From NCBI GenBank assembly GCA_000146045.2, contig BK006941.2, positions 352,001-416,000 of the forward strand: a stretch of 64,000 nucleotides of DNA. The letters are read 5' to 3'. Shown piece by piece: positions 1-64,000 of this stretch. Source of the stretch: TPA_inf: Saccharomyces. Taxonomy: Eukaryota. A model generated the notes under the pieces. The model searched no databases. It saw nothing but the letters and a program-made list of their open reading frames with translations, and was not told the origin of the DNA. A program made the translations under genes and the position numbers. Position 1 is the stretch's first letter, and the number at the start of each line of letters is the position of its first letter.

Positions 1-298
1 CCCTGAAAAACCTATATTGAGAATCACTATTGTCTACTTTTCTGCCAAATAACCAACCTTGAGATAGGAGACGTTCGTATCTTGCATAGTTTGGATTTTC
101 GGGCGAACTAGCTTGTAACCCAGCATAGAACATCAAGGGAACCACGACCAGAAATGCAATGTAGTAGAATTTGAACTCAGTAGTTTTCCATAGTGATGGC
201 TTAGTGGTAGTAGAGGCATCCTTTTTTGGTGAAGGTTTGATTCTTGAATCTAAGCCCTCGGAAGTAATTAGGGGAGACAGGATGCTGATCAGCGACAT
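1..298 (-). CDS. GUP1: Partial CDS (5' end only, first 99 codons plus 1 nt). N-terminus of the MBOAT O-acyltransferase Gup1. The gene continues beyond the window edge.
   Basis: The reverse complement translates to MSLISILSPLITSEGLDSRIKPSPKKDASTTTKPSLWKTTEFKFYYIAFLVVVPLMFYAG..., which I recognise as the Gup1 N-terminus. The ATG is at 296-298 on the minus strand. The position upstream of SCY1 fits chrVII synteny. Confidence 0.8.
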   Translation of the reverse strand, partial: MSLISILSPLITSEGLDSRIKPSPKKDASTTTKPSLWKTTEFKFYYIAFLVVVPLMFYAGLQASSPENPNYARYERLLSQGWLFGRKVDNSDSQYRFFR

Positions 299-1057
299 TT
301 CTTGCAATTGTCTGTTAACAAATGCTGATTCACGCTTTGTTTTTGCCTTTGTATGATTAACATCTATATATCGAAAGCAATATGCTAAGTTATTATTCTT
401 ACCCTTTCAGTGTCCTTTTTGGCACACCCACTAAACATAAAGAGAAATACGTGAACACCTATACACCCTATATTATTTTGATTGTTCAACATTGCTTGAT
501 TCATCATCCATTCTCCAGCTCTCGAATCTTGTTTCTGGCTTTTCCAAGATTATGTGAAAATTAACTTACTCTTTTTGGTCGATAAATAATTACAAGTTCA
601 AGTGCATGTCTAATTGGAAACTTATTTTTATGTCCGATTGAGCTGATGTTCAGCTAGTTTATGTTTATACAAGAAAAATGCTCACCCGTACATATGCTCC
701 TTCTTCACTCATTTTCTTGTCCTGTTGTTGAGACATTCAACTTTGATCCTGCTCTTGTACTTTTATGATTCATTACTTATATATTGGTCTTCATTATTCT
801 CGAGATGAAATTCTCAGGGTCTTTTAAAAAAAAAGTTTCAGTAGGAAAACTAAACGTAATTAAACTATTCTTCGGTTCGAACCTGAAGTTGCGTGAAAAA
901 AAGGGTACTGCAGTCTTGAAAAAATAGAAGCCAAAAAGAAGTTAATATCAAAACAAATAAATCTTGCACATATTAAAGCGCACAAAAGTATTCAAAACAG
1001 TGTAACTTCGAATATCGTATCATTAAGGAAAATAGGACACACTTTGATTGAGCAGGG

Positions 1058-3472
1058 ATGATGTTTTGGTCCTCAAAGACGGGTATCACGTCAAAATATT
1101 CATTTTCATCATCACCTACTTTCACAGCTGAACCATGGAGCATTTACACCGGTCGTCCCAAATCTTCATCTTCATCTTCACCTTCCAAAGTATCGATATT
1201 CATGTTTGACAAGAAGCAGTTCGAAAACTATTTGTTACACTATGGTATTATTAAATCCAAATCTGGATCCAGAGATAAAGTATTAATACAAGAAGCGTAC
1301 GAAATATTAAGAAACCAGGCCAATAACTTGGCCAAGCTCAAGCACCCAAATATTCTGACTTTAATTGAACCATTAGAAGAACATAGCAAGAATTTCATGT
1401 TCGTCACCGAGTTTGTCACTAGCTCATTGGAGACCGTTTTCAGAGAAACCGATGATGAAGAGCAGAATTTCTTACAAGGTCATGTTAAAGATAATATCGT
1501 GGTACAGCGAGGTATATTGCAACTGGTAAATGCACTCGATTTTGTTCATAACCGCGCAAGCTTTGTACACTTGAACATTCAACCTAGGGCAATATTTATC
1601 AATGAAAATTCTGATTGGAAAATTTCCGGCTTAGGCTATTTAGTAAAAATACCACCAGGCACAAATACCTCTGAATACTTCTTACCTCAATATGATCCCA
1701 GAGTTCCCCCATTTATGCATTTACAATTGAATTATACGGCCCCAGAAATTGTTTTTGAGAATACCCTAACCTTTAAGAACGATTATTTTTCTTTAGGATT
1801 GTTGATATATTTTCTGTACACTGGTAAAGACTTGTTTCGCAGCGAAAATTCGACTAGTGAATATAAATTGGAGTACAACAAGTTTGAAAGCAAAATTAGT
1901 ACAATGTCATGGGATAATATATTCAGTAAGGTTCCACAAAAGTTGAGGCATTGTATACCCAAGCTAATAAACAGAGACATCTATTCCAGATATGATAACA
2001 TAACGTTGATTTTAGATTCTGAGTTTTTCCAAGATCCGTTAGTCAAAACCTTGAATTTTTTAGACGATTTACCTACCAAAAATAACGAAGAAAAATACGT
2101 ATTCTTAGAGGGTCTCGTGAATCTGCTGCCAGAGTTTCCGCCAGCATTATTGCAAAAGAAGTTCTTGCCCATTTTATTGGAACTATTAAGTCAGTTTTGT
2201 GCTGAGAAGGTCGTAAGTGATAAATGTGTGGGTAAAAGTTTGGATTTGATAATCAAGATAGGGTCCACTTTATCTCAGTTGTCCTTTCAAGAGAAGGTTT
2301 ATCCAGTTTTATTGAGTGATGCGAACTTTCCAGTATTATTAAAAAAAGCCACCATCTGCCTGATCGATAATTTAGACACATTGAAGCAAAAAGTTAAACG
2401 CTCTGATTTCTTGGAAAATATACTCAAGCCGCTATTTAATTATGTTTTACATGACTCCGAAAGTGACATTACCGTGGTTTGTCAAGAAAAACTTTTATCA
2501 CAAATTCCGTTAGCTTTAGAGGTACTTGATTTTCCTACCGTGAAACAATTCTTATTACCATTACTATCCAATCTATTTACAAAGACAACAAGTTTAACGG
2601 TGAAAAACACATGTGTTACGTGCTTTCAAATTATGATAGAGCATAAATCCATCGATTCTTATACTTGCTCAGAAACCGTCTTGCCTTTGTTTAAGTCCAT
2701 GAAAACAAGAGATCCAAGAATTTTATCTAAGTTATTGAAGCTTTTTGAAACGGTGCCGTTGATCATTACTGATGAAATTGTTCTTGTTGACCAAGTACTG
2801 CCTTTGATGTGGAATTATTCTATGGCTTCAACGCTAACAAAGTCACAATATTCAGGATATACAAAGGCAATTAACAAAATGTCTTCAGACATCCAAAAGC
2901 ACCATATCGCCAAATTGGATGATAAAGTCAATGATATTGGCGAAGATGCCTTTCACAAAGTCATTGAACCAACAATCATGAAGAAGGAGGACCCTGAGAC
3001 AGTTGCAGCTAAAAATATTGAAGTAGCAGCCATGCAACCAGTTAAAAAAAAGACTGGGTCCTCTTATGGGGAGACATTACCACAATCTAAAAGTATTTTA
3101 AACTCCAAACCCCTAAATCCTAAAAATGCCCTTGCAACTAGAGGCTTTCCAACAAGGATTCTAAACTCCCCTCCACAGACCCCATCAAGTCGAACTGGTT
3201 CAAAAGTTATGACCAAAGGTGGCTCCAACGACGCTTCGAGCACTAAGGTGGAAGAGGAATTCAATGAATTTCAATCCTTTTCAAGCACAGGGAGCATACG
3301 TCAAACTTCCGCACCATCAGACGTCTGGATGAACAGTACCCCCAGCCCTACCCCAACATCCGCAAGTAGTACCAATTTACCGCCTGGGTTCTCGATATCC
3401 TTGCAACCAAACAAAAGAAAGGATGGTTCTTCTGATATTCCCCGAAGTAATGTATATGGATCTTTGATATAA
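1058..3472 (+). CDS. SCY1: Scy1-like pseudokinase (804 aa). It has a kinase-like N-terminal domain, HEAT-like repeats and a Ser/Pro-rich C-terminus.
   Basis: 804-aa ORF with ATG at 1058. The LKHPNILTL and VHLNIQPRAIFI kinase-like motifs are present. Size and neighbours match YGL083W. Confidence 0.88.
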   Translation: MMFWSSKTGITSKYSFSSSPTFTAEPWSIYTGRPKSSSSSSPSKVSIFMFDKKQFENYLLHYGIIKSKSGSRDKVLIQEAYEILRNQANNLAKLKHPNILTLIEPLEEHSKNFMFVTEFVTSSLETVFRETDDEEQNFLQGHVKDNIVVQRGILQLVNALDFVHNRASFVHLNIQPRAIFINENSDWKISGLGYLVKIPPGTNTSEYFLPQYDPRVPPFMHLQLNYTAPEIVFENTLTFKNDYFSLGLLIYFLYTGKDLFRSENSTSEYKLEYNKFESKISTMSWDNIFSKVPQKLRHCIPKLINRDIYSRYDNITLILDSEFFQDPLVKTLNFLDDLPTKNNEEKYVFLEGLVNLLPEFPPALLQKKFLPILLELLSQFCAEKVVSDKCVGKSLDLIIKIGSTLSQLSFQEKVYPVLLSDANFPVLLKKATICLIDNLDTLKQKVKRSDFLENILKPLFNYVLHDSESDITVVCQEKLLSQIPLALEVLDFPTVKQFLLPLLSNLFTKTTSLTVKNTCVTCFQIMIEHKSIDSYTCSETVLPLFKSMKTRDPRILSKLLKLFETVPLIITDEIVLVDQVLPLMWNYSMASTLTKSQYSGYTKAINKMSSDIQKHHIAKLDDKVNDIGEDAFHKVIEPTIMKKEDPETVAAKNIEVAAMQPVKKKTGSSYGETLPQSKSILNSKPLNPKNALATRGFPTRILNSPPQTPSSRTGSKVMTKGGSNDASSTKVEEEFNEFQSFSSTGSIRQTSAPSDVWMNSTPSPTPTSASSTNLPPGFSISLQPNKRKDGSSDIPRSNVYGSLI

Positions 3473-3826
3473 TTTGTCAGCCTCCCGAAGATGAAGATAT
3501 CTTAAATTGGCTTGAAACGAACGCACCACGAAGTCAGTGGTTCTTTGTATTAGTAAATAAACCAAATATAATTTTGTACCTTAGCAGCTCTTTCGAGAAA
3601 TTCATTTTCAGTTTAGTAGGCCTGACTGACAAGCAAATTGTTCTTTTTTCTGGACGGTGCGGGATCAGGGGAATCACACGTTCAATAAATAAAGAAAGGA
3701 TGAAACAGTCGTACAACAACCAAACATGAAGGAGGTACAGAGGAAGCAAACAAAACCAAATTTGCTAAAATCAAGACTGGGGCAATTTTTCAGTCCGTAT
3801 ACAATCGTTCACAGGAATTAGCCAAT

Positions 3827-4972
3827 ATGGATGTTACATTTCTAACCAAAAATGTTCAAATAAATGGCACTCAGTTTAAAATATTACTTCAAAATGGGCA
3901 AGGTGAATGCGCGCTAATTGCACTAGCTAACGTATTATTGATATCACCTGCCCATGCTCGCTATGCCCAAGAAATTTCCAGACTAGTGAGAGGCAAGGAA
4001 ACTGTTACTTTAAACGAACTTGTGCAAACTCTAGCCGACATGGGCGTTCAAAATCCGAATGGTACAGATGTGGACAAACAACAGCTACTCCAAATCCTAC
4101 CACAATTATATAGCGGATTGAACATCAACCCAGAATTTAACGGATCTTTTGAGGACGGCGTAGAAATGTCGATTTTCAGGCTCTACAATGTCGGCATCGT
4201 TCATGGATGGATAATAGATGGGGACAATGATCCGAACTCTTACGAACATGTGTCCAAATATTCTTATATGGGCGCGCAAAAAGTTTTGGTACAGTCGTAT
4301 GAGATCCAAAAGAATAATGCCCAATTTGAAAACAGCGAGCAAATCCAATCTGATGCACCTTACTTAAAATCGTTTCTGGCAAGATCTGCCACACAATTGA
4401 CTGAATATGGTCTAACTCATCTCAGAGAAATTTTAGTAGAAAGATCGTATGCCGTGCTTTTTAGAAATGATCACTTTTGCACATTATATAAAAACAATGG
4501 CGAATTGTTTACTTTGGTCACGGATCCTACTTACAGAAATCGCAAGGACATAAACTGGCAGTCGCTTAAATCCGTGAATGGATCGCAGGATTCTTACTAC
4601 ACGGGCAACTTCATTCCCACAAGTCTGGAAAGAACAGAAACTACTGCTACCGGGCAAAATGAGTCCTACATTTCTAACCCATTCAGTGACCAGAATACAG
4701 GGCATGTAACTAGCAACCAAGTTAATAGTGGAGCAAGCGGTGTTCAACAAATCGAAGATGATGAGGAACTAGCTAGGAGGTTACAGGAACAAGAAGATAT
4801 GCGTGCGGCAAATAACATGCAAAATGGTTATGCTAATAACGGTAGAAATCATCAAAGGGAAAGGTTTGAAAGACCTGAAAAAAATTCAAAGAAAAACAAG
4901 TTCCTTCCCTTTAATGGGAGTAATAAAGAAAAGAAAAGAGACAAGTTGAAAAAAAACTGTGTAATTATGTGA
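3827..4972 (+). CDS. YGL082W: DUF544 / MINDY-family deubiquitinase-like protein, 381 aa (YGL082W).
   Basis: 381-aa ORF. The N-terminal QGECALIALANVLL motif carries the catalytic Cys of MINDY-type DUBs. Size and position match YGL082W. Confidence 0.8.
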   Translation: MDVTFLTKNVQINGTQFKILLQNGQGECALIALANVLLISPAHARYAQEISRLVRGKETVTLNELVQTLADMGVQNPNGTDVDKQQLLQILPQLYSGLNINPEFNGSFEDGVEMSIFRLYNVGIVHGWIIDGDNDPNSYEHVSKYSYMGAQKVLVQSYEIQKNNAQFENSEQIQSDAPYLKSFLARSATQLTEYGLTHLREILVERSYAVLFRNDHFCTLYKNNGELFTLVTDPTYRNRKDINWQSLKSVNGSQDSYYTGNFIPTSLERTETTATGQNESYISNPFSDQNTGHVTSNQVNSGASGVQQIEDDEELARRLQEQEDMRAANNMQNGYANNGRNHQRERFERPEKNSKKNKFLPFNGSNKEKKRDKLKKNCVIM

Positions 4973-5376
4973 AACCATGATTTCTTTTTCGTCTTTTGTA
5001 TCTTTCTTATAGAATTATTTTTTTTGTGGGTGTCACCACGCTAGCGCTTATTTTTAACTCTACCACTTTTTAATTTTGTAAATGTATATTTTACTCCTTC
5101 ATGGCGTTCAACTGGCCTATTTGTGATATATAACCTGATAATACCAATGATTTATTTTTTTTTACAGATTCCTTCTCCTAAATTTGTCCAAACAAAACGG
5201 CTCAAGAAGCCCCGAATAATGCACTACAGCGGAAATTAACATTTTTGGGATATCTTCACAGAATACTAAAGCAATCAAAGTGGCTCATAGTATTGAGTTT
5301 TACAAATTACTTGAAAAAAAAATAATCACTAGGCAGTTGCATAAAGTTGAAACTGAGGGAAGGAACTGGGGAAATC

Positions 5377-6339
5377 ATGGGTGATATAAGAACTTTTGTT
5401 TTCGCTATAGAAGATACGGAAACAACACAAGGTTTGTGTAAAACCATTGGCCGTTCGAGTTCATTTGATCAAAATAGTCTATGTAAGCCGTACAATCTAT
5501 ATTTTGATGAGCCAGAACTAAGCAGACAGCATGCTGTCCTATGTATAAAGACACCAATACCCAAAATTGAAGGAGTTCCCTCTATAGAACAACTCCGCAT
5601 CTGCATTCGGGATTTGAATAACAAGACTGGTACAGTAAACTTAGTGTCTGATGGGCCAAATGATGAAATTGATTTGAAAAATGGTGATGCTTTTGGTTTG
5701 ATTGCAATTGATAATCATCCTTTTCGCGACAACCATCATTTAGCCGCCAAGTTAATTTTCCGAATTGAACTTGAGTATTTCGATGAAGCAAGGGAAATCG
5801 TAAAGTGCACTATTACAAATGTAACATTTGGAAAGAATAATACAGTGTCATCTTTCCCTATTCATTCTGCAACATCCACAGAAGATAGCGATTCAAGTTG
5901 GTACGGATTGTCGGAAGCGAGTACGCAAACGGAAGTTGCAGATGAGTGTCATGAAACGAACACCATATTGACTCGAGGTGGTAGGTTTTCTATCCTTTCG
6001 TTGAGAAAAAGAGGCAGCAAGCAAGACCAGAAGATCTGCAGTAACTTTGATAGAAAAATACATGAAACGAGTTCTTTCGAAGAAGAAATCGAAGTTTGCA
6101 CTGACACAGACACCACAGAAGAAAAAGAAGAAGAAGAAGAAAAAGAAGAAGGGGATGATGAGGAAGGAGAAATAGAACTTGAAATTATTAGAGTAAAAAG
6201 AATAAAGGGCAGGACGAAGATAAAGAAGACGCTTACTTGCTTCTCGAAAAACAAGAAAATTATTACCCCTCAGCACTCCAATAGTATGTGGTTACTACTA
6301 ATAGTAATCTTGATTTTTGACCGCCTACTATCGAATTAA
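5377..6339 (+). CDS. YGL081W: Protein of unknown function, 320 aa, with an acidic poly-Glu stretch (YGL081W).
   Basis: The track ORF starts at a TTG at 5347. The first ATG is at 5377, which gives 320 aa as in YGL081W. It encodes an internal EEKEEEEEKEEGDDEEGE tract from a (GAA)n run. Confidence 0.7.
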   Translation: MGDIRTFVFAIEDTETTQGLCKTIGRSSSFDQNSLCKPYNLYFDEPELSRQHAVLCIKTPIPKIEGVPSIEQLRICIRDLNNKTGTVNLVSDGPNDEIDLKNGDAFGLIAIDNHPFRDNHHLAAKLIFRIELEYFDEAREIVKCTITNVTFGKNNTVSSFPIHSATSTEDSDSSWYGLSEASTQTEVADECHETNTILTRGGRFSILSLRKRGSKQDQKICSNFDRKIHETSSFEEEIEVCTDTDTTEEKEEEEEKEEGDDEEGEIELEIIRVKRIKGRTKIKKTLTCFSKNKKIITPQHSNSMWLLLIVILIFDRLLSN

Positions 6340-6635
6340 ATATAATTTTATAACCCAGTTCTATATTGCTGGGTGGTATTATAGCTTCATGGCTAGTCAA
6401 ATAAGTGGAGTTTTTTGCTCTGGACGTGGCCTGTAAAGTTCTCTTTTGCGACGGCCCCCCGCTTTAACCGAGGCGAAATGACAAGTGCTTTCTGGCAAAG
6501 AAGGAATAGCCACTACAACCTGCGGTCTCCACCTTTCTCCACCGATAATCTATTTAAACACTCACTTGCCAATCAGCAAACGTCAATACATCTACATATA
6601 TACGTATAGATTTTATTGCACTGTGATCAAAAAGA

Positions 6636-7028
6636 ATGTCTCAACCGGTTCAACGCGCTGCAGCACGCTCATTCCTTCAAAAATACATCAATAAAGAAAC
6701 TTTGAAATATATTTTCACAACACACTTCTGGGGTCCCGTATCAAATTTCGGTATCCCAATTGCTGCTATATATGATCTGAAAAAAGACCCTACACTAATC
6801 TCTGGCCCAATGACTTTTGCTTTAGTTACCTATTCAGGTGTTTTCATGAAGTATGCTCTTTCAGTATCACCCAAAAACTACTTACTGTTTGGATGCCACC
6901 TTATTAATGAAACTGCGCAATTAGCTCAAGGCTATAGGTTTCTCAAATACACGTATTTCACAACAGATGAGGAGAAGAAAGCTCTAGATAAGGAATGGAA
7001 AGAGAAAGAAAAAACTGGTAAACAGTAA
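6636..7028 (+). CDS. MPC1: Mitochondrial pyruvate carrier subunit 1, 130 aa.
   Basis: 130-aa ORF MSQPVQRAAARSFLQKYINKETLKYIFTTHFWGPVSNFGIPIAAIYDLKKDP... I recognise this as Mpc1 (Fmp37). Two predicted TM helices. Confidence 0.9.
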   Translation: MSQPVQRAAARSFLQKYINKETLKYIFTTHFWGPVSNFGIPIAAIYDLKKDPTLISGPMTFALVTYSGVFMKYALSVSPKNYLLFGCHLINETAQLAQGYRFLKYTYFTTDEEKKALDKEWKEKEKTGKQ

Positions 7029-7443
7029 AACGAGCAGTCTAAGAACCTGAAGTAGGTGACTAGATGGAAACATAAAAAAGAACAAGCAAGGATTAAGAGG
7101 ATGGATATGTTCATGCATATTCTCTCATTTTTACCTCTTCTCCTTTTCATATATGCATGCTATAGAACCATTATCTCTATGAGTTTCATTTTATTTAGTA
7201 GTTAGTATTGAACCAAACTACATAAGATGACATATTCTAAATAACCTAAATAATTATTATGTCTTTATTCAAATATTTCTTTTATATCCAAGACAATTTC
7301 CCTCTCATCTCCTTTGTATTACTGATTATATTCAGCCATTCAAAAAGTTAAAAAAGAACGTTTTTCACTGAAAAGTCGCAGCTATATTATAGTAAAATAA
7401 TAAGAGAGGCAAAATAATGGTTACCAACACTTAGTGAAGAACA

Positions 7444-8100
7444 ATGGTGACCGGAATATCGGAGGAAAATGATGATGAAGAGACTTTTTCGGCTGTTCAT
7501 TCTTCAACACCCAGTATTAATTCTCAATCCTACGCGATTCCTATAACAGAGGAAATGTCCAGCTCTTTCCATGATTCGATCAGCACCACTAGCAACTCAA
7601 GTGGTAGCTTCGATAGTGATGGAAGTAACGTTTCAGATGTTGTGGAGCAAAATGAAATGGACAATGAATCTAACGTTGACGAAGATTTGTTCCTAGATAA
7701 CGATATCCCTCAGTCAAGCAATTTGCTACCCACGGATGCCCAGGATCCTGGTCCAATATTTGACGTTTCTAGATATATTTTTGATTCTCTAAAACAATCT
7801 ATTGATTCTGCTGATTTCTCAGAGGCACTTTCTCTACAGACCAAAACCTCCGCTGTTATAAATTCGAAAAGCCTAGAGCTTAAACAATATATTGATGAAA
7901 TGAAGAGCAGGCTCACTCAACTGCAAGAGAAGTTTGAAAATGGTGAGGCTACTTCAAAAAAAATAAAACGTGATTTAGAAACTTCAAGAAAGAACATCGA
8001 CTATTTAAACGCTGCTTTGCGTGTCGATTTCCCCATAGAGTTTAATCAGGCAAGAGAAAAAATTCTTGAGCGCAGATTGAATGAAGACCATGACTGCTGA
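7444..8100 (+). CDS. KXD1: KxDL-motif protein, BLOC-1 subunit, 218 aa.
   Basis: 218-aa ORF with a C-terminal coiled coil containing KRDL (the KxDL motif). Size and position match YGL079W. Confidence 0.78.
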
Positions 8101-8287
8101 TATACTGAATCGTATTTTTTTTCTAGAAAATATGTATACTATGTGAGAGTCAATTTAAATAATATTAATGATAAATGAAAGTGGGCAGTTATAATAGTAA
8201 TATACAGTGTTTTGTTAATAAATCTCCGACTCTCGATTGGCTATTATTAGAGAAGAAAATCCAAGATTGAAGTAAACGAAAAAACCC

Positions 8288-9859
8288 CTAATCGAAAGTA
8301 ATTTTTTTTGGTTTCTTAGTCAAATCGACGTCCTTAAAGAATGAACCATAAGCGCTATGTTCCTTCTTCTTAGTGTGAGTACCGAACTTTATCAAATCTT
8401 CAGGAACAGGTTGATTGGCACCATTCAAAACGTTAACCAGTCCACCAGCCAAATGCTTTTCTTGTTCAGTGAACAGAGTGTGTGCTGTGCCTGTTTGACC
8501 AGCTCTACCAGTTCTACCGATTCTATGGACATAATCCTCCACAGTCAATGGGAAAGTTAAATTAATAACTGTCTTAACATTTGGTATATCTAAACCTCTT
8601 GCTGCAACGTCGGTGGCCAGTAACAAGTTAGACTTCCCGCTTTTGAACTCATTCAATGCTTGCGTTCTTTGTTGCTGGGACAAATCACCATGGATAGCTG
8701 CGACGTTATACCCGTTATATTTCAAATTCCTTTCAACACGAGCAGCTTCCTTCTTATAAAGAGCAAAAATCAAGACCTTTTCATTCTTTTTTGGACCAGA
8801 GTGGTACTTTTTCAACAGTTCCAATAACTTTCTTTCTTTTCCACGTGGGTCCACCACTTCAACAATCTGTGTAATTCTTTTGTTAGCAGTTAGTTGGTCC
8901 GTGTTACCAATAGATACTTTGATTGGGTTGTTCATGAACGTGGAAGCTAATTCACGGACTTCCTTTGGCCAGGTAGCGGTAAACATTAGAGTTTGTCTTT
9001 TGGACGCATCAGTTTCTCTGATAATATTCTTGATGTCTTCTTCAAAACCTTTTTCCAACATTCTGTCTGCCTCGTCTAATACTAAGTAATTAACTTGAGA
9101 TAAGTCAACAGATCCTTCCTGCAATAGGTCTAATAATCTACCAGGTGTAGCAACCACCACTTGTGACTTTTTTAACTGAATTCTTTGCTCATCCTTTGGA
9201 ACACCACCATAAACACAACAACACTGCATACCAACCTTGTCAGTTAATACAATCAGATTATCATAAATTTGGGAAGCAAGTTCTCTAGTTGGGGAAATGA
9301 CTAGAACCTGTATGCCCCTTTTCTTTTGATCGTTCATTAAATGGCTGATAGCTGGAACACCGAAAGCAAATGTTTTACCAGAACCGGTCTCAGCAACACC
9401 AACAACATCTTTACCAGATAACAAATATGGCCAGGCTACGGCTTGAATAGGCGTTGGTTTTGGAAATTTGGAAATTTCTGCTTGAATGGAAGAGTCTAAA
9501 GAAAGATAATCAAATGATAATAGCGGACGTAGGGCTAGATCCAGAGAATCCTCAACAGCAATTTCATTTTCCTTGAAATATTCGTCAATATCAGATTGTG
9601 GAAGACTGGTTAGTGCTTCACTCTGAACATAAAACTCACTAGCCACTGCAGAAGTAGGTTCAGGTTTCTTTTCAGATTCTTTCTCTGGTACTTCCACTTC
9701 CTTCTCACCCTTCTTCTCCTTCTTATGCTTTTTATGCTTTTTATCCTTCTTTTCCTTCTTGTCTTTCTTATCCTTTTTGTGTTTCTTACTCTTCTTTTTT
9801 TCAATTACCTCCTCATCTACAACCTTTCTCTTCTTGTCTGCGATTTCTTCCTTTGTCAT
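8288..9859 (-). CDS. DBP3: DEAD-box RNA helicase involved in rRNA processing, 523 aa, with a Lys-rich KKxKK N-terminal repeat region.
   Basis: 523-aa ORF. The motifs GSGKT (motif I), DEAD, SAT and [10 protein letters not shown] are present. The N-terminus [26 protein letters not shown] is typical of Dbp3. Confidence 0.93.
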
Positions 9860-9994
9860 TTTAATCCCCTATATATCAAACTGTTAATACTTATGCTTTC
9901 GTTAAAAGGCTGTAAAATGAAGTTAAGCTATATCTCTGAGCTGCTATATTGTTGCCTATCTATTATTAATATTTTTTTTTTATTTGCTTCTTAT

Positions 9995-10017
9995 GCGATG
10001 AGGTGAAAAATTTTTCA
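9995..10017 (-). promoter_or_regulatory. Ribosome-biogenesis promoter motif pair. PAC (GCGATGAG) at 9995-10002, directly followed by RRPE (TGAAAAATTTTT) at 10004-10017. Sits about 140 bp upstream of DBP3.
   Basis: Exact PAC and RRPE consensus strings are seen in the sequence, adjacent to each other. DBP3 is a ribosome-biogenesis regulon gene. Confidence 0.6.
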
Positions 10018-10224
10018 TCTTTTTCCCGCAAAAATATTTCAAGAAATTTGAATTACAGTCACATCGCTTTCAAGAGCGCAAAGCCTGAGGGATATTTAGG
10101 TTGAAATATCTTAGTCCCTCGTCTAAAATGGCTTAACAAACCATTAAAAAAAATTCACTTTTATTACTTCTATGCAAATAATATACTTAAAATAAATAAC
10201 GGTCGACTGATCAACACTATAAAT

Positions 10225-11916
10225 TCACTTCTTTCCCCACGGTACGTGTTCATTTTCGAGTTCAACGTCAGAGGCCGCAACGGAAAATTCTCGACTATCT
10301 TCAATGGTATCGAAGTTATTACTATATTCAGCCTGTTCGTTCTCAGATTCTTCTAAAGCGTGGAATTCCTTCTTACCCTTGTATTTCCAGTAAAGAATCG
10401 AATACGCAGTATAACCAACAATAACTACACAAACATAGTTCATGTTATCCTTTGTCACAGGTAAAACTGGTGGAAAGGAAAAAAAGACCACAGAAAAGAC
10501 AGTCCAACCCAAAAGAACAATGTTTGAAAAAAATCCAAATTTTCCAAGCCAGAATGGACCATGAGCTATGTTACGCTTTTTAGCAAGTAAACATATAACC
10601 GGAATGATGTAGGATAACAATAAAAATGCAATACAACCTGTAATTAAGGACTGAAAAGCCGTACTGGAAGCCAAATAAAGTAGGCCAATGAGGGTTATCC
10701 AAGCGCATGACATTAAATGAGCGTTCAAAGGTACACCAGTGTGTGGGTTAACTTGCGACCATAAACGGGATAATGGAAGACCATTGTCCCTGGCAAATGA
10801 CCAACATAACCTTGCCTGCCAAGTGTGACAAGCAATGACGCAACCAAAAGAGGTAAATAGAATCAAGCAACCCAGGAAAATCGCACCTGATTTATTACCC
10901 AATGCCTGATTATAAATGTCCAAGATTGGGGCGCCTGTTGTAGAAGACAAGACAGCGTCCAGATCTTGTATAGAGAAGAACATAGCGATAACATAACAAA
11001 AGGAAGTGACAAACCCAATGGCGACTGTTCCCATGATAGCAATGGGAATAACTCTTTCTGGTTTTTCAACTTCAAACGCCATATGGGTTGCACAGTCAAG
11101 GCACGAAAATGACCAAGCTGGGTTAATCAAACCGACAATAAAGGCGATACCGCCGTTCTTCCAACCTGTTTCATTATTAAATGTGGCAAAAACAAACTTT
11201 GCATCGTTGAACTTTCCATGAGAACATGCCAATACAGTAATTGTAATTGTGAAAAAGGATAGTAGGGAAATGTATAGAGAGGAAGATGAAATGATAGGTA
11301 AGGATTTACCGTAACAGTTGAAAAACATCAAGAACAAATGCAACAATTCAAAGCAAACGAATATATGCCATCTCTTTGGGATGAATTCAGGGTGCGTCAG
11401 AGCGTACATACCAACCACTTCGGTAGCAACGGATAACGTAGTTGAAGCACTTGTGAACACGGATCCTGCGTAAGCAAATGAACCGCACATGTAGGCCGCA
11501 AATCTTTTGTACTTAGGAGGGGCAAGCTTCAAAGACCACCAAAACTGACCACCGGCGTGCGGATATGCGGAAGATAATTCACCCAACGAGGTACCAATGC
11601 AAATAGAAATCAGGGCAACAATAATTATACCGTAAACAATCATCATGGGTCCACCAGAAGATATACCTGCAACCATCGATGTAGAAATACCGAACCAGGA
11701 ATTAGTCAAACCGAATCCAACACCAAGAATTGACCACAACGAAAATGACTTTCTTAGATGAACTTCACCATCTGCTGCTACAGCACCCTTGCTATCCATA
11801 TCATCCAATGGCTTTATTTCCTCCTCAACTCTTAAGTCTCTTTTGTGCATAGAAGCGTTCGAAGATTGATCCGGCTGCATATAGCCACCGGAAGCATTAT
11901 CATTCCGAATACTCAT
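10225..11916 (-). CDS. HNM1: Choline/ethanolamine permease of the APC amino-acid transporter superfamily, 563 aa.
   Basis: 563-aa polytopic membrane ORF. Size and synteny match YGL077C. An APC-family TM pattern is present. Confidence 0.9.
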   Translation of the reverse strand: MSIRNDNASGGYMQPDQSSNASMHKRDLRVEEEIKPLDDMDSKGAVAADGEVHLRKSFSLWSILGVGFGLTNSWFGISTSMVAGISSGGPMMIVYGIIIVALISICIGTSLGELSSAYPHAGGQFWWSLKLAPPKYKRFAAYMCGSFAYAGSVFTSASTTLSVATEVVGMYALTHPEFIPKRWHIFVCFELLHLFLMFFNCYGKSLPIISSSSLYISLLSFFTITITVLACSHGKFNDAKFVFATFNNETGWKNGGIAFIVGLINPAWSFSCLDCATHMAFEVEKPERVIPIAIMGTVAIGFVTSFCYVIAMFFSIQDLDAVLSSTTGAPILDIYNQALGNKSGAIFLGCLILFTSFGCVIACHTWQARLCWSFARDNGLPLSRLWSQVNPHTGVPLNAHLMSCAWITLIGLLYLASSTAFQSLITGCIAFLLLSYIIPVICLLAKKRNIAHGPFWLGKFGFFSNIVLLGWTVFSVVFFSFPPVLPVTKDNMNYVCVVIVGYTAYSILYWKYKGKKEFHALEESENEQAEYSNNFDTIEDSREFSVAASDVELENEHVPWGKK

Positions 11917-12176
11917 CGTTCTTCAAAATACTAATTTCTGAGTAAATGAGCCAGTTAACACTGAAAGATATTCTTTCTATGGAAGTTCGAAGATATTATA
12001 ATTTTTCTTTATGCAAGCTATATATGATAAGCACAGACACCTTCTTTCCAATTGTTGGTATTCAAGGCTTTTATAAATAAGTTGGCTAACTTTCGTTGAA
12101 ATATCGGCAGTTTAGAGAAGTCAAGGCCGCTTATCTTCAGTTTTCATTTTTTTTTTTTTCGTTATATAGGTTCTGC

Positions 12177-12188
12177 GCATGTGAAAAA
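12177..12188. promoter_or_regulatory. ICRE/UAS-INO-like element GCATGTGAAAAA (consensus CATGTGAAAT, 9/10). About 265 bp upstream of HNM1.
   Basis: The motif is seen in the sequence. HNM1 is known to respond to inositol and choline via Ino2/Ino4. Confidence 0.45.
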
Positions 12189-12334
12189 AAAGAGAAGAAA
12201 ATAAAGCCAATTATAAGTCATTACTGACGAAATTATAAGATAAATTAGAGGTACAATATACAAACTAGTGAATAACAGAACTATATAGGACTTAGATAAA
12301 ATAAGTAGTTATATGTAATGTGACTTCAACCAGT

Positions 12335-13996
<1,662 letters not shown>

Positions 13997-14237
13997 TGTG
14001 ATCTTAATTTGCTTGGTTGGTTATTTGGATTTATATGAACCGAAGACAATACAAGGCAGATCTAGTGTCTTGATTATTTCAATATTTCAGAAAGGATGAA
14101 GTTGTCAAAGTGATACAGATACAGATGGCAATGATTCTCAGAAGTCGCGTCCGGCAGCGACAAACCTGCAGAAAGAATTTCAGACAAAATTTGAAAAAAT
14201 ATATATATATATATAGGAAAGGTACGGATTTATAGAT

Positions 14238-14250
14238 ATGTGTGGGTGTT
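14238..14250 (-). promoter_or_regulatory. Rap1 binding site in the RPL7A promoter. It reads ACACCCACACAT on the gene strand and matches ACACCCRYACAY.
   Basis: Seen as tgtgtgggtgt on the plus strand, about 245 bp upstream of the RPL7A ATG. A (TA)8 run at about 14199-14216 lies nearby. Confidence 0.55.
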
Positions 14251-14380
14251 TATATGATCAGTAGCTATTCTCTACTCAACTGATGTGAACTGGAGTACAA
14301 ATTATGCAAGATATTTTTTTGGCCAAGCTACAAACGTAATACGTAGAAGAATGGATAAAATAGATGTATTAAATATCAGC

Positions 14381-14470
14381 CCCGAAAGATGGTGTAATTT
14401 AAGTTGACAACATCGCAATTTTGCTAGTCACTTTTTGGAATGCCAGAATCGGCAGTATCATCACTAAATA
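14381..14470 (-). ncRNA. SNR39B: Free-standing box C/D snoRNA, paralogous to the intronic snR39 (snR39B).
   Basis: On the minus strand the C box GUGAUGA is at 14458-14464 and the D box CUGA is at 14386-14389. The element CACCAUCUUUCG before the D box is the same as in the intronic copy. The ends are approximate. Confidence 0.7.
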
Positions 14471-14924
14471 AATACATCTCTTTATCCTATTCCTCATCTT
14501 GGATAGAGAGTTTACGCATCTGAGCTGTAACATGAAATATCACATGAACTCATATGAGATATAAGACATTAGCTCGTTATTATCAACGCTGCCACGCACA
14601 TTATTTTGTGTTATGCATATCTAAAATAATAAAACCTGTGCTATTATAAGTATATATTTTTGTAACAAAATGAGAAAAGACCAAGGTAAAGAATGTGTTG
14701 CTGAAATATCGAGTTCATCCTTTTTATACTTCGAAAGGCGGTTTTTTTCTCGTTCATCGCAAGGGTGACGGCAGATGTAAAAAAAAAAAAAAAAAATAAA
14801 GTTAGGACTAGCGATTGTCGTAGACGCACATCAATGCTGAATTATTTTGAATTGAAGGATATCATGAACGGTTTACGTGACTATTTTCACTGTGTATGAA
14901 GTGGCACGGTGCAAAGGCCAAGGT

Positions 14925-16088
14925 TTAAATGCCGAATACTCTACTATATGCGTCATCCACATTGGCATTTGAACGGTATTCAGTTTCTAAATCTGTCTGA
15001 TCTTCAAAGAACCATACAATCTTGCTTAATATGCCACTATTTTCCCACCATGATAATTGTAACCTTGAGTTTTGGGATGGTGTGTCATGAGCATATACGT
15101 ATTTTCTAATGTATGGTAGGACACCTGCCAGTAAAGCGAAACAGACTATAATTCTTATTGTTGCTTTTACCCATATGTTGGAGGGAACCGCGGAAATAAA
15201 ATTCTTGAAAGTCCCATCACCATCAGTGGTTGCATGTTTTCGTTTTGAATGTGATACCTTATCGTTACTGCAATTGAGCCCCCTTTCTCGCCGTATTTGA
15301 TCCTTTAGGAAAGATATGGTGTCTGTTTGTCTCTGTAATCTTCTTCTAAACTCTTCCAGAATGGCTTTTTGATCGATTCCCGTTACCAGAGGTGATCCTG
15401 GGTCAGATGTTCTGGAGCTATTTTGATTATCTTCCACTTGTCTAGCTTTCTGTAAGTCGCTGAACCGCTGTTGTATGGAAGCATACTTTTCTTGATAAGT
15501 TTCGAGCCTTATTTTCAATTCGCTTACTTGTCGTTCATTTTCCTGAAGGAGGCTTTGTTTCGCAGTTAGTTCTCTTTTCAATTCCTCCACCTGCACCTCT
15601 AAGGCCTTTCCTATATTATTCCTGCTTAACAGCTTGATAGGTGATTCAGTAAGCTTCTTCCTAGGTGTCGAAATTCCAGCCCCCTCTGTATTCTTGTTCT
15701 TGTTCTCAACCAGAAATTTGGAAGGTGAATTCAAATTCATGCTTACGATAAAATCACTTGGAATAGAATCTACACCAATGAACGCGTTTTCTAAGATTTC
15801 CCTGAGGGGGTGATTAACCAAATTGAAGAAGATATCGTCAAATTCTTCTTTGTGTATTTTAAAGAAGGTTTTTGTATTAGAAAACGTGCGAAACAAATCT
15901 TTATTGATTTCTGAAAACAATGGCAATCGAAGCTCATAGGAACCACTTTTCTGTGCCTTTTGAAAGATATTCTCAATTATCTCGATTAGCTTTGGCAAAT
16001 CTTTACCATATATAAAGTCTCCACTGATGGGTTTGTCAATTTGGCCCCATGCGTACTCAAAAATAGCATCAAACGCACCGTTACTCAT
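14925..16088 (-). CDS. MPS2: Spindle pole body membrane protein, 387 aa, with a coiled coil and a C-terminal TM segment.
   Basis: 387-aa ORF. It has a central coiled coil ([34 protein letters not shown]) and a C-terminal hydrophobic helix. Size and position match YGL075C. Confidence 0.88.
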
Positions 16089-16752
16089 ACTTACGTTGTC
16101 AAAGACAGAATTGTTTGTAAAGCTTTCTTTCTTAACCTTGGAGCCGCCAAAAAAAATACTCCACTAAGGCCAGTAGCAACAACACGTTTTCTTGGATGAT
16201 GCGTTTTCTTGAACAAACAGTACCGACTAGGACTGTTTCAATGAAGTTGTGTACGGTCTGGTAGTATATCTATATTCCGTGATGCCTTTGTGGAGGACGT
16301 TGAGATGAGACTGAGTCGTACACCATGTTATTCCTGTTTACGGTTAATTGCGCGTCGCGCTTTCTCTAGCAAATATCTCGGTTCGAAGTAAAGCAGGTCC
16401 TTCATGTAATGGTAACCTAAGGCAAAGGGTTTGTCATATACCCGTGAAGGCATTTACACAAGCGCACTTCTAGTCATATGCAGTTCATGCATATTAAGTG
16501 AGTGTTATAACGCAAGAGTTATATTTGAAATAGGGTTGTTAAAGAAGGGAGAACCCATTCACCACATTATCTTTGCGAGTGTAAAACTAGATAACTTAAA
16601 TTTTTAGGAGAGATTTTGCCACTTGGCAGCAAATACCAAATAGCAGTACTGTTCCGGTAGATAAAGGCAAAGAGTTAGAGGTGTGCTTTACGAACAGCGC
16701 TGGAAGGGAAAGGAAACAAAAAAGACAAAAAGACAGCTGTATTGTTGGCGCC

Positions 16753-19254
16753 ATGAATAATGCTGCAAATACAGGGACGACCAATGAGTCAAACGTGAGC
16801 GATGCTCCCCGTATTGAGCCTTTACCAAGCTTGAATGATGATGACATTGAAAAAATCTTACAACCGAACGATATCTTTACGACCGATCGTACCGATGCAA
16901 GTACTACATCTTCCACAGCCATTGAAGATATTATTAACCCCTCATTGGATCCGCAGTCAGCAGCATCGCCGGTTCCTTCTTCCTCTTTTTTCCATGACTC
17001 AAGGAAACCTTCCACCAGTACACATTTAGTAAGGAGAGGTACTCCATTGGGAATTTACCAAACCAATCTATACGGTCACAATAGCAGAGAAAATACTAAT
17101 CCTAATAGTACATTATTATCTTCTAAGTTACTCGCGCATCCACCAGTTCCTTATGGGCAAAATCCCGATTTACTACAACATGCTGTGTACAGGGCACAGC
17201 CGTCAAGTGGAACCACTAACGCGCAACCGCGCCAAACCACAAGAAGATATCAATCCCATAAATCACGGCCTGCATTTGTTAATAAACTATGGAGCATGTT
17301 AAACGATGATTCTAATACGAAACTTATACAGTGGGCGGAGGATGGAAAATCTTTTATTGTCACGAATAGGGAGGAATTTGTGCACCAAATTTTACCAAAA
17401 TATTTTAAACATTCCAATTTCGCTTCCTTTGTAAGACAATTGAACATGTATGGATGGCATAAAGTTCAAGATGTCAAGTCAGGATCAATTCAAAGTAGTT
17501 CAGATGATAAGTGGCAATTTGAAAATGAAAACTTCATTAGAGGTAGAGAAGATTTGCTGGAAAAAATAATCAGGCAGAAAGGTTCCTCCAATAACCATAA
17601 TAGCCCTAGTGGTAACGGTAATCCAGCGAATGGTAGCAACATCCCTCTGGACAATGCCGCAGGAAGTAATAATAGCAATAATAACATCAGTAGTAGTAAT
17701 TCATTTTTTAACAATGGTCATTTATTGCAGGGTAAAACACTAAGATTAATGAACGAAGCGAATCTTGGAGATAAGAATGATGTCACCGCGATTTTGGGGG
17801 AATTAGAGCAAATAAAATATAACCAGATTGCAATTTCCAAAGATTTACTAAGAATAAACAAAGATAATGAGTTATTATGGCAAGAGAATATGATGGCCAG
17901 GGAAAGACATAGAACCCAACAGCAAGCCTTGGAAAAAATGTTCAGATTCTTGACATCTATAGTCCCACACTTAGATCCCAAAATGATTATGGACGGGCTG
18001 GGAGATCCGAAAGTTAATAATGAAAAGCTAAACAGTGCGAATAACATTGGGTTAAATCGCGACAACACAGGCACTATAGATGAACTAAAATCCAACGATT
18101 CTTTCATAAACGATGATCGTAATTCTTTCACCAATGCTACAACCAACGCCCGTAATAACATGAGTCCCAACAATGATGACAATAGTATTGACACCGCTAG
18201 CACTAATACCACCAACAGAAAGAAAAATATAGATGAAAACATCAAAAATAACAACGACATAATTAATGACATTATATTTAATACCAACCTTGCCAACAAT
18301 CTCAGCAATTACAATTCCAACAATAATGCTGGCTCGCCAATAAGGCCCTATAAACAAAGATATCTTTTGAAAAATAGAGCCAATTCCTCGACATCGAGTG
18401 AGAATCCAAGCCTAACGCCCTTTGATATCGAATCTAATAATGACCGCAAAATTTCAGAAATTCCTTTTGATGACGAAGAAGAAGAAGAAACGGATTTTAG
18501 GCCTTTTACCTCGCGAGATCCTAATAACCAAACGAGTGAAAACACTTTTGATCCAAACAGATTTACGATGCTCTCTGATGATGATTTAAAAAAAGATTCT
18601 CATACCAATGACAATAAACACAACGAAAGTGATCTTTTTTGGGACAACGTACATAGAAATATAGACGAACAAGATGCAAGACTCCAGAACTTGGAAAATA
18701 TGGTTCACATACTTTCTCCTGGATATCCTAATAAGTCGTTCAACAACAAAACTTCCTCGACAAACACTAATTCCAATATGGAAAGTGCTGTCAACGTTAA
18801 TAGCCCTGGTTTCAACTTACAGGATTATTTAACTGGAGAGTCTAATTCCCCCAATTCTGTTCATTCTGTTCCCTCCAATGGCAGCGGCTCCACACCGTTG
18901 CCCATGCCAAATGATAATGACACCGAGCACGCAAGTACAAGTGTCAATCAAGGCGAAAATGGAAGCGGATTAACGCCCTTCCTCACGGTAGATGATCACA
19001 CACTAAACGACAATAACACTAGTGAGGGAAGTACAAGGGTGTCCCCCGATATAAAGTTCAGCGCCACTGAAAACACTAAAGTGAGTGATAACCTGCCAAG
19101 CTTTAATGACCACAGTTATTCCACCCAGGCCGACACGGCGCCCGAGAACGCTAAGAAAAGATTTGTGGAGGAAATACCGGAACCGGCTATAGTCGAAATA
19201 CAGGACCCGACAGAGTACAACGATCACCGCCTGCCCAAACGAGCTAAGAAATAG
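16753..19254 (+). CDS. HSF1: Heat shock transcription factor, 833 aa.
   Basis: The ORF from the ATG at 16753 begins MNNAANTGTTNESNVSDAPRIEPLPS. The winged-helix DNA-binding domain (AFVNKLWSMLND...FVRQLNMYGWHKV) is followed by a trimerisation coiled coil. This gives 833 aa. The track ORF starts 24 codons upstream at a weaker start. Confidence 0.95.
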   Translation: MNNAANTGTTNESNVSDAPRIEPLPSLNDDDIEKILQPNDIFTTDRTDASTTSSTAIEDIINPSLDPQSAASPVPSSSFFHDSRKPSTSTHLVRRGTPLGIYQTNLYGHNSRENTNPNSTLLSSKLLAHPPVPYGQNPDLLQHAVYRAQPSSGTTNAQPRQTTRRYQSHKSRPAFVNKLWSMLNDDSNTKLIQWAEDGKSFIVTNREEFVHQILPKYFKHSNFASFVRQLNMYGWHKVQDVKSGSIQSSSDDKWQFENENFIRGREDLLEKIIRQKGSSNNHNSPSGNGNPANGSNIPLDNAAGSNNSNNNISSSNSFFNNGHLLQGKTLRLMNEANLGDKNDVTAILGELEQIKYNQIAISKDLLRINKDNELLWQENMMARERHRTQQQALEKMFRFLTSIVPHLDPKMIMDGLGDPKVNNEKLNSANNIGLNRDNTGTIDELKSNDSFINDDRNSFTNATTNARNNMSPNNDDNSIDTASTNTTNRKKNIDENIKNNNDIINDIIFNTNLANNLSNYNSNNNAGSPIRPYKQRYLLKNRANSSTSSENPSLTPFDIESNNDRKISEIPFDDEEEEETDFRPFTSRDPNNQTSENTFDPNRFTMLSDDDLKKDSHTNDNKHNESDLFWDNVHRNIDEQDARLQNLENMVHILSPGYPNKSFNNKTSSTNTNSNMESAVNVNSPGFNLQDYLTGESNSPNSVHSVPSNGSGSTPLPMPNDNDTEHASTSVNQGENGSGLTPFLTVDDHTLNDNNTSEGSTRVSPDIKFSATENTKVSDNLPSFNDHSYSTQADTAPENAKKRFVEEIPEPAIVEIQDPTEYNDHRLPKRAKK

Positions 19255-20011
19255 TACACAGGGCAAGGTCATTAAATAGCGTATATAATCATTTAATATA
19301 GTATGTTCTCGAAGCTGATCGCGTAAGGCGCAGAGCGAACTAAAAAAAATACCGGCACCCATGCACCTCACACCGCCGCACGCGAGTGAGGTTGAACTGC
19401 ACCCGGAAAATGCCAAGTAGATGAGTCGTGAAGAGTTCTCGTTATTCGAGCTAGTGAGAGCCTGAGAAGGGCTTGCCGAGTGAACTGGTGTCACATTGGC
19501 CGTTTTAACGCAAGTTGGCGTACTTATATTGACTGTTGGATGAAAGGGTAATCAAGAGAAACGGAAACGGCCTCCTCATCGTTAAGCTCATCAGTATTCA
19601 TTTCTCCCCTTTCTGCTCCATCGCGTGCTCGAGACTATATTCTTCAGATTATCAAGCAGAAACAGAATTCGCATATTACATAACTTTCACAGGTTGAAGT
19701 ATAAACCGCTACAGTACACAACCTCGGATAGAATATAGGGAAGAGGCCAATTCCGTGAAAACGATTTAATATTCTTTACAGTTACAAAAAGTATTACCTA
19801 TTATCCTCTTTTCGGTGTCATTGACAAACCTCTTAGCGACAGAAACTCCCTAGCAAAAGAGTAAATCCATAGGAACAACAAAAGAAGACAAATTATCATA
19901 ATATAATTGGGAGTGATAGACGACGATTCATGCTATACCGTAGGTTTTTGATACAAGTCTAACAGTTATACTATTTTTAAAAACAAAAAAATAACAGAAA
20001 AATCTACGACA

Positions 20012-22084
20012 ATGGAAGGCTTCAATCCGGCTGACATAGAACATGCGTCACCGATTAATTCATCTGACAGCCATTCATCCTCCTTTGTATATGCTCTACC
20101 CAAAAGTGCTAGTGAATATGTAGTCAACCATAATGAGGGTCGTGCAAGTGCAAGTGGAAATCCAGCCGCAGTGCCGTCTCCCATAATGACACTGAATCTC
20201 AAAAGCACACATTCCCTCAATATTGATCAGCATGTTCATACCTCAACATCGCCGACGGAAACTATTGGGCATATTCATCATGTGGAAAAGCTGAATCAAA
20301 ACAATTTGATTCATCTGGATCCAGTACCCAACTTTGAAGATAAGTCCGATATTAAGCCTTGGTTGCAAAAGATTTTTTATCCTCAAGGAATAGAACTTGT
20401 GATAGAAAGGTCGGACGCATTTAAAGTTGTCTTCAAGTGTAAAGCTGCTAAAAGGGGAAGGAACGCGAGAAGGAAAAGAAAAGATAAGCCCAAAGGACAG
20501 GACCACGAAGACGAGAAATCCAAGATCAATGATGACGAATTAGAATATGCGAGTCCTTCTAATGCCACAGTAACCAATGGGCCTCAAACATCGCCCGATC
20601 AAACATCCTCCATAAAGCCAAAGAAAAAAAGATGTGTATCGAGGTTTAATAACTGTCCGTTTAGAGTACGAGCTACTTATTCGTTAAAGAGGAAAAGATG
20701 GAGCATTGTTGTAATGGACAATAACCATTCACATCAGCTAAAGTTTAACCCTGATTCCGAAGAGTACAAAAAATTCAAAGAAAAATTAAGAAAGGATAAT
20801 GACGTAGATGCAATCAAGAAATTCGACGAATTGGAATACAGAACTTTGGCCAATTTGCCCATTCCAACAGCTACAATCCCCTGTGATTGTGGTTTAACAA
20901 ATGAAATACAAAGTTTCAATGTCGTATTGCCCACTAACAGTAATGTTACTTCATCAGCATCCTCTTCAACTGTATCGTCCATATCCCTTGATTCATCGAA
21001 TGCATCTAAAAGGCCATGCTTACCCTCTGTAAATAACACCGGTAGTATCAATACCAATAACGTAAGGAAACCGAAAAGCCAGTGTAAGAATAAAGACACA
21101 CTCTTAAAAAGAACCACCATGCAGAACTTTCTCACAACTAAATCAAGGCTGCGTAAGACCGGTACGCCAACATCTTCGCAACACTCATCTACAGCATTTT
21201 CAGGATATATTGATGATCCTTTCAATTTGAATGAAATCTTGCCACTGCCGGCATCCGATTTCAAGCTAAACACTGTAACAAATTTGAACGAAATTGACTT
21301 TACGAACATTTTTACCAAATCGCCGCATCCACATAGCGGGTCTACCCATCCAAGACAAGTCTTCGACCAATTGGACGATTGTTCCTCTATACTCTTCTCT
21401 CCATTAACTACAAACACGAATAATGAATTTGAAGGAGAGTCAGATGATTTTGTTCATTCTCCATATTTGAACTCAGAGGCAGATTTCAGCCAAATTCTTA
21501 GTAGTGCTCCCCCAGTCCATCATGACCCAAATGAAACACATCAGGAAAACCAGGATATTATTGATAGATTTGCTAATAGTTCCCAAGAACATAATGAGTA
21601 TATTCTACAATATTTGACGCACTCCGATGCTGCTAACCACAATAACATCGGCGTTCCAAACAACAATTCACATTCGCTAAATACTCAGCATAACGTTTCT
21701 GATCTGGGCAACTCACTTTTAAGACAAGAAGCTTTAGTTGGCAGCTCTTCAACAAAAATCTTCGACGAATTGAAATTTGTACAAAATGGCCCACACGGTT
21801 CTCAACATCCTATAGATTTTCAACATGTTGACCATCGTCATCTCAGCTCTAATGAACCTCAAGTACGATCACATCAATATGGTCCGCAACAGCAGCCACC
21901 GCAGCAATTGCAATATCACCAAAATCAGCCCCACGACGGCCATAACCACGAACAGCACCAAACAGTACAAAAGGATATGCAAACGCATGAATCGCTAGAA
22001 ATAATGGGAAACACATTATTGGAAGAGTTCAAAGACATTAAAATGGTGAACGGCGAGTTGAAGTATGTGAAGCCAGAAGATTAG
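20012..22084 (+). CDS. AFT1: Iron-responsive transcription factor, 690 aa.
   Basis: 690-aa ORF MEGFNPADIEHASPINSSDSHSS... It has a WRKY-GCM1-like N-terminal DNA-binding region and a His/Gln-rich C-terminus. I recognise it as Aft1. Confidence 0.93.
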   Translation: MEGFNPADIEHASPINSSDSHSSSFVYALPKSASEYVVNHNEGRASASGNPAAVPSPIMTLNLKSTHSLNIDQHVHTSTSPTETIGHIHHVEKLNQNNLIHLDPVPNFEDKSDIKPWLQKIFYPQGIELVIERSDAFKVVFKCKAAKRGRNARRKRKDKPKGQDHEDEKSKINDDELEYASPSNATVTNGPQTSPDQTSSIKPKKKRCVSRFNNCPFRVRATYSLKRKRWSIVVMDNNHSHQLKFNPDSEEYKKFKEKLRKDNDVDAIKKFDELEYRTLANLPIPTATIPCDCGLTNEIQSFNVVLPTNSNVTSSASSSTVSSISLDSSNASKRPCLPSVNNTGSINTNNVRKPKSQCKNKDTLLKRTTMQNFLTTKSRLRKTGTPTSSQHSSTAFSGYIDDPFNLNEILPLPASDFKLNTVTNLNEIDFTNIFTKSPHPHSGSTHPRQVFDQLDDCSSILFSPLTTNTNNEFEGESDDFVHSPYLNSEADFSQILSSAPPVHHDPNETHQENQDIIDRFANSSQEHNEYILQYLTHSDAANHNNIGVPNNNSHSLNTQHNVSDLGNSLLRQEALVGSSSTKIFDELKFVQNGPHGSQHPIDFQHVDHRHLSSNEPQVRSHQYGPQQQPPQQLQYHQNQPHDGHNHEQHQTVQKDMQTHESLEIMGNTLLEEFKDIKMVNGELKYVKPED

Positions 22085-22458
22085 CATATAGATGAAATCA
22101 AACTTAGACGTATCTCTCGTCCATTTTCATTACATTTTCATCTTTCTTCATTAATTATATACTGAACATATACGCATCTATACAATTTTGACTTTTTAAA
22201 GAAGAAAAAGAAAACAATAGTATACATTCTTTTTTCTACTTTTGTTACAGATAAAAAATCGTTCTTATTATATTACATATATCGGTGCTAAGATCAGGAT
22301 TTTTTCATGTTCCTTCCCCCTGTTATTTCACATCATCCTTTTGCCGGTAGATTAGGCTGGTGTAAATAGTAGTGCTTTTCTCATACATACAAGACATACG
22401 TGAAGATAAGTCCCATTTTCTCTCCCTCTGTCATTAATTTTGAAAGTTCGTTGAGCAC

Positions 22459-22827
22459 TCATGAAAACTGCGTCCTTTTGTTTTTTTGATCTGAAGTAAA
22501 TATGTGTGAGCAAGATAAGCACACAAAGAATAAAACCATCGAAGTATCCTTTCTTCTTTGTTGTGATTGAAAAAACACATTTTCCCGAGAGTGACATTTG
22601 GGACATTCTCTATCAGATCTCGGAAGAGTGGGATCGGAACCAATATCTTGCACCACTCCCGCAGTTTCACCAATGTTGGTAATCAATTCATGCCTGTAGA
22701 CCAATGGACTGCCCGCTTCTTCTACATACGAGCATGTTCTGCATTCAAATAACAACCGGTTATTTTCTTTATCCTCACGAGGGTACAACATATTGTTGCA
22801 GTCACGACAAAATCTAAACGTAGTCAT
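22459..22827 (-). CDS. RPB9: RNA polymerase II subunit Rpb9, 122 aa, with two Zn ribbons.
   Basis: 122-aa [22 protein letters not shown]... It has two CxxC...CxxC zinc ribbons. It matches Rpb9 exactly as I remember it. Confidence 0.95.
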
Positions 22828-23086
22828 AGCAGTTTTAAGGGGAGTTTAACTTGCTCTTTTGGCTAGATTTTGTAACTTTCGTTCTACCTAGAATCTGCTC
22901 TTGTTCCATTTGACTTACTCTTTAACGCTATTCACCAAAACAAAATTTTTCAACTTACCCGCCCTATGTCTTGAAGTCCAATAAAACAACTCAAACTAAT
23001 GGCAAACAAGAACTCGGTAAGTTCTGGAAGGAACAGGACAAGCAGCCCGTCAGCAGCAAACACAGTCAATTAAATAAGCGCCCAGT

Positions 23087-23671
23087 ATGTCCTTACGTAT
23101 ACTAGCGAAGAGATCTTCTTCTATCTGGATGAAAACGCGCGTTACACCAGCGCTAATTTCTCCTATTACTATCACAACCCGTTTCAATTCTACGACTACA
23201 ACAGCACCATCACATAAGGATGATGTAAGGCCAGTTGATCCTAAAATTTCTAAAATTGTACAGGACATTTCACAATTGACTCTTTTGGAAACTTCCAGTT
23301 TAATCAACGAGCTGAAAACCGTATTGAACATTCCAGAAATTTCCATGCCTATGGGCGGATTCATGGCAGGCGCTGCAGGCGCAGGTGCTGGTAATGTACC
23401 TAGCTCCACTGGTGAAGCTGGTAGTGGTGCTGAAGAAGAAGCTAAGCCTGAGGCAAAGACCGTGTTTACGGTGAAGTTGGACTCGTTCGACACGAAGACT
23501 AAGGCTAAAGTCATCAAGGAAGTCAAGGGATTATTGGGGCTTTCATTAGTTGAAGCTAAGAAATTCGTTGAAGCTGCACCAAAGGTCTTGAAAGAAAATG
23601 TCGCCAAGGATGATGCTGAAAAGATTAAGAAAACCTTGGAAGACTTAGGAGCTAAGGTCAGTTTAGAATGA
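23087..23671 (+). CDS. MNP1: Mitochondrial ribosomal protein of the bL12 (L7/L12) family, 194 aa.
   Basis: 194-aa ORF with an N-terminal mitochondrial presequence, an Ala/Gly-rich hinge and a C-terminal L7/L12 domain ([53 protein letters not shown]). Confidence 0.9.
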
Positions 23672-24100
23672 TTTTAAAACTGTAGCAATCTACCAATCGT
23701 GTTAATCAAAATAGTCTGTTTTCTCTTCGAGAAAATAAGGAATATATCATGTAAATATGTTTAACTCTTTATTCTTCTTTCGTCCTGCCTTTTATATATT
23801 TTGCCACATCGCTTCTTGCAAGTAGATGTATAAAAATGATTGATTTCCTTATTATTTTCTATAGTATCTTCAACTTCATTATGGCATTCGTTTTCGTGTT
23901 ATAAGTATTTCAGACGGGCTAATCTATCACTTCATAAATCTACTTTTCCAACTTACAAAAGCGGTTGCTTTTCTTCGAAATATAAAGCCCACCAACCATA
24001 AGAATAAAGAACAAGAGCAGGAGCGAAACGAAAGAGAAGATAAAGATTGTACCTTTTTGCTCCTGATTTTTTTTTGATTACGCTACGGTTAGTTGAGAGA

Positions 24101-25255
24101 ATGTCCACTGCTGTGACTTTTTTTGGCCAGCATGTCTTGAACAGAGTTTCGTTCTTAAGATGTTCGAAAGAGTTCATCAAAAAATCATTGAACCATGACT
24201 CTACCGTTTTTATCCCATTTATCGAAGGGGAAGCCCTCATTTCGCCCGAAAATGGTGACCTAGTTCAGCTTTCTAATTCTGTAAAGTCTTACAAGAATAT
24301 TTTGTCAGCAATAGTTCCTTTATACACTACTTTATTGAACACAACTCGCTCAAGAAGCGATGAATCAGGCATCAATGTAACATTTTTAGGTCTCCTGGAA
24401 GGCACAGATTCTGCATTTAATTTTGAATGGTCTAATATTTCTTACAAAGGAACACCATATTTTGGATTAGATATCCGTGTTACTGAGAGCACACTCTTCA
24501 AGAAAGTCGACTTTGAGCCTATTTTTTCCTATCCGAAGGTGACCAGAGATCACATTTTCAAACAAACAAATGAGGATGCTTCACTTTATTCACAAGGTAA
24601 GATGTATCTGGATTGGCTAGCAAAGTACAAATTCTGTCCCGGTTGTGGGTCTCCGTTATTCCCAGTAGAGGCAGGAACTAAGCTTCAGTGTTCTAATGAA
24701 AATCGGAATGTATACTGTAATGTGAGAGATGCAAGAATTAATAACGTTTGCTTCCCAAGAACTGATCCAACGGTCATTATAGCCTTGACCAATTCGGATT
24801 ACTCTAAGTGTTGTCTGGCAAGATCAAAAAAAAGGTACGGTGATTTTGTATTGTATTCAACAATAGCAGGTTTTATGGAGCCATCAGAAACCATAGAGGA
24901 GGCTTGTATCAGAGAAATATGGGAGGAAACAGGCATTTCATGCAAAAATATTGATATAGTCCGGTCACAGCCCTGGCCTTACCCTTGCAGTTTGATGATT
25001 GGCTGTTTAGGCATAGTTCAATTCAATTCCAAAAATGAGGTTATCAACCTGAATCATGACGACGAATTATTGGATGCTCAATGGTTTGATACAACTGAAA
25101 TCATTCAAGCTTTGGATAAGTACGCCGGCGGGTATCGTGTTCCATTCAAAAATGATATCAATTTACCTGGAAGTACTACCATTGCCTTCCAATTAATCAA
25201 TCATGTTTGCGAGAACTATAAAAACTTACGTAAGACCTCATCGAGCCATCTATAG
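24101..25255 (+). CDS. NPY1: NADH pyrophosphatase (Nudix hydrolase), 384 aa.
   Basis: The ATG at 24101 gives 384 aa (MSTAVTFFGQHVL...). The Nudix box is EEACIREIWEETGI. It ends SHL, a PTS1-like tripeptide consistent with peroxisomal Npy1. Confidence 0.9.
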   Translation: MSTAVTFFGQHVLNRVSFLRCSKEFIKKSLNHDSTVFIPFIEGEALISPENGDLVQLSNSVKSYKNILSAIVPLYTTLLNTTRSRSDESGINVTFLGLLEGTDSAFNFEWSNISYKGTPYFGLDIRVTESTLFKKVDFEPIFSYPKVTRDHIFKQTNEDASLYSQGKMYLDWLAKYKFCPGCGSPLFPVEAGTKLQCSNENRNVYCNVRDARINNVCFPRTDPTVIIALTNSDYSKCCLARSKKRYGDFVLYSTIAGFMEPSETIEEACIREIWEETGISCKNIDIVRSQPWPYPCSLMIGCLGIVQFNSKNEVINLNHDDELLDAQWFDTTEIIQALDKYAGGYRVPFKNDINLPGSTTIAFQLINHVCENYKNLRKTSSSHL

Positions 25256-25608
25256 TTTTTAATATAATAAACATTGATAAATAGGCGTGCTTCAGCATAT
25301 GGATATTTTTCACTCAGTTACCCGAAGAAAACAGAGGTGCGTCATAATGCAAATGCTAAATGAATGAATATAGGATGTTAGATTGCTGGTACAAGCAATT
25401 TTGAAACAAAAATCATTACGAACAGAAGAAAGTGGAGCTGAAGAGCGTATATAGTTGTTCATAGCTGTAAAATAATTTCTAAATTACTATTTAGAACCTT
25501 TTTGATATCCAGCATCGCTCATTAGAGATTAATTTACCAAAACGGAATAAACCAAAAAAATAAGAATAGTGAACACACAAGAGAAGCGCAAAAGAGTAAA
25601 GAGCTAAA

Positions 25609-27582
25609 ATGAGGTCAGGCGATGCAGAGATTAAAGGAATTAAGCCCAAAGTTATTGAGGAATATTCTTTATCTCAGGGAAGTGGTCCTTCCAACGATTC
25701 ATGGAAAAGTTTAATGTCGTCCGCGAAGGACACTCCTTTGCAGTATGATCACATGAATCGCGAAAGTCTAAAAAAATACTTCAATCCGAATGCACAACTC
25801 ATTGAAGATCCTTTGGATAAACCGATTCAGTATAGAGTGTGCGAAAAATGTGGGAAACCCTTAGCTTTGACAGCAATTGTAGACCACTTAGAAAACCATT
25901 GTGCGGGAGCATCTGGAAAAAGTAGCACAGATCCAAGAGATGAGAGTACTAGGGAAACGATACGAAATGGAGTAGAATCAACTGGGAGAAATAATAACGA
26001 CGATGACAATAGCAATGATAATAACAATGATGATGATGATGATGACGATAACGACGACAACGAAGATGATGATGACGCTGATGATGACGACGATAATTCC
26101 AATGGTGCCAATTACAAGAAGAATGACTCTTCTTTTAACCCTTTGAAAAGATCCACATCTATGGAATCTGCGAACACACCAAATATGGACACGAAAAGAT
26201 CGAAAACTGGGACTCCTCAAACCTTCAGCTCTTCCATAAAAAAACAAAAGAAAGTCAAACAAAGAAACCCAACTGAAAAGCATTTAATTGATTTCAACAA
26301 ACAGTGTGGTGTAGAGTTGCCGGAAGGTGGTTACTGTGCACGTTCGCTGACATGTAAGTCCCATTCAATGGGTGCAAAGAGGGCTGTCTCTGGTCGTTCC
26401 AAGCCCTACGACGTCTTGCTAGCAGATTATCATAGAGAACATCAAACAAAAATTGGTGCAGCTGCTGAGAAACGTGCTAAGCAACAAGAATTACAAAAAT
26501 TACAAAAGCAGATACAAAAAGAGCAGAAAAAACATACTCAGCAACAGAAACAAGGTCAAAGGTCTAAGCAAAGAAATGTGAATGGTGGGAAATCAGCCAA
26601 AAATGGTGGTAAGAGTACTGTACACAATGGTAACAATATCAATGAGATAGGACACGTTAACCTAACTCCTGAAGAGGAAACAACACAGGTTCTAAATGGG
26701 GTATCCCGATCTTTCCCACTGCCACTAGAGTCAACGGTACTATCGTCAGTTAGATACAGGACTAAATATTTTAGAATGAGGGAAATGTTTGCTTCCTCCT
26801 TTTCTGTGAAACCAGGATATACATCTCCAGGTTACGGTGCGATCCATTCTCGTGTAGGATGCTTGGATTTGGATAGAACAACAGATTACAAATTTCGTGT
26901 TAGGACTCCACAGCCAATTAATCACCTCACAAACCAAAACCTCAATCCGAAACAAATACAAAGACTACAACAACAGAGAGCTCTACAGGCTCAGCTTCTT
27001 TCTCAACAACAGCAACAGCAGCAACAGCAGCAGCAACATCACTCACCCCAAGCGCAGGCCCAGGCCAGTACCCAACAACCTACTCAAGGTATGGTGCCCA
27101 ATCATTTCCCCGGCGGGGCAACGAATTCATCATTTAATGCCAATGTGTCGAGCAAGCAAATTCAGCAGCAGCAGCAGCAGCAGCAGCACAAGTCTCAAGA
27201 CACAGGTCTCACGCCGCTGGAGATACAATCACAACAACAAAAACTACGACAACAACAACTACAACAACAGAAGTTTGAAGCTGCTGCTTCATATTTAGCC
27301 AACGCTACCAAATTAATGCAAGAATCAAATCAAGATAGCCATTTATCTGGCACCCACAACAATAATAGTAGTAAAAACGGTAACAATAACCTCATGACGA
27401 TGAAAGCCTCCATAAGCTCTCCCAATACTAGCGTAAATAGTATCCAATCTCCCCCTAGTGTCAACAGCGTCAATGGCTCCGGGCAAGGTGTATCTACCGG
27501 TATTAATGTCTCTGGCAATAACGGGAGAATTGAAGTAGGTATTGGAAATTCTGTGAACCCCTACAATGGCAGAATAAATTAA
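25609..27582 (+). CDS. SGF73: SAGA/SLIK deubiquitination-module subunit, ataxin-7 orthologue, 657 aa. It has a SCA7 Zn-finger, a poly-Asp/Asn acidic tract and two poly-Gln tracts.
   Basis: 657-aa ORF. It has an N-terminal C2H2-like CEKCGKPL...HLENHC and a SCA7-type [22 protein letters not shown]. (GAT/GAC)n at about 26020-26100 encodes poly-D. (CAG/CAA)n at about 27004-27038 and 27164-27188 encode [11 protein letters not shown]. Confidence 0.9.
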
Positions 27583-27759
27583 TTGAATCATGCACGTTAT
27601 CCAGCATGTTCACGAAGTGAGTAATAAAAAATTATTCGCCGAAGTAACATGTACACGTCTATGTTTGTGGACAAGTTACGCTATTTGCATTTAGAGATTT
27701 CTTCTCCAATGTAAATTATTTTTTCTTCGGGGGGTATACATTATTTATTTAAGTAGACA

Positions 27760-29271
27760 TTATATTTCTTCATAAGGGTAGGAGAGAGCGAATACAAATG
27801 CCCAGTAAATTCCCCATAAGTAGTTCTTAAAATATAATACCATAAAAGTGGCCATAAATAGGAAGGGCCATGGATTATTGGGTAGAATTTTTATAAATGC
27901 CATATGCAAAATAAAATTAGAGAATGAAATACCGAATATTTCCCAAGGATAATACTTTTTTTCTTTCCATATGACTTTCTCGACGTTTTCTTCAAATGAC
28001 TGAGTCATTGCTTCCCTAGAAAAGTATTTCTTGACTCTTAGCGGGCCATTCCTCTCAAAGTTCACAGAACCGTTCTGCAAGATCTTTCTGCTTTCATCAA
28101 TTGCAGTAGCCCATTGAATAGGGACGGCAGGTTTTAGCCACCCAGTGGCAGAACTTTCATTTTCACCAGCAACGTAAGATTTGATAGTCTCCAAAGGACC
28201 TCCATTGTTTACTGCTAGTACAGGCTTACCTAATTTCATGGCTTCTAAAGGAACAATACCAAAGTGCTCATATGCTGGTGTATACAATAACATTTCGGTT
28301 CTTTCGAGCAGTAATTCTTTCAGAGATGATGAAATGGAAGTTAAAAATATAATTTTACTATTATTGGTTTTGAATGACTCTAAATCGGAGACGCGCTTTA
28401 TTTCTTGGTAGTATATGGTTGTATGGGATAATTCGTATTCATCGGCCAGAGACTGTAGTTCCTTCAAGTACTCCACATTTTCTGCAACCCTCTCGTCATA
28501 ACCACCGCAAATAACTAACTTAACGTTGTCATTGATTTGATCTTCAGATAACGCAAAAGCCTTTATAGCCAGCGCAACATCCTTTTTTTTCTCAAAACGA
28601 TTTATACTTAGGTAAAATCTATCGCCTTCGTTAAACACTGTTTTGAAAAATTTCTTGTCAATATCTTCAATTTCGATTGTTGATAAATCCACGCATGGAT
28701 AAATGACGTCTGGATCATTGGATAAATACTTGAACGTTTGGTGGAACGTATTCTTAGTGAAATTTGAATTTACCACAACAGTATCGGCAGCACTCACGGA
28801 AAACTGTTCTATTAAGTCAAATGGTAGTCTGTATATTTTCTTCAATAGCCCAGCTCTTTGAGCCAATAATTGGTCGGGGAAATGACAATAAAACATCAAA
28901 GTGGCAGAACTAAAGATATGCAGAAGCGGAATACATGTAGACAGTTGATCAATGATAATTAATTGGTACGCATTCACTTTTTTCTGTAGGATCAATTGAA
29001 TAACTAAATAAAGCTGTCTAATTGTTGCGAAAACAATAAAAAAACGACCCAAAAAGTTTGTCGGTAAAAAATCACCATAAACTTCGACTTTTAATTGGCC
29101 GTTTTTAACTTCTTCGAAACAATGTGATTTATCACAGTGACTAGTATAGATGATTACACTATGTCCTTGTTGCTGTAGACCTAATGCTGCATCGACGACT
29201 AACCTTTCAGCGCCCCCAATACCTAGGTCTGGATGAATAAAAGCAATCGTTCTTTTATCCTTTTCAATCAT
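27760..29271 (-). CDS. ALG2: Alpha-1,3/1,6-mannosyltransferase of N-glycan precursor synthesis (GT4 family), 503 aa.
   Basis: 503-aa ORF MIEKDKRTIAFIHPDLGIGGAERLVVDAA... It has a GT4 glycosyltransferase fold and a C-terminal hydrophobic anchor. Confidence 0.9.
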   Translation of the reverse strand: MIEKDKRTIAFIHPDLGIGGAERLVVDAALGLQQQGHSVIIYTSHCDKSHCFEEVKNGQLKVEVYGDFLPTNFLGRFFIVFATIRQLYLVIQLILQKKVNAYQLIIIDQLSTCIPLLHIFSSATLMFYCHFPDQLLAQRAGLLKKIYRLPFDLIEQFSVSAADTVVVNSNFTKNTFHQTFKYLSNDPDVIYPCVDLSTIEIEDIDKKFFKTVFNEGDRFYLSINRFEKKKDVALAIKAFALSEDQINDNVKLVICGGYDERVAENVEYLKELQSLADEYELSHTTIYYQEIKRVSDLESFKTNNSKIIFLTSISSSLKELLLERTEMLLYTPAYEHFGIVPLEAMKLGKPVLAVNNGGPLETIKSYVAGENESSATGWLKPAVPIQWATAIDESRKILQNGSVNFERNGPLRVKKYFSREAMTQSFEENVEKVIWKEKKYYPWEIFGISFSNFILHMAFIKILPNNPWPFLFMATFMVLYFKNYLWGIYWAFVFALSYPYEEI

Positions 29272-29522
29272 TTTTGCTTGTCTAATCGACTCTTTTTTAT
29301 CTGTCTTTACTACTGTATCTATTTCGTGACTTCTTAAATGGCGAACGTAATCTTTTGATGTTAAAATGAATACATCATTTATTTTGTTGTTCGCGCGTTC
29401 ATCTAGCCAGGCACTTGTTTATAAAAAAAGAAGCTATACGCAAGGCTCTCGATCTATAAATTGTATCTGTGATTGTGACCCTTTCGTATATATGTTATAA
29501 TATTTACAAGAATATACATTTA

Positions 29523-31208
29523 TCATGATAATCTCTGGTGCTTTTTGATGATCTTTGGAAGAGCTTTAGCCCAAGATTTTGTTTTACTGTCAGTTAGCAT
29601 AAATACGCGGCCGCCCTGTTTCATTCTAGCAGTTCTGCCCACTCGGTGTATCAGGTCTATTGACGTTTTGGGTACATCGTAGAGAACAACATTCCGTACA
29701 CCTTTGAAATTGAGCCCTCTTGCCATGAGGTCGGTGGTTACGAGTACATGCAAAGACTTGTTACTGGGTGCGGTACCATTAGAATTTGTGTTTTTCAATT
29801 TGCCGATGACGATGTTGGAATCAGGAATTTCAAATTTCTTCAAGGAAGTGGGAGGTGAAGTACTCTGAGCAACCACCTCCGAAAGTGGTCGCGGTGGTGA
29901 TAAAAAGGGCATAATTTTCTCGGATCTTTCTTCAAATGTATCTTCACCAGTTAAACCGATGGCATTATGACCGAATTTCTTATTCAATAGGTTAACAATT
30001 TCAGGAACATTCTTTTTTTCGTTAACAAAGATAATGCATCTTTTCTCGAACCCTGGTTCCGTGTCATCATTTGAAATAGCATATAAAGTTTGTGCCAATG
30101 CTTTGATCTTGGATCCCTTGAAAGGACTTAAGGCAGAATTTATAACTTTAAAGTCCAAAGCGAATGGTAACTTATGCAGTCTGGGTGTCATTATAGGAAC
30201 CACTGTAGGAAATAGTCTTTGCATTGTTTTATTAAACTCTTGAGGAATAGTAGCGGAACAGAAAATAAGGTGATTAATGTTAGGAATTCTCTTTATTGCG
30301 GAGTGCGTTTCTTCAAGCCATGACCTATCTAGAAGTGTGTCAGCTTCATCTAGTACTACGAAACCCACTTTGGACAAGACTTTATCAGGTCTAGTTATCA
30401 TTCTTATGGAGAACAGGTTCAGTAGTTTTCCCGGAGTAGTGACTAAAATATCTATTCTATTTTTAATGTTCTCTAATAAATCACGATATGATGTGGCCTT
30501 GTCCCACTTGAAAGAGTTTAAGCCTAACAAGGTTTTCGTCTTGGAAACAGTTTCGTATACTTGGTCAACCAATTCATGCGTAGGCACCAGTATGATGGAC
30601 CGAATCAGAACGTTTTTTCTTAATGTTTCCCATAATTCGGGAGTTTCCAACTCCTGTCTTTTCAAATAGTCTATTAAAGGTATCAAGTAGGCCATGGTCT
30701 TACCTGAACCTGTCTCAGCGGCAATCGCATGTATTTGTAACTTTGGATCCATTAAATTTTTGGATATTCTCTTAATGGCCACTGTTTGAATGGGACTCGG
30801 TATTATATTTTCACTGGTTTTTTTCCTACTATCTTGTAGCTTCAGGGACTCTTTGGAAATGATTTCTTTCACAGCGTCTCTGACAGGTGGAAGTATAAGC
30901 AATTGGTCGAAATTCGATATTTTTTGAATGAGTTTATTCGTACTGTCCATATTCATCTCGACGTCTTTTTTCAATCCACCATACTCTCCAAAGTTGAATG
31001 CTTGGTCAGGGTCATTCTTTTTGTTACCTTTTTTGCCTTTGGCCTTCTGTTTTCGGTTTTTATTACTACTGCCTGTAGGCACTGAAGCTAATGGAGAGTT
31101 TCCTTTATGCTTTGTTCTTGGGCCTCCCGCATAAGAACGCACTCCTATCTTGAGAAGCACGGGGAAAGACCACTGTGGTGAAATTACTGGCTTGAAAAAA
31201 AGCGACAT
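29523..31208 (-). CDS. MRH4: Mitochondrial DEAD-box RNA helicase, 561 aa.
   Basis: 561-aa ORF with an N-terminal presequence. The motifs [15 protein letters not shown] and HRVGRTAR are present. Size and position match YGL064C. Confidence 0.88.
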   Translation of the reverse strand: MSLFFKPVISPQWSFPVLLKIGVRSYAGGPRTKHKGNSPLASVPTGSSNKNRKQKAKGKKGNKKNDPDQAFNFGEYGGLKKDVEMNMDSTNKLIQKISNFDQLLILPPVRDAVKEIISKESLKLQDSRKKTSENIIPSPIQTVAIKRISKNLMDPKLQIHAIAAETGSGKTMAYLIPLIDYLKRQELETPELWETLRKNVLIRSIILVPTHELVDQVYETVSKTKTLLGLNSFKWDKATSYRDLLENIKNRIDILVTTPGKLLNLFSIRMITRPDKVLSKVGFVVLDEADTLLDRSWLEETHSAIKRIPNINHLIFCSATIPQEFNKTMQRLFPTVVPIMTPRLHKLPFALDFKVINSALSPFKGSKIKALAQTLYAISNDDTEPGFEKRCIIFVNEKKNVPEIVNLLNKKFGHNAIGLTGEDTFEERSEKIMPFLSPPRPLSEVVAQSTSPPTSLKKFEIPDSNIVIGKLKNTNSNGTAPSNKSLHVLVTTDLMARGLNFKGVRNVVLYDVPKTSIDLIHRVGRTARMKQGGRVFMLTDSKTKSWAKALPKIIKKHQRLS

Positions 31209-31653
31209 TTGTCTTATTATACTTTAATCTGATCTGAAGAAGTATTTCTACTCATCACTAATATCTATTCCGCTATTATTATAGTTGTAATTTATGATTC
31301 CGTGGTAAGTGATTTGAACTTTTGCTTCCTTTCGAAAATTTCAAGAATATGGTTTGGTTGTGCTGTGCAAGAGCGGTTGTATTGCGAAATAGAACCCATC
31401 GAGAAAAGAAAATGAAAAAGACGGCATTAAAGACTAGCTCTGTTTTAAGACAAATATTTACAGGCCAGAGAATAAAGAGATACTCGTATGTATGAATTGT
31501 AGCCCCTTACACACATATGTATATATATCGATGTGAACATAGCATTTATTAACAGTTCTGCTCAGTACAAATGGTAGTAGTACTAGTGATGAGGTTACTC
31601 CGACACCGTTAACAGCGGTAGTAAAGAGAAGGCCGAGTAAACATAAGGTCGTT

Positions 31654-32766
31654 ATGCTCTTAGGTTACTGTGGCAGCGGATACTATGGAATGCAATACAA
31701 CCCACCACACAAGACGATTGAAGGTGAGATTCTCACCAAGCTCTTCGACGTAGGAGCCATTTCCGAAGAAAATTCATTGGCACCGAAGAAAAATTCCTTT
31801 ATGGCAGCGGCAAGAACAGACAAGGGTGTACACGCTATGTTGAATCTACTGTCGCTAAAGATCACATTGCGAGAGGACACAGTAGCGAAGTTAAACGCCG
31901 CACTACCGCCCGAAATACGCGTGTGGGGTATCCAGCCTGTCAATAAAAAGTTTAATGCTAGATCCGCGTGCGATTCTCGATGGTACCAATACCTTATCCC
32001 AGAATTTATACTCATTGGTCCACCCCGGAGTTCTCTTTTGCATCGAAACGTGGGGGGATGCTACCGCGAAGACGGCTCGCAAGAGGTGTGGGATACGTTC
32101 CTGGAACAGACGCGTGGGAGATTTAGCGGGGATGAGCTGTGCCGTTTGCAGGACACTGCACAGAAACTAAGCGAGAGCGATCCTTTGGTACAAGACTACG
32201 TGGGGCTATTGAGCGGTACCCTTAGCGGCTACTGCTTGTCGCCCTCGAAGCTGGACGCGTTTGAGGCAGCCATGCAGGAGTACGTGGGAACGCATAATTT
32301 TCACAACTTTACCACAGGAAAGCTTTGGGGGGATCCTAGTGCTCAGCGCCATATCAAAAAGGTTGTAGTGTCGCAGGCCTCACCGGGATGGATATGTGTG
32401 CGGATCCACGGGCAGTCGTTTATGTTGCATCAGATTCGACGAATGGTAGCGCTTGCCGTACTTGCAGCCCGTTGCCAATTGCCGCCTAATATTGTACGTA
32501 ACTATTTTAACGCCGGGCCTAGGAAATACATTCCGAGGGCGCCCGCACAAGGCCTATTATTAGAGGGACCTGTGTTTGACGGGTATAACACTAAGTTGCG
32601 CAATTTGCTGTATTGCGAAATCCGCCCGGACGATATCACTCTTGAGCGCATGTGCCGTTTCCGAGAACGCCAGATCTGTACTGCGATCGCACACGAGGAG
32701 ACACAGCGTCACGTGTTTTGCCATTTTGTACGACAAATGAACCGCCTGGCCACGCCTCTAATCTAG
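31654..32766 (+). CDS. PUS2: tRNA pseudouridine synthase (TruA/Pus1 family), 370 aa.
   Basis: 370-aa ORF. It has the TruA-family catalytic aspartate context (AARTDKGVHA). Its GC content is noticeably higher than that of its neighbours. Confidence 0.9.
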   Translation: MLLGYCGSGYYGMQYNPPHKTIEGEILTKLFDVGAISEENSLAPKKNSFMAAARTDKGVHAMLNLLSLKITLREDTVAKLNAALPPEIRVWGIQPVNKKFNARSACDSRWYQYLIPEFILIGPPRSSLLHRNVGGCYREDGSQEVWDTFLEQTRGRFSGDELCRLQDTAQKLSESDPLVQDYVGLLSGTLSGYCLSPSKLDAFEAAMQEYVGTHNFHNFTTGKLWGDPSAQRHIKKVVVSQASPGWICVRIHGQSFMLHQIRRMVALAVLAARCQLPPNIVRNYFNAGPRKYIPRAPAQGLLLEGPVFDGYNTKLRNLLYCEIRPDDITLERMCRFRERQICTAIAHEETQRHVFCHFVRQMNRLATPLI

Positions 32767-32804
32767 CCGCCCAATGTCGCGGGTTGACCCGCGACATTGG
32801 GCGG
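32767..32804. repeat. Perfect 17-bp inverted repeat CCGCCCAATGTCGCGGG / TTGA loop / CCCGCGACATTGGGCGG. It starts 1 nt after the PUS2 stop and lies about 390 bp upstream of the PYC1 ATG.
   Basis: Read directly from the sequence. The arms carry two inverted CCAAT boxes and a central CGG-N6-CCG. Confidence 0.9.
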
Positions 32805-33195
32805 GCAATACTCTCATCTTATTGGCTATTCAACTTAGACAAGCGCCAGTTGCGCGCACAAATTTGGTCATGACCGCTCCACCGGCATGCGTGTCGTCAT
32901 CCCGCATCATTCGGGACATTTTGGCCTTTTCCGCAGTGCGTAGTTGACGTGGGGAGAAAGCTAGTGGGCTGTCGCATATGGTTGGTTTTAGGTGGCGAAA
33001 GTTTCGCCGCGATAGCAATCATGTCCTCGACCTTAATCTCAATGGAATGGGTCATGCTCGGTAAGTGAGTCTCGCTGTATATAAGTATATATGTAATCGC
33101 CTAGTTCGATAGATACAAGGAGGTCTTGAGTATGTAGATAAACGAAAAGAAGATAACAAAAGGAAAATCTCAGCCTCTCCCCTTCCTCTTAGACA

Positions 33196-36100
33196 ATGTC
33201 GCAAAGAAAATTCGCCGGCTTGAGAGATAACTTCAATCTCTTGGGTGAAAAGAACAAAATATTGGTGGCTAATAGAGGAGAAATTCCAATCAGAATTTTT
33301 CGTACCGCTCATGAACTGTCTATGCAGACGGTAGCTATATATTCTCATGAAGATCGTCTTTCAACGCACAAACAAAAGGCTGACGAAGCATACGTCATAG
33401 GTGAAGTAGGCCAATATACCCCCGTCGGCGCTTATTTGGCCATTGACGAAATCATTTCCATTGCCCAAAAACACCAGGTAGATTTCATCCATCCAGGTTA
33501 TGGGTTCTTGTCTGAAAATTCGGAATTTGCCGACAAAGTAGTGAAGGCCGGTATCACTTGGATTGGCCCTCCAGCTGAAGTTATTGACTCCGTGGGTGAT
33601 AAGGTCTCAGCTAGAAACCTGGCAGCAAAAGCTAATGTGCCCACCGTTCCTGGTACACCAGGTCCTATAGAAACTGTAGAGGAAGCACTTGACTTCGTCA
33701 ATGAATACGGCTACCCGGTGATCATTAAGGCCGCCTTTGGTGGTGGTGGTAGAGGTATGAGAGTCGTTAGAGAAGGTGACGACGTGGCAGATGCCTTTCA
33801 ACGTGCTACCTCCGAAGCCCGTACTGCCTTCGGTAATGGTACCTGCTTTGTGGAAAGATTCTTGGACAAGCCAAAGCATATTGAAGTTCAATTGTTGGCC
33901 GATAACCACGGAAACGTGGTTCATCTTTTCGAAAGAGACTGTTCCGTGCAGAGAAGACACCAAAAGGTTGTCGAAGTGGCCCCAGCAAAGACTTTACCCC
34001 GTGAAGTCCGTGACGCCATTTTGACAGATGCAGTTAAATTGGCCAAAGAGTGTGGCTACAGAAATGCGGGTACTGCTGAATTCTTGGTTGATAACCAAAA
34101 TAGACACTATTTCATTGAAATTAATCCAAGAATCCAAGTGGAACATACCATCACAGAAGAAATTACCGGTATAGATATTGTGGCGGCTCAGATCCAAATT
34201 GCGGCAGGTGCCTCTCTACCCCAGCTGGGCCTATTCCAGGACAAAATTACGACTCGTGGCTTTGCCATTCAGTGCCGTATTACCACGGAAGACCCTGCTA
34301 AGAACTTCCAACCAGATACCGGTAGAATAGAAGTGTACCGTTCTGCAGGTGGTAATGGTGTTAGACTGGATGGTGGTAACGCCTATGCAGGAACAATAAT
34401 CTCACCTCATTACGACTCAATGCTGGTCAAATGCTCATGCTCCGGTTCCACCTACGAAATCGTTCGTAGAAAAATGATTCGTGCATTAATCGAGTTCAGA
34501 ATTAGAGGTGTCAAGACCAACATTCCCTTCCTATTGACTCTTTTGACCAATCCAGTATTTATTGAGGGTACATACTGGACGACTTTTATTGACGACACCC
34601 CACAACTGTTCCAAATGGTTTCATCACAAAACAGAGCCCAAAAACTTTTACATTACCTCGCCGACGTGGCAGTCAATGGTTCATCTATCAAGGGTCAAAT
34701 TGGCTTGCCAAAATTAAAATCAAATCCAAGTGTCCCCCATTTGCACGATGCTCAGGGCAATGTCATCAACGTTACAAAGTCTGCACCACCATCCGGATGG
34801 AGGCAAGTGCTACTAGAAAAGGGGCCAGCTGAATTTGCCAGACAAGTTAGACAGTTCAATGGTACTTTATTGATGGACACCACCTGGAGAGACGCTCATC
34901 AATCTCTACTTGCAACAAGAGTCAGAACCCACGATTTGGCTACAATCGCTCCAACAACCGCACATGCCCTTGCAGGTCGTTTCGCCTTAGAATGTTGGGG
35001 TGGTGCCACATTCGATGTTGCAATGAGATTTTTGCATGAGGATCCATGGGAACGTTTGAGAAAATTAAGATCTCTGGTGCCTAATATTCCATTCCAAATG
35101 TTATTGCGTGGTGCCAATGGTGTGGCTTATTCTTCATTGCCTGACAATGCTATTGACCATTTCGTCAAGCAAGCCAAGGATAATGGTGTTGATATATTTA
35201 GAGTCTTTGATGCCTTAAATGACTTGGAACAATTGAAGGTCGGTGTAGATGCTGTGAAGAAGGCAGGTGGTGTTGTAGAAGCCACTGTTTGTTTCTCTGG
35301 GGATATGCTTCAGCCAGGCAAGAAATACAATTTGGATTACTACTTGGAAATTGCTGAAAAAATTGTCCAAATGGGCACTCATATCCTGGGTATCAAAGAT
35401 ATGGCAGGTACCATGAAGCCAGCAGCTGCCAAACTACTGATTGGATCTTTGAGGGCTAAGTACCCTGATCTCCCAATACATGTTCACACTCACGATTCTG
35501 CAGGTACTGCTGTTGCATCAATGACTGCGTGTGCTCTGGCGGGCGCCGATGTCGTTGATGTTGCCATCAACTCAATGTCTGGTTTAACTTCACAACCATC
35601 AATCAATGCTCTGTTGGCTTCATTAGAAGGTAATATTGACACTGGTATTAACGTTGAGCATGTCCGTGAACTAGATGCATATTGGGCAGAGATGAGATTG
35701 TTATACTCTTGTTTCGAGGCTGACTTGAAGGGCCCAGATCCAGAAGTTTATCAACATGAAATCCCAGGTGGTCAATTGACAAACTTGTTGTTTCAAGCCC
35801 AACAATTGGGTCTTGGAGAACAATGGGCCGAAACAAAAAGAGCTTACAGAGAAGCCAATTATTTATTGGGTGATATTGTCAAAGTTACCCCAACTTCGAA
35901 GGTCGTTGGTGATCTGGCACAATTTATGGTCTCCAATAAATTAACTTCCGATGATGTGAGACGCCTGGCTAATTCTTTGGATTTCCCTGACTCTGTTATG
36001 GATTTCTTCGAAGGCTTAATCGGCCAACCATATGGTGGGTTCCCAGAACCATTTAGATCAGACGTTTTAAGGAACAAGAGAAGAAAGTTGACTTGTCGTC

Positions 36101-36732
36101 CAGGCCTGGAACTAGAGCCATTTGATCTCGAAAAAATTAGAGAAGACTTGCAGAATAGATTTGGTGATGTTGATGAGTGCGACGTTGCTTCTTATAACAT
36201 GTACCCAAGAGTTTATGAAGACTTCCAAAAGATGAGAGAAACGTATGGTGATTTATCTGTATTGCCAACAAGAAGCTTTTTGTCTCCACTAGAGACTGAC
36301 GAAGAAATTGAAGTTGTAATCGAACAAGGTAAAACGCTAATTATCAAGCTACAGGCTGTGGGTGATTTGAACAAAAAGACCGGTGAAAGAGAAGTTTACT
36401 TTGATTTGAATGGTGAAATGAGAAAAATTCGTGTTGCTGACAGATCACAAAAAGTGGAAACTGTTACTAAATCCAAAGCAGACATGCATGATCCATTACA
36501 CATTGGTGCACCAATGGCAGGTGTCATTGTTGAAGTTAAAGTTCATAAAGGATCACTAATAAAGAAGGGCCAACCTGTAGCCGTATTAAGCGCCATGAAA
36601 ATGGAAATGATTATATCTTCTCCATCCGATGGACAAGTTAAAGAAGTGTTTGTCTCTGATGGTGAAAATGTGGACTCTTCTGATTTATTAGTTCTATTAG
36701 AAGACCAAGTTCCTGTTGAAACTAAGGCATGA
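33196..36732 (+). CDS. PYC1: Pyruvate carboxylase isoform 1 (biotin carboxylase, carboxyltransferase and biotinyl domains), 1178 aa.
   Basis: 1178-aa ORF. The ATP-grasp biotin carboxylase domain is at the N-terminus. A carboxyltransferase TIM-barrel follows. The biotin attachment motif AMKME is at the C-terminus. Position is between PUS2 and DUO1. Confidence 0.95.
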   Translation: MSQRKFAGLRDNFNLLGEKNKILVANRGEIPIRIFRTAHELSMQTVAIYSHEDRLSTHKQKADEAYVIGEVGQYTPVGAYLAIDEIISIAQKHQVDFIHPGYGFLSENSEFADKVVKAGITWIGPPAEVIDSVGDKVSARNLAAKANVPTVPGTPGPIETVEEALDFVNEYGYPVIIKAAFGGGGRGMRVVREGDDVADAFQRATSEARTAFGNGTCFVERFLDKPKHIEVQLLADNHGNVVHLFERDCSVQRRHQKVVEVAPAKTLPREVRDAILTDAVKLAKECGYRNAGTAEFLVDNQNRHYFIEINPRIQVEHTITEEITGIDIVAAQIQIAAGASLPQLGLFQDKITTRGFAIQCRITTEDPAKNFQPDTGRIEVYRSAGGNGVRLDGGNAYAGTIISPHYDSMLVKCSCSGSTYEIVRRKMIRALIEFRIRGVKTNIPFLLTLLTNPVFIEGTYWTTFIDDTPQLFQMVSSQNRAQKLLHYLADVAVNGSSIKGQIGLPKLKSNPSVPHLHDAQGNVINVTKSAPPSGWRQVLLEKGPAEFARQVRQFNGTLLMDTTWRDAHQSLLATRVRTHDLATIAPTTAHALAGRFALECWGGATFDVAMRFLHEDPWERLRKLRSLVPNIPFQMLLRGANGVAYSSLPDNAIDHFVKQAKDNGVDIFRVFDALNDLEQLKVGVDAVKKAGGVVEATVCFSGDMLQPGKKYNLDYYLEIAEKIVQMGTHILGIKDMAGTMKPAAAKLLIGSLRAKYPDLPIHVHTHDSAGTAVASMTACALAGADVVDVAINSMSGLTSQPSINALLASLEGNIDTGINVEHVRELDAYWAEMRLLYSCFEADLKGPDPEVYQHEIPGGQLTNLLFQAQQLGLGEQWAETKRAYREANYLLGDIVKVTPTSKVVGDLAQFMVSNKLTSDDVRRLANSLDFPDSVMDFFEGLIGQPYGGFPEPFRSDVLRNKRRKLTCRPGLELEPFDLEKIREDLQNRFGDVDECDVASYNMYPRVYEDFQKMRETYGDLSVLPTRSFLSPLETDEEIEVVIEQGKTLIIKLQAVGDLNKKTGEREVYFDLNGEMRKIRVADRSQKVETVTKSKADMHDPLHIGAPMAGVIVEVKVHKGSLIKKGQPVAVLSAMKMEMIISSPSDGQVKEVFVSDGENVDSSDLLVLLEDQVPVETKA

Positions 36733-36967
36733 ACCGGTTAGTTCTCATTTATAATGTATAATATACCCGAATCTTATTTATTTACCTTTCCTATTTTTTG
36801 ACGACCAGTAAATACTAATACATAATTAGGAACAAAAGTTAAATAAAAAAAAAAATAATAATTTAACGCATCCAATTAACGTGTCCTTTTTTCATCATTA
36901 ATTTATCTACTATTTCGATTTAAATTCCATATACAATAAATCCTAGATACATTCCCGAAAGCATCTT

Positions 36968-37711
36968 TTAGCGAAACATCTTCCTTGAGCTGCTAGCAGT
37001 GGGCTTAGTCCACCTGTTAGTTACTCTTGGTATACCACTAGGTCTTTTCGAGGCAGGAACATGGGTCTTTCTTACTCTTCCGTTATTTGAAATTCCTGCC
37101 GAAGGAACGGGCCTTCTACCAGATTGCACACCGTACCTTGGATTTAAGCCTTGATTTGGTGGCTTTGCTGGTGCAGCATCCTTTTCACCCTTCCTATTTT
37201 CTAATTTTTGTCTCAAATCCAAGATCTCCTTCTTTTTCAACGCTATCACGTTGTGTAAAGTACTCCCATCTTCATCATTTGTGTTTACATTTTCATTGTG
37301 CAGTCTATCATTAATTAGCTTTAAATAGGTTTGATCGCTCATCAATTTATGAATATAACCAGCTTGAGAATGAATGTTGATCCATGAATCTAAAATGGAA
37401 TTCGTAGATTTACATACCTCATGTACTTGATTAACGTATACTGGCAAGTTATTTTTTAATGCGGCCGTAACATTTTTTATCATTGCTGTTATTTTATCTA
37501 ACGATTCTGATTCTTTGAGTAAGGATTGCGTTGTGATTGAATTAAACGATCTTATAGAATTGCTGTTAGCCGAAATATTATCGCTTGCTCCACCTCCTGT
37601 GCTTTTTGGAAATTTATTGGTCGTGTTATTGAGGTTAGATCTCATCTCATTGAAAATCTGTGGAATCAGTTTGTCTATAGTCGAATCATCTAATTGGCTT
37701 TGCTCACTCAT
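36968..37711 (-). CDS. DUO1: DASH/Dam1 kinetochore complex subunit, 247 aa.
   Basis: The ATG at 37709-37711 gives MSEQSQLDDSTIDKLIPQIF..., 247 aa. The track ORF adds 8 codons upstream. Confidence 0.88.
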   Translation of the reverse strand: MSEQSQLDDSTIDKLIPQIFNEMRSNLNNTTNKFPKSTGGGASDNISANSNSIRSFNSITTQSLLKESESLDKITAMIKNVTAALKNNLPVYVNQVHEVCKSTNSILDSWINIHSQAGYIHKLMSDQTYLKLINDRLHNENVNTNDEDGSTLHNVIALKKKEILDLRQKLENRKGEKDAAPAKPPNQGLNPRYGVQSGRRPVPSAGISNNGRVRKTHVPASKRPSGIPRVTNRWTKPTASSSRKMFR

Positions 37712-38064
37712 ATTGAAGACTTGTTCAAGTTTCAAATTATCTTCTTTAGTAATACTTGAGTCACCAGTCCAGATTACTTAGCCTATCTTTCTTTATCGCG
37801 TTTGATTTTGGCGTTTGTTTGTAATTATTATTCTTTTTTCCTTCGTTTCGCTGTGAAACTAACTTGCGCTGAGGTCCAAAAACCTCTCATCTAAGAATAA
37901 AGGAAAATACATATTATCCTGGGTCTAAAAGGCTAAAAGAACTCACCGTCAAGAGGAAGGGCTCAGAAAGTATGGGTGAGTCAATTGAAACAATTTGTAA
38001 AAGCCTTGTCAGGGCTTTCCAAGAGGAGAAGGATGATTTTGTCTCACTTGTAACAATCATTGAT

Positions 38065-39990
38065 ATGTACAACGAGCAGGTGAACTCTGGAAAGTCTATA
38101 AAAGAAAAGGAACGTTATTTGGATGCCCTATTGAAAATACTTAAGGATAATCCAGTTACCTTAAAGGAAATTGGCTGGGATCTGCCAAAGGGTTTATTGC
38201 AGTTTTTCTCACGCAAAAACATCAATGTCAATATACATCTAGTTTTTAGTCCCCTTGTTTCTAGTGTGATGGAATGCTTCAATGAGCTAGCCATCAATGG
38301 AAATCCGAAAGAATGCTTGTTGACCGCTTGCGAATTGGTGTCAACACTCCATATAGTCTTAACTGAAACTGGCGACTCCGATGAAGAGAATGAAGATTTA
38401 AATGACTCCAATAGAAATGATGCGTCAAACATTACTGATGAGCTGTCAGTTATCACTCCGGAGATTGGGCACTATATGGCCAAAAATACAGTAGAATTCA
38501 TTCCAAATTTGAAAATTTACGTTCTCTTTGAATTTATGAGTTTATTGTTGAAACGTGTGGACACTTTATATCCATCTAAATTTCTAGCCATGGTAACTTC
38601 TGCAATTATTAAGTATGTAACAACCAACGTTCAGGCTATGGATGATCCACACTTTATTTTGCGCATAGTGTACAATTTTTGTACTAATTACTCTCCAGCT
38701 CAACCATCTGCTAGTCTGACCGATGGTATTAGTACAAACGATCTTGAAAAAATTCATGATGATGAATCTGCCTTACAGAAAAAACTACTGGCTAATCTGA
38801 GCGTATTCGTGATTAGCAACTGCCTAAAAAATCATCCAGGTAATATTGACAAGATATATTTCAAAACATTGATGCATAAAAAAACAGATGAAAATGAAAT
38901 CGATGCTTCAGTTTTACAGATATGCCACCAATACTACGAGTATGTCACATCATTGGATGTCCACATGAAAGAACTTTTAGAAAAGTGCCTGGTAGAATCA
39001 AGAAGCATCTATAACTCTCTTCTCATGAACCCGGCCGCTTCCACGCCCGAATTCAAAGAAGAAATTAACCAACTAGTATATGAGGTATCTTACGCATATC
39101 AAATCAAGAAACTAGCTGACGAAAAGAACTTAGAGCTGGACCAATATGGAGTTGTGATTCTATCTGCAATACATTATTCTAAAAATGGTACTCACTTATT
39201 GCCGCAAATTGATATCCAAAGCGCAATTTACCTCTATCTACGGTGTACGACAGCTTCTTTATTTTCAGAAATATACGAAAATAAGTTTTTGGAAAGTTCA
39301 GTACGCTACTGGCTATGGGTATCCACAACCGAGACTTCCACAGAGAAAATAAAGTGTGCCTTACAAGAACTTCCAGGGCACATTACCACGGCCTTTTTGC
39401 AGATGTTACTGATGAAAACTTGCAATGAATCTAATAACGACACTAAGTTGACCGAAATTACTCTTCTGAGGAGGTTACTCTATCTCATGCCCGAAAGCAC
39501 ATCTTTTACGTTCATCTTTGAAACTCTACTACATTGTCCATATATAACTGCAAAGATTGCTGTTCTTGACATTCTAAGAGATATGATGATTAGATCTCCT
39601 GAGGCTGCTAATCGTGACGAAACTGTCGGTTTAATCGAACAACAGAATCCTGGGAATACCGCTAATAGTGTACCGATAATGCCAACTCTACCTCCAAGAC
39701 CTTACATCACTATTAATGAAGATCGCATGGCTTCCATTCATAGCATTGCTTTAATATGTTTTTCTGCCGCCAAGCAAAAGAAAAGAACGCAAGGTGATTT
39801 ACTCTTGGTACTAACATATATGAAATTTTTTGTTAGTTTAAGGAACAAATGGGATTTGGGTCTGTTAACACTCATCAATAAAGAAATCTCCGAATCATTT
39901 CAAGGAGAAGGTGAGCCTGAATTAGCATTCATCAACATTTCCAATAATACTCTGGGAGAATATATAGAAGAGATGAACATACGCTCGTAA
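38065..39990 (+). CDS. YBP2: Yap1-binding-protein paralogue, 641 aa from the ATG at 38065. An in-frame ATG 31 codons upstream at 37972 is also open.
   Basis: 672-aa open frame. The annotated-size product (641 aa) starts at MYNEQVNSGKSI. Position is between DUO1 and PKP2. Confidence 0.8.
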   Translation: MYNEQVNSGKSIKEKERYLDALLKILKDNPVTLKEIGWDLPKGLLQFFSRKNINVNIHLVFSPLVSSVMECFNELAINGNPKECLLTACELVSTLHIVLTETGDSDEENEDLNDSNRNDASNITDELSVITPEIGHYMAKNTVEFIPNLKIYVLFEFMSLLLKRVDTLYPSKFLAMVTSAIIKYVTTNVQAMDDPHFILRIVYNFCTNYSPAQPSASLTDGISTNDLEKIHDDESALQKKLLANLSVFVISNCLKNHPGNIDKIYFKTLMHKKTDENEIDASVLQICHQYYEYVTSLDVHMKELLEKCLVESRSIYNSLLMNPAASTPEFKEEINQLVYEVSYAYQIKKLADEKNLELDQYGVVILSAIHYSKNGTHLLPQIDIQSAIYLYLRCTTASLFSEIYENKFLESSVRYWLWVSTTETSTEKIKCALQELPGHITTAFLQMLLMKTCNESNNDTKLTEITLLRRLLYLMPESTSFTFIFETLLHCPYITAKIAVLDILRDMMIRSPEAANRDETVGLIEQQNPGNTANSVPIMPTLPPRPYITINEDRMASIHSIALICFSAAKQKKRTQGDLLLVLTYMKFFVSLRNKWDLGLLTLINKEISESFQGEGEPELAFINISNNTLGEYIEEMNIRS

Positions 39991-40222
39991 ACTACATAGT
40001 AAATTAGTTGCTCTTCTCTTTTGTTCCCGAGTAAATCGAATTATTCTATTAAAGGGAAACACTATGTTTTGAGTCATCCAAACTTTCATTTTTTTCAGAT
40101 TTCATCGCCCGATCGTCAAGGAATAAAAAGGGAAGGGATGGGATACTTGCATTGGAACCCAGAAAGTACGTAAAAGATGAAGATCGTGAGAGATTGGTCA
40201 ATGGATAAATAGTTCTGTAATT

Positions 40223-41698
40223 ATGTCTAAGTATCAAATTAATTGCATAAGATACCGGCACTTTCTCAGGACATCTAATATCTCGCAGATCCCTGATTTC
40301 ACGAAATACTGCATTGGTCCCGTAAATGAAGAATTGGCACCTTACATCATGGAAACCATGAAGGCATACCCTTCAAATTCCGAATATATCAATCCGCAGC
40401 ATTACTATCATAATAGAACGGTATTAGTAGAAAATTACTTAAAACGAAGTCCAAATCCAGTATCATTAACGCAGTTAGCGCAATATTATGACGATTCTAC
40501 CAAGCTGACCAGAACCAAGATCATCAATTCCGGGAAATTTGTAAAAGAAGAACTGGTAATTAGGATCGCGCATAAATTAAATCAATTGCAACAACTTCCA
40601 TTTAATGTTGTGAACAACTTCCATTTTGTTCAAGTTTATGAGTCATATTACAATATTTTTGAAAGCTTTAGAAAATATCCGACTATAAGAACTTTAGAGG
40701 ACGCTTCTCAATTTGCAGATTTTATCAAAAATATGCTAGAAGGCTTCAATACTCTAAACTTACCACATTTGATAATGGGGGCTTTAGAATGTACAATTTT
40801 GGATCTTTATCCTCGTGAAAAAATGGACCAACTACTATCTGATCTGTTAAGAGCTCGAATATCAAGAAGATTGATTGTAGAGGAACACGTCAGTATCACA
40901 GCCAACTACACTAGTGGTAAGGAGGAAAATACCTTGGTATTGGGTGATATTTTTCAAGAATGTAGCGCTAAAAAATATTTATTGGAAGCCAGTGAGGAAT
41001 CTCAAAAATTTATCCAAGATATGTACTTTAAAGACATTCCCATGCCAGAATTTATTATCGAAGGTGACACTCAACTAAGCTTTTACTTTTTGCCTACACA
41101 TTTGAAGTATTTGTTAGGGGAGATCCTTCGAAATACTTACGAAGCAACCATGAAACACTATATTCGTAAGGGATTAGAAAAGCCGGAACCAATCATAGTA
41201 ACTGTAGTAAGTAACGATGAATCCTATTTGTTTAGAATTTCAGATAAAGCTGGGGGCGTCCTCCATGATGATGAAAATCTATGGTCATTCGGTAAATCGA
41301 AAGAAAGGGCTCAAGAATCCCTAAATAATTTTCACAAGTTACCTGGTTTACAAACAGTATCTATTTATGACGAAGTACATTCCCATACTAAATATAACTC
41401 CAAACTGAAGTCATTGCAGTCAATAACATTAAAACCGTACATGCACACGTCGCTAGAACCAATGAGTTATCCTAGCATCATAAATGGGCACATCAAATAT
41501 GAAACTCCCCTAATTGAATTGTTAAAGCGGTCTTTTAGATACAAGCTTGGGATTGGGTTAGCCATGTGTAAAGTGTATGCTGAATATTGGAACGGCGACC
41601 TTTCATTGCATTCAATGCCTGGATATGGTACCGATGTTGTATTAAAATTAGGCAACTTGATGAAGCATACGAAGAAACTACAATTAGATAAAGTGTGA
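40223..41698 (+). CDS. PKP2: Mitochondrial pyruvate dehydrogenase kinase (GHKL/BCKDK family), 491 aa.
   Basis: 491-aa ORF. The histidine-kinase-like ATPase motifs (N-box EILRNTYEAT, G-boxes DKAGG and GYGTDV) are present. Size and position match YGL059W. Confidence 0.9.
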   Translation: MSKYQINCIRYRHFLRTSNISQIPDFTKYCIGPVNEELAPYIMETMKAYPSNSEYINPQHYYHNRTVLVENYLKRSPNPVSLTQLAQYYDDSTKLTRTKIINSGKFVKEELVIRIAHKLNQLQQLPFNVVNNFHFVQVYESYYNIFESFRKYPTIRTLEDASQFADFIKNMLEGFNTLNLPHLIMGALECTILDLYPREKMDQLLSDLLRARISRRLIVEEHVSITANYTSGKEENTLVLGDIFQECSAKKYLLEASEESQKFIQDMYFKDIPMPEFIIEGDTQLSFYFLPTHLKYLLGEILRNTYEATMKHYIRKGLEKPEPIIVTVVSNDESYLFRISDKAGGVLHDDENLWSFGKSKERAQESLNNFHKLPGLQTVSIYDEVHSHTKYNSKLKSLQSITLKPYMHTSLEPMSYPSIINGHIKYETPLIELLKRSFRYKLGIGLAMCKVYAEYWNGDLSLHSMPGYGTDVVLKLGNLMKHTKKLQLDKV

Positions 41699-41985
41699 GC
41701 TAACCATGCTTACACTATATACCAAGGAACAAATACATATTCGGAATATTAGTATGGTGACTACATTTCCCGGATTAGTGTATGTATATACAAAAAGGCA
41801 CCTCCGGGTAGCCGGAGTAGAAAGCTGGAAAAATAAAAATGAAAGCGAATGGAATGTGTAAGAGAAAAAAAGGAAAGAACTATCAAGTTGCAGAGTTGAT
41901 GACATAAATAGTAGAGTGGAAAATCAACGAAGATCGAATTCCAAAGATTATTTTTAGGCAGACAGAGACTAAAAGATAAAGCGTC

Positions 41986-42504
41986 ATGTCCACACCAGCT
42001 AGAAGAAGGTTGATGAGAGATTTTAAACGTATGAAGGAAGATGCCCCACCGGGTGTATCTGCTTCACCATTACCTGATAACGTCATGGTATGGAACGCCA
42101 TGATTATCGGGCCAGCCGATACTCCATATGAAGACGGAACTTTTAGGTTATTGTTGGAGTTTGATGAAGAATATCCCAATAAGCCACCGCATGTCAAATT
42201 TTTGAGTGAAATGTTTCATCCCAATGTCTATGCAAATGGTGAAATTTGTTTGGATATTTTGCAGAACAGATGGACTCCAACATATGATGTCGCATCCATA
42301 TTGACATCCATTCAAAGTTTATTCAACGATCCAAATCCAGCTTCGCCAGCAAACGTTGAAGCTGCAACATTATTCAAAGATCATAAATCACAGTACGTCA
42401 AAAGAGTTAAGGAGACGGTAGAGAAATCTTGGGAGGATGATATGGACGATATGGACGATGATGATGATGATGATGACGACGACGACGACGACGAAGCAGA
42501 CTGA
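41986..42504 (+). CDS. RAD6: Ubiquitin-conjugating enzyme E2 (Ubc2) with a 23-residue polyacidic tail, 172 aa.
   Basis: [19 protein letters not shown]...[15 protein letters not shown] (catalytic Cys) ...[22 protein letters not shown]. This is an exact match to Rad6 as I remember it. Confidence 0.97.
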
Positions 42505-42965
42505 GAAAAATCAAAAGAATCTTAATGATGAATGCCGAGCCGATATTATGAATTCGATTACCTTTTTGTTCAATCAAATATAGGGCTTCATCGTGAGTTT
42601 CTTTCTCTATCGATCCGTTTGCTTTCTATTCCTCCATCTTCTACTTTATACCGTAAAGAAAATTTAATAATGATAGAAACATTGCATATAAATAATATAC
42701 TAAAAAGAAACACTGCTCTACCATAAATTTCTTTGGAGAAAATAACGTGAAATGAGAAATAAGGACAATTTGTTATCGGTTATAACTGCCGATACCCGTA
42801 TCTTTTGTGTTTGATTCAAGGAATACTTATTTAGAGTAGAAAGAATATATTTACTTAGATAACTTAATGTATAATATATAAAAAAAATCAAAAAAACAGG
42901 AAAAAAAAAAATCATGAGTGAGTGGCACTTTTAACTGCAAGAATGAAGAGTGACCCCATTTTTTT

Positions 42966-43829
42966 TTATTCTGATATTACAGTACTCTTCTGTGCGGGCA
43001 GCTCCTTCGTTTTTTGTTTTGCACTTTCATCCAACCACACATATATGGAAACAAAAACGACGAATGAAATTATAGCTTTGCTGAATGGATCTATGCTCTT
43101 CCAAGTAAACCTTTTATCATCAAGATGAAACACCTTGACCACGTTTTGCACATCAGCAGGTAGTATATTTGCGTTTTTGTTATTTTGTAGGAGAAACCAA
43201 TTATATTCGATGAATGGAAGTTTCAAGAATTGGGACCTAACTGACGGAGAAGAGTTTGTCAGGACAAATTGAGTTCGAGGTCCAAGAAAGCCAAATGACT
43301 TGTAGTACCACAACTGAATGAAATCTTGCTTTAGATCATTCCAGTTTCCTCGCATTTTCTCATTTATGGCAAAATCCAATAAATCTAAGTCATTACCACT
43401 TAACTTAGGAAAATTCTGAAGTAATATATTCGTATCTATCAACTGATTGTTATGTGTCGAAGACGGATTGAAGAATTTGTTCATAATGACACCAAGCTCG
43501 CCGTTGTTTAGACGCTCAGTTAATAAATGATCGCGTTTCAAACCACTTGTTTCGTCTTCATCTAGATCTGGTGCACTTGGCTGCAAGACGCTAAATATCT
43601 CGGACATGGTCTGTGAGAAGGAAATGGGGTTTTCTGTAGATGTAGTACTGCCATTTTGAGCTAACCGTATTTTCTGCTTCAAAAGCAGTGAAGCCGGTGG
43701 AATTCTTTCTAATTTTGGTTGATAAAATCTCTTTACCAAAAGATTTCCTGCGACTGCTTTAATCATGGGACCGATTCTGAAGGCTCTATGCGATTTTAAT
43801 CTGAAGATTTTAACATTTGACAGTACCAT
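42966..43829 (-). CDS. GEP7: Mitochondrial protein (genetic interactor of prohibitins), 287 aa.
   Basis: 287-aa ORF with an N-terminal presequence-like region. Size and position match YGL057C. Confidence 0.8.
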   Translation of the reverse strand: MVLSNVKIFRLKSHRAFRIGPMIKAVAGNLLVKRFYQPKLERIPPASLLLKQKIRLAQNGSTTSTENPISFSQTMSEIFSVLQPSAPDLDEDETSGLKRDHLLTERLNNGELGVIMNKFFNPSSTHNNQLIDTNILLQNFPKLSGNDLDLLDFAINEKMRGNWNDLKQDFIQLWYYKSFGFLGPRTQFVLTNSSPSVRSQFLKLPFIEYNWFLLQNNKNANILPADVQNVVKVFHLDDKRFTWKSIDPFSKAIISFVVFVSIYVWLDESAKQKTKELPAQKSTVISE

Positions 43830-44034
43830 CTCAATCGGACCTTTTAACTGATTTTAGCGAGAACATGTGTATATATTTCCTCTAAGAAAAGAAAGGGCCT
43901 AAAAACCTCGCCCCAGTGCATAATAAAAGTAAAAAAAAAAAAATCAAACTTTATTGGGATAAAATAAAAATCAGAAAAACCCTTATATATGTATATGTAG
44001 TTAAATGAAGCCAGTTTTTTTCGTCTGGTTTGTT

Positions 44035-45618
44035 TCAGCCTATATGCCCTCTTTGCTTTCTTGCCATCTGCGGATCAATTTCCTTATGATGCGTTTGTTT
44101 TCTTGCCAAAACACTTAATATGTCAGTCAATGACACAACACCTATCAATTTACCTGTTCTATACTCCTTTTCGAAATGTGCTGGAGTTGGAGATGCGGGA
44201 CAATTACTTGGACTTTGAGGTGGTGGCATTGTGGCCGATGGAGACTGTGGTTGAGAAGGTGAGGGACCACTCAAATTTATATTTACATTTATTTTATTGT
44301 TTGATGTATCTGAAGATTTTAGAACAGGAGAGTTGGCCATCCTGGAAGATTGCGTGTTCGAATGGTATGACGACGCAAGCGATGGCAATGTCGTTACGGG
44401 TGGAGTACTTGGTGATGGAGATGAGGATTTTTCGGAAGATGCTGTTGGTTGATTGTCATTTGGTTGTACTATCCATAATCTGTGAGATTTGGTAGCGACC
44501 AATTTGGCAAACGTTCTTGCCAGGGAACTTGTTGGATACACATGGAAAATAGGAAATGAGTCCTTACCGGTCTCTAGGCCCCTTAAATTCAAAATAACCG
44601 AGACAAAATGACGACATGTATTGTGTAATAAAGGATATTGTGAAGTTCTGGTGACGTGTTTGACGTCTGTTACTGAAATATTACCAATCAAGTTTCCCTG
44701 CGGGTCAACTACCGCAATGGAAGAGATTCTTTCGACATACATTTTATGCAGAGCCATAATTAGATGCTCGTCACCTTGGATGGATATGACACGTGACTGC
44801 TTGAATGTAGGTTTATCACGGGCTGCATTTAGTACACCAATATTCAGCTCCTCCAGGGAAGAGTCCAAGAGAGGCTTCAAGTTGGGAAATGATCTCGCAT
44901 TCTCCCACAGATACTTAATCAATCGACGTTGGGAAAGTATACCTTTAATCTGTGTCATTTCCACGTTCGTGATGGCAACACGATGCACACCTGAGCCTAG
45001 TATGCCTATTACCGTCGATAAGTTTTCCGTTTCGGGCAATTTGTAGAATGGATTCTTAGGTGTCAACTTTACTATCTCGCCCACGGGCACGGACTTACCA
45101 TTCTGGCAGTCTGAGGTTATCTTGTCGTTGCTCACCTTGATCCTGTTTAATACAAGAAGAAGGTACGCATTGAGATCATTATAGTCGAATGTTAAACAAT
45201 TCATGTCTCCCGGAAAATTCTCCACAGGCAAAGACGTTAGCTGGTGCTTGACCAGCGTGTTGAATGCTTCCTCTACGGAAATAGAACCTCTGATGAAAAT
45301 CAATTTGTTCTGTTCCACCAAATTTGACAGAGGAGTGTGTTGCCACTCCTGCCTATGAACAGATAACAGATTCTGTGAATTCAAGGTGGACAAGGAGTTG
45401 CCATTATTGTTTGAGTATTCCGTGTTATCCAGCGTGGAGAGAGAAGATGAAGATGACGATTTCGAAATAGATTTATGTAGTGATTCTGTGTCGCTTTTGT
45501 TTGCTTCAGTGTTCTTGTCTGTCTGTTCGCTCAAACTATTTAAATCTGTGGAATTCGGTAATTGAGGTGGGGTAGAAAGCATTTCTACGATGGACGTGTG
45601 TCTTGTATTTTGAGGCAT
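44035..45618 (-). CDS. SDS23: CBS-domain protein (Sds23/Moc1 family), 527 aa.
   Basis: The ATG at 45616-45618 gives MPQNTRHTSIVEML..., 527 aa. CBS pairs are present. The track ORF adds 23 codons upstream. Confidence 0.88.
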   Translation of the reverse strand: MPQNTRHTSIVEMLSTPPQLPNSTDLNSLSEQTDKNTEANKSDTESLHKSISKSSSSSSLSTLDNTEYSNNNGNSLSTLNSQNLLSVHRQEWQHTPLSNLVEQNKLIFIRGSISVEEAFNTLVKHQLTSLPVENFPGDMNCLTFDYNDLNAYLLLVLNRIKVSNDKITSDCQNGKSVPVGEIVKLTPKNPFYKLPETENLSTVIGILGSGVHRVAITNVEMTQIKGILSQRRLIKYLWENARSFPNLKPLLDSSLEELNIGVLNAARDKPTFKQSRVISIQGDEHLIMALHKMYVERISSIAVVDPQGNLIGNISVTDVKHVTRTSQYPLLHNTCRHFVSVILNLRGLETGKDSFPIFHVYPTSSLARTFAKLVATKSHRLWIVQPNDNQPTASSEKSSSPSPSTPPVTTLPSLASSYHSNTQSSRMANSPVLKSSDTSNNKINVNINLSGPSPSQPQSPSATMPPPQSPSNCPASPTPAHFEKEYRTGKLIGVVSLTDILSVLARKQTHHKEIDPQMARKQRGHIG

Positions 45619-46284
45619 TGGGTGGGTCTTGCTGAAAAGATGATGTTCTGAGGTATTCGTATCGCTAGCTTGATACGCTTTTAACAAAAGTAAGCTTTTC
45701 GTTTGCAGGTTTGGTTACTTTTCTGTACGAGATGATATCGCTAAGTTTATAGTCATCTGTGAAATTTCTCAAAAACCTCATGGTTTCTCCATCACCCATT
45801 TTTCATTTCATTTGCCGGGCGGAAAAAAAAAAGGAAAAAAAAAAAAAAAAAAAATAAATGACACATGGAAATAAGTCAAGGATTAGCGGATATGTAGTTC
45901 CAGTCCGGGTTATACCATCACGTGATAATAAATCCAAATGAGAATGAGGGTGTCATATCTAATCATTATGCACGTCAAGATTCTCCGTGACTATGGCTCT
46001 TTTCTGAAGCATTTTTCGGGCGCCCGGTGGCCAAAAACTAACTCCGAGCCCGGGCATGTCCCGGGGTTAGCGGGCCCAACAAAGGCGCTTATCTGGTGGG
46101 CTTCCGTAGAAGAAAAAAAGCTGTTGAGCGAGCTATTTCGGGTATCCCAGCCTTCTCTGCAGACCGCCCCAGTTGGCTTGGCTCTGGTGCTGTTCGTTAG
46201 CATCACATCGCCTGTGACAGGCAGAGGTAATAACGGCTTAAGGTTCTCTTCGCATAGTCGGCAGCTTTCTTTCGGACGTTGAAC

Positions 46285-46293
46285 ACTCAACAA
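46285..46293 (+). promoter_or_regulatory. LORE (low-oxygen response element) ACTCAACAA. It lies about 340 bp upstream of the OLE1 ATG.
   Basis: An exact 9-mer is seen. Its position matches the published LORE location in the OLE1 promoter. Confidence 0.6.
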
Positions 46294-46627
46294 ACCTTAT
46301 CTAGTGCCCAACCAGGTGTGCTTCTACGAGTCTTGCTCACTCAGACACACCTATCCCTATTGTTACGGCTATGGGGATGGCACACAAAGGTGGAAATAAT
46401 AGTAGTTAACAATATATGCAGCAAATCATCGGCTCCTGGCTCATCGAGTCTTGCAAATCAGCATATACATATATATATGGGGGCAGATCTTGATTCATTT
46501 ATTGTTCTATTTCCATCTTTCCTACTTCTGTTTCCGTTTATATTTTGTATTACGTAGAATAGAACATCATAGTAATAGATAGTTGTGGTGATCATATTAT
46601 AAACAGCACTAAAACATTACAACAAAG

Positions 46628-48160
46628 ATGCCAACTTCTGGAACTACTATTGAATTGATTGACGACCAATTTCCAAAGGATGACTCTGCCAGCAGTGGCA
46701 TTGTCGACGAAGTCGACTTAACGGAAGCTAATATTTTGGCTACTGGTTTGAATAAGAAAGCACCAAGAATTGTCAACGGTTTTGGTTCTTTAATGGGCTC
46801 CAAGGAAATGGTTTCCGTGGAATTCGACAAGAAGGGAAACGAAAAGAAGTCCAATTTGGATCGTCTGCTAGAAAAGGACAACCAAGAAAAAGAAGAAGCT
46901 AAAACTAAAATTCACATCTCCGAACAACCATGGACTTTGAATAACTGGCACCAACATTTGAACTGGTTGAACATGGTTCTTGTTTGTGGTATGCCAATGA
47001 TTGGTTGGTACTTTGCTCTCTCTGGTAAAGTGCCTTTGCATTTAAACGTTTTCCTTTTCTCCGTTTTCTACTACGCTGTCGGTGGTGTTTCTATTACTGC
47101 CGGTTACCATAGATTATGGTCTCACAGATCTTACTCCGCTCACTGGCCATTGAGATTATTCTACGCTATCTTCGGTTGTGCTTCCGTTGAAGGGTCCGCT
47201 AAATGGTGGGGCCACTCTCACAGAATTCACCATCGTTACACTGATACCTTGAGAGATCCTTATGACGCTCGTAGAGGTCTATGGTACTCCCACATGGGAT
47301 GGATGCTTTTGAAGCCAAATCCAAAATACAAGGCTAGAGCTGATATTACCGATATGACTGATGATTGGACCATTAGATTCCAACACAGACACTACATCTT
47401 GTTGATGTTGTTAACCGCTTTCGTCATTCCAACTCTTATCTGTGGTTACTTTTTCAACGACTATATGGGTGGTTTGATCTATGCCGGTTTTATTCGTGTC
47501 TTTGTCATTCAACAAGCTACCTTTTGCATTAACTCCTTGGCTCATTACATCGGTACCCAACCATTCGATGACAGAAGAACCCCTCGTGACAACTGGATTA
47601 CTGCCATTGTTACTTTCGGTGAAGGTTACCATAACTTCCACCACGAATTCCCAACTGATTACAGAAACGCTATTAAGTGGTACCAATACGACCCAACTAA
47701 GGTTATCATCTATTTGACTTCTTTAGTTGGTCTAGCATACGACTTGAAGAAATTCTCTCAAAATGCTATTGAAGAAGCCTTGATTCAACAAGAACAAAAG
47801 AAGATCAATAAAAAGAAGGCTAAGATTAACTGGGGTCCAGTTTTGACTGATTTGCCAATGTGGGACAAACAAACCTTCTTGGCTAAGTCTAAGGAAAACA
47901 AGGGTTTGGTTATCATTTCTGGTATTGTTCACGACGTATCTGGTTATATCTCTGAACATCCAGGTGGTGAAACTTTAATTAAAACTGCATTAGGTAAGGA
48001 CGCTACCAAGGCTTTCAGTGGTGGTGTCTACCGTCACTCAAATGCCGCTCAAAATGTCTTGGCTGATATGAGAGTGGCTGTTATCAAGGAAAGTAAGAAC
48101 TCTGCTATTAGAATGGCTAGTAAGAGAGGTGAAATCTACGAAACTGGTAAGTTCTTTTAA
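46628..48160 (+). CDS. OLE1: Delta-9 fatty acid desaturase with a C-terminal cytochrome b5 domain, 510 aa.
   Basis: 510-aa ORF. The histidine boxes HRLWSH, HRIHHR and HNFHHEFP are present. The C-terminal b5 heme motif is HPGG. Confidence 0.97.
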   Translation: MPTSGTTIELIDDQFPKDDSASSGIVDEVDLTEANILATGLNKKAPRIVNGFGSLMGSKEMVSVEFDKKGNEKKSNLDRLLEKDNQEKEEAKTKIHISEQPWTLNNWHQHLNWLNMVLVCGMPMIGWYFALSGKVPLHLNVFLFSVFYYAVGGVSITAGYHRLWSHRSYSAHWPLRLFYAIFGCASVEGSAKWWGHSHRIHHRYTDTLRDPYDARRGLWYSHMGWMLLKPNPKYKARADITDMTDDWTIRFQHRHYILLMLLTAFVIPTLICGYFFNDYMGGLIYAGFIRVFVIQQATFCINSLAHYIGTQPFDDRRTPRDNWITAIVTFGEGYHNFHHEFPTDYRNAIKWYQYDPTKVIIYLTSLVGLAYDLKKFSQNAIEEALIQQEQKKINKKKAKINWGPVLTDLPMWDKQTFLAKSKENKGLVIISGIVHDVSGYISEHPGGETLIKTALGKDATKAFSGGVYRHSNAAQNVLADMRVAVIKESKNSAIRMASKRGEIYETGKFF

Positions 48161-48870
48161 GTATCACATTACAATAACAAAACTGCAACTACCATAAAAA
48201 AAAATTGAAAAATCATAAATTAAAAAAAAAAAAATCAATTGAATTTTTTTTTTTCATGATTACGTTTTGACATTTTTCCTTTTTTTTTCTCTTATTACGA
48301 TTTACCTTTTTTATTTATTTTTTTCATTTTAGTATTTTATTCTTCGTTATTTATGTATAGAAATTTTCATTTTCATTTAGATTCAGATTTGGTTATCTTT
48401 TTTCATTATATATCTTTTGCACTAAGTTTCAACTTAAGTTCTATTTTTTATTTTTTTTTTCTGGGCCCTGGAGCAATAGATATGGGATGGCTTACTGCAT
48501 CTCTTCAAAATTTCACAGTCATGCTCACCCTTAAGTTCTCAACCTTTTAGTTTTTTTTTTTTTTTTTTTTTATTTTGTATGGCATACTAACTATACAAAT
48601 ATTTATATGTACATTTATACAGTAACCTATTATTTACCGATATTCACCGGTATTTTACTTTAATAGATGCTGGTAATAACGAAAAAAATTGATAACTCCC
48701 ACCGACAATTGAGAAAAAAAGCAAAAAAGGAAAAAAGGGAAGCACGAATTAATACATTCTGTGTATTTATCTTTTTTATCTTCAGTTTTCCTCCAATCTA
48801 TGGGCGGCCATTAAGTATGTCTATTATTCTTGGCCCTTCAGTCTTCTTTGGATTTCAATGTCTTGTTGGA

Positions 48871-49287
48871 TTAGAAGTCATCACCACTTTCAGCAATCAA
48901 AGCCATGATCATTCTGTACAAGTAGAAGAAGAACATCAATAAGTGGAAACCTAACTTTAGGAAACTCTCCCTTTTATGTTTGCCTAAAGTTCTGAATATT
49001 TCGGTAGCATCCAAAAGTTGAACTTTATTGTAGATCTTGTTTAGATTGTAAGCTAGAACTGGTAAGTTCAATAAAAATACAAACCAGTAACCGTTCAGTA
49101 AGAATAGTAATGACAAAGCACCATGCAAGGCGGCTTCAGGGGTAATTAACTTGTTAACTTTAGAACATAATTCAATTGGATTGATATAGTCAGCTTCTAA
49201 ATCAGCGTATAGTATTGTGAAATGCACTTGGCCAAACAAATTGATACAGTTGACAACAACAGCAAGGATAAATAACCAAGCACCCAT
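48871..49287 (-). CDS. ERV14: Cornichon-family COPII cargo receptor, 138 aa.
   Basis: 138-aa [44 protein letters not shown]... with three TM segments. This is an exact match to Erv14 as I remember it. Confidence 0.95.
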
Positions 49288-49526
49288 TTTTCTTTTTATT
49301 CTTAATTTTTTTACTTTACTTTAATTGCAGTTCAAAGGTAAATGTCTTTGTTAAGTAGGCAGTGAGACATAATAATATGAGAAAAATCCAGGTCTCTCCT
49401 TCGTATTAAGGAATACATGATCTAGCTATCACTCTTAAATCTTTCTCCTTCCTTGTTTTTTCTCCGAAATGAAGAAAAAAAATTTTCTTCACGGAACTAA
49501 CGTGAAAAAAAACTTTCAAAAAAATA

Positions 49527-49598
49527 CTCCGATACGGGGAGTCGAACCCCGGTCTCCACGGTGAAAGCGTGATGTGATAGCCGTTACACTATATCGGA
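49527..49598 (-). tRNA. tRNA-Glu (anticodon UUC), 72 nt.
   Basis: The reverse complement reads TCCGATATAGTGTAACGGCTATCACATCACGCTTTCACCGTGGAGACCGGGGTTCGACTCCCCGTATCGGAG. A and B boxes are present, and a T7 terminator lies downstream on the minus strand. Confidence 0.95.
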
Positions 49599-49615
49599 AA
49601 CAAATTAACTGAAAA

Positions 49616-49891
49616 TGTTGTATCTCAAAATGAGATATGTCAGTATGACAATACGTCATCCTAAACGTTCATACAACACATATGAAACAACCTTATATCA
49701 AAACGAACAACATGAGATAAAACCCGGCCTTCCCTAGCTGAACTACCCAAAAGTATAAATGCCTGAACAATTAGTTTAGATCCGAGATTCCGCGCTTCCA
49801 CCACTTAGTATGATTCATATTTTATATAATATATAAGATAAGTAACATTCCGTGAATTAATCTGATAAACTGTTTTGACAACTGGTTACTT
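49616..49891 (+). mobile_element. Sigma element (Ty3 solo LTR), 3'-truncated. Its TGTTGTATCTCAAAATGAGATATG start is 17 bp upstream of the tRNA-Glu 5' end.
   Basis: The sigma terminal sequence is seen, and the spacing from the tRNA is the classical 16-19 bp. The 3' boundary is approximate. Confidence 0.85.
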
Positions 49892-49896
49892 ACCAT

Positions 49897-49957
49897 ATAT
49901 ATTATTGAGAAATGGGTGGATTTTGAGATAAATGTGAGAAATGGGTGAATGTTGAGA
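49897..49957. mobile_element. Two short rearranged delta-end fragments (TGAGAAATGGGTGGATTTTGAGATA / TGAGAAATGGGTGAATGTTGAGAT) between the sigma and the delta.
   Basis: These match the reverse complement of the delta 3' terminus. Confidence 0.55.
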
Positions 49958-50290
49958 TTGTTGGAATAAAAATCCACTATCGTCTATCAACTAATAGTTA
50001 TATTATCAATATATTATCATATACGGTGTTAAGATGATGACATAAGTTATGAGAAGCTGTCATCGATGTTAGAGGAAGCTGAAGTGCAAGGATTGATAAT
50101 GTAATAGGATAATGAAACATATAAAACGGAATGAGGAATAATCGTGATATTAGTATGTAGAAATATAGATTCCATTTTGAGGATTCCTATATCCTCGAGG
50201 AGAACTTCTAGTATATTAGGTATACCTAATATTATAGCCTTTATCAACAATGGAATCCCAACAATTATCTCAAAATTCCCCCAATTCTCA
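49958..50290 (+). mobile_element. Delta element (Ty1/Ty2 solo LTR), 333 bp, TGTTGGAATA...TCTCA.
   Basis: TGTTGG at the 5' end and a delta-like body (GGAAGCTGAAGTGCAAGGATTGATAATGTAATAGGAT..., ...CCTATATCCTCGAGGAGAACTTCTAGTATAT...) are present. Confidence 0.85.
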
Positions 50291-50588
50291 ACATCCGACT
50301 GCCATGCAATGTGCTTTTCTGGATCTCACTCATGATCATAATGGCCCTGTAAAAGGCTCGTACTGTTATTATCATATCTTCAATTACGTATTATTTCGGA
50401 GGCTGTACCTATTAGTGAAATAACGCCTCTAAAAATGAAAAGAAGAAAAAGAATATGAAAGGGGTTCTGAATTGCTAAAATATTTCGTCAAAGCTCAATT
50501 AGTATCAAGATCAAGTCGTAATTCGAATCAGCATAACAACCTCCAAAACCATATAATAACCTTACACAAGACAAGATATCAATTCAAC

Positions 50589-51302
50589 ATGCAAACCCCT
50601 TCAGAAAATACCAACGCCAAGTCGGATTCTCTCGACGAACCCGGTGCATATTTAATCGAGGAAAATGTGGCTCTTCCTAAGGACATATTCCATTCGTACT
50701 TGAGTTATTGGATATATGAAGCAGCTCACTGTACACCGGTCATGCTTTTGTCTCTAGTAATTGGGGTTTTAATCTCAATAATTATTCTTTTTCATGATAA
50801 CGAAAATTGCGTTGGGGTTTCTGTAGGGTTTCTCCTCATATTCTCTGGCATTTTAGTGATAGTTCTAATACTCAGGTTTGGACCACAGATCAGTGATGAA
50901 GATTTCAAATGTAAGCTACTGATGGAAATTATCACACGGAAACCTACGGTAAAGGGGAAAGAATGGAGGACAATTACATACAAGATGAACCAGTATTTAT
51001 TTGATAACGATTTATGGAACACTCCCTACTACTTTTACCGTGATGAAGATTGCCACCGTTATTTTCTAAGTCTTATTAAGGGAAGAACTTTCAAGAAGCA
51101 AAAGGAATCGTCAGCCAGCAATGTTAAAGACGCACAATCAAATGACGAAACCGCTGGCACACCAAACGAAGCCGCTGAGTCTTCTAGTTTTAGTGCCGGA
51201 CCGAACTTTATAAAGCTCCTCACCAAGGCAGCCGAAATCGAACAACAATTTCAAAAGGAATATTGGCGACAAGAGTATCCTGGTGTCGATGAGTTTTTTT
51301 AG
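50589..51302 (+). CDS. PRM8: DUP240-family membrane protein (pheromone-regulated), 237 aa.
   Basis: The ATG at 50589 gives MQTPSENTNAKSD..., 237 aa. It has two TM segments and the DUP240 signature LSYWIYE. Confidence 0.88.
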   Translation: MQTPSENTNAKSDSLDEPGAYLIEENVALPKDIFHSYLSYWIYEAAHCTPVMLLSLVIGVLISIIILFHDNENCVGVSVGFLLIFSGILVIVLILRFGPQISDEDFKCKLLMEIITRKPTVKGKEWRTITYKMNQYLFDNDLWNTPYYFYRDEDCHRYFLSLIKGRTFKKQKESSASNVKDAQSNDETAGTPNEAAESSSFSAGPNFIKLLTKAAEIEQQFQKEYWRQEYPGVDEFF

Positions 51303-51686
51303 ACAGAAGACGGGAGACACTAGCACACAACTTGACAAAGGATCTACTTCTCGATTGACGACACTAGTAGGTGTCAAATTTAGTGTCATTTATGATTTTT
51401 TGTAATAGGATATAAATATATACGGCGCTCCAAATAATGCAGTTGCCCCAAAAACACCACGGAACCTCATCTGTTCTCGTACTTTGTTGTGACAAAGTAG
51501 CTCACTGCCTTATTACCACATTTTCATTATACATCACTTCGCAAAATGCAATATTGAAAATGCCTCTAGAGATGAAAAACAATCGTGAAAAGGGTCCTGC
51601 GTTATTAAAACATTTGATCAGTATGCAATGGCACAGAGACAATCAGGAATACTATAGTCATAGACGATACAAGGTATATATTGGTC

Positions 51687-52391
51687 ATGCAGACCCCTCT
51701 AGAAAGTACCGACGTCAAGTTAGATACACTCAACGAACCTAGTGCACATTTAATTGAGAAAAATGTGGCTCTTCCTAAGGACATATTCCGTTCGTACTTG
51801 AGTTATTGGATCTATGAAATCGCTCGCTATACACCAGTCATGATTTTGTCCCTGGTAATAGGGGTTTTGGTTTTATTAATTATATTTTTTAATGACAACG
51901 AAGCTTGTGTTTTCAATTCTGCATACTACGCTTATCTTTCTCTTGTAGTATTGTTAATAATATTAGGTGATGGTAATCCAAAGCTAGTCAGTCGTCGAAA
52001 TTTTAGGACCGAGCTTTTAGTGGATGTCATCACACGTAAACCGGCAGTAGAAGGGAAAGAATGGAGGATCATCACATACAACATGAACCAATATTTGTTT
52101 AATCATGGGCAATGGCATACTCCGTATTACTTTTACAGCGATGAGGATTGCTACCGTTATTTTCTACGCCTTGTTGAGGGAGTAACCCCCAAGAAGCAAA
52201 CAGCCACGTCAATTGGCAATTCTCCGGTCACCGCTAAGCCTGAAGATGCCATCGAGTCAGCTTCTCCTAGTTCCAGACTGAATTATCGAAACTTTTTGCT
52301 CAAGGCAGCGGAGATCGAACGACAAGCTCAGGAAAATTACTGGCGAAGGCGGCATCCCAATATCGATGCGCTTCTTAAAAAGACGGAATAG
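51687..52391 (+). CDS. MST27: DUP240-family membrane protein, tandem paralogue of PRM8, 234 aa.
   Basis: The track ORF starts at a TTG at 51681. The first ATG at 51687 gives MQTPLESTDVKLDTLNEP..., 234 aa, collinear with Prm8. Confidence 0.88.
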   Translation: MQTPLESTDVKLDTLNEPSAHLIEKNVALPKDIFRSYLSYWIYEIARYTPVMILSLVIGVLVLLIIFFNDNEACVFNSAYYAYLSLVVLLIILGDGNPKLVSRRNFRTELLVDVITRKPAVEGKEWRIITYNMNQYLFNHGQWHTPYYFYSDEDCYRYFLRLVEGVTPKKQTATSIGNSPVTAKPEDAIESASPSSRLNYRNFLLKAAEIERQAQENYWRRRHPNIDALLKKTE

Positions 52392-52495
52392 CTTAGAGAC
52401 ACTGCCATACGTAAAGCGAACATAAACTAGAGTATGATATATAATCAGCACTAACTGGCCCGAAAACGGCCGAAGAAGCCTCGAAAAGTCGATTC

Positions 52496-52797
52496 GTGTT
52501 GGACCCATTTGCTGAACGAAGTGTTCATTGCCTACCTATTATGGTAGTAGTCGTGATAATCGTGTGGTTGGTTTTGTCAACGGTGCATTTGCATTTTCAT
52601 GACAATAAGCCTTGCGTTTTCGTTCTCGGGATATTACTTTCCCCCCACTTCTTTCGCCTCGATAGCTCCTATAAGCATTCTCAGGGCGTATGTCGGTGAT
52701 CGAGATTTCCAAGCAAGCTTTTAGTGGAAATCATCGCGCGCAAGCCAGCGGTAAAGGGAAAAGAACGGAGGACGATTACATACAAGATGAACGAATA
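52496..52797 (+). pseudogene. Decayed third DUP240 copy. It survives as two frame-shifted fragments, one homologous to the TM region and one to the RKPAVKGKEWRTITYKMN segment of PRM8/MST27.
   Basis: Fragment 1 (52496-52699) encodes HCLPIMVVVVIIVWLVLSTVHLHFHDNKPCVFVLGILLS, compared with Prm8 HCTPVMLLSLVIGVLISIIILFHDNENCVGVSVGFLLIFSGIL. Fragment 2 (about 52717-52797) encodes LLVEIIARKPAVKGKERRTITYKMNE*. Stops and frameshifts separate them. Confidence 0.6.
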
Positions 52798-53004
52798 AAT
52801 AAATTAATAATAAATAATAATAGAAAGTACAGTAGCATTAAATATTATTAAGTTTAATGATTAAAAATTGGTTAATTGTCAAGAAAATCTAAGGTATTAA
52901 TAAATAAATAATACTATGACAACTTGCAGCGAAACGATCAGCCCCAATGAAAATTAATCAGAATTGAATTTGAGCGTATCTATTTGATAACGGTTTACGT
53001 AACT

Positions 53005-53207
53005 GTTGGAATAAAAATCAACTATCATCTACTAACTAGTGTTTACGTTACTAGTATATAATCATATACGGTGTTAGAAGATGACGGCAAATGATGAGAA
53101 ATAGTCATCGTTTTCAATGGAAGCTGAAATACAAGGATTGATAATTGTTGGAATAAAAATCAACTATCATCTACTAACTAGTATTTACGTTACTAATATA
53201 TTATCAT
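53005..53207 (+). mobile_element. Two truncated delta (Ty1/Ty2 LTR) 5' fragments in tandem (53005-53145 and 53146-53207), both starting TGTTGGAATAAAAATCAACTATCATCTACTAACTAG.
   Basis: Delta 5'-end sequence is seen twice in direct orientation. Confidence 0.75.
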
Positions 53208-53453
53208 CAAAATTCACCCACTCTTCAGTTACTTATCTTATATATTATATAAAATATGAATCATACTAAGTGGTGGAAGCGCGGAATCTCGGATCTAAAC
53301 TAATTGTTCAGGCATTTATACTTTTGGGTAGTTCAGCTAGGGAAGGCCGGGTTTTATCTCATGTTGTTCGTTTTGTTATAAGGTTGTTTCATATGTGTTT
53401 TATGAACGGTTGAAGTATTGTCATACTGACGCTTCTGATTTTGAGATTCAACA
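53208..53453 (-). mobile_element. Sigma element (Ty3 solo LTR), truncated, inverted relative to the 49.6-kb copy. Its terminus lies 16 bp upstream of tRNA-Arg.
   Basis: It is the reverse complement of the left sigma core (…GGTGGAAGCGCGGAATCTCGGATCTAAACTAATTGTTCAGGCATTTATACTTTTGGGTAGTTCAGCTAGGGAAGGCCGGGTTTTATCTCATG…). Confidence 0.8.
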
Positions 53454-53469
53454 CTTCCAACAAACAGTA

Positions 53470-53541
53470 GCTCGCGTGGCGTAATGGCAACGCGTCTGAC
53501 TTCTAATCAGAAGATTATGGGTTCGACCCCCATCGTGAGTG
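53470..53541 (+). tRNA. tRNA-Arg (anticodon UCU), 72 nt.
   Basis: GCTCGCGTGGCGTAATGGCAACGCGTCTGACTTCTAATCAGAAGATTATGGGTTCGACCCCCATCGTGAGTG, followed by a T7 terminator. Confidence 0.95.
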
Positions 53542-53775
53542 CTTTTTTTGAATAAGCTTGAAATTGGTAAGACATGCCAGCGTACCATAGTATTTCGCTT
53601 TACTGAGGTAACGACAGCAGATATCAAAAATTCATTTTTTCTTACCCAGAACAGAGCTCTTCTTCCACTAACGCTTTTAGTTAGGAATGTATACATTAAC
53701 AGTCTATTTTTTTTTGAAACCTTTCTTCACTGAGATACAACAGATAGATACCAACCAGTAAGATTTAAGTAACTC

Positions 53776-54597
53776 ATGGCTGCGCAGAATGCCTTTGAAC
53801 AAAAAAAGAGGGCAATTTTGAATGAGATAGACTCAACCCAACCAGATTTGTCACCAAAAGGCACTATAGATGAACTATGCCTTCCAATAATTGATCTTAT
53901 CAACGCAAGCGCTGATATGGTGACAACTTCATCGTGTTCCGGTAGAGTCAGTGTATTCTTGGAAGGTACTAAGTCATATAACGGGGAGGTCAAGATAGGT
54001 GGTAAGGGACAAGGCGGTAAATGGCTTTACGTCACTCATGATCGTGAGAAAGTTATTGGCTGGTTAGATGAGTTGAAATCAAAAAGTGAGTTTTCTTTTG
54101 AACTATCTGGCAAGGAGATACCAACAGAGAAAGTAACGGGGAGTATCAGATATATACTTTATAAGTATGAGCCTTTCATATTGCACGTTAAATGCAGAGA
54201 CTTTCAAGCAGCATCCAAGTTATACAACACAGCCATGTCTTGTGGTTTCAGAGAAAGTGGGATTGGTTCGAACAATCTGGTCGCAATCAGAATAAATATC
54301 AAGCTGGACGTACCGCTCGGTTATTTAGATGAGACTTCAGGCACTTTGAAATTTTTTGTAACTCCAGAATACGTAAGCGTTCTGGATTCTTTATCGTTAA
54401 GCAAATTCGATGAGAATACCAGGAAAATGCAAGCACTATATGATAGAATTGAAAAAGAACTCATAAATTGTGCGCCGGATGTAAATTCTAAGGTCAATAT
54501 AACGCCAATCGAAACAAAGGAAGAGAGGAGAGAACGAAAGAAAAGAGAAGGTATGGAGAGACAACGTCAACTTAAGAGCCCACAAAATGTGCTATAA
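53776..54597 (+). CDS. TYW3: tRNA wybutosine synthesis methyltransferase, 273 aa.
   Basis: 273-aa ORF MAAQNAFEQKKRAILNEIDSTQPDLSPKGTIDELCLPIIDLINA...TTSSCSGRV (a TYW3-family motif). Confidence 0.9.
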   Translation: MAAQNAFEQKKRAILNEIDSTQPDLSPKGTIDELCLPIIDLINASADMVTTSSCSGRVSVFLEGTKSYNGEVKIGGKGQGGKWLYVTHDREKVIGWLDELKSKSEFSFELSGKEIPTEKVTGSIRYILYKYEPFILHVKCRDFQAASKLYNTAMSCGFRESGIGSNNLVAIRINIKLDVPLGYLDETSGTLKFFVTPEYVSVLDSLSLSKFDENTRKMQALYDRIEKELINCAPDVNSKVNITPIETKEERRERKKREGMERQRQLKSPQNVL

Positions 54598-54859
54598 GAA
54601 AAGGGGACATACCAAGAATTACTCAGCCTTTATTTTTCTTTCTTGTGGCTCTTGCGTTCATTTTTCGTTGTTATATAATCTTGTTAATCTTTGACGGGAT
54701 AAAAGCGTTATTATTTTGTAATATACACATTAAAACTTATTTTTTTTCTTAAATTTATCTGTATATGATGAAAGATCAGGTCTAGTTAATGCACAAAAAG
54801 GTTTAACACATGAATTAAAAAGGAAAAAGACTAGCTTATCGTTTCTAAAAGAAAATCTT

Positions 54860-57604
54860 TTAATCACTGTCCCCATCGTTATTCATTAATGCGTCGAACA
54901 TATTAGCTCTTGGAGCTTGAGAAACTTCTTCGACTTTACGAGCATTTCTTTGGTTATTTCTGAAAGAACCTGTTTTCGTGGAAGCAAAACTATCTCTTTG
55001 GGTGTTTTGCATGTTCCTTCTGTTAGAAGAATATCTGTTGCTGTTCGATTGGTTGTGATTGTTGAATCTAGAATTTGATCTCTGACTGTTCTTTTTCTGA
55101 CGTAATTGTTCTTCTTCTTGGTGGATTTGTTGAATTGTCTTTGGTCCGGCGTCTTTCTTAGCGCTGTTCCAATGCTTAATTTCCCTCAATTCCTTCACGT
55201 CTATCAACTTGAACTTTATTCTGTTCGATATGGTGCCACCGTCAATGATATGTTGTAACAACATAAATAGATTGTCGAGTAGTACCGAACCTTCAAGAGT
55301 TGCCTGAGGCGTAACAAATTTATCATGTTCAAATTGTTCACCCACAGTATTCAGTAATTCAATAACGGACTCTAATGTCTCCTCGGATGGATCGTTGTTT
55401 AGATCTTTCATTAATCTCCGGAAGCACTCAAACATCATCTTACCAGTTAATAAGTTCAAACAATATAAGTACCCTATGAAACGTACTAAACCTAACCCTC
55501 TTCTCTTGGCGGCAGCCGCAATATAATACTCATCGGACATCATTTCAGGTTCTAGTGGATTACCATCTTCTCCTGCAGGCAACTTATCAGCCCAACCTTT
55601 CTCAAATTCTTCGTGACATCTTGCCACTAAATAATGCAACACAAGCTTTGGTCCATTCTTTCCTTCGTTCTCTTTATCTTTAATGTTTGGGTCAAGGTCT
55701 TTGACCACTTTGCCACATAACTGAGCATACATTGAAGACCAATGAGGTTCATCACAAGCCTTGTGGAAAATTTGTTCAATAACTATTTTCAATGTTTCGC
55801 CATCATCTTCCCACTTTGATTGGTTTGCTATATCCAAAATCTCAGAGGAGATTGAATCAAACATTTCTAAAGTTAACTTGTTTAATAGAGACTTCATTTT
55901 TCGTTCTACTTCTTCCTTGTCAAATAATTCAGTTTTGCCGTCAGGAGCTAACTTCTTTTCTGTTTTTTTAACCCTTGATTTAGGTATCCATCTATTAGCA
56001 CTCGGAACCAACGGGGCGATTTCTTCCTTTGGAGCTTGCTCTTCTGCCTTTTCTGCAGCTTTTTCGCGATCTTTTCTGGAGGTATATCCTCTATTAGATC
56101 TTCTGTCGTCACCCATTCTCTTTGATCTTCTTTTCGATGAAACTCTTGAACTGGAAGTATGGTCCATACCGCGCATAGATGGACTTCTGAAATCGCCTCC
56201 AAATCTGCCACTATCTTTTGGTTTATTTCTGGCTATATGAGGAGGTATAACAATTTTCGAGGATACAGCTTCAACCCACGCAGGATCAGGCCTGAATTTT
56301 AGTTTATCTTTGAATTGCAGTAAGAAGGTAGGGCCATAAGTGTACTTAACGCTTGGTTTCTTGTATTTGATATCAGGCCTTTCAACATTTTCCGGATAGG
56401 CAAACTCATATATGTCAGAAATTGGTTGAGCCTTACCTAAAGTTTCAAGTAGTTGAGATACAGTTGGCATCTCAATATCGGAAGTGGAAGGTTCTGTCTC
56501 CTTCACTGTGTTCTCCTCTGTGGTGATTACGGAATTTATTGTTTCGTCGTCACTTTTATTTACAGTTTTTCCACCAGTCGTATCCGAAATTTCAGTAGTA
56601 TCATCATCTTTAACAAGCTCATCAACATCCTGAGAACTGCTCTCATTCTCGGGTTCGTTAAAAGTCACGGATTTAGTTACACTTCCAGTTACATGTTGTG
56701 GAGTTTTGACACTTGCCCCTGATTTTCCATCAATCACAACTTCATTAGCTTCTCCCGTTGGTTTCGGCGCTTCCTTAATAGGTTCAGATTCAATAACCGA
56801 GTTGGGCTTAGTTGTATCAGTATTATCATGATTTGAAGTTTCTTGCTTCTTCTCAGTTTCGGAGATTAAACCGTTTTTCTTTCTTTCCATGGCAGCTTTG
56901 CGCAATCTCACCTGCTCTAAAAATAATCTCTTAGTATTTTCCGCTTCAGAGGTAGATTTTTCATTAGATGTTTCGGTTAACGTATCTTTAACTGCTTCAT
57001 TAGCAGGTAGTACAGGAGTTGCCTCCTTTTCAAAAGGGGTTCCTGATTTAGATTTCTGCTCTACCCCATCATTCTTCTCTTCACCTTTCGAAGCTTTCTT
57101 TTCTTCGTGGAATTTTTTCAAATTTAAACGTTCACCAGTTTTCGTAGTGATTTCTATTTTTGTAGTTTTAGGTGTAGAGGGAGGTTCGGGATTAGTGTTG
57201 AGTGGTTGGTGTGTATATGGTGGAGAAGCAACTGGAACCATTTGTTGGGGTATATAATACATCTGAGGAGCATAGTAGTTAGCTGGCCATTGCATACCTG
57301 GCAACATTGCCGGGTTATAGTCGTTGTTATTCAGTCTGTAGCCATTATTGAATCTGTTATTGTAGTACTGTGCATTTCCTTGACTATTATTACGATTATT
57401 GTATTTATTTGTCCCGTATTTGCCATTTTTCGACTGGTATTGCTTGTTATTGTGAGGTTCCCTTGCACTGTAAAGATTTTCATTGTAGTGGTTATTTGGC
57501 TGACTATTATTGGCTCCAGAGTATTGGTTATCATGAGGAGGAAATTTCTTGTAGCCATTGGCTTGCTGCGGGTGTGGGGGCGGTGGACCTCTTTGGTCAG
57601 TCAT
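54860..57604 (-). CDS. TIF4632: Translation initiation factor eIF4G isoform 2, 914 aa.
   Basis: 914-aa ORF with an N/Q/Y-rich N-terminus, the eIF4E-binding motif KYTYGPTFLLQF, and a MIF4G HEAT domain. Confidence 0.93.
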   Translation of the reverse strand: MTDQRGPPPPHPQQANGYKKFPPHDNQYSGANNSQPNNHYNENLYSAREPHNNKQYQSKNGKYGTNKYNNRNNSQGNAQYYNNRFNNGYRLNNNDYNPAMLPGMQWPANYYAPQMYYIPQQMVPVASPPYTHQPLNTNPEPPSTPKTTKIEITTKTGERLNLKKFHEEKKASKGEEKNDGVEQKSKSGTPFEKEATPVLPANEAVKDTLTETSNEKSTSEAENTKRLFLEQVRLRKAAMERKKNGLISETEKKQETSNHDNTDTTKPNSVIESEPIKEAPKPTGEANEVVIDGKSGASVKTPQHVTGSVTKSVTFNEPENESSSQDVDELVKDDDTTEISDTTGGKTVNKSDDETINSVITTEENTVKETEPSTSDIEMPTVSQLLETLGKAQPISDIYEFAYPENVERPDIKYKKPSVKYTYGPTFLLQFKDKLKFRPDPAWVEAVSSKIVIPPHIARNKPKDSGRFGGDFRSPSMRGMDHTSSSRVSSKRRSKRMGDDRRSNRGYTSRKDREKAAEKAEEQAPKEEIAPLVPSANRWIPKSRVKKTEKKLAPDGKTELFDKEEVERKMKSLLNKLTLEMFDSISSEILDIANQSKWEDDGETLKIVIEQIFHKACDEPHWSSMYAQLCGKVVKDLDPNIKDKENEGKNGPKLVLHYLVARCHEEFEKGWADKLPAGEDGNPLEPEMMSDEYYIAAAAKRRGLGLVRFIGYLYCLNLLTGKMMFECFRRLMKDLNNDPSEETLESVIELLNTVGEQFEHDKFVTPQATLEGSVLLDNLFMLLQHIIDGGTISNRIKFKLIDVKELREIKHWNSAKKDAGPKTIQQIHQEEEQLRQKKNSQRSNSRFNNHNQSNSNRYSSNRRNMQNTQRDSFASTKTGSFRNNQRNARKVEEVSQAPRANMFDALMNNDGDSD

Positions 57605-58068
57605 AGTGCCTACAATTGATCTATTGTTCTTTGTAATAAATTCTTTCTTTCAGGAACAGTAAAAACAGCCTAAAAATATGAAGTCGCCGTAGTAAACGTT
57701 ATCTTCTAGTTACTATCAACACAGACGCCTTTTTAAATTCGAGGGTCAAGGCTGCTAGGCTGAGTGGTCGTTTGCTGTGTTTACCTCTAATCAAAAACTT
57801 ATTATCTTTTTTTTTTCAGTCCTTTTTGCAAAGCAGGTACCTACTATTTTTCAAAATACACTAAAGGAACGGGCCCCCCGGCTTACTATTAATAAGGTCA
57901 GGACGGGGAAAAAGCAGCAATGCTCTGCCCCTCTGTTCTCGAAAAGACAAACGGTTGTTATATCCTGTATATCCAGCGGTATAATTTTGCCTCTTAGTTA
58001 ATGCTAAACTATGATATTATACACATACACTAAGTAACATATACAATGAGCCAAGTGAAACGAATACA

Positions 58069-59286
58069 TCACTTGAACAGCTTGGCGACAGAAATGGCCG
58101 TTTCTTGGTTCTTGTTCATAACCTTACCCACAGCGAGTTCGAAGTCTTCTTGAGTAACGTGTATTCTTCTTTCTCTTAAAGCATACATACCAGCTTCTGT
58201 ACAGACACCTTTGACATCGGCACCAGAACAACCGTTCATCTTTTCAGCAACCTTTCTCAAGTTGATACCACGAGTTAGATTCATTTTTCTGGAATGGATT
58301 CTTAAAATTTCAGCTCTAGCTGCGACACTTGGAGGTGGAAATTCAATCTTCCTATCTATTCTACCGGGTCTCAAAAGTGCTGGATCTAGAATATCTAGTC
58401 TATTCGTGGCCATTATGATCTTGATATTTTTAGAAGTTTCAAACCCGTCCAATTGGTTTAGTAGTTCTAACATTGTTCTTTGAACTTCTGAATCACCACC
58501 ACCAGAACCTTCTACACGAGTAGAGCCAATGGAATCGATTTCATCCATAAAGATAATTGAGGGAGCATGTTCTCTAGCCATCACAAACAGCTCACGGACC
58601 ATACGGGAACCTTCGCCGATATACTTTTGTACCAGTTCCGCACCACTGACCCTGATGAATTTACAATCAGTGTGATGTGCGACAGCTCTTGCCAATAAGG
58701 TTTTCCCTGTACCAGGGGGGCCATATAAGATGACACCCTTTGGTTGCGCAATACCCAAACTTTCAAAAAGTTCAGGATGTTTTACGGGCAATTCAATAAC
58801 TTCTTTAATCTCCTTTATTTGCTTTGTCAAACCACCAACCATATCGTATGTGGAATCAGGAACTTTTTCCACCATCATCAACGAAACTAGTGGGTCAGCC
58901 TTATTCTCAAGAACTTTATGCAACATATAAGAGTCACTCCTTAGACAAACTCTTTGAGATGCCTTTAAGTCCTTCACGTTTATATCTTTTGCAACATCCA
59001 CGATGTATTTTCCCTCAGGTTGCACTTTAACGAGAACTTTTTTGTCAGACACGATCTTTATAACTTCACCCACATAAGATCCAGGTTCCTGTAATAGACG
59101 CAGTTCGTCCTTGATAAAACGTACTTTGTCATTCAATGCATTCCTTTGAGCTTCCAGTCTGCGAACATTTTCTGTTTTGGAGCGGATCTTTAATTCTGTT
59201 TCTTGGATCTTCTGTTCAAAATATGGTTTGATACCACTTTCGTGGGTTTCTAATACTATATTGGAGGATGTTACAGCAGCTGTCAT
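58069..59286 (-). CDS. RPT6: 26S proteasome regulatory AAA-ATPase subunit, 405 aa.
   Basis: 405-aa ORF with Walker A (GPPGTGKT), Walker B (DEID) and an AAA second region of homology. This is an exact match to Rpt6 (Sug1) as I remember it. Confidence 0.97.
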
Positions 59287-59361
59287 TGTCGTGATAGTAT
59301 CCCACTATACTGTTGTTCCGTTTACATAAAACCTAACCTAACTGTTACTGATATTACAACT

Positions 59362-59370
59362 TTTGCCACC
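59362..59370 (-). promoter_or_regulatory. PACE (proteasome-associated control element, Rpn4 site). It reads GGTGGCAAA on the RPT6 strand and lies about 80 bp upstream of the RPT6 ATG, in the RPT6/ALG13 divergent promoter.
   Basis: An exact 9-mer is seen (plus strand tttgccacc). Confidence 0.65.
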
Positions 59371-59551
59371 TCGCTCGCATTTTGACAGTTTTAAAATACG
59401 AAAATTTCCGAACAAGAATAAGGGTAGAGAAGTATGCAAAATATGATTTCATATTAAAAAACCCAACCGAAGAAAAAGGGAAATAGAAAAACAAGTTTTC
59501 AGTCGCAAAAAGAGGTTAAACAAACGAGTCAGAAGCCAGCTCTTTCAAACA

Positions 59552-60160
59552 ATGGGTATTATTGAAGAAAAGGCTCTTTTTGTTACGTGTGGGGCAACGG
59601 TGCCATTTCCAAAGCTCGTCTCATGTGTGCTAAGCGACGAATTCTGCCAAGAATTGATTCAATATGGATTCGTACGTCTAATCATTCAGTTTGGGAGAAA
59701 CTACAGTTCTGAATTTGAGCATTTAGTGCAAGAACGCGGGGGCCAAAGAGAAAGCCAAAAAATTCCAATTGACCAGTTTGGCTGTGGCGACACCGCAAGA
59801 CAGTATGTCCTGATGAACGGGAAATTAAAGGTGATCGGGTTTGACTTTTCGACCAAGATGCAAAGTATTATACGTGATTATTCAGATTTGGTCATATCAC
59901 ACGCTGGAACGGGCTCTATACTAGATTCTCTACGGTTGAATAAACCGTTGATAGTTTGCGTAAACGATTCTTTGATGGATAACCACCAGCAGCAGATAGC
60001 AGACAAGTTTGTAGAGTTGGGCTACGTATGGTCTTGTGCACCCACTGAAACAGGTTTGATAGCTGGTTTACGTGCATCTCAAACAGAGAAACTCAAACCA
60101 TTCCCAGTTTCTCATAACCCGTCATTTGAGCGATTGCTAGTTGAAACTATATACAGCTAG
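59552..60160 (+). CDS. ALG13: UDP-GlcNAc transferase catalytic subunit (GT28 C-terminal half), 202 aa.
   Basis: 202-aa ORF MGIIEEKALFVTCGATVPFPKLVSCVLSDEF... with the motif SHAGTGSILD. Confidence 0.9.
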   Translation: MGIIEEKALFVTCGATVPFPKLVSCVLSDEFCQELIQYGFVRLIIQFGRNYSSEFEHLVQERGGQRESQKIPIDQFGCGDTARQYVLMNGKLKVIGFDFSTKMQSIIRDYSDLVISHAGTGSILDSLRLNKPLIVCVNDSLMDNHQQQIADKFVELGYVWSCAPTETGLIAGLRASQTEKLKPFPVSHNPSFERLLVETIYS

Positions 60161-60293
60161 TTAGTAAGATTTTAAAAGACGAAAAGAACGGAAAGTAGGA
60201 CAACTACCAAAAAAAAAGATGGAAGGTTTCTTTGGTTAGTTAGCAGTATCCGCGTAATGCCTTAGACGTTTTTGATCAGAAAAAAATAAAACT

Positions 60294-60367
60294 TGATTTC
60301 GCCCAGGATCGAACTGGGGACGTTCTGCGTGTTAAGCAGATGCCATAACCGACTAGACCACGAAACC
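60294..60367 (-). tRNA. tRNA-Val (anticodon AAC), 74 nt.
   Basis: The reverse complement reads GGTTTCGTGGTCTAGTCGGTTATGGCATCTGCTTAACACGCAGAACGTCCCCAGTTCGATCCTGGGCGAAATCA. A T-rich terminator follows on the minus strand. Confidence 0.95.
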
Positions 60368-60456
60368 AGTTTTTTGATGTTTCGTTTAGGGACAAGAGTC
60401 CTATGAGAGTCCACTAAAATTCTAAAAATAATTGTATCAACAACCGTCATGCAGCT

Positions 60457-60875
60457 GTTGTATCAAGAATCGACCACCATCTATAGACTATTGTTCATAG
60501 CTGTATTACAATATCATATAAGATGTAAGGATAGAACGTGAAGATCGAGAAACAGTCAGCAGATTTAATGGAAGCTGAAATGCACGGATTGATAATGTAA
60601 TAGAATAAGTGACAACATAAGAAATGAAAGAAAAAAAATAACATTAATATAATTTAGAAATGTTAGTTTCCTTCTATGAACTCTCGTATCCCTGGGGAGG
60701 ACTTTCAATATATTCAGTATACCTACCGTTCAAATGATACTCTAAAATATCATCTATTAAGTGGTATTCAGGTTTTTCCCACGCAAGATTGAGTGCGTCA
60801 GGCAAAGCCACGATCGCAGATTACTCTCCTAACAATATTAAGATCGTCAAGAACATCCGGTTTTACTCAAGCGCT
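60457..60875. mobile_element. Solo LTR (tau/Ty4-like or divergent copia-type LTR), about 419 bp, TGTTGTATC...AATACAACA. It lies 89 bp upstream of tRNA-Val.
   Basis: TG...CA terminal inverted repeats are present. Internal segments resemble delta (AATGGAAGCTGAAATGCACGGATTGATAATGTAATAG...). The family assignment is uncertain. Confidence 0.65.
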
Positions 60876-62101
60876 TAATACAACACGTCGGCTTTCGCTC
60901 AACTGCAGTATATTGTGTCTGTAACCTCTCCCGTCAAGTTTGCGCCACGGGCCCAATAACCAACTTCTGCGCCATTGTTACGGAAAAGTGGCCATCTTTG
61001 CTATGCTCGTAAGGCTAGCGCTCTCTAAGTACGCCAGCCCAAAAACTCCGTATCGCTCTTCATCGGAATTGCTATATCTACAGCCGACGGGCACTCTATG
61101 TATACTCATATCACAGCCACTGTTGCACTACATTATTCGCAGGGACTCCGAGATCGCTGAGCATGTTGCTAAGCAACTTACCAAGGTTGGAATGCATTAT
61201 ATAGTCCGATATAGACCCCGCTCGGACTATATTATATAAATTCAAATAGCACTTTCAACGAGTGTCTTAATCCGTCCTAGTTCCTGCTCTCGCTCCACGT
61301 TGTCATCCCACCCATTCGCACGGGTCTTCTGTGCGAATGAGCCACAACGGGGCCGAGTTCAGCGCGTGTCCGCCTACAACGTCCGCCAACTAGTGGCAAT
61401 TGCTAGGCTACGCCGACCACGCTGACACGCACCGTTCTACTCGCTCTATGCTGCGGTGTGACGTGTGAACGCGCGATCGTTCGCAATCGTATCGTTTGCC
61501 AAGAAAAAAAGCCAATCGGAGAATCTGAAAATCGCTATTCGGCTTGCAGGTCGCACGCACTCAGAGTACGAAATGCCAAGTACCGGAATTTCCTTGGCCT
61601 TTTTTAAGTTTCTTCTCTTCTATTCTTTTTCCCCTTTCTTTCTTCCTTTGCTATCTGTCTGGTTTAAATAAACATAGTATTTTTTTGTGTCTAAGCCTCT
61701 TCCTCTTCTCTCGTACTTGCTCTACTACCACTTTACTTAATCGCCTTTCTTTGTTTTCTTTCTTCGTTATTTGTTCTTGGACTTTTCCGCTCCAATCCCA
61801 ACGATTGGCTTCAAAACACGTTCTACTGTCTAGCAATTTCTGCAGGTGCCATTTTTCTTAGGCTTATACCCTTTCCTTTTCCCCTTACATTTGATTTCTT
61901 CTTCAAAGTTCCTTATAGTATTATTGTCTAAGCTCTATTGAGTCAAAAGTAACAATCTAGACGAAGAAAAAAAAAAAATAGAAAATAGACATCCCCGAAT
62001 ACGCATCATCTCACGCACGTACAAGATTTTAACGTTAAAGCCAAAGTACGCTAGTATAGTATCATCAGCATCACCCTCACTATCGGTAGCATTGACCAAA
62101 C

Positions 62102-63730
62102 ATGTCGTTACTGAGACTGTGGAACAAAGAATCAAGGGCACCATCAAAAATAAAGAGTCATGGTATTGTTGGCAGTTACGGCAACAGCATGCTGGCCCAT
62201 AACAACGTGAAGCAATTTCGTATAGACATAGACGAACCGCATAGAGTATGGAAACCGAATGAAAGCATAACCGGAGAAGCGGTCATTGACATAAAGAGAG
62301 ACATAACTAACGTAGCGATCAAATTATCGCTAGTATGTGAGGTTCGCGTGAAAACGGGGAACAGTCCAACCTCCAAGAATAAGAGAATTGAGAAAACCTT
62401 AGAGAAGTCGACGTTTCTTTATGGACAGGACTACGTAAAGACAGCTTTTTCGGCTAAGGAAAAGAAACCGCATGTTGACAAAACCACCATTCTCAATGGT
62501 TTAAGCAAGGGGGAACACAGGTTTCCCTTTAGGATACGAATACCACGAGGCAGAGGAATGTTGAGCTCTATAAAGTTCGAAAGGGGCTCGATAACATACT
62601 TCCTCTCTTGCACTTTAGAATCCCTCAACAACATCAACGGATTAAAAAAACCGGAAGCAAGATGCGAACGTGAGTTTGCAGTCATAGTTCCGCTGGACGT
62701 CTCGAGGCTGCCCAAGCCGAAAACTAAGACAGTGGTTTTACAATCAGCATCTATGGTCCAAAACAAAAAGAACAAATCTACAGAGGACGAATCCTCATCG
62801 TATACACAATTAACTCAAAAGTCTACTACTTCTAATTCTTCTAGCAGTTCAGTAAACTCCAAGACGTCCCCCTTACCAAATAAAACGGTGACTATATCCG
62901 TAGACATACCGCAGGCTGGATTCATGATTGGTGAAATTATCCCTATAGACGTTAAGATTGACCACTATAAGCCTTTCTATGCCCCTGCGGGTCTCACCAC
63001 CACTTTGGTGAGGATATGTAGGGTGGGCGGTGCAGGCAAAGATGATCCTATGGAGACTTTCAGAAAAGATATATGTCAGAGTATCTCTCCTATATATATT
63101 AACCCTGAAACGTTGCAGTTTCAATCTAGAGTTTATCTGAAAGTGCCCCTTGATGCATTTTCGACCCTTACTACTGTGGGAAAATTTTTCTCCTTCCAAT
63201 ACTATATCGAGGTTATGGTTAACTTATCAAAAAAAAACGTGGTTTACACAGAATCTAATAGAATAATAGGAACTCCTATTGGAGAACAAAATGGCTTGGG
63301 CGTAGAGAATAATATCAACCGTATCCAAAGGAAAATGCTACGTATGGTCAATCCAGAAACGTTGGAGAACGATTCTGAGGGTTATGAATCCAGTATATTT
63401 TTCAAAGATATGGTAAATGTGGAAAAGCTAAAGAGACTGAGGAATGTAACTGGTATGTCCATAGAAACCGTCATAGGAACGACGAGATCCGAACAGCAGC
63501 AATCTGATGCAAGCATCCCATCCCAATCCTCAATCACGGCTCCTCAAAATTCTCCATCGAATTTAAGAGATTGGTTGGCCCCATTAAATGCATATGATAG
63601 TGACGATGTTCCAGTTCCAAAGTATTCGCCAAATGATAAAGTCAGTGTACCGTCGGAAGACAAACAAGAACTTGAACAAAAAAGACTACAACAGTTAGAA
63701 AGCGATCCTCCCCCTTGTGATGACTATTAA
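62102..63730 (+). CDS. RIM8: Arrestin-like adaptor of the Rim101 pH pathway, 542 aa.
   Basis: 542-aa ORF with an arrestin-like fold and the C-terminal PPxY-like motif PPPCDDY. Size and position match YGL045W. Confidence 0.88.
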
Positions 63731-64000
63731 AAAGTGCAGGTAACAAGTCATATACTCGCAGCTTGCGCCGTGTTGGAACTAGGCGCCTTAATCATGTTTG
63801 CATATTTCCACTATCCCAGCCACGTAATGATCCATGACATTAACATAGAAAAAAAAAATCGAAGCATGCACAAACCTGAGATTTATATATGTTCATGTGT
63901 ACTTAATATACGTTTAATGATTAAAACTATAGCCGTCCTCAGGCAAACTGAGATAAGAAACGAAAAAATAGCAGTAACGTAAACGTTATTCTATATTTAT

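Follow-up and report, generated by a model that had tools for sequence, protein, structure and literature searches.

A long palindrome between PUS2 and PYC1

Why should a long, perfect, GC-rich palindrome stand directly behind the stop codon of one gene, at the head of the promoter of the next? The window, by which we mean the whole 64,000-nucleotide stretch analyzed here, contains the 38-base sequence CCGCCCAATGTCGCGGG-TTGA-CCCGCGACATTGGGCGG, with a G+C content of 71%. The PUS2 stop codon (TAG) occupies positions 32764–32766, so the palindrome begins at the first base past the stop. An earlier note, made from the letters of the window alone, had described a perfect 17-nt inverted repeat around TTGA at this place, and both its coordinates and its sequence were confirmed. 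Our repeat search returned arms of 18 nt (32767–32784 and 32787–32804, 100% complementary) separated by a 2-nt spacer. Because T32784 pairs with A32787, "17 + TTGA" and "18 + TG" describe the same object.

The view that such a palindrome is rare by chance also held up. With arms of at least 17 nt and a loop of at most 10 nt, a 64-kb sequence is expected to contain about 1e-4 such palindromes, and 12 Mb about 0.02. This palindrome is by far the longest of the hairpin type in the window; the runner-up has 12-nt arms consisting of A/T runs. The smaller features pointed out in the same note (twin CCAAT boxes, a CGG-N6-CCG core and a second palindrome, GGCGAAAgTTTCGCC, at 32994–33008) were all located, as was the wider GC-rich block, with 54% G+C at 32767–33060 compared with 39% for the whole window. 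The second palindrome is conserved, but with a length of 15 nt and arms of 7 nt it is unremarkable by chance when taken alone. A full-text literature search on the PYC1 promoter and on the palindrome sequence gave no match, and the locus is unmentioned in Raithatha 2021 and Strawbridge 2010. Table 1 collects the features discussed below. In the homologue search, a distinct PUS2 orthologue was found in Saccharomyces only.

Table 1. Features of the PUS2–PYC1 interval, in window coordinates.
Feature	Position	Strand	Remarks
PUS2, tRNA pseudouridine synthase, 370 aa	31654–32766	+	100% identical to S. cerevisiae entries
URS1/Ume6 site TGGGCGGCTA (plus strand TAGCCGCCCA)	32764–32773	-	PUS2 stop codon plus first 7 nt of left arm
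Perfect palindrome CCGCCCAATGTCGCGGG TTGA CCCGCGACATTGGGCGG	32767–32804		17-nt arms with 4-nt centre, or 18 + 2
CCAAT, left arm	32771–32775	+	Overlaps URS1 by 3 nt; not conserved past S. mikatae
TCGCG, candidate Rsc3/Rsc30 CGCG motif, left arm	32777–32781		TCGC invariant in 7/7 species; putative assignment
CGG-N6-CCG core (CGG 32780–32782, CCG 32789–32791)	32780–32791		S. cerevisiae, S. uvarum and S. eubayanus only
Centre TTGA	32784–32787		Polymorphic in S. cerevisiae (TTGA/TCAA, exact reverse complements); changed bases 32785–32786
CGCGA, mirror CGCG motif, right arm	32790–32794		GCG invariant in 7/7 species; putative assignment
CCAAT (ATTGG on plus strand), right arm	32796–32800	-	Not conserved past S. 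mikatae
Right-arm mirror URS1 TGGGCGGGCA	32798–32807	+	GGCGGC core broken in S. cerevisiae and S. paradoxus
TATATAAG, invariant PYC1 TATA box	33078–33085	+	274 bp 3′ of palindrome, 118 bp 5′ of ATG
PYC1, pyruvate carboxylase, 1178 aa	33196–36732	+	Gene regulated from the promoter with the palindrome

Two inverted CCAAT boxes could bind the Hap2/3/4/5 complex and thereby place PYC1 under respiratory control, as the earlier note suggested. Both arms do carry a CCAAT core in S. cerevisiae, PYC1 is a carbon-metabolism gene, and the Hap4-dependent factor Gsm1 is described in the literature as an activator of PYC1. However, the twin boxes are confined to the clade of S. cerevisiae, S. paradoxus and S. 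mikatae. At the same positions S. kudriavzevii has CCCATC and CCAAC and S. arboricola has CCAAC twice, while S. uvarum and S. eubayanus have CCCAGC at the left box and lack the right arm. The left box also overlaps an invariant URS1 (see below), a better-conserved ATTGG sits beyond the palindrome at 32821–32825, and our literature search found no paper tying HAP to PYC1 via these boxes. The boxes are real, but HAP control through them is very improbable.

The central CGG-N6-CCG has the spacing recognized by Ppr1-type Zn2Cys6 homodimers. It is present in S. uvarum and S. eubayanus as well as in S. cerevisiae, but it is destroyed in both lineages of S. paradoxus and in S. mikatae, S. kudriavzevii and S. 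arboricola, and its N6 spacer is the very part that flips and varies. Ppr1 sites have the context TTCGG...CCGAA, which the palindrome flanks do not match. With the core lost in four species and the spacer inverting, we find a Ppr1-type site here hardly credible. To our knowledge, the arms also do not fit the consensus of Reb1, Abf1, the Gal4/Put3/Leu3/Hap1 spacings, the CSRE (Cat8/Sip4), Adr1, Mig1 or MCB/SCB.

The URS1 site at the left arm

At the left end of the palindrome, a 16-mer, CTAATCTAGCCGCCCA, is invariant in seven of seven species (S. cerevisiae, S. paradoxus, S. mikatae, S. kudriavzevii, S. arboricola, S. uvarum and S. eubayanus), compared with a mean column identity of 66% in the intergenic alignment. 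When metagenomes were scanned with this 16-mer, two of the 51 matches were genuine yeast loci, and both were identical to the window. The URS1 site listed in Table 1, TGGGCGGCTA (the reverse complement of TAGCCGCCCA), is a complete match to WNGGCGGCWW including the GGCGGC core, and it agrees with the classical TAGCCGCCGA at 9 of 10 positions. We take this 10-mer to be identical to the URS1 sites described at SPO13 and HOP1. It occurs once in the 64 kb, against 0.03 expected occurrences. The left-arm GGCGGC is the sole such motif whose position and sequence are fixed across the seven species; nearby ones turn over. A second WNGGCGGCWW, TAGGCGGCAA, lies inside PUS2 at 32479–32488, 285 bp farther upstream, and could add to the Ume6 peak described next; it is absent from S. 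paradoxus and S. mikatae.

WNGGCGGCWW is the motif where Ume6 and Isw2 act in vivo, and without the full core there is no Ume6 targeting. Control of PYC1 by Ume6 is already published. PYC1 (YGL062W) is listed as a direct Ume6 target in Table S1 of Harris & Unal 2023; its log2 fold change is +1.35 after Ume6 has been depleted for 15 min and +3.0 in ume6-delta, while PUS2 rises by only +0.75 in the same data. The Ume6 ChIP peak at PYC1 is 0.97x the IME2 peak, its place is recorded only as "Upstream", and the PYC1 entry for a MEME URS1 reads "Yes" (Harris & Unal 2023, Table S1). In the literature, the expression class of PYC1 is "premeiotic/meiotic entry". The earlier note knew of no HAP or zinc-cluster control established for this site; direct control of PYC1 by Ume6 is, however, in print.

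Ume6 is a zinc-cluster protein and very probably binds at the left-arm URS1, and we infer that TGGGCGGCTA is the site behind the published link. The Zn2Cys6 factor foreseen in the earlier note is thus very probably present in kind, but as Ume6 at URS1 and not as a Ppr1-type dimer on the core. What this adds to the published Ume6–PYC1 link is its assignment to a specific conserved 10-mer that overlaps the PUS2 stop codon. The PYC1 site shares the WNGGCGGCWW/GGCGGC motif with the URS1 genes IME2, HOP1, CAR1, INO1, ACS1 and CAT8, and PYC1 resembles them in its upstream Ume6 ChIP peak, its quick derepression on depletion and its meiotic-entry class. In contrast to those systems, the PYC1 site includes the PUS2 stop codon and occupies the distal edge of the promoter, with some 430 bp between it and the PYC1 ATG (33196) and some 310 bp between it and the TATA box. 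It also forms part of a perfect palindrome of 38 bp, the opposite arm of which holds a mirror copy in decayed form. Ume6 on this site would recruit Sin3-Rpd3 and Isw2 and repress PYC1 in vegetative growth; on meiotic entry, Ime1 would convert the Ume6 complex to an activator.

Symmetry of the arms and inversion of the centre

If Ume6 acts on the left arm, what is the right arm for? A lack of conservation in sister species, which the earlier note had named as counting against it, is not what we see: the element is conserved, though its perfect symmetry is not. Three species, S. mikatae, S. kudriavzevii and S. arboricola, have an intact right-arm mirror URS1, TGGGCGGCCA. The core of the mirror site reads GGCGGG in S. 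cerevisiae and GGCGGT in S. paradoxus, which are two independent substitutions. S. kudriavzevii has three mismatches in the right outer arm, and S. uvarum and S. eubayanus lack this arm. As a side observation, both a loss in the latter two species and a gain in the others fit the seven-species comparison, which has no outgroup.

Where both arms are present, they tend to carry the same multi-base variants. At arm positions 8–10, the two sides both read ATG in S. cerevisiae, S. paradoxus and S. mikatae, and both read ACT in S. arboricola; S. kudriavzevii is mixed, its left arm having TCG and its right arm ACT. Across the seven sequences, two pairs changed on both sides, but covariation between the arms was not significant (122 of 500 shuffles reached the observed score), and we therefore do not take it as evidence for selection on pairing.

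The symmetry might itself be functional in DNA, as a dyad operator for two proteins, with selection keeping the arms alike. The candidates are two Ume6 molecules on mirror URS1s, or a zinc-cluster dimer on the inner arms (Rsc3/Rsc30, another CGCG or CGG reader, or Gsm1). Several observations are consistent with such an operator. In S. mikatae, S. kudriavzevii and S. arboricola, the G of the stop codon already belongs to the palindrome as its first base, and each arm has the full GGCGGC. TCGC on the left and GCG on the right are invariant in all seven species, CGCGGG-N4-CCCGCG persists even in S. uvarum and S. eubayanus, and the arms change in step. According to the literature, Rsc3 and Rsc30 dimerise and bind CGCG, and Gsm1 binds and activates PYC1. 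A further CGCG motif in the promoter, GCGCGC at 32852–32857, is another candidate Rsc3/Rsc30 site.

However, the right core has been broken twice independently (in S. cerevisiae and in S. paradoxus), and coreless sites are not Ume6 targets. The right outer arm is missing from two species and decayed in a third, and identical changes of two to three bases on both arms are unexpected for a protein site. The assignment of CGCG to Rsc3 is made at the level of the motif and is putative. We therefore think it unlikely that the symmetry is maintained as a dyad operator. A CGCG reader besides Ume6, perhaps Rsc3/Rsc30, may nevertheless use the inner arms, in which case the symmetry would be partly functional. 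ADH2 UAS1, where two Adr1 monomers occupy a perfect inverted repeat of 22 bp, offers a comparison: there too, the promoter of a yeast carbon-metabolism gene contains a perfect palindrome with two mirror sites for a zinc-finger-type factor. Unlike ADH2 UAS1, the PYC1 element has a second copy that lacks the core motif in S. cerevisiae, and there is no evidence that both arms are occupied.

The behaviour of the centre points to another origin of the symmetry. Between S. paradoxus L008 and S. mikatae, the palindromes agree at 37 of 38 positions when one is reverse-complemented and at 31 of 38 in the forward direction; for the centre alone, the figures are 11 of 12 and 5 of 12. For S. arboricola and S. 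kudriavzevii, the alignment score is 29 reverse-complemented and 19 forward. The same inversion segregates within S. cerevisiae. The TTGA allele is carried by nine contigs and the window and the TCAA allele by three contigs, with identical arms. Two of the contigs, L069 and L070, differ over 3763 aligned columns (3.76 kb) solely at the two centre bases, and the TCAA allele is present on three haplotype backgrounds. Small hairpin-associated inversions are known from non-coding DNA, classically from chloroplast spacers, in which the loop between inverted repeats flips independently of phylogeny. The recurrent loop flip is alike here, but the PUS2–PYC1 element is nuclear and lies in a GC-rich promoter, and its loop is just 2–10 nt long.

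We therefore read the locus as an already known regulatory site set in a fresh instance of a mutational process that is likewise known, and hold it to be somewhat more likely than not that Ume6 function at URS1 and symmetry from template switching together account for the locus. The right arm would be an inverted copy of left-arm sequence. Template switching during replication, or hairpin-templated repair, would keep the arms near-identical and repeatedly invert the centre. The right arm of the ancestral dyad probably supplied an additional URS1 of lesser strength. S. mikatae, S. kudriavzevii and S. arboricola would have kept this copy intact, and it would have decayed in S. cerevisiae and S. 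paradoxus. S. cerevisiae would then be the chance bearer of a perfectly homogenised version. If the arms are homogenised and the centre inverted by copying, the perfect symmetry is mainly a mutational by-product and not a regulatory requirement; it does look like a by-product of DNA-copying slips. That template switching acts at this palindrome is what we infer from the pattern of sequence changes.

Arm homogenisation, spacer inversion and duplication of transcription factor sites by template switching have been described in S. cerevisiae promoters (Rozenfeld et al. 2026, Genome Biol Evol). Together with Ripley/Lovett quasi-palindrome correction, this is among the closest known systems. The repeats in that study resemble the present one in several respects: multi-base changes equalise the arms, the spacer inverts (their TGCAC to GTGCA), a transcription factor site is duplicated onto the second arm, and the repeats lie near promoters. 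The screen kept only loci that are imperfect in S288C, so the PYC1 palindrome, having no mismatch in that strain, does not appear in the cases of the main text. Unlike those cases, the PUS2–PYC1 pattern is seen both across the genus and within a species, and inside the repeat lies a site of deep conservation with a documented regulatory output.

The locus would thus be a new instance of a recently described process, with inverted-repeat homogenisation and spacer flips that extend across the genus and are still segregating, at the kind of reference-perfect locus where, by design, that process was not sought. It also suggests caution in reading motifs. Twin CCAAT boxes and CGG-N6-CCG can be by-products of mirror-image copying, while the functional site here would be the inconspicuous outer end.

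RNA and DNA structure

The palindrome is very likely transcribed into RNA, and the earlier note had named a strong RNA stem-loop at the PUS2 3′ end as one possible role. Such a stem-loop would belong to the PUS2 3′ UTR or to a meiotic RNA initiated within PUS2 and running towards PYC1, and would affect termination, stability or translation. Thermodynamically, the hairpin just past the stop is strong, with a predicted -36.8 kcal/mol alone and -45.9 kcal/mol in a 100-nt context (z = -5.8; 0 of 200 shuffles folded as well). An early-meiotic transcription start site internal to PUS2 has been reported ("PUS2 INTERNAL START", SK1 chrVII:385812-385834). In S. mikatae, the inner pairs on the plus strand are G-U, G-C and G-U, and the plus-strand fold reaches -31.9 kcal/mol, compared with -27.9 kcal/mol for the minus strand.

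Other observations argue against selection for an RNA structure. Besides the non-significant covariation, the sole Rfam match in the window is a meaningless one of 9.5 bits that lies elsewhere in the stretch. In S. kudriavzevii folding is weak, at -19.4 kcal/mol, and in S. uvarum and S. eubayanus no more than 6 bp of stem are left. On a given strand, the centre inversions turn G-U into A-C. The PUS2 stop is displaced by 5 nt in S. paradoxus, and read-through of the PUS2 stop would gain just seven codons before an in-frame TGA. Strong folding and probable transcription thus stand, but a functional RNA stem-loop appears quite improbable.

As DNA, the 38 nt of the palindrome are predicted to fold into a hairpin of -24.2 kcal/mol (z = -8.9), which none of 200 shuffles equalled. 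The palindrome could in principle be an active structural switch that gates access of Ume6 to URS1 or insulates PYC1 from PUS2 read-through, either as a cruciform or hairpin extruded by supercoiling from PUS2/PYC1 transcription or as an RNA hairpin. Even taking these forms together, we give such a switch little credence. Were it true, the repeated inversions of the centre would be the trace left by a structure formed in vivo, and the palindrome, with its 71% G+C, might have very few equals in the yeast genome that could do the same. The TTGA and TCAA forms provide a natural allele pair for asking whether the orientation or structure of the element matters. Their distribution in S. cerevisiae fits either recurrent flips or one flip spread by recombination or gene conversion.

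The palindrome and its conservation across Saccharomyces

The earlier note had reported a perfect hairpin, rare by chance, immediately after the PUS2 stop codon, and this was borne out both by reading the sequence directly and by a repeat search, which returned 18-nt arms with 100% complementarity and a 2-nt gap. The first palindrome base lies directly 3' of the PUS2 TAG. This is by far the longest palindrome in the 64-kb window, the runner-up being a 12-nt pair of A/T runs, and the chance expectation is only about 1e-4 per 64 kb (about 0.02 per 12-Mb genome). Fold z-scores were -5.8 as RNA in a 100-nt context and -8.9 as a DNA hairpin. The palindrome is real and non-random. It is also atypical at 71% G+C, since a review describes long yeast palindromes as usually highly AT-rich, with cruciform-capable repeats rare. 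The two CCAAT boxes, the CGG-N6-CCG core, the surrounding GC-rich block (54% versus 39% G+C) and a second small palindrome are likewise present in S. cerevisiae as described.

Features of the PUS2-PYC1 region and related motif matches (window positions)
Feature	Position	Strand	Sequence or description
WNGGCGGCWW match	5741-5750	minus	TTGGCGGCTA
PUS2	31654-32766		370 aa; TruA-type pseudouridine synthase, 100% identity to S. cerevisiae PUS2 entries
Second WNGGCGGCWW match	32479-32488	minus	TAGGCGGCAA; inside PUS2, 287 nt before the stop
URS1 10-mer	32764-32773	minus	stop codon and first 7 nt of left arm; plus TAGCCGCCCA, minus TGGGCGGCTA
Palindrome	32767-32804		CCGCCCAATGTCGCGGG-TTGA-CCCGCGACATTGGGCGG
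CCAAT-like pentamer	32805-32809		GCAAT; right of palindrome
ATTGG	32821-32825		within TTATTGGCT; outside palindrome
Neighbouring GC-rich repeat	~32826-32866		degenerate; left arm CTTAGACAA
Right arm of that repeat	32850-32859		TTGCGCGCAC
Longest nearly invariant intergenic block	32889-32922		GCGTGTCGTCATCCCGCATCATTCGGGACATTTT; includes TCCCG-N7-CGGGA
Second palindrome	32994-33008		GGCGAAAgTTTCGCC
GATAG	~33011-33015		invariant
PYC1 ORF	33196-36732		1178 aa; pyruvate carboxylase, downstream of palindrome

The gene order of this neighbourhood, which has a DEAD-box helicase gene farther upstream of PUS2, is common to six sister species. PUS2 itself diverges fast inside the genus (72-91% identity to S. 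cerevisiae). A search for a distinct PUS2 outside Saccharomyces gave only PUS1-like proteins at ~40-44% identity, so PUS2 as a separate gene, and with it the synteny to PYC1, may be confined to the genus.

Intergenic sequences came from three lineages of S. paradoxus (L001, L008, L011), S. mikatae (L002, L009), two strains of S. kudriavzevii (L003, L010), S. arboricola (L004), S. uvarum (L005) and S. eubayanus (L006, L007). Aligned over the seven species, the whole region proves to be a well-conserved promoter; several blocks in it are invariant, and so is TATATAAG. Perfect arms are found in S. cerevisiae (17-18 nt around TTGA), S. paradoxus (14-15 nt, with a centre of 8-10 nt), S. mikatae (15 nt, plus the three pairs G-T, G-C and G-T) and S. 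arboricola (16 nt, with both arms differing from S. cerevisiae at positions 9-10, AACTTCGCG rather than AATGTCGCG). The S. kudriavzevii palindrome is imperfect, with three mismatches and a folding energy of -19.4 kcal/mol, and S. uvarum and S. eubayanus have the left arm and the inner CGCGGG-TAGA-CCCGCG without the right outer arm.

Across the seven species the element is thus conserved, but its perfect symmetry, both CCAATs and CGG-N6-CCG are not. The proposal of HAP control through twin CCAAT boxes fails on this count, as both boxes are limited to the S. cerevisiae/paradoxus/mikatae clade, and so does that of a Ppr1-type site, whose core is limited to S. cerevisiae, S. uvarum and S. eubayanus.

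A candidate Ume6 site for PYC1

Control of PYC1 by Ume6 is already established at the gene level, because expression changes on Ume6 loss and an upstream ChIP peak have both been published. Combining acute Ume6 depletion with Ume6 ChIP-seq, Harris & Unal (2023, Genetics; Table S1) list YGL062W/PYC1 with log2 fold changes of +1.35, +1.22, +0.86 and +1.01 after 15, 30, 60 and 120 min of depletion and +3.0 in ume6-delta. The same table places PYC1 on the composite list (mode of regulation, ORF; MEME motif, Yes), in the premeiotic/meiotic entry expression class, and with an 'Upstream' Ume6 peak of value 62.7, 0.97x that of IME2. PUS2 changed by only +0.75 (DESeq list; Harris & Unal 2023). Another paper also counts PYC1 as a direct Ume6 target. 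What is new here is a candidate site for this published control.

That candidate spans the PUS2 stop codon and the outer left arm. Ume6, a Zn2Cys6 protein, has a classical URS1 of TAGCCGCCGA with the core GGCGGC. The 10-mer at the stop codon, which is also the sequence given for URS1 at SPO13 and HOP1, matches WNGGCGGCWW exactly and occurs once in 64 kb against 0.03 expected. WNGGCGGCWW is the genome-wide motif of Ume6/Isw2 and Chd1-Ume6 fusion action, and sites without the full core are untargeted. The 16-mer CTAATCTAGCCGCCCA shows no differences among the seven species. Nearby GGCGGC motifs turn over between species, and the stop-codon site alone keeps both its position and its sequence in all seven. 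Motif quality and conservation together make this 10-mer the likely Ume6 site for PYC1, and the function of the palindrome is most likely that of a Ume6 operator for PYC1.

In S. paradoxus (L001 2905-2912, L008 and L011), a 1-nt deletion before the PUS2 stop (CGCCTCTAATC to CGCTCTAATC) makes the reading frame end 5 nt earlier, at a TAA, so that the protein is shortened to 368 aa. The former TAG is still intact within URS1. Its persistence despite the displaced stop suggests that the TAG is conserved for URS1, beyond a stop-codon role alone.

The arms in S. mikatae, S. kudriavzevii and S. arboricola start one base earlier, at the stop-codon G, and so carry a full GGCGGC core on both sides (right arm TGGGCGGCCA). 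The right-arm core is broken by G in S. cerevisiae (GGCGGG) and by T in S. paradoxus (GGCGGT), two independent substitutions. The S. cerevisiae right arm was accordingly rejected as a Ume6 site, given that sites lacking the full core are untargeted. This broken core, together with the missing right arm in S. uvarum and S. eubayanus, argues that a second Ume6 site is dispensable. It is possible that the inner arms form a functional dyad, because TCGC and GCG within them are invariant in all seven species. Candidate readers are the zinc-cluster proteins Rsc3/Rsc30, which form dimers and bind CGCG, and Gsm1, a reported PYC1 activator. The palindrome itself would be of greater interest should PYC1 or PUS2 expression depend on its right arm, its symmetry or the orientation of its centre.

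Other URS1-like sequences are less stable, and sites in the 3' half of PUS2 seem to turn over. The TAGGCGGCAA site is found in S. cerevisiae, S. kudriavzevii, S. uvarum and S. eubayanus, as a core only in S. arboricola, and not in S. paradoxus or S. mikatae. At -544, TCGGCGGCTA is a perfect classical URS1 restricted to S. arboricola, S. uvarum and S. eubayanus. The distant TTGGCGGCTA match is possibly related to an early-meiotic internal TSS of YGL081W on the same chromosome (table of Tresenrider et al. 2021).

Probable arm homogenisation and inversion of the centre

Arm positions 8-10 read ATG/ATG in three species and ACT/ACT in S. arboricola; S. kudriavzevii is mixed: its left arm has TCG, similar to the GCG of S. 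uvarum, and its right arm shares ACT with S. arboricola. On the simplest history, the ancestral palindrome was imperfect, and homogenisation then ran right-to-left in S. arboricola but left-to-right in the S. cerevisiae clade. A formal covariation test on the seven sequences was not significant, so the joint change of the arms is a reading of the pattern, not a statistical result.

That test also bears on a possible role of the palindrome as an RNA stem in the PUS2 3' UTR; the stem would almost certainly be part of any such UTR. An early-meiotic intragenic TSS, 'PUS2 INTERNAL START', is reported at SK1 chrVII:385812-385834 (Table S1 of Tresenrider et al. 2021). Provided that this TSS is sense and close to the 3' end, RNA made from it would run towards PYC1 with the hairpin in a long leader. 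However, besides the non-significant covariation there is no matching Rfam family, the stem is weak or absent in three species, and the PUS2 stop is displaced in S. paradoxus.

The centre has also inverted. Reverse-complemented, S. paradoxus L008 agrees with S. mikatae at 37/38 positions, compared with 31/38 forward (centre alone, 11/12 versus 5/12), and the alignment of S. arboricola to S. kudriavzevii scores 29 reverse-complemented and 19 forward. Given the species tree, the S. paradoxus and S. arboricola inversions are two independent events. Within S. cerevisiae the centre is polymorphic, TTGA in 9 of 12 further contigs and its exact reverse complement TCAA in 3, with identical arms. Contigs L069 (TTGA) and L070 (TCAA) differ at just two adjacent centre bases over 3763 aligned columns, and the three TCAA carriers have different haplotype backgrounds, each with variants common to a TTGA strain. 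The probability of a random dinucleotide change both falling exactly on the centre and yielding its reverse complement is, by simple arithmetic, about 1/3762 x 1/9, or ~3e-5.

Arms that change together and a centre inverted both between species and within S. cerevisiae point to a DNA-level copying process, rather than per-base selection, as what keeps the symmetry. In S. cerevisiae promoters, template switching makes the two arms of an inverted repeat identical and inverts the spacer between them, and it can also give rise to a second copy of a TF site (Rozenfeld et al. 2026). The PYC1 palindrome behaves in the same way. The published screen was confined to loci that are imperfect in S288C, and the main text of that paper mentions neither PYC1 nor PUS2. 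The striking shape of the palindrome appears to be a new, unusually clear example of this recently described mutational process.

Other elements of the intergenic region

A second GC-rich inverted repeat, TTCAATGCGCGCAA-N7-TTGCGCGCATTGAA, is near-perfect in S. paradoxus L001 (2972-3012), where 14 bp pair perfectly and 17 nt at 94%. L008 and S. mikatae have a weaker form of it, and the orthologous S. cerevisiae stretch is degenerate. The same process may have created or erased arm identity here as well. Five species conserve the right arm of this repeat, TTGCGCGCAC, which resembles a CGCG site of the Rsc3 type.

The CCAAT-like pentamer that borders the palindrome on its right is a full CCAAT in S. 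mikatae, S. kudriavzevii and S. arboricola, whereas S. paradoxus has TCAAT. The ATTGG beyond it is conserved in all five species having that stretch. If HAP acts on PYC1, these two would be better candidates than the arm CCAATs.

The GCGTGTCGTCATCCCGCATCATTCGGGACATTTT block may be the main activating element of PYC1. The second palindrome is conserved in all species and appears to behave like a protein site, not a hairpin, because the S. uvarum and S. eubayanus form, GGCAAAAATTTCGCC, has a one-sided change that breaks one pair. The GATAG that follows it is a possible GATA-factor site.

Follow-up and report, generated by a model that had tools for sequence, protein, structure and literature searches.

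[quoted passage not shown] Between two tRNA genes lie a pair of inverted sigma elements (Ty3 LTRs), which enclose Ty1 delta LTRs of one shared orientation together with PRM8, MST27 and the decayed remains of a third DUP240 copy (Table 1). This spot is already well annotated as outward-facing tRNA genes with retrotransposon remnants around PRM8 and MST27, and both the polymorphism of DUP240 and the position of its genes near Ty elements and tRNA genes have been published. An earlier note, made from the letters of the window, had described this layout and proposed that inversion between the sigmas, or deletion and duplication between the deltas, might explain the copy-number dynamism of the family. 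We confirmed the observation, with a minor shift of 1–2 nt in the positions given there, and the interpretation was partly supported.

Table 1. Features of the interval between the two tRNA genes, with positions in the 64-kb window.
Feature	Position	Strand	Basis and remarks
tRNA-Glu(UUC)	49526..49599	-	ARAGORN; Rfam RF00005 61.9 bits; transcribed toward ERV14
Left Ty3 sigma solo LTR, nt 1-276 of ~340	49616..49891	+	Sequence read, inverted-repeat pair; 276 nt
Older inverted sigma remnant, nt ~230 to 210	49885..49905	-	14-21 nt; precedes delta shards
Two tandem shards of inverted Ty1 delta 3' end	49906..49958	-	Repeat family D8, inverted pair I3; 49906-49934 (29 nt) and 49935-49958 (24 nt)
Left delta, full-length Ty1 solo LTR	49959..50290	+	TGTTGG...TCTCA; left border of DUP block
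PRM8 upstream region, part of DUP repeat unit	50291..50588	+	Found in part ahead of internal DUP units in expanded arrays L001, L008
PRM8 (YGL053W), DUP240 family, 237 aa	50589..51302	+	ORF; Pfam DUP PF00674 E = 2.9e-36
MST27 (YGL051W), DUP240 family, 234 aa	51687..52391	+	ORF; Pfam DUP E = 3.1e-31
Decayed third DUP240 copy, 5' part, frameshifted	52489..52795	+	blastn; repeat families D3, D6
AT-rich NUMT insert	52796..52975		Splits decayed DUP copy; ~180 nt
Decayed DUP copy, last 28 nt	52976..53003	+	Repeat family D7; truncated mid-ORF by right delta
Right delta, 5' fragment, nt 1-141	53004..53145	+	blastn/repeat comparison
Second delta fragment, nt 1-~62 fused to 3'-terminal 21 nt	53146..53227	+	Repeat families D4, D12; sequence read
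Right Ty3 sigma solo LTR, nt ~230 to 1	53228..53453	-	Sequence read, repeat comparison; 226 nt
tRNA-Arg(UCU)	53470..53542	+	ARAGORN; Rfam 67.5 bits; transcribed toward TYW3

The outward-facing orientation of the tRNA pair was borne out by ARAGORN and Rfam. Because transcription of tRNA-Glu and tRNA-Arg diverges, the region upstream of each gene points at the DUP block. The tRNA-Glu gene is 99–100% identical in the S. cerevisiae loci covering it, and is found at the same position in three sister species. Ty3 integrates at the start site of RNA polymerase III (Pol III), which places a sigma 16 nt upstream of a tRNA gene, and Ty1 inserts up to a few hundred bp ahead of such genes, leaving deltas further in. 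Work from the Sandmeyer laboratory reportedly described this position-specific integration of Ty3, with sigma LTRs at Pol III transcription start sites. In the window, the left sigma begins TGTTGTATCTC at 49616, leaving a gap of 16 nt to the 5' end of tRNA-Glu, and the right sigma terminates in ...GAGATTCAACA at 53453, 16 nt from tRNA-Arg. The sigmas are inverted copies at the canonical distance, as had been claimed, but both are truncated. They resemble known Ty3 sigmas in this spacing and in their TGTTG...CAACA termini; they differ in being cut to 276 and 226 of ~340 nt, in having no surviving target-site duplications and, for the left copy, in being fused to an older inverted sigma remnant. 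The same site was hit repeatedly here, with an old and a new sigma at tRNA-Glu. As in Ty1/Ty2 delta clusters, the deltas lie upstream of both tRNAs (240–690 nt).

The sigma pair is 98% complementary over 184 nt. Aligned over 231 nt, the left and right copies are 94.4% identical (blastn E = 2e-83), and the longest perfect run between the window's two sigmas is 148 nt. Across S288C-type assemblies the inner stretch is identical at 181/181 positions, whereas right-sigma orthologues elsewhere have 3–6 differences within the same 181 nt, and the tRNA-proximal 45 nt of the left and right copies are only ~83% alike. This is a hint that the inverted sigmas seem to have exchanged sequence by gene conversion. 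The reading depends on only two positions at which the S288C-type right sigma stands apart from its orthologues, and even these carry what we take to be the sigma consensus state.

The S288C form of the left sigma was observed in the window, L028–L032 and L034–L035, while Ns mask the junction in L004/L033. All remaining S. cerevisiae assemblies in which this junction can be read lack it and have the inverted old sigma (nt 340 to 210) at the tRNA-Glu site instead. Full-length orthologues of the right sigma are found in L002, L013 and others, and other strains combine a 68-nt old sigma fragment with a full sigma at tRNA-Arg. Where a non-S288C haplotype still has sigmas beside both tRNAs, these are direct repeats. 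Among the assemblies compared, the inverted pair occurs only in the S288C-type haplotype. There, the new left sigma is joined to the old inverted one through the 7-nt microhomology GTTACTT (49885–49891): the window reads ...CAACTGGTTACTT / ACCATATATATTAT / TGAGA, where other strains read ...GGAATGTTACTTACCATATATATTAT / TGAGA, and a private ACC variant of the old sigma is common to both. A second Ty3 LTR may thus have landed at the tRNA-Glu site of the S288C-type haplotype, opposite to the older sigma, and the resulting near-palindrome would have collapsed through a deletion at this microhomology. This history is read from one junction, from which the diagnostic target-site duplication has been deleted.

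Same-orientation deltas were indeed found inside the sigmas, one full and two fragmentary, and the delta-end shards proved to be the 3' end of an inverted delta, present twice in tandem. The left delta has no 5-bp target-site duplication (flanks GAGAT and ACATC). Other array-bearing haplotypes that can be read at this position carry it with 95–100% identity. Against the full delta, the first right fragment is 79% identical over 143 nt (blastn E = 6.5e-28) and the second 84% over 64 nt (E = 7e-13); the longest perfect run between left and right delta is 16 nt. In most other haplotypes the right delta is full length (334 nt); those of L002 and L013 match the 5' fragment in the window at 99%. The same 24-nt shard opens a complete inverted delta in L014, L016, L018 and L037. 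An identity below 80% had been set as too low for homologous recombination; the deltas stand at or below this level.

MST27 lies in register with PRM8, 1098 nt downstream, and the direct repeats that the two form (D1/D2) are 75–79% identical. The exact PRM8 protein is encoded on 15 contigs, and all contigs with an exact PRM8 or MST27 protein have the order ERV14(-) PRM8(+) MST27(+) TYW3(+). The decayed third copy proposed beside them was recovered by blastn at ~64% identity to PRM8 and MST27, and its last 28 nt match PRM8 50993–51020 at 86%. Nearly all array-bearing haplotypes keep it. At the protein level, paralogues of the array are only 36–60% identical, and the array is therefore likely to be old.

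The comparison covered three sister species and, besides the window, 31 assemblies of S. cerevisiae. This sample is non-random (longest contigs, with distinct gene neighbourhoods shown), so frequencies are not estimable from it, and N gaps fall within the interval in L003, L004/L033, L007, L015, L017, L019 and L036. Among the 31 assemblies the interval measures 0.99 to 12.4 kb; it is extremely polymorphic and not invariant across strains. Leh-Louis et al. are said to have described polymorphism of DUP240 tandem arrays in 2004. Like the published polymorphism, the ERV14–TYW3 array ranges from 0 to many genes and is missing in most strains. The chromosome VII array has been reported as missing in 67 of 93 strains, with up to 6 genes in the others (10.1101/2023.09.07.545205), PRM8 as carried by 4 of 16 strains (PMC9974470 Dataset S2a), and DUP240 genes as adjoining transposons and tRNA genes (PMC9974470).

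If the LTRs were the main driver of this variation, the inverted sigmas would flip the DUP240 block and the direct deltas would delete or duplicate it. The repeats exist, the identical sigma run of 148–181 nt is in principle enough for homologous recombination, the sigma pair may hold a gene-conversion tract, and one array-less assembly (L006, below) has a delta-by-delta deletion. However, with TYW3 as reference, the window and 16/16 other DUP-bearing assemblies have all their DUP homologues on the + strand; no inversion of the block was seen among these, and the inverted sigma pair is limited to one haplotype. The deltas of the window share at most 16 nt of perfect match, and no product of delta-mediated duplication was seen among the assemblies compared; of the proposed delta-by-delta changes, only whole-block deletion was found. 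Moreover, LTR events remove the array completely or leave it whole, and do not yield graded copy numbers. These are explained by exchange between DUP units (L009, below) and by the expanded arrays of L001 (12.4 kb, ~8 units) and L008 (~7 units), which have LTRs at their borders and none inside. Copy-number change inside the array proceeds without LTRs. We consider it unlikely that the LTRs are the main driver.

Three natural recombinants bear on how the array changes. The array-less L006 has a single delta, in which 13 consecutive left-type diagnostic sites are followed by 68 consecutive right-type sites; the switch falls at delta nt 57–74, within the shared ATCATATACGGTGTTA. This chimera cannot be ancestral, because the two deltas that it combines have no more than 79% identity and stand on either side of the array in other strains, and it documents delta-by-delta deletion of the whole DUP block. 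L020 consists of tRNA-Glu, 16 nt, one sigma, 17 nt and tRNA-Arg. Its sigma has mismatched 5-bp flanks and the diagnostic pattern OOOO RRRRR(O)RR (O, old left sigma; R, right sigma), and is a natural deletion product of direct-repeat sigmas. L009, with one gene, is a PRM8::MST27 fusion that is PRM8-type to the equivalent of window position 50661 and MST27-type from that of 50692, the switch coinciding with a 30-nt identical run (50662–50691). Therefore, both LTR-by-LTR deletion and unequal crossover between DUP units occur in nature. Ectopic recombination between LTRs in yeast gives deletions, inversions and translocations, and efficient recombination is usually considered to need a few hundred bp. 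The L006 and L020 chimeras are likewise deletion products, but no inversion product was seen among the DUP-bearing assemblies, the deltas that recombined share just 79% identity, and the crossovers lie in a 16-nt identical patch (delta) and between diagnostic sites ~35 nt apart (sigma), far below that length. LTR–LTR ectopic recombination in yeast is cited as a general principle in PMC9974470, and recombinant DUP240 paralogues have been described (Andreev et al. 2023, PMC9974470).

These recombinants also weigh on the idea of pure co-location, according to which tRNAs attract Ty elements, DUP240 variation is solely due to exchange between DUP units, and array-less strains never had an array. 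The exchange in L009 fits this idea, as do the sister species. Each of the four outgroup haplotypes has the tRNA-Glu/tRNA-Arg pair between ERV14 and TYW3, namely L021–23 (a ~12% diverged haplotype, probably S. paradoxus-derived), L025 (S. mikatae), L043 (S. kudriavzevii, with Ty3-like gag/RT ORFs) and L044 (S. eubayanus). LTR or Ty sequence lies between the tRNAs wherever recognisable, and no DUP homologue was found there in the four (tblastn E <= 1). The tRNA pair with its Ty debris is conserved across Saccharomyces, but the DUP240 array at this locus was found only in S. cerevisiae. Against pure co-location stand the chimeric delta of L006, the chimeric sigma of L020 with its mismatched flanks, a full Ty element that replaces the array between LTR remnants in L005, and a deletion spanning the array through tRNA-Arg in L010. 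We disfavour it as very improbable.

In the commonest array-less structure (L014, L018 and L037; L016 and L027 have variants of it), nt 86–334 of the right delta come directly after an inverted delta that is complete. A clean LTR-by-LTR junction is missing from it, which also speaks for co-location. It could have arisen by non-homologous deletion, or could belong to a lineage that never had the array. Most haplotypes of this type might then reflect primary absence, the array being a relatively recent gain in some lineages and LTR-mediated loss a minor part of the absence in 67 of 93 strains. The lack of the array in all outgroups, the prevalence of the L014 type among array-less structures in our sample, and the missing target-site duplications of both bordering deltas, expected if the block came by ectopic recombination, are consistent with such a gain. 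The L014 type, however, lacks right-delta nt 1–85, present in array-bearing haplotypes, and these in turn lack most of its inverted delta; therefore neither is the direct ancestor of the other, and both are derived. The divergence of the paralogues also argues against a recent array, and we regard primary absence as possible but doubtful.

We favour, with a probability of roughly 85%, a long-standing Pol III landing pad on which the DUP array has been changed both by DUP exchange and by LTR deletion, the inverted sigma pair of the S288C-type haplotype probably being a late arrival. The divergent tRNA genes, with upstream regions pointing at each other, would form the pad, and repeated insertion, LTR–LTR pop-out and small deletions would have left the nested solo LTRs and fragments. 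In S. cerevisiae only, a tandem DUP240 array lies in its middle; the left edge of the array coincides with the 3' end of one delta and the right edge with the 5' end of another. Three routes alter it, and each is illustrated by a natural recombinant: exchange among DUP units, through unequal crossover or gene conversion, changes copy number within the array, recombination of the two same-orientation deltas removes the whole array, and recombination of direct-repeat sigmas removes everything between the tRNAs.

A side feature of this DUP240 locus is the insert that splits the decayed copy. It matches the 17%-GC contigs L047 and L048 at 98.8% over 83 nt and 93.5% over 62 nt, and in the allele L046 it runs on into a COX1-like frame (Pfam COX1 E = 5e-4), which points to a mitochondrial origin. 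Being common to nearly all array-bearing haplotypes, it is old; its GC cluster is polymorphic in L010 and L032. Ricchetti et al. reportedly described in 1999 such NUMTs, pieces of mitochondrial DNA that yeast takes up where double-strand breaks occur in the nucleus. Here, the AT-rich mitochondrial fragment, with its GC cluster and COX1 piece, lies in a nuclear pseudogene beside Ty LTRs and tRNA genes.

The interval between the ERV14-like and TYW3-like ORFs is a tRNA-directed Ty3/Ty1 landing pad around a tandem array of DUP240 genes. The ORF search also placed OLE1-like and TIF4632-like ORFs around it, and exact-protein look-ups with the neighbouring ORFs matched S. cerevisiae chromosome VII assemblies. 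The interval is the published chromosome VII DUP240 locus (PMC9974470, which cites Leh-Louis et al. 2004). The tRNAs, sigmas, deltas, delta shards and DUP genes that the earlier note had read from the sequence were all recovered, with small corrections.

Coordinates (window positions) of the features at the DUP240 locus
Feature	Position	Strand	Description
ERV14-like ORF	48871-49287	-	ORF search
tRNA-Glu(UUC)	49526-49599	-	ARAGORN and Rfam agree
Left sigma (Ty3 LTR)	from 49616	+	Starts TGTTGTATCTC; 276 nt
Delta shards	49906-49934, 49935-49958		Two tandem copies of the inverted delta 3' end
Full left delta	49959-50290		332 nt
PRM8	50589-51302	+	237 aa; Pfam DUP PF00674, E = 2.9e-36, above curated cut-off
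MST27	51687-52391	+	234 aa; Pfam DUP PF00674, E = 3.1e-31, above curated cut-off
Decayed third DUP copy	52489-52795, 52976-53003		~64% identity; split by the AT-rich insert
AT-rich insert	52796-52975		~180 nt
Right delta fragments	53004-53145, 53146-53227		Same orientation as the full delta
Right sigma	to 53453		Ends ...GAGATTCAACA; 226 nt
tRNA-Arg(UCU)	53470-53542	+	ARAGORN and Rfam agree
TYW3-like ORF	53776-54597	+	ORF search
Window-private differences	49674, 49698, 52474, 52522, 52935-52936, 53086		Against L028, L029, L030 and L034

The DUP genes lie head-to-tail, with a PRM8-MST27 register of 1098 nt and the decayed copy 704–707 nt further on; relics at array ends have also been described (PMC2822764). 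The insert within the decayed copy matches mitochondrial-type contigs of 17% GC, and in the allelic contig L046 (from a metagenome) it runs on into a COX1-like frame. At only 23 aa, this peptide is too short for its Pfam match to reach the curated cut-off. From the contig matches and the COX1-like frame, we concluded that the insert is a NUMT. Its alleles in L010 and L032/L035 carry an extra GC cluster of ∼27–30 nt that is not present in the window. A 101-aa ORF at 51437–51742 covers the PRM8-MST27 intergenic region and overlaps the start of MST27; it is probably the dubious ORF of the annotation at this place.

Both tRNA genes are transcribed outward, and each is separated from its sigma by 16 nt (49600–49615 and 53454–53469), within the 16–17 nt spacing of Ty3 upstream of Pol III genes. 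We take these elements to be Ty3 sigma partly on general hallmarks of the family (TGTTG...CAACA termini and a length of ∼340 nt). The 5' terminus TGTTGTATCTC is present in both, and they are 91–100% identical to copies from other strains, including a full copy of 335 nt. Both are truncated, with their 3' ends missing and their inner ends deleted or replaced by delta sequence. As an inverted pair, they show 98% complementarity over 184 nt, and identity across all 231 shared nt is 94% (E-value 2e-83; longest perfect run, 148 nt).

The left delta runs TGTTGGAATA...AATTCTCA and has the TG...CA ends and length (about 332–338 nt) of a complete Ty1/Ty2 delta. The first right delta fragment matches it at 79% identity over 143 nt and the second at 84% over 64 nt, with no perfect run above 16 nt. 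A 5-bp target-site duplication was absent at the left delta of the window (flanks GAGAT and ACATC, 49954–49958 and 50291–50295) and at the right delta of L002, a one-gene assembly (flanks GTAAC and CCAGA, 8901–8905 and 9240–9244). With such flanks, the bordering deltas are not simple pop-out products of one insertion. LTR debris forms their outer flanks and DUP-block sequence their inner flanks, and the right delta cuts the DUP relic mid-ORF.

Apart from the window, 28 S. cerevisiae assemblies were reached by look-ups with TYW3, ERV14, OLE1, PRM8, MST27 and a second TYW3 allele of this species; a diverged TYW3 allele brought in three more (L021–23). Each ERV14-TYW3 interval was extracted and tiled with the window features, and five assemblies with N gaps in the interval (L003, L015, L017, L019 and L036) were not interpreted. 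The earlier note had named structural invariance as an outcome that would count against its proposal. The interval instead varies from 985 nt to 12,388 nt, and the following arrangements were observed.

Arrangements of the ERV14-TYW3 interval in the compared assemblies
Class	Assemblies	Content
S288C-type	Window, L004/L033, L028-32, L034-35	New + strand sigma at tRNA-Glu, PRM8, MST27, truncated right delta
One-gene	L002, L007, L012, L013	Different 241-aa DUP and relic (no relic in L007)
One-gene fusion	L009	PRM8::MST27 chimera
Expanded	L001 (~8 units), L008 (~7 units)	LTRs confined to the two borders
Array-less, chimeric delta	L006	Single delta
Array-less, chimeric sigma	L020	One sigma, lying between the tRNA genes
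Array-less, complex	L014, L018, L037, L016, L027	Complete inverted delta followed by nt 86-334 of the right delta
Array-less, Ty-bearing	L005	Array replaced by two inverted deltas ~5.6 kb apart, taken as a full Ty
Deleted through tRNA-Arg	L010	Truncated DUP, insert, no tRNA-Arg
Outgroup	L021-23	Haplotype ~12% diverged, in three S. cerevisiae assemblies
Outgroups	L025, L043, L044	S. mikatae, S. kudriavzevii, S. eubayanus

In a published survey of 93 strains, 67 lacked the chromosome VII array, 3 had the same array as S288C and 23 had a variable one of up to 6 genes (10.1101/2023.09.07.545205); PRM8 was found in 4 of 16 strains (PMC9974470, Dataset S2a). In L010 (GCA_903819155.2, locus 9236–10000), a deletion that starts within the NUMT takes in the right delta, the sigma and tRNA-Arg(UCU), so that this tRNA gene is missing at the locus and the truncated DUP is fused to the insert. 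In the gapped interval of L015 (GCA_000190255.1), tRNA-Arg(UCU) is present twice, each time beside a separate sigma/delta cluster; this may reflect a true duplication or the merging of two haplotypes. Same-orientation delta pairs ∼5–6 kb apart in L005, L021 and S. mikatae L025 are read, from their spacing alone, as full Ty elements.

At tRNA-Glu, the other S. cerevisiae assemblies resolved there carry a degenerate sigma (hereafter the old left sigma) in the orientation opposite to that of the window (nt 340→210). It stands at the same 16-nt distance and ends ...GGAATGTTACTTACCATATATATTAT, with the delta shards directly after it. In most strains, the right side consists of a full right delta (334 nt), followed by an inverted delta fragment of 30 nt, an old sigma fragment of 68 nt and, adjoining tRNA-Arg, a full-length sigma.

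Three recombinant junctions were observed, two of which consist of one chimeric LTR with a single switch point. The single delta of L006 has 13 consecutive left-delta diagnostic sites followed by 68 consecutive right-delta sites, and the change of type falls between delta nt 57 and 74, within ATCATATACGGTGTTA, which the two deltas share. In other strains the parental deltas, only 79% identical, stand on either side of the array, so the whole array must have been lost here by delta-by-delta deletion. In the single sigma of L020, diagnostic sites 1–4 are of the old left sigma type and the rest of the right sigma type. This assembly has undergone a sigma-by-sigma deletion between direct repeats. 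A single sigma could also have been the ancestral state; we rejected this possibility because of the switch from old to right type within the element and because its flanks form no target-site duplication. Moreover, in other strains 131 nt are common to the old left sigma (nt 340→210) and the full right sigma, which therefore are not halves of one element.

The third junction is inside the array. The only DUP gene of L009 is PRM8-type through window-equivalent position 50661 and MST27-type from 50692, and the switch coincides exactly with the longest identical run of the two genes (50662–50691, 30 nt). This is an unequal crossover that removed one 1098-nt unit, and graded copy-number change comes from exchange among DUP units. 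The mechanism proposed in the earlier note is half right: LTR-by-LTR exchange does delete the array in natural strains, through deltas in L006 and through direct sigmas in L020, and graded copy number belongs to the DUP units. Three separate recombination routes have operated on one 4-kb interval, and identical patches of 16–30 nt were enough for the delta and DUP exchanges.

The inversion that the earlier note expected from the inverted sigmas was not seen. An inversion would appear as a block of opposite orientation between reciprocally chimeric repeats, and no inverted DUP block was found in any of the 19 DUP-bearing intervals of this limited, non-random sample, when the strand of all PRM8 and MST27 tblastn hits was compared with that of TYW3. 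The order ERV14(−) PRM8(+) MST27(+) TYW3(+) was present in all 15 contigs with the exact PRM8 protein, as well as in all 12 long contigs with the exact MST27 protein. Only the S288C-type class has the inverted sigma pair itself; in the other haplotypes the two sigmas point the same way.

The window's left junction indicates how this pair may have arisen. It reads sigma(1→276)...CAACTGGTTACTT|ACCATATATATTAT, that is, a new sigma and the last 21 nt of the old one joined at the 7-nt repeat GTTACTT, and the private ACC variant of the old sigma is retained there. In the simplest history, a second Ty3 would have inserted at the tRNA-Glu site in the opposite orientation, creating a near-palindrome, part of which would then have been taken out by a deletion at the 7-nt microhomology. 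In L014 and L018 the 68-nt sigma fragment lies 17 nt from tRNA-Arg, so the tRNA-Arg site has also been hit twice. We also considered that the left sigma is an inverted copy moved from the right side, and rejected this since its first 45 nt are canonical sigma sequence not found in the right sigma, with a 5-nt indel among the differences. If the Ty3 hits occurred in the order proposed here, the inverted arrangement of the sigmas arose late and is peculiar to one haplotype.

Among the S288C-type assemblies, all except the window have a left sigma that matches the right one at every position of a 181-nt stretch (sigma nt 51–231), in which the orthologous right sigmas of other haplotypes differ at 3–6 sites; in the 45 nt nearest the tRNAs, the two are only ∼83% alike. 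The window has two private mismatches within the 181 nt, among its seven private differences. With only two diagnostic sites behind it, this mosaic of identity suggests that the inverted copies exchanged sequence by gene conversion and so have probably interacted.

Four outgroup haplotypes were reached through TYW3 homologues, of which that of L021–23 is presumably introgressed from S. paradoxus. All four have the divergent tRNA-Glu/tRNA-Arg pair between ERV14 and TYW3, with LTR or Ty sequence between the tRNAs wherever recognisable. No DUP homologue was detected in any of the four intervals (tblastn, E ≤ 1). Therefore, the landing pad is old and the array is S. cerevisiae-specific at this locus. 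In S. kudriavzevii (L043, 7281–9257), this tRNA pair encloses Ty3-like ORFs for gag and RT/RNase H, which makes the site an active Ty3 target in another species too.

In the metagenome contig L046 (ERZ794947 NODE-219), the same left delta borders an expanded DUP array. The sequence left of this delta (reverse-complement 1–2055) comprises a sigma fragment, a gene resembling tRNA-Leu(CAA), a unique stretch of 1.2 kb and tRNA-Ser(AGA), and neither tRNA-Glu nor ERV14 is present in the contig. In no assembly was this left region found less than 10 kb from the locus. We considered whether it is the PW5 chromosome XII DUP240 locus (PMC9974470); neither L046 nor any other locus compared contains the 5' ends of DFP12 and DFP13. 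The contig may represent a delta-bounded translocation, a second locus or an assembly chimera through the delta.

A joint reading is tentatively proposed, to which we give roughly one chance in four: a delta-bracketed DUP240 cassette that moves by LTR ectopic recombination, together with a switch of the sigma pair in S288C. In its first part, the DUP240 block may have been placed into the ancient tRNA/Ty landing pad in the S. cerevisiae lineage, and may still move likewise. The deltas without target-site duplications, with LTR debris outside them and the relic cut mid-ORF inside, would point to such a delta-mediated ectopic arrival, and the reading is compatible with the absence of the array from the four outgroups and with the junction of left delta and array to the tRNA-Leu/tRNA-Ser region in L046. 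In its second part, the second Ty3 hit at tRNA-Glu in the S288C lineage may have turned a direct sigma pair into an inverted one, followed by homogenisation of 181 nt by gene conversion. If so, the rearrangement expected of the S288C-type locus would shift from deletion to inversion.

The locus is annotated, its variability and Ty/tRNA neighbourhood have been published and its behaviour is known in outline; the novelty is therefore low, and these data refine a known picture without opening a new one. The interval is a compact, naturally replicated example of tRNA-targeted retrotransposons shaping a rapidly evolving gene family, which includes the killer-toxin defence factor KTD1 (PMC9974470). 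Finally, the window differs at seven private positions from L028, L029, L030 and L034, S288C-type assemblies that are mutually identical; this suggests that the window comes from an earlier reference version, or one with errors, or from a private sub-lineage.

Follow-up and report, generated by a model that had tools for sequence, protein, structure and literature searches.

The GC-richest stretch in a 64-kb window of chromosome VII (the window being the whole 64,000 nucleotides analysed) is best read as the native, non-coding distal promoter or upstream control region of RIM8 combined with a catalogued meiotic DSB hotspot, and its unusual composition and palindromes would largely be by-products of recombination. 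We put the probability of this reading at about 70%. That the site is a RIM8 promoter and a hotspot is already known biology. Taken as a whole, the evidence essentially shows a long, conserved 5′ UTR/promoter that belongs to RIM8 and lacks foreign similarity, the plain outcome that a first-pass annotation of the window had set against its own, more exotic proposals of a structured RNA, a degraded gene or old inserted DNA.

Composition, position and origin of the island

The island had been flagged as an anomalous, GC-rich non-coding stretch at 60880–61560, and a windowed GC scan bears this out: its 681 bp have 50.8% GC as compared to 38.6% in the whole 64-kb window, corresponding to z = +3.1 among 681-bp windows (top 1.2%). 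Both the 200-bp GC maximum of the 64 kb (60.5% at 61281–61490) and the 300-bp maximum (56.7% at 61271) fall within it, and at the 500-bp scale the sole equal in the window is the PUS2 / PUS2–PYC1 region (32000–33000). The CpG observed/expected ratio is 1.30, against a window mean of 0.83 (top 1.7%), and the string CGCCGACCACGCTGACACGCACCG, quoted earlier as an example of the CGCG/GCGC-type sequence, was found at 61410–61433. According to the strand skews, the plus strand of the island is C-rich, and it is pyrimidine-rich from 61000 to 62000.

The surroundings are likewise as first described, with a tRNA/LTR site on one side and RIM8 on the other. A tRNA-Val(AAC) gene on the minus strand (60293–60368; ARAGORN) marks the upstream limit of the intergenic region, a degenerate LTR lies beside it on the upstream flank of the island, and RIM8 (YGL045W), the gene served by the control region and coding for the arrestin of the Rim101 pH pathway, follows on the plus strand at 62102–63730. 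According to ARAGORN, tRNA-Val(AAC) keeps this position in each of the seven Saccharomyces species as well as in N. dairenensis and N. bracarensis, and the orthologous loci match the tRNA-Val(AAC) locus at 94–95% identity (blastn).

Alignment across the sensu stricto species, proposed as a check in the first-pass annotation, revealed that the island is conserved in position. In each of the seven Saccharomyces species, the 200-bp GC peak of the locus reaches 57–69%, with the highest value in S. kudriavzevii (69%), and lies at −765 to −867 from the RIM8 ATG; two invariant TGCCAAG sites follow about 200 bp downstream of it. The island is ancestral. A GC-rich patch upstream of RIM8 in N. bracarensis, considered as a homologous island in Nakaseomyces, consists of tandem repeats and was rejected as not homologous.

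Within the island, conservation is uneven. The 5′ lobe (60880–61250; 46.9% GC) falls beyond the mapped hotspot core and evolves faster than any other part of the island, with 27% mismatch between S. cerevisiae and S. paradoxus and many indels, as compared to 18% mismatch in the GC peak, 3% in the block 61491–61610 and 19% downstream. Beyond the closest species, most of the island aligns poorly and carries many indels. The strongly conserved promoter block (61455–61620; 3% mismatch between S. cerevisiae and S. paradoxus) holds TGACGTG, CGCGCG, GCCAATCGG and the Rim101 sites, and the seven-species alignment shows a GC-rich footprint, ATGAGCCAC(A/G)ACGGGGCC, within the GC peak (61337–61354), which is a candidate factor-binding site.

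A composition that differs from that of the surrounding genome, adjoining a tRNA/LTR insertion hotspot, would suit foreign or anciently inserted DNA, be it a horizontal transfer, a NUMT or a mobile-element fragment. However, the island occupies the same position in seven species and contains the deeply conserved native RIM8 operator. A blastn comparison with plasmids and E. coli genomes, run in distant mode, gave no sign of foreign similarity, Pfam and protein searches of its frames gave no match, and no second copy exists in the 64-kb window. The suggestion of old inserted DNA is therefore not supported, and we consider a foreign origin extremely improbable and close to refuted.

The 99-codon ORF reported within the island (60940–61239, plus strand) is open over its full length only if TTG is accepted as a start, as in the bacterial code; its ATG-initiated part comprises 78 codons. 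In S. paradoxus, the frame is broken by indels that are not multiples of three, and a six-frame comparison yielded no ORF shared among the seven Saccharomyces species. Ten island frames from three species had no match in a Pfam search, a 104-aa island frame had no homologue among 5.8 billion proteins, and a 61-aa frame from the GC peak, searched against 1.84 billion representatives, gave no more than repeat proteins and a self call judged spurious. Lacking in-frame conservation, a Pfam match or a protein homologue, the island was rejected as a protein-coding gene, and the 99-codon ORF is a chance open frame.

The idea of a degraded gene fared better in one respect, as the island occupies the syntenic position from which an NSR1 copy was lost. 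On this track, K. africana and N. dairenensis retain the order ALG13-NSR1-RIM8-MTR3, and in the pre-duplication species Z. rouxii and L. thermotolerans NSR1 is likewise the direct upstream neighbour of RIM8. In these species, the PacC sites are preceded, at a distance of a few hundred bp, by the GC-rich, RGG-coding 3′ end of NSR1 (53–60% GC), a placement that resembles that of the Saccharomyces GC peak, so that the island could be the decayed remnant of an NSR1 copy that was lost in the Saccharomyces lineage. Yet no NSR1 remnant was detected in eight species by tblastn with four orthologues, by a protein HMM on six-frame translations or by nhmmer, and no frame showed similarity to NSR1, Pfam families or other proteins. 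Moreover, RGG codons would enrich the plus strand of the island in G, but it is rich in C, and a neutral remnant would be expected to have decayed to about 35% GC in the time since the genus arose, whereas 57–69% persists in seven of seven species. We thus regard a relic of NSR1 as very improbable.

The probable RIM8 control region and the meiotic hotspot

The 3′ end of the island is an invariant block and would constitute an operator with three Rim101 (PacC-type) sites. Two TGCCAAG sites on the plus strand, at 61497–61503 (−605) and 61574–61580 (−528), are invariant in seven species, and sequence and alignment place a third GCCAAG core on the minus strand at 61593–61598, which reads CCTTGGCC on the plus strand, is followed by a T6 run and forms an inverted pair with the −528 site. 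Lying within 101 bp, the three GCCAAG sites are the tightest trio among the matches listed for the 64-kb window. Outside the genus, Z. rouxii, L. thermotolerans, N. dairenensis and K. africana likewise carry a TTTGCCAAGA site ahead of RIM8. The region hence shows what characterizes a Rim101/PacC-regulated promoter, that is, GCCARG/TGCCAAG sites that are conserved in orthologous promoters. Rim101 binds TGCCAAG (PMC5349140), and PMC4472021 and PMC4832277, citing Lamb and Mitchell 2003, describe its repression of RIM8 as a negative feedback. We propose that processed Rim101 binds the three-site operator and represses RIM8 through it, which would close the negative feedback on the pH pathway.

Downstream of the operator, a TATA-like element, TTTAAATAAA, on the plus strand at 61663–61672 (−439), which reads TATATAG in S. 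kudriavzevii, probably marks the core promoter. An ATG-free, pyrimidine-rich stretch then extends up to the RIM8 start (61576–62101, plus strand), most of which is a putative long 5′ leader. Counting back from the start codon, no ATG occurs for 526 nt in S. cerevisiae (P = 0.0005 in shuffles), for 416 nt in S. kudriavzevii, 374 nt in S. uvarum, 380 nt in S. eubayanus and 320 nt in S. arboricola, giving an ATG depletion over 320–526 nt in five of seven species. The lack of ATG triplets over roughly 320–530 nt suggests a long RIM8 5′ leader, and this apparently long leader would explain why the Rim101 sites lie unusually far from the ATG. Transcription would start about 300–420 nt upstream of the ATG, downstream of the TATA-like element, and produce a long, pyrimidine-rich, ATG-free leader. 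An intron in the RIM8 5′ UTR was also considered and rejected, as the sequence from the island to the ATG contains no TACTAAC branch site and no literature support was found.

The same DNA is listed as a Spo11-oligo meiotic DSB hotspot (chrVII 413230–413600, corresponding to 61230–61600 of the window), covering the GC peak and the Rim101 block; it appears as chr7 413230–413600 among the 3,600 hotspots of Pan et al. 2011, as reproduced in Table_1 of PMC8276760. The coordinate offset of 352000 was validated, as it minimises the overlap of hotspots with ORFs (16% versus 67% ORF coverage). The hotspot lies between ALG13/tRNA-Val and RIM8, has 0% of its length in a long ORF and thus belongs to promoter-containing intergenic DNA. 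Its limits almost equal those of a cluster with at least 52% GC (61211–61600). Across the window, four of the five clusters with at least 55% GC overlap hotspots, hotspot width correlates with GC content (rho 0.45, P 0.03), and the other GC-rich spot, PUS2/PYC1, is a hotspot too. A link between GC-rich intergenic regions and hotspots has been described in Saccharomyces (Vakirlis et al., bioRxiv 10.1101/119768). The average hotspot in the window has 41.7% GC, far below the RIM8 island hotspot (60% over 200 bp). Most window hotspots are not GC-rich, for example that at 59335–59463 with 32% GC, so hotspot status alone is insufficient to account for the composition. The table represents the S. cerevisiae map only and gives positions without intensities; we assume that the hotspot is conserved in other Saccharomyces species.

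Spo11 hotspots mark nucleosome-depleted DNA, which is why a reading of the GC peak as an intrinsically nucleosome-favouring 'closed promoter' was dropped. As a catalogued hotspot, the island would instead be an open promoter region. PMC8276760 credits Pan et al. 2011 with the finding that hotspots are depleted of nucleosomes.

Inverted repeats, hairpins and their likely source

Several short perfect inverted repeats had been reported in the island, two of them with positions. The first, ATATAGTCCGA/TCGGACTATAT (61199–61209 and 61222–61232; 11-nt arms, 12-nt spacer), was found exactly at the reported position of 61199–61232. The second, CATTCGCAC/GTGCGAATG (9-nt arms, 9-nt spacer), is also perfect, but it lies slightly 3′ of the approximate position given before (61306–61330), at 61313–61321 and 61331–61339. 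Both exceed chance: four seeds with arms of at least 9 nt were observed as compared to a mean of 0.07 in 500 dinucleotide shuffles of the island, none of which contained an 11-nt arm.

Five species, S. cerevisiae, S. paradoxus, S. mikatae, S. kudriavzevii and S. arboricola, share the core of the first repeat, GTCCG...CGGAC. In S. arboricola, two pairs differ on both sides (AT..AT to GC..GC), and the stem is perfect over 11 bp. The second repeat is specific to S. cerevisiae in its present form, and S. paradoxus has a shifted CACGGG/CCCGTG version. Much longer palindromes occur in single lineages, with 33-nt arms in S. eubayanus (up to 71 bp), where S. uvarum has a palindrome of only 10 bp, and a 34-bp palindrome in S. 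uvarum, which aligns with GCCGGG..CCCGGC in S. eubayanus. When about 130 kb were covered, that is, the 64-kb window plus the orthologous loci, five of eight perfect inverted repeats with arms of at least 10 nt fell within the island, which represents about 3% of the sequence examined. The PUS2–PYC1 hotspot in the same window has a palindrome with 18-nt arms.

Hairpin-forming repeats could also point to an independent non-coding RNA, either a structured one or an lncRNA, upstream or divergent, that controls RIM8 through its transcription. Minimum free energy z-scores reach −2 to −3.5 for 150-nt windows between 61100 and 61450, both perfect repeats are above chance, the pyrimidine bias of the plus strand from 61000 to 62000 would suit a purine-rich minus-strand transcript, and a hotspot implies open, promoter-like DNA. 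However, the z-scores are modest, differ little between the strands and stem from the two palindromes, Rfam returned nothing for the island at gathering score or at E ≤ 10, and an RNAalifold consensus of five species was weak (−17.3 kcal/mol over 380 columns) and had no covariation support (covariation term +0.12). Primary-sequence turnover is high, hairpin 2 lacks conservation even in S. paradoxus, and only the short hairpin 1, formed by the first inverted repeat, is retained across species. RIM8 was not found in LUTI or ncRNA-deletion supplements, and a literature search for transcripts of the RIM8 region found none. The earlier proposal of a structured RNA was abandoned; the island probably has no transcript of its own, and we judge an RNA gene of either kind improbable.

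A stronger competitor is that GC-richness and palindromes are selected promoter features rather than by-products of recombination, and that the hotspot is a mere consequence of open chromatin. The island would then hold a dense cluster of GC-rich sites together with a palindromic CCG-N13/14-CGG element bound by a dimeric factor, for example of the zinc-cluster type. In keeping with this, the GC-rich footprints ATGAGCCACGACGGGG, GTCCGCC, TGACGTG and CGCGCG are conserved in five to seven species, and the GC peak has diverged less (18%) than the 5′ lobe (27%). The retention of the first inverted repeat in five species and its two both-sides changes in S. arboricola could likewise reflect selection on a hairpin or dimer site instead of mutational bias. 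Polarised substitutions, which are few and come from a biased parsimony, gave no W>S excess, with 20 W>S versus 23 S>W in S. cerevisiae and 19 versus 18 in S. paradoxus across the whole island; in the GC peak, where counts are small and the parsimony is equally biased, S>W predominated in S. cerevisiae, S. uvarum and S. eubayanus, three of the four lineages. The strength of GC-biased gene conversion in yeast is disputed. Against selection on the island as a whole, most of it is rich in indels and aligns poorly past the closest species, and the long palindromes differ in sequence and position between the sister species S. uvarum and S. eubayanus, which makes them unlike a conserved binding site. 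Selection as the main source of composition and palindromes is possible, but in our view unlikely.

The preferred reading, a RIM8 control region shaped by recombination, would account for these patterns as follows. The GC peak and the operator (61230–61600) are cut by Spo11 in meiosis, and the subsequent repair synthesis would be prone to template switching, while repair may also be GC-biased. These effects would overlie a set of GC-rich factor-binding motifs under selection. GC and CpG richness, fast turnover and recurrent palindromes would then largely be by-products of a long-lived recombination-initiation site, and the recurrent gain of lineage-specific perfect palindromes, as judged from the alignments, fits repair-associated template switching. 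Repair synthesis in yeast is described in PMC4052342, which cites Hicks et al. 2010, as strongly mutagenic and as leaving a signature of template switching, and quasi-palindrome extension via a template switch has been described as well (PMC3820800).

A bolder version, which we put forward tentatively and consider rather doubtful, takes the island as a long-term record of hotspot mutagenesis, in which template-switch palindromes, rather than biased mismatch repair, help keep GC content high. Here, a stable recombination-initiation site as old as the genus would be continuously rewritten by template-switch repair synthesis, which would give birth to palindromes and restore arm complementarity in older ones.

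Significance and comparison with known systems

For annotation, these findings remove a false lead, as the GC-richest stretch in 64 kb of chromosome VII corresponds to the RIM8 promoter/operator and a hotspot. Within the 64-kb window, they also provide a worked example of how short GC-rich intergenic peaks mark Spo11 hotspots. What goes past textbook knowledge is confined to one point, namely that long perfect palindromes have arisen repeatedly at the island, each in a particular lineage. If this held true genome-wide, palindrome birth would be a sequence-only signature of template switching at yeast DSB hotspots and would offer a route to study the mutational cost of stable hotspots.

Among known systems, yeast structured ncRNA genes (snoRNAs, RPR1, NME1, TLC1) share with the island that they are GC-rich relative to the genome, non-coding and capable of forming hairpins; in contrast to them, the island has neither a family match nor covariation, and its sequence is poorly conserved. 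Yeast gene relics are reportedly decayed pseudogenes in intergenic regions. Like them, the island is non-coding and takes the syntenic place of a gene that disappeared after the whole-genome duplication, but what defines a relic is the similarity to its parent protein that remains, and the NSR1 searches detected none in the island.

The operator closely resembles Rim101/PacC-repressed promoters (S. cerevisiae NRG1, SMP1 and RIM8; A. nidulans palF), with the same clustered TGCCAAG/GCCARG sites upstream of a pH-pathway arrestin gene. It differs from them in that its sites are unusually distant from the ATG (−500 to −605) and that the adjoining 600 bp of GC-rich DNA belong to no described Rim101 element. 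As at yeast quasi-palindrome and template-switch sites (PMC3820800), short inverted repeats in the island were extended to long perfect ones in single lineages; those systems are reporter assays run over laboratory time, whereas the events in the island are deduced from species comparison, and their link to DSB repair is a proposal. Finally, the island shares with promoter-associated Spo11 hotspots of raised GC content that it is catalogued, lies in promoter-containing intergenic DNA and is GC-rich like the widest hotspots of the window. It stands apart from the average window hotspot by its GC peak, which rises further in S. kudriavzevii, and by its recurrent long perfect palindromes.

Position, composition and meiotic breaks

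In this window of S. cerevisiae chromosome VII, the GC-rich island at 60880-61560 is the upstream control region of RIM8 (62102-63730, plus strand), carries a putative Rim101 operator and falls on a Spo11 hotspot already catalogued. It follows RPT6 (58069-59286, minus strand), ALG13 (59552-60160, plus strand), a tRNA-Val(AAC) gene (60293-60368, minus strand) and, between that gene and the island, a degenerate LTR (about 60450-60770), confirming that it adjoins a tRNA/LTR site. In the same tRNA-Val-proximal place S. cerevisiae has a delta-like LTR, whereas S. arboricola carries, beside its tRNA-Val gene, a piece similar to a sigma (Ty3) LTR end (L003:3560-3640); the tRNA-proximal part of the spacer serves in each species as a separate target for insertion.

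Windowed GC over the 64 kb bore out the first-pass annotation's claim of a compositional outlier. The 681-bp island has 50.8% GC versus 38.6% for the window (z = 3.1), contains the top 200-bp and 300-bp GC values, reaching 60.5% at 61281-61490, and has a CpG observed/expected ratio of 1.30 (window mean 0.83). Two perfect inverted repeats are likewise present (61199-61209/61222-61232 and 61313-61321/61331-61339), far above dinucleotide shuffles. The anomaly is genuine, yet accounted for by established biology.

We took window positions to be chrVII positions minus 352,000, from the coordinates of PYC1 and RIM8. When offsets up to 3 kb to each side were compared, 352,000 gave the least overlap between published hotspots and long ORFs (16%, versus 67% ORF coverage), providing an independent test of the offset. 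Among the 3,600 Spo11-oligo hotspots mapped by Pan et al. 2011 and listed again in the PMC8276760 supplement, chr7 413230-413600 corresponds to 61230-61600, limits almost identical to those of the cluster with at least 52% GC (61211-61600). Four of the window's five 200-bp clusters with at least 55% GC overlap hotspots; the remaining one (27021-27220) lies inside a 657-codon ORF (25609-27582). Within the window, hotspot DNA averages 41.7% GC versus 34.4% for other non-ORF DNA, and hotspot width rises with GC (rho 0.45, P 0.03). In the same line, GC-rich intergenic DNA is associated with hotspots in Saccharomyces (bioRxiv 10.1101/119768). AT-rich hotspots are nonetheless numerous in the window, and polarised substitutions in the island show no excess of A/T-to-G/C changes, on small counts and with parsimony biased, and so do not establish GC-biased conversion as a current process. 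Selected GC-rich binding sites, or the inverted duplication of GC-rich seeds, may therefore have shaped the composition as much as biased repair.

Outside the island, only PUS2 and the PUS2-PYC1 spacer reach the same GC-richness, and two hotspots cover them (31760-32321 and 32572-33070). Within 31654-33195, the PUS2 coding sequence has 50.9% GC (CpG observed/expected 1.11) and the spacer 48.7%, both far above the window mean. The first hotspot (562 bp) lies wholly inside the PUS2 ORF, an unusual location for yeast hotspots.

A candidate RIM8 operator in a conserved place

We compared the ALG13-RIM8 loci of S. paradoxus, S. mikatae, S. kudriavzevii, S. arboricola, S. uvarum and S. eubayanus. 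In every species GC over 200 bp reaches its maximum for the locus of roughly 11 kb (57-69%) at 765-867 bp upstream of the RIM8 ATG, and two invariant TGCCAAG motifs follow about 200 bp downstream of this peak. BLAST beyond S. paradoxus aligned little of 60880-61450, and mismatch between S. cerevisiae and S. paradoxus is 27% in the 5' lobe (60880-61250), 18% in the GC peak, 3% at 61491-61610 and 19% downstream of that. Thus position and composition are conserved and most of the sequence is not, with a few GC-rich footprints still kept inside the peak (ATGAGCCACGACGGGG, GTCCGCC, TGACGTG, CGCGCG). A simple two-state view of decay implies that no neutral GC-rich remnant could have stayed at 65-69% GC in three lineages, so something probably maintains the GC-richness.

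Within the invariant block (61455-61620) are two TGCCAAG sites, at 61497 and 61574, and a GCCAAG in inverted orientation at 61593-61598; nowhere else among the sites listed for the 64-kb window do three lie this close. TGCCAAG is the Rim101 binding motif (PMC5349140), and Rim101 represses RIM8 in a negative feedback loop, according to the passages of PMC4472021 and PMC4832277 that cite Lamb and Mitchell 2003. The 3' edge of the island is, judged by its motifs, a RIM8 operator with candidate Rim101 sites. The alternative that the first-pass annotation had set against its own proposals, a RIM8 promoter without foreign similarity, largely fits. A TTTGCCAAGA element upstream of RIM8 also occurs in four other genera, at -148 from the ATG in Z. 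rouxii, -183 in L. thermotolerans, -441 in N. dairenensis and -325 in K. africana.

The candidate Rim101 sites of Saccharomyces lie at -500 to -605. In S. cerevisiae 526 nt upstream of the RIM8 start are ATG-free (P = 0.0005, composition-preserving shuffles), as are 416 nt in S. kudriavzevii, 380 in S. eubayanus, 374 in S. uvarum and 320 in S. arboricola; S. paradoxus and S. mikatae have one short uORF each. Site positions and ATG-free stretches are part of the evidence that RIM8 probably has a long leader. A TATA-like element lies at 61663-61672, and the predicted transcription start is at about -300 to -420.

Alternative coding, RNA and foreign origins

The 99-codon ORF noted earlier does mark an open frame, but its length is artificial, arising from a TTG start under the bacterial code (78 codons from ATG). 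No reading frame in the island is conserved among seven Saccharomyces species, indels between S. cerevisiae and S. paradoxus have lengths not divisible by three, Pfam has no match to any of ten frames from three species, and a 104-aa island frame has no relatives among 5.8 billion proteins, all of which mark the island as non-coding. A 61-aa frame across the GC peak matches only a spurious same-locus gene call and three tandem-repeat proteins. A public gene call, P0142 (147 aa), was translated from the S. cerevisiae GC peak plus the Rim101 block and is a spurious database protein; its frame is unlike the window sequence, suggesting an assembly error or strain indel.

Nor is the island recognisable as the structured non-coding RNA also proposed: Rfam gives it no match, not even at E<=10, the RNAalifold consensus of five species is weak (covariation term +0.12), and only windows with the two palindromes reach folding z-scores of -2 to -3.5, alike on both strands. 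Elsewhere in the window, minus-strand C/D-box snoRNA matches at 13158-13255 and 14374-14468 (snoZ196 family, 57 bits; snR39, 124 bits) are presumably the known snR39/snR39B pair near RPL7A.

Inserted foreign DNA is contradicted by the GC peak's presence in every Saccharomyces species examined, which makes it conserved in place rather than strain-specific, by the absence of plasmid or E. coli similarity and by the lack of a second copy within the 64-kb window. As for a degraded gene, the slot itself belonged to the lost NSR1: gene order is ALG13-NSR1-RIM8-MTR3 in K. africana (L012:6001-11773) and N. dairenensis (L007:2780-7997), NSR1 is directly upstream of RIM8 in Z. rouxii and L. thermotolerans, and on the same track Saccharomyces has ALG13-tRNA-RIM8, with NSR1 and MTR3 lost. 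This is reciprocal post-duplication gene loss; S. cerevisiae retains NSR1 and MTR3 on the sister track (YGR159C/YGR158C). No NSR1 remnant was found in the island by tblastn, protein HMM or nhmmer, and its strand bias does not suit RGG codons, arguing against a relic. Upstream of RIM8, N. bracarensis has a repeat-rich 5 kb without a homologous island, so the present form is a Saccharomyces feature. That interval (L013:727-6000, tRNA-Val to RIM8, about 5.3 kb) is nearly devoid of called genes, carries the tandem repeats (CCAGTGAGGTCT)n and (ATCAGC)n, closes with a hydrophobic-tail-like frame, and could be a repetitive gene of the cell-wall or adhesin type that annotation has missed.

Recurrent palindromes

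A search of the window plus six orthologous loci, about 130 kb in all, for perfect inverted repeats with arms of at least 10 nt, loops of at most 40 nt and no A/T runs yielded eight. Five fall in the island, which makes up about 3% of that DNA, and a sixth is the GC-rich palindrome at 32767-32804 (CCGCCCAATGTCGCGGGT tg ACCCGCGACATTGGGCGG, 18-nt arms), which begins one base past the PUS2 stop codon, in the PUS2-PYC1 spacer within the hotspot chr7 384572-385070. S. eubayanus has a 71-bp palindrome with 33-nt arms and a 5-nt loop (L011:5960-6030), against just CAGATATCTG in S. uvarum; a 34-bp loop-less perfect palindrome in S. uvarum (L004:4316-4349) is matched by GCCGGG..CCCGGC in S. eubayanus. 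At each lineage-specific palindrome, the sister species thus holds no more than a short palindromic seed. Inverted repeat 1 of S. cerevisiae has a longer history: five species share it, and in S. arboricola it has two outer pairs altered on both sides and two inner pairs gained.

Template switching would create or restore perfect arm complementarity at these palindromes in a single event. Repair synthesis during homologous recombination in yeast carries a template-switching signature, according to the passage of PMC4052342 citing Hicks et al. 2010, and yeast quasi-palindrome extension has been described (PMC3820800). We infer that palindrome birth at the RIM8 locus is linked to hotspot activity. 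As a kind of element the island is not new, and its only aspect that merits genome-wide follow-up is the repeated appearance of long perfect palindromes.
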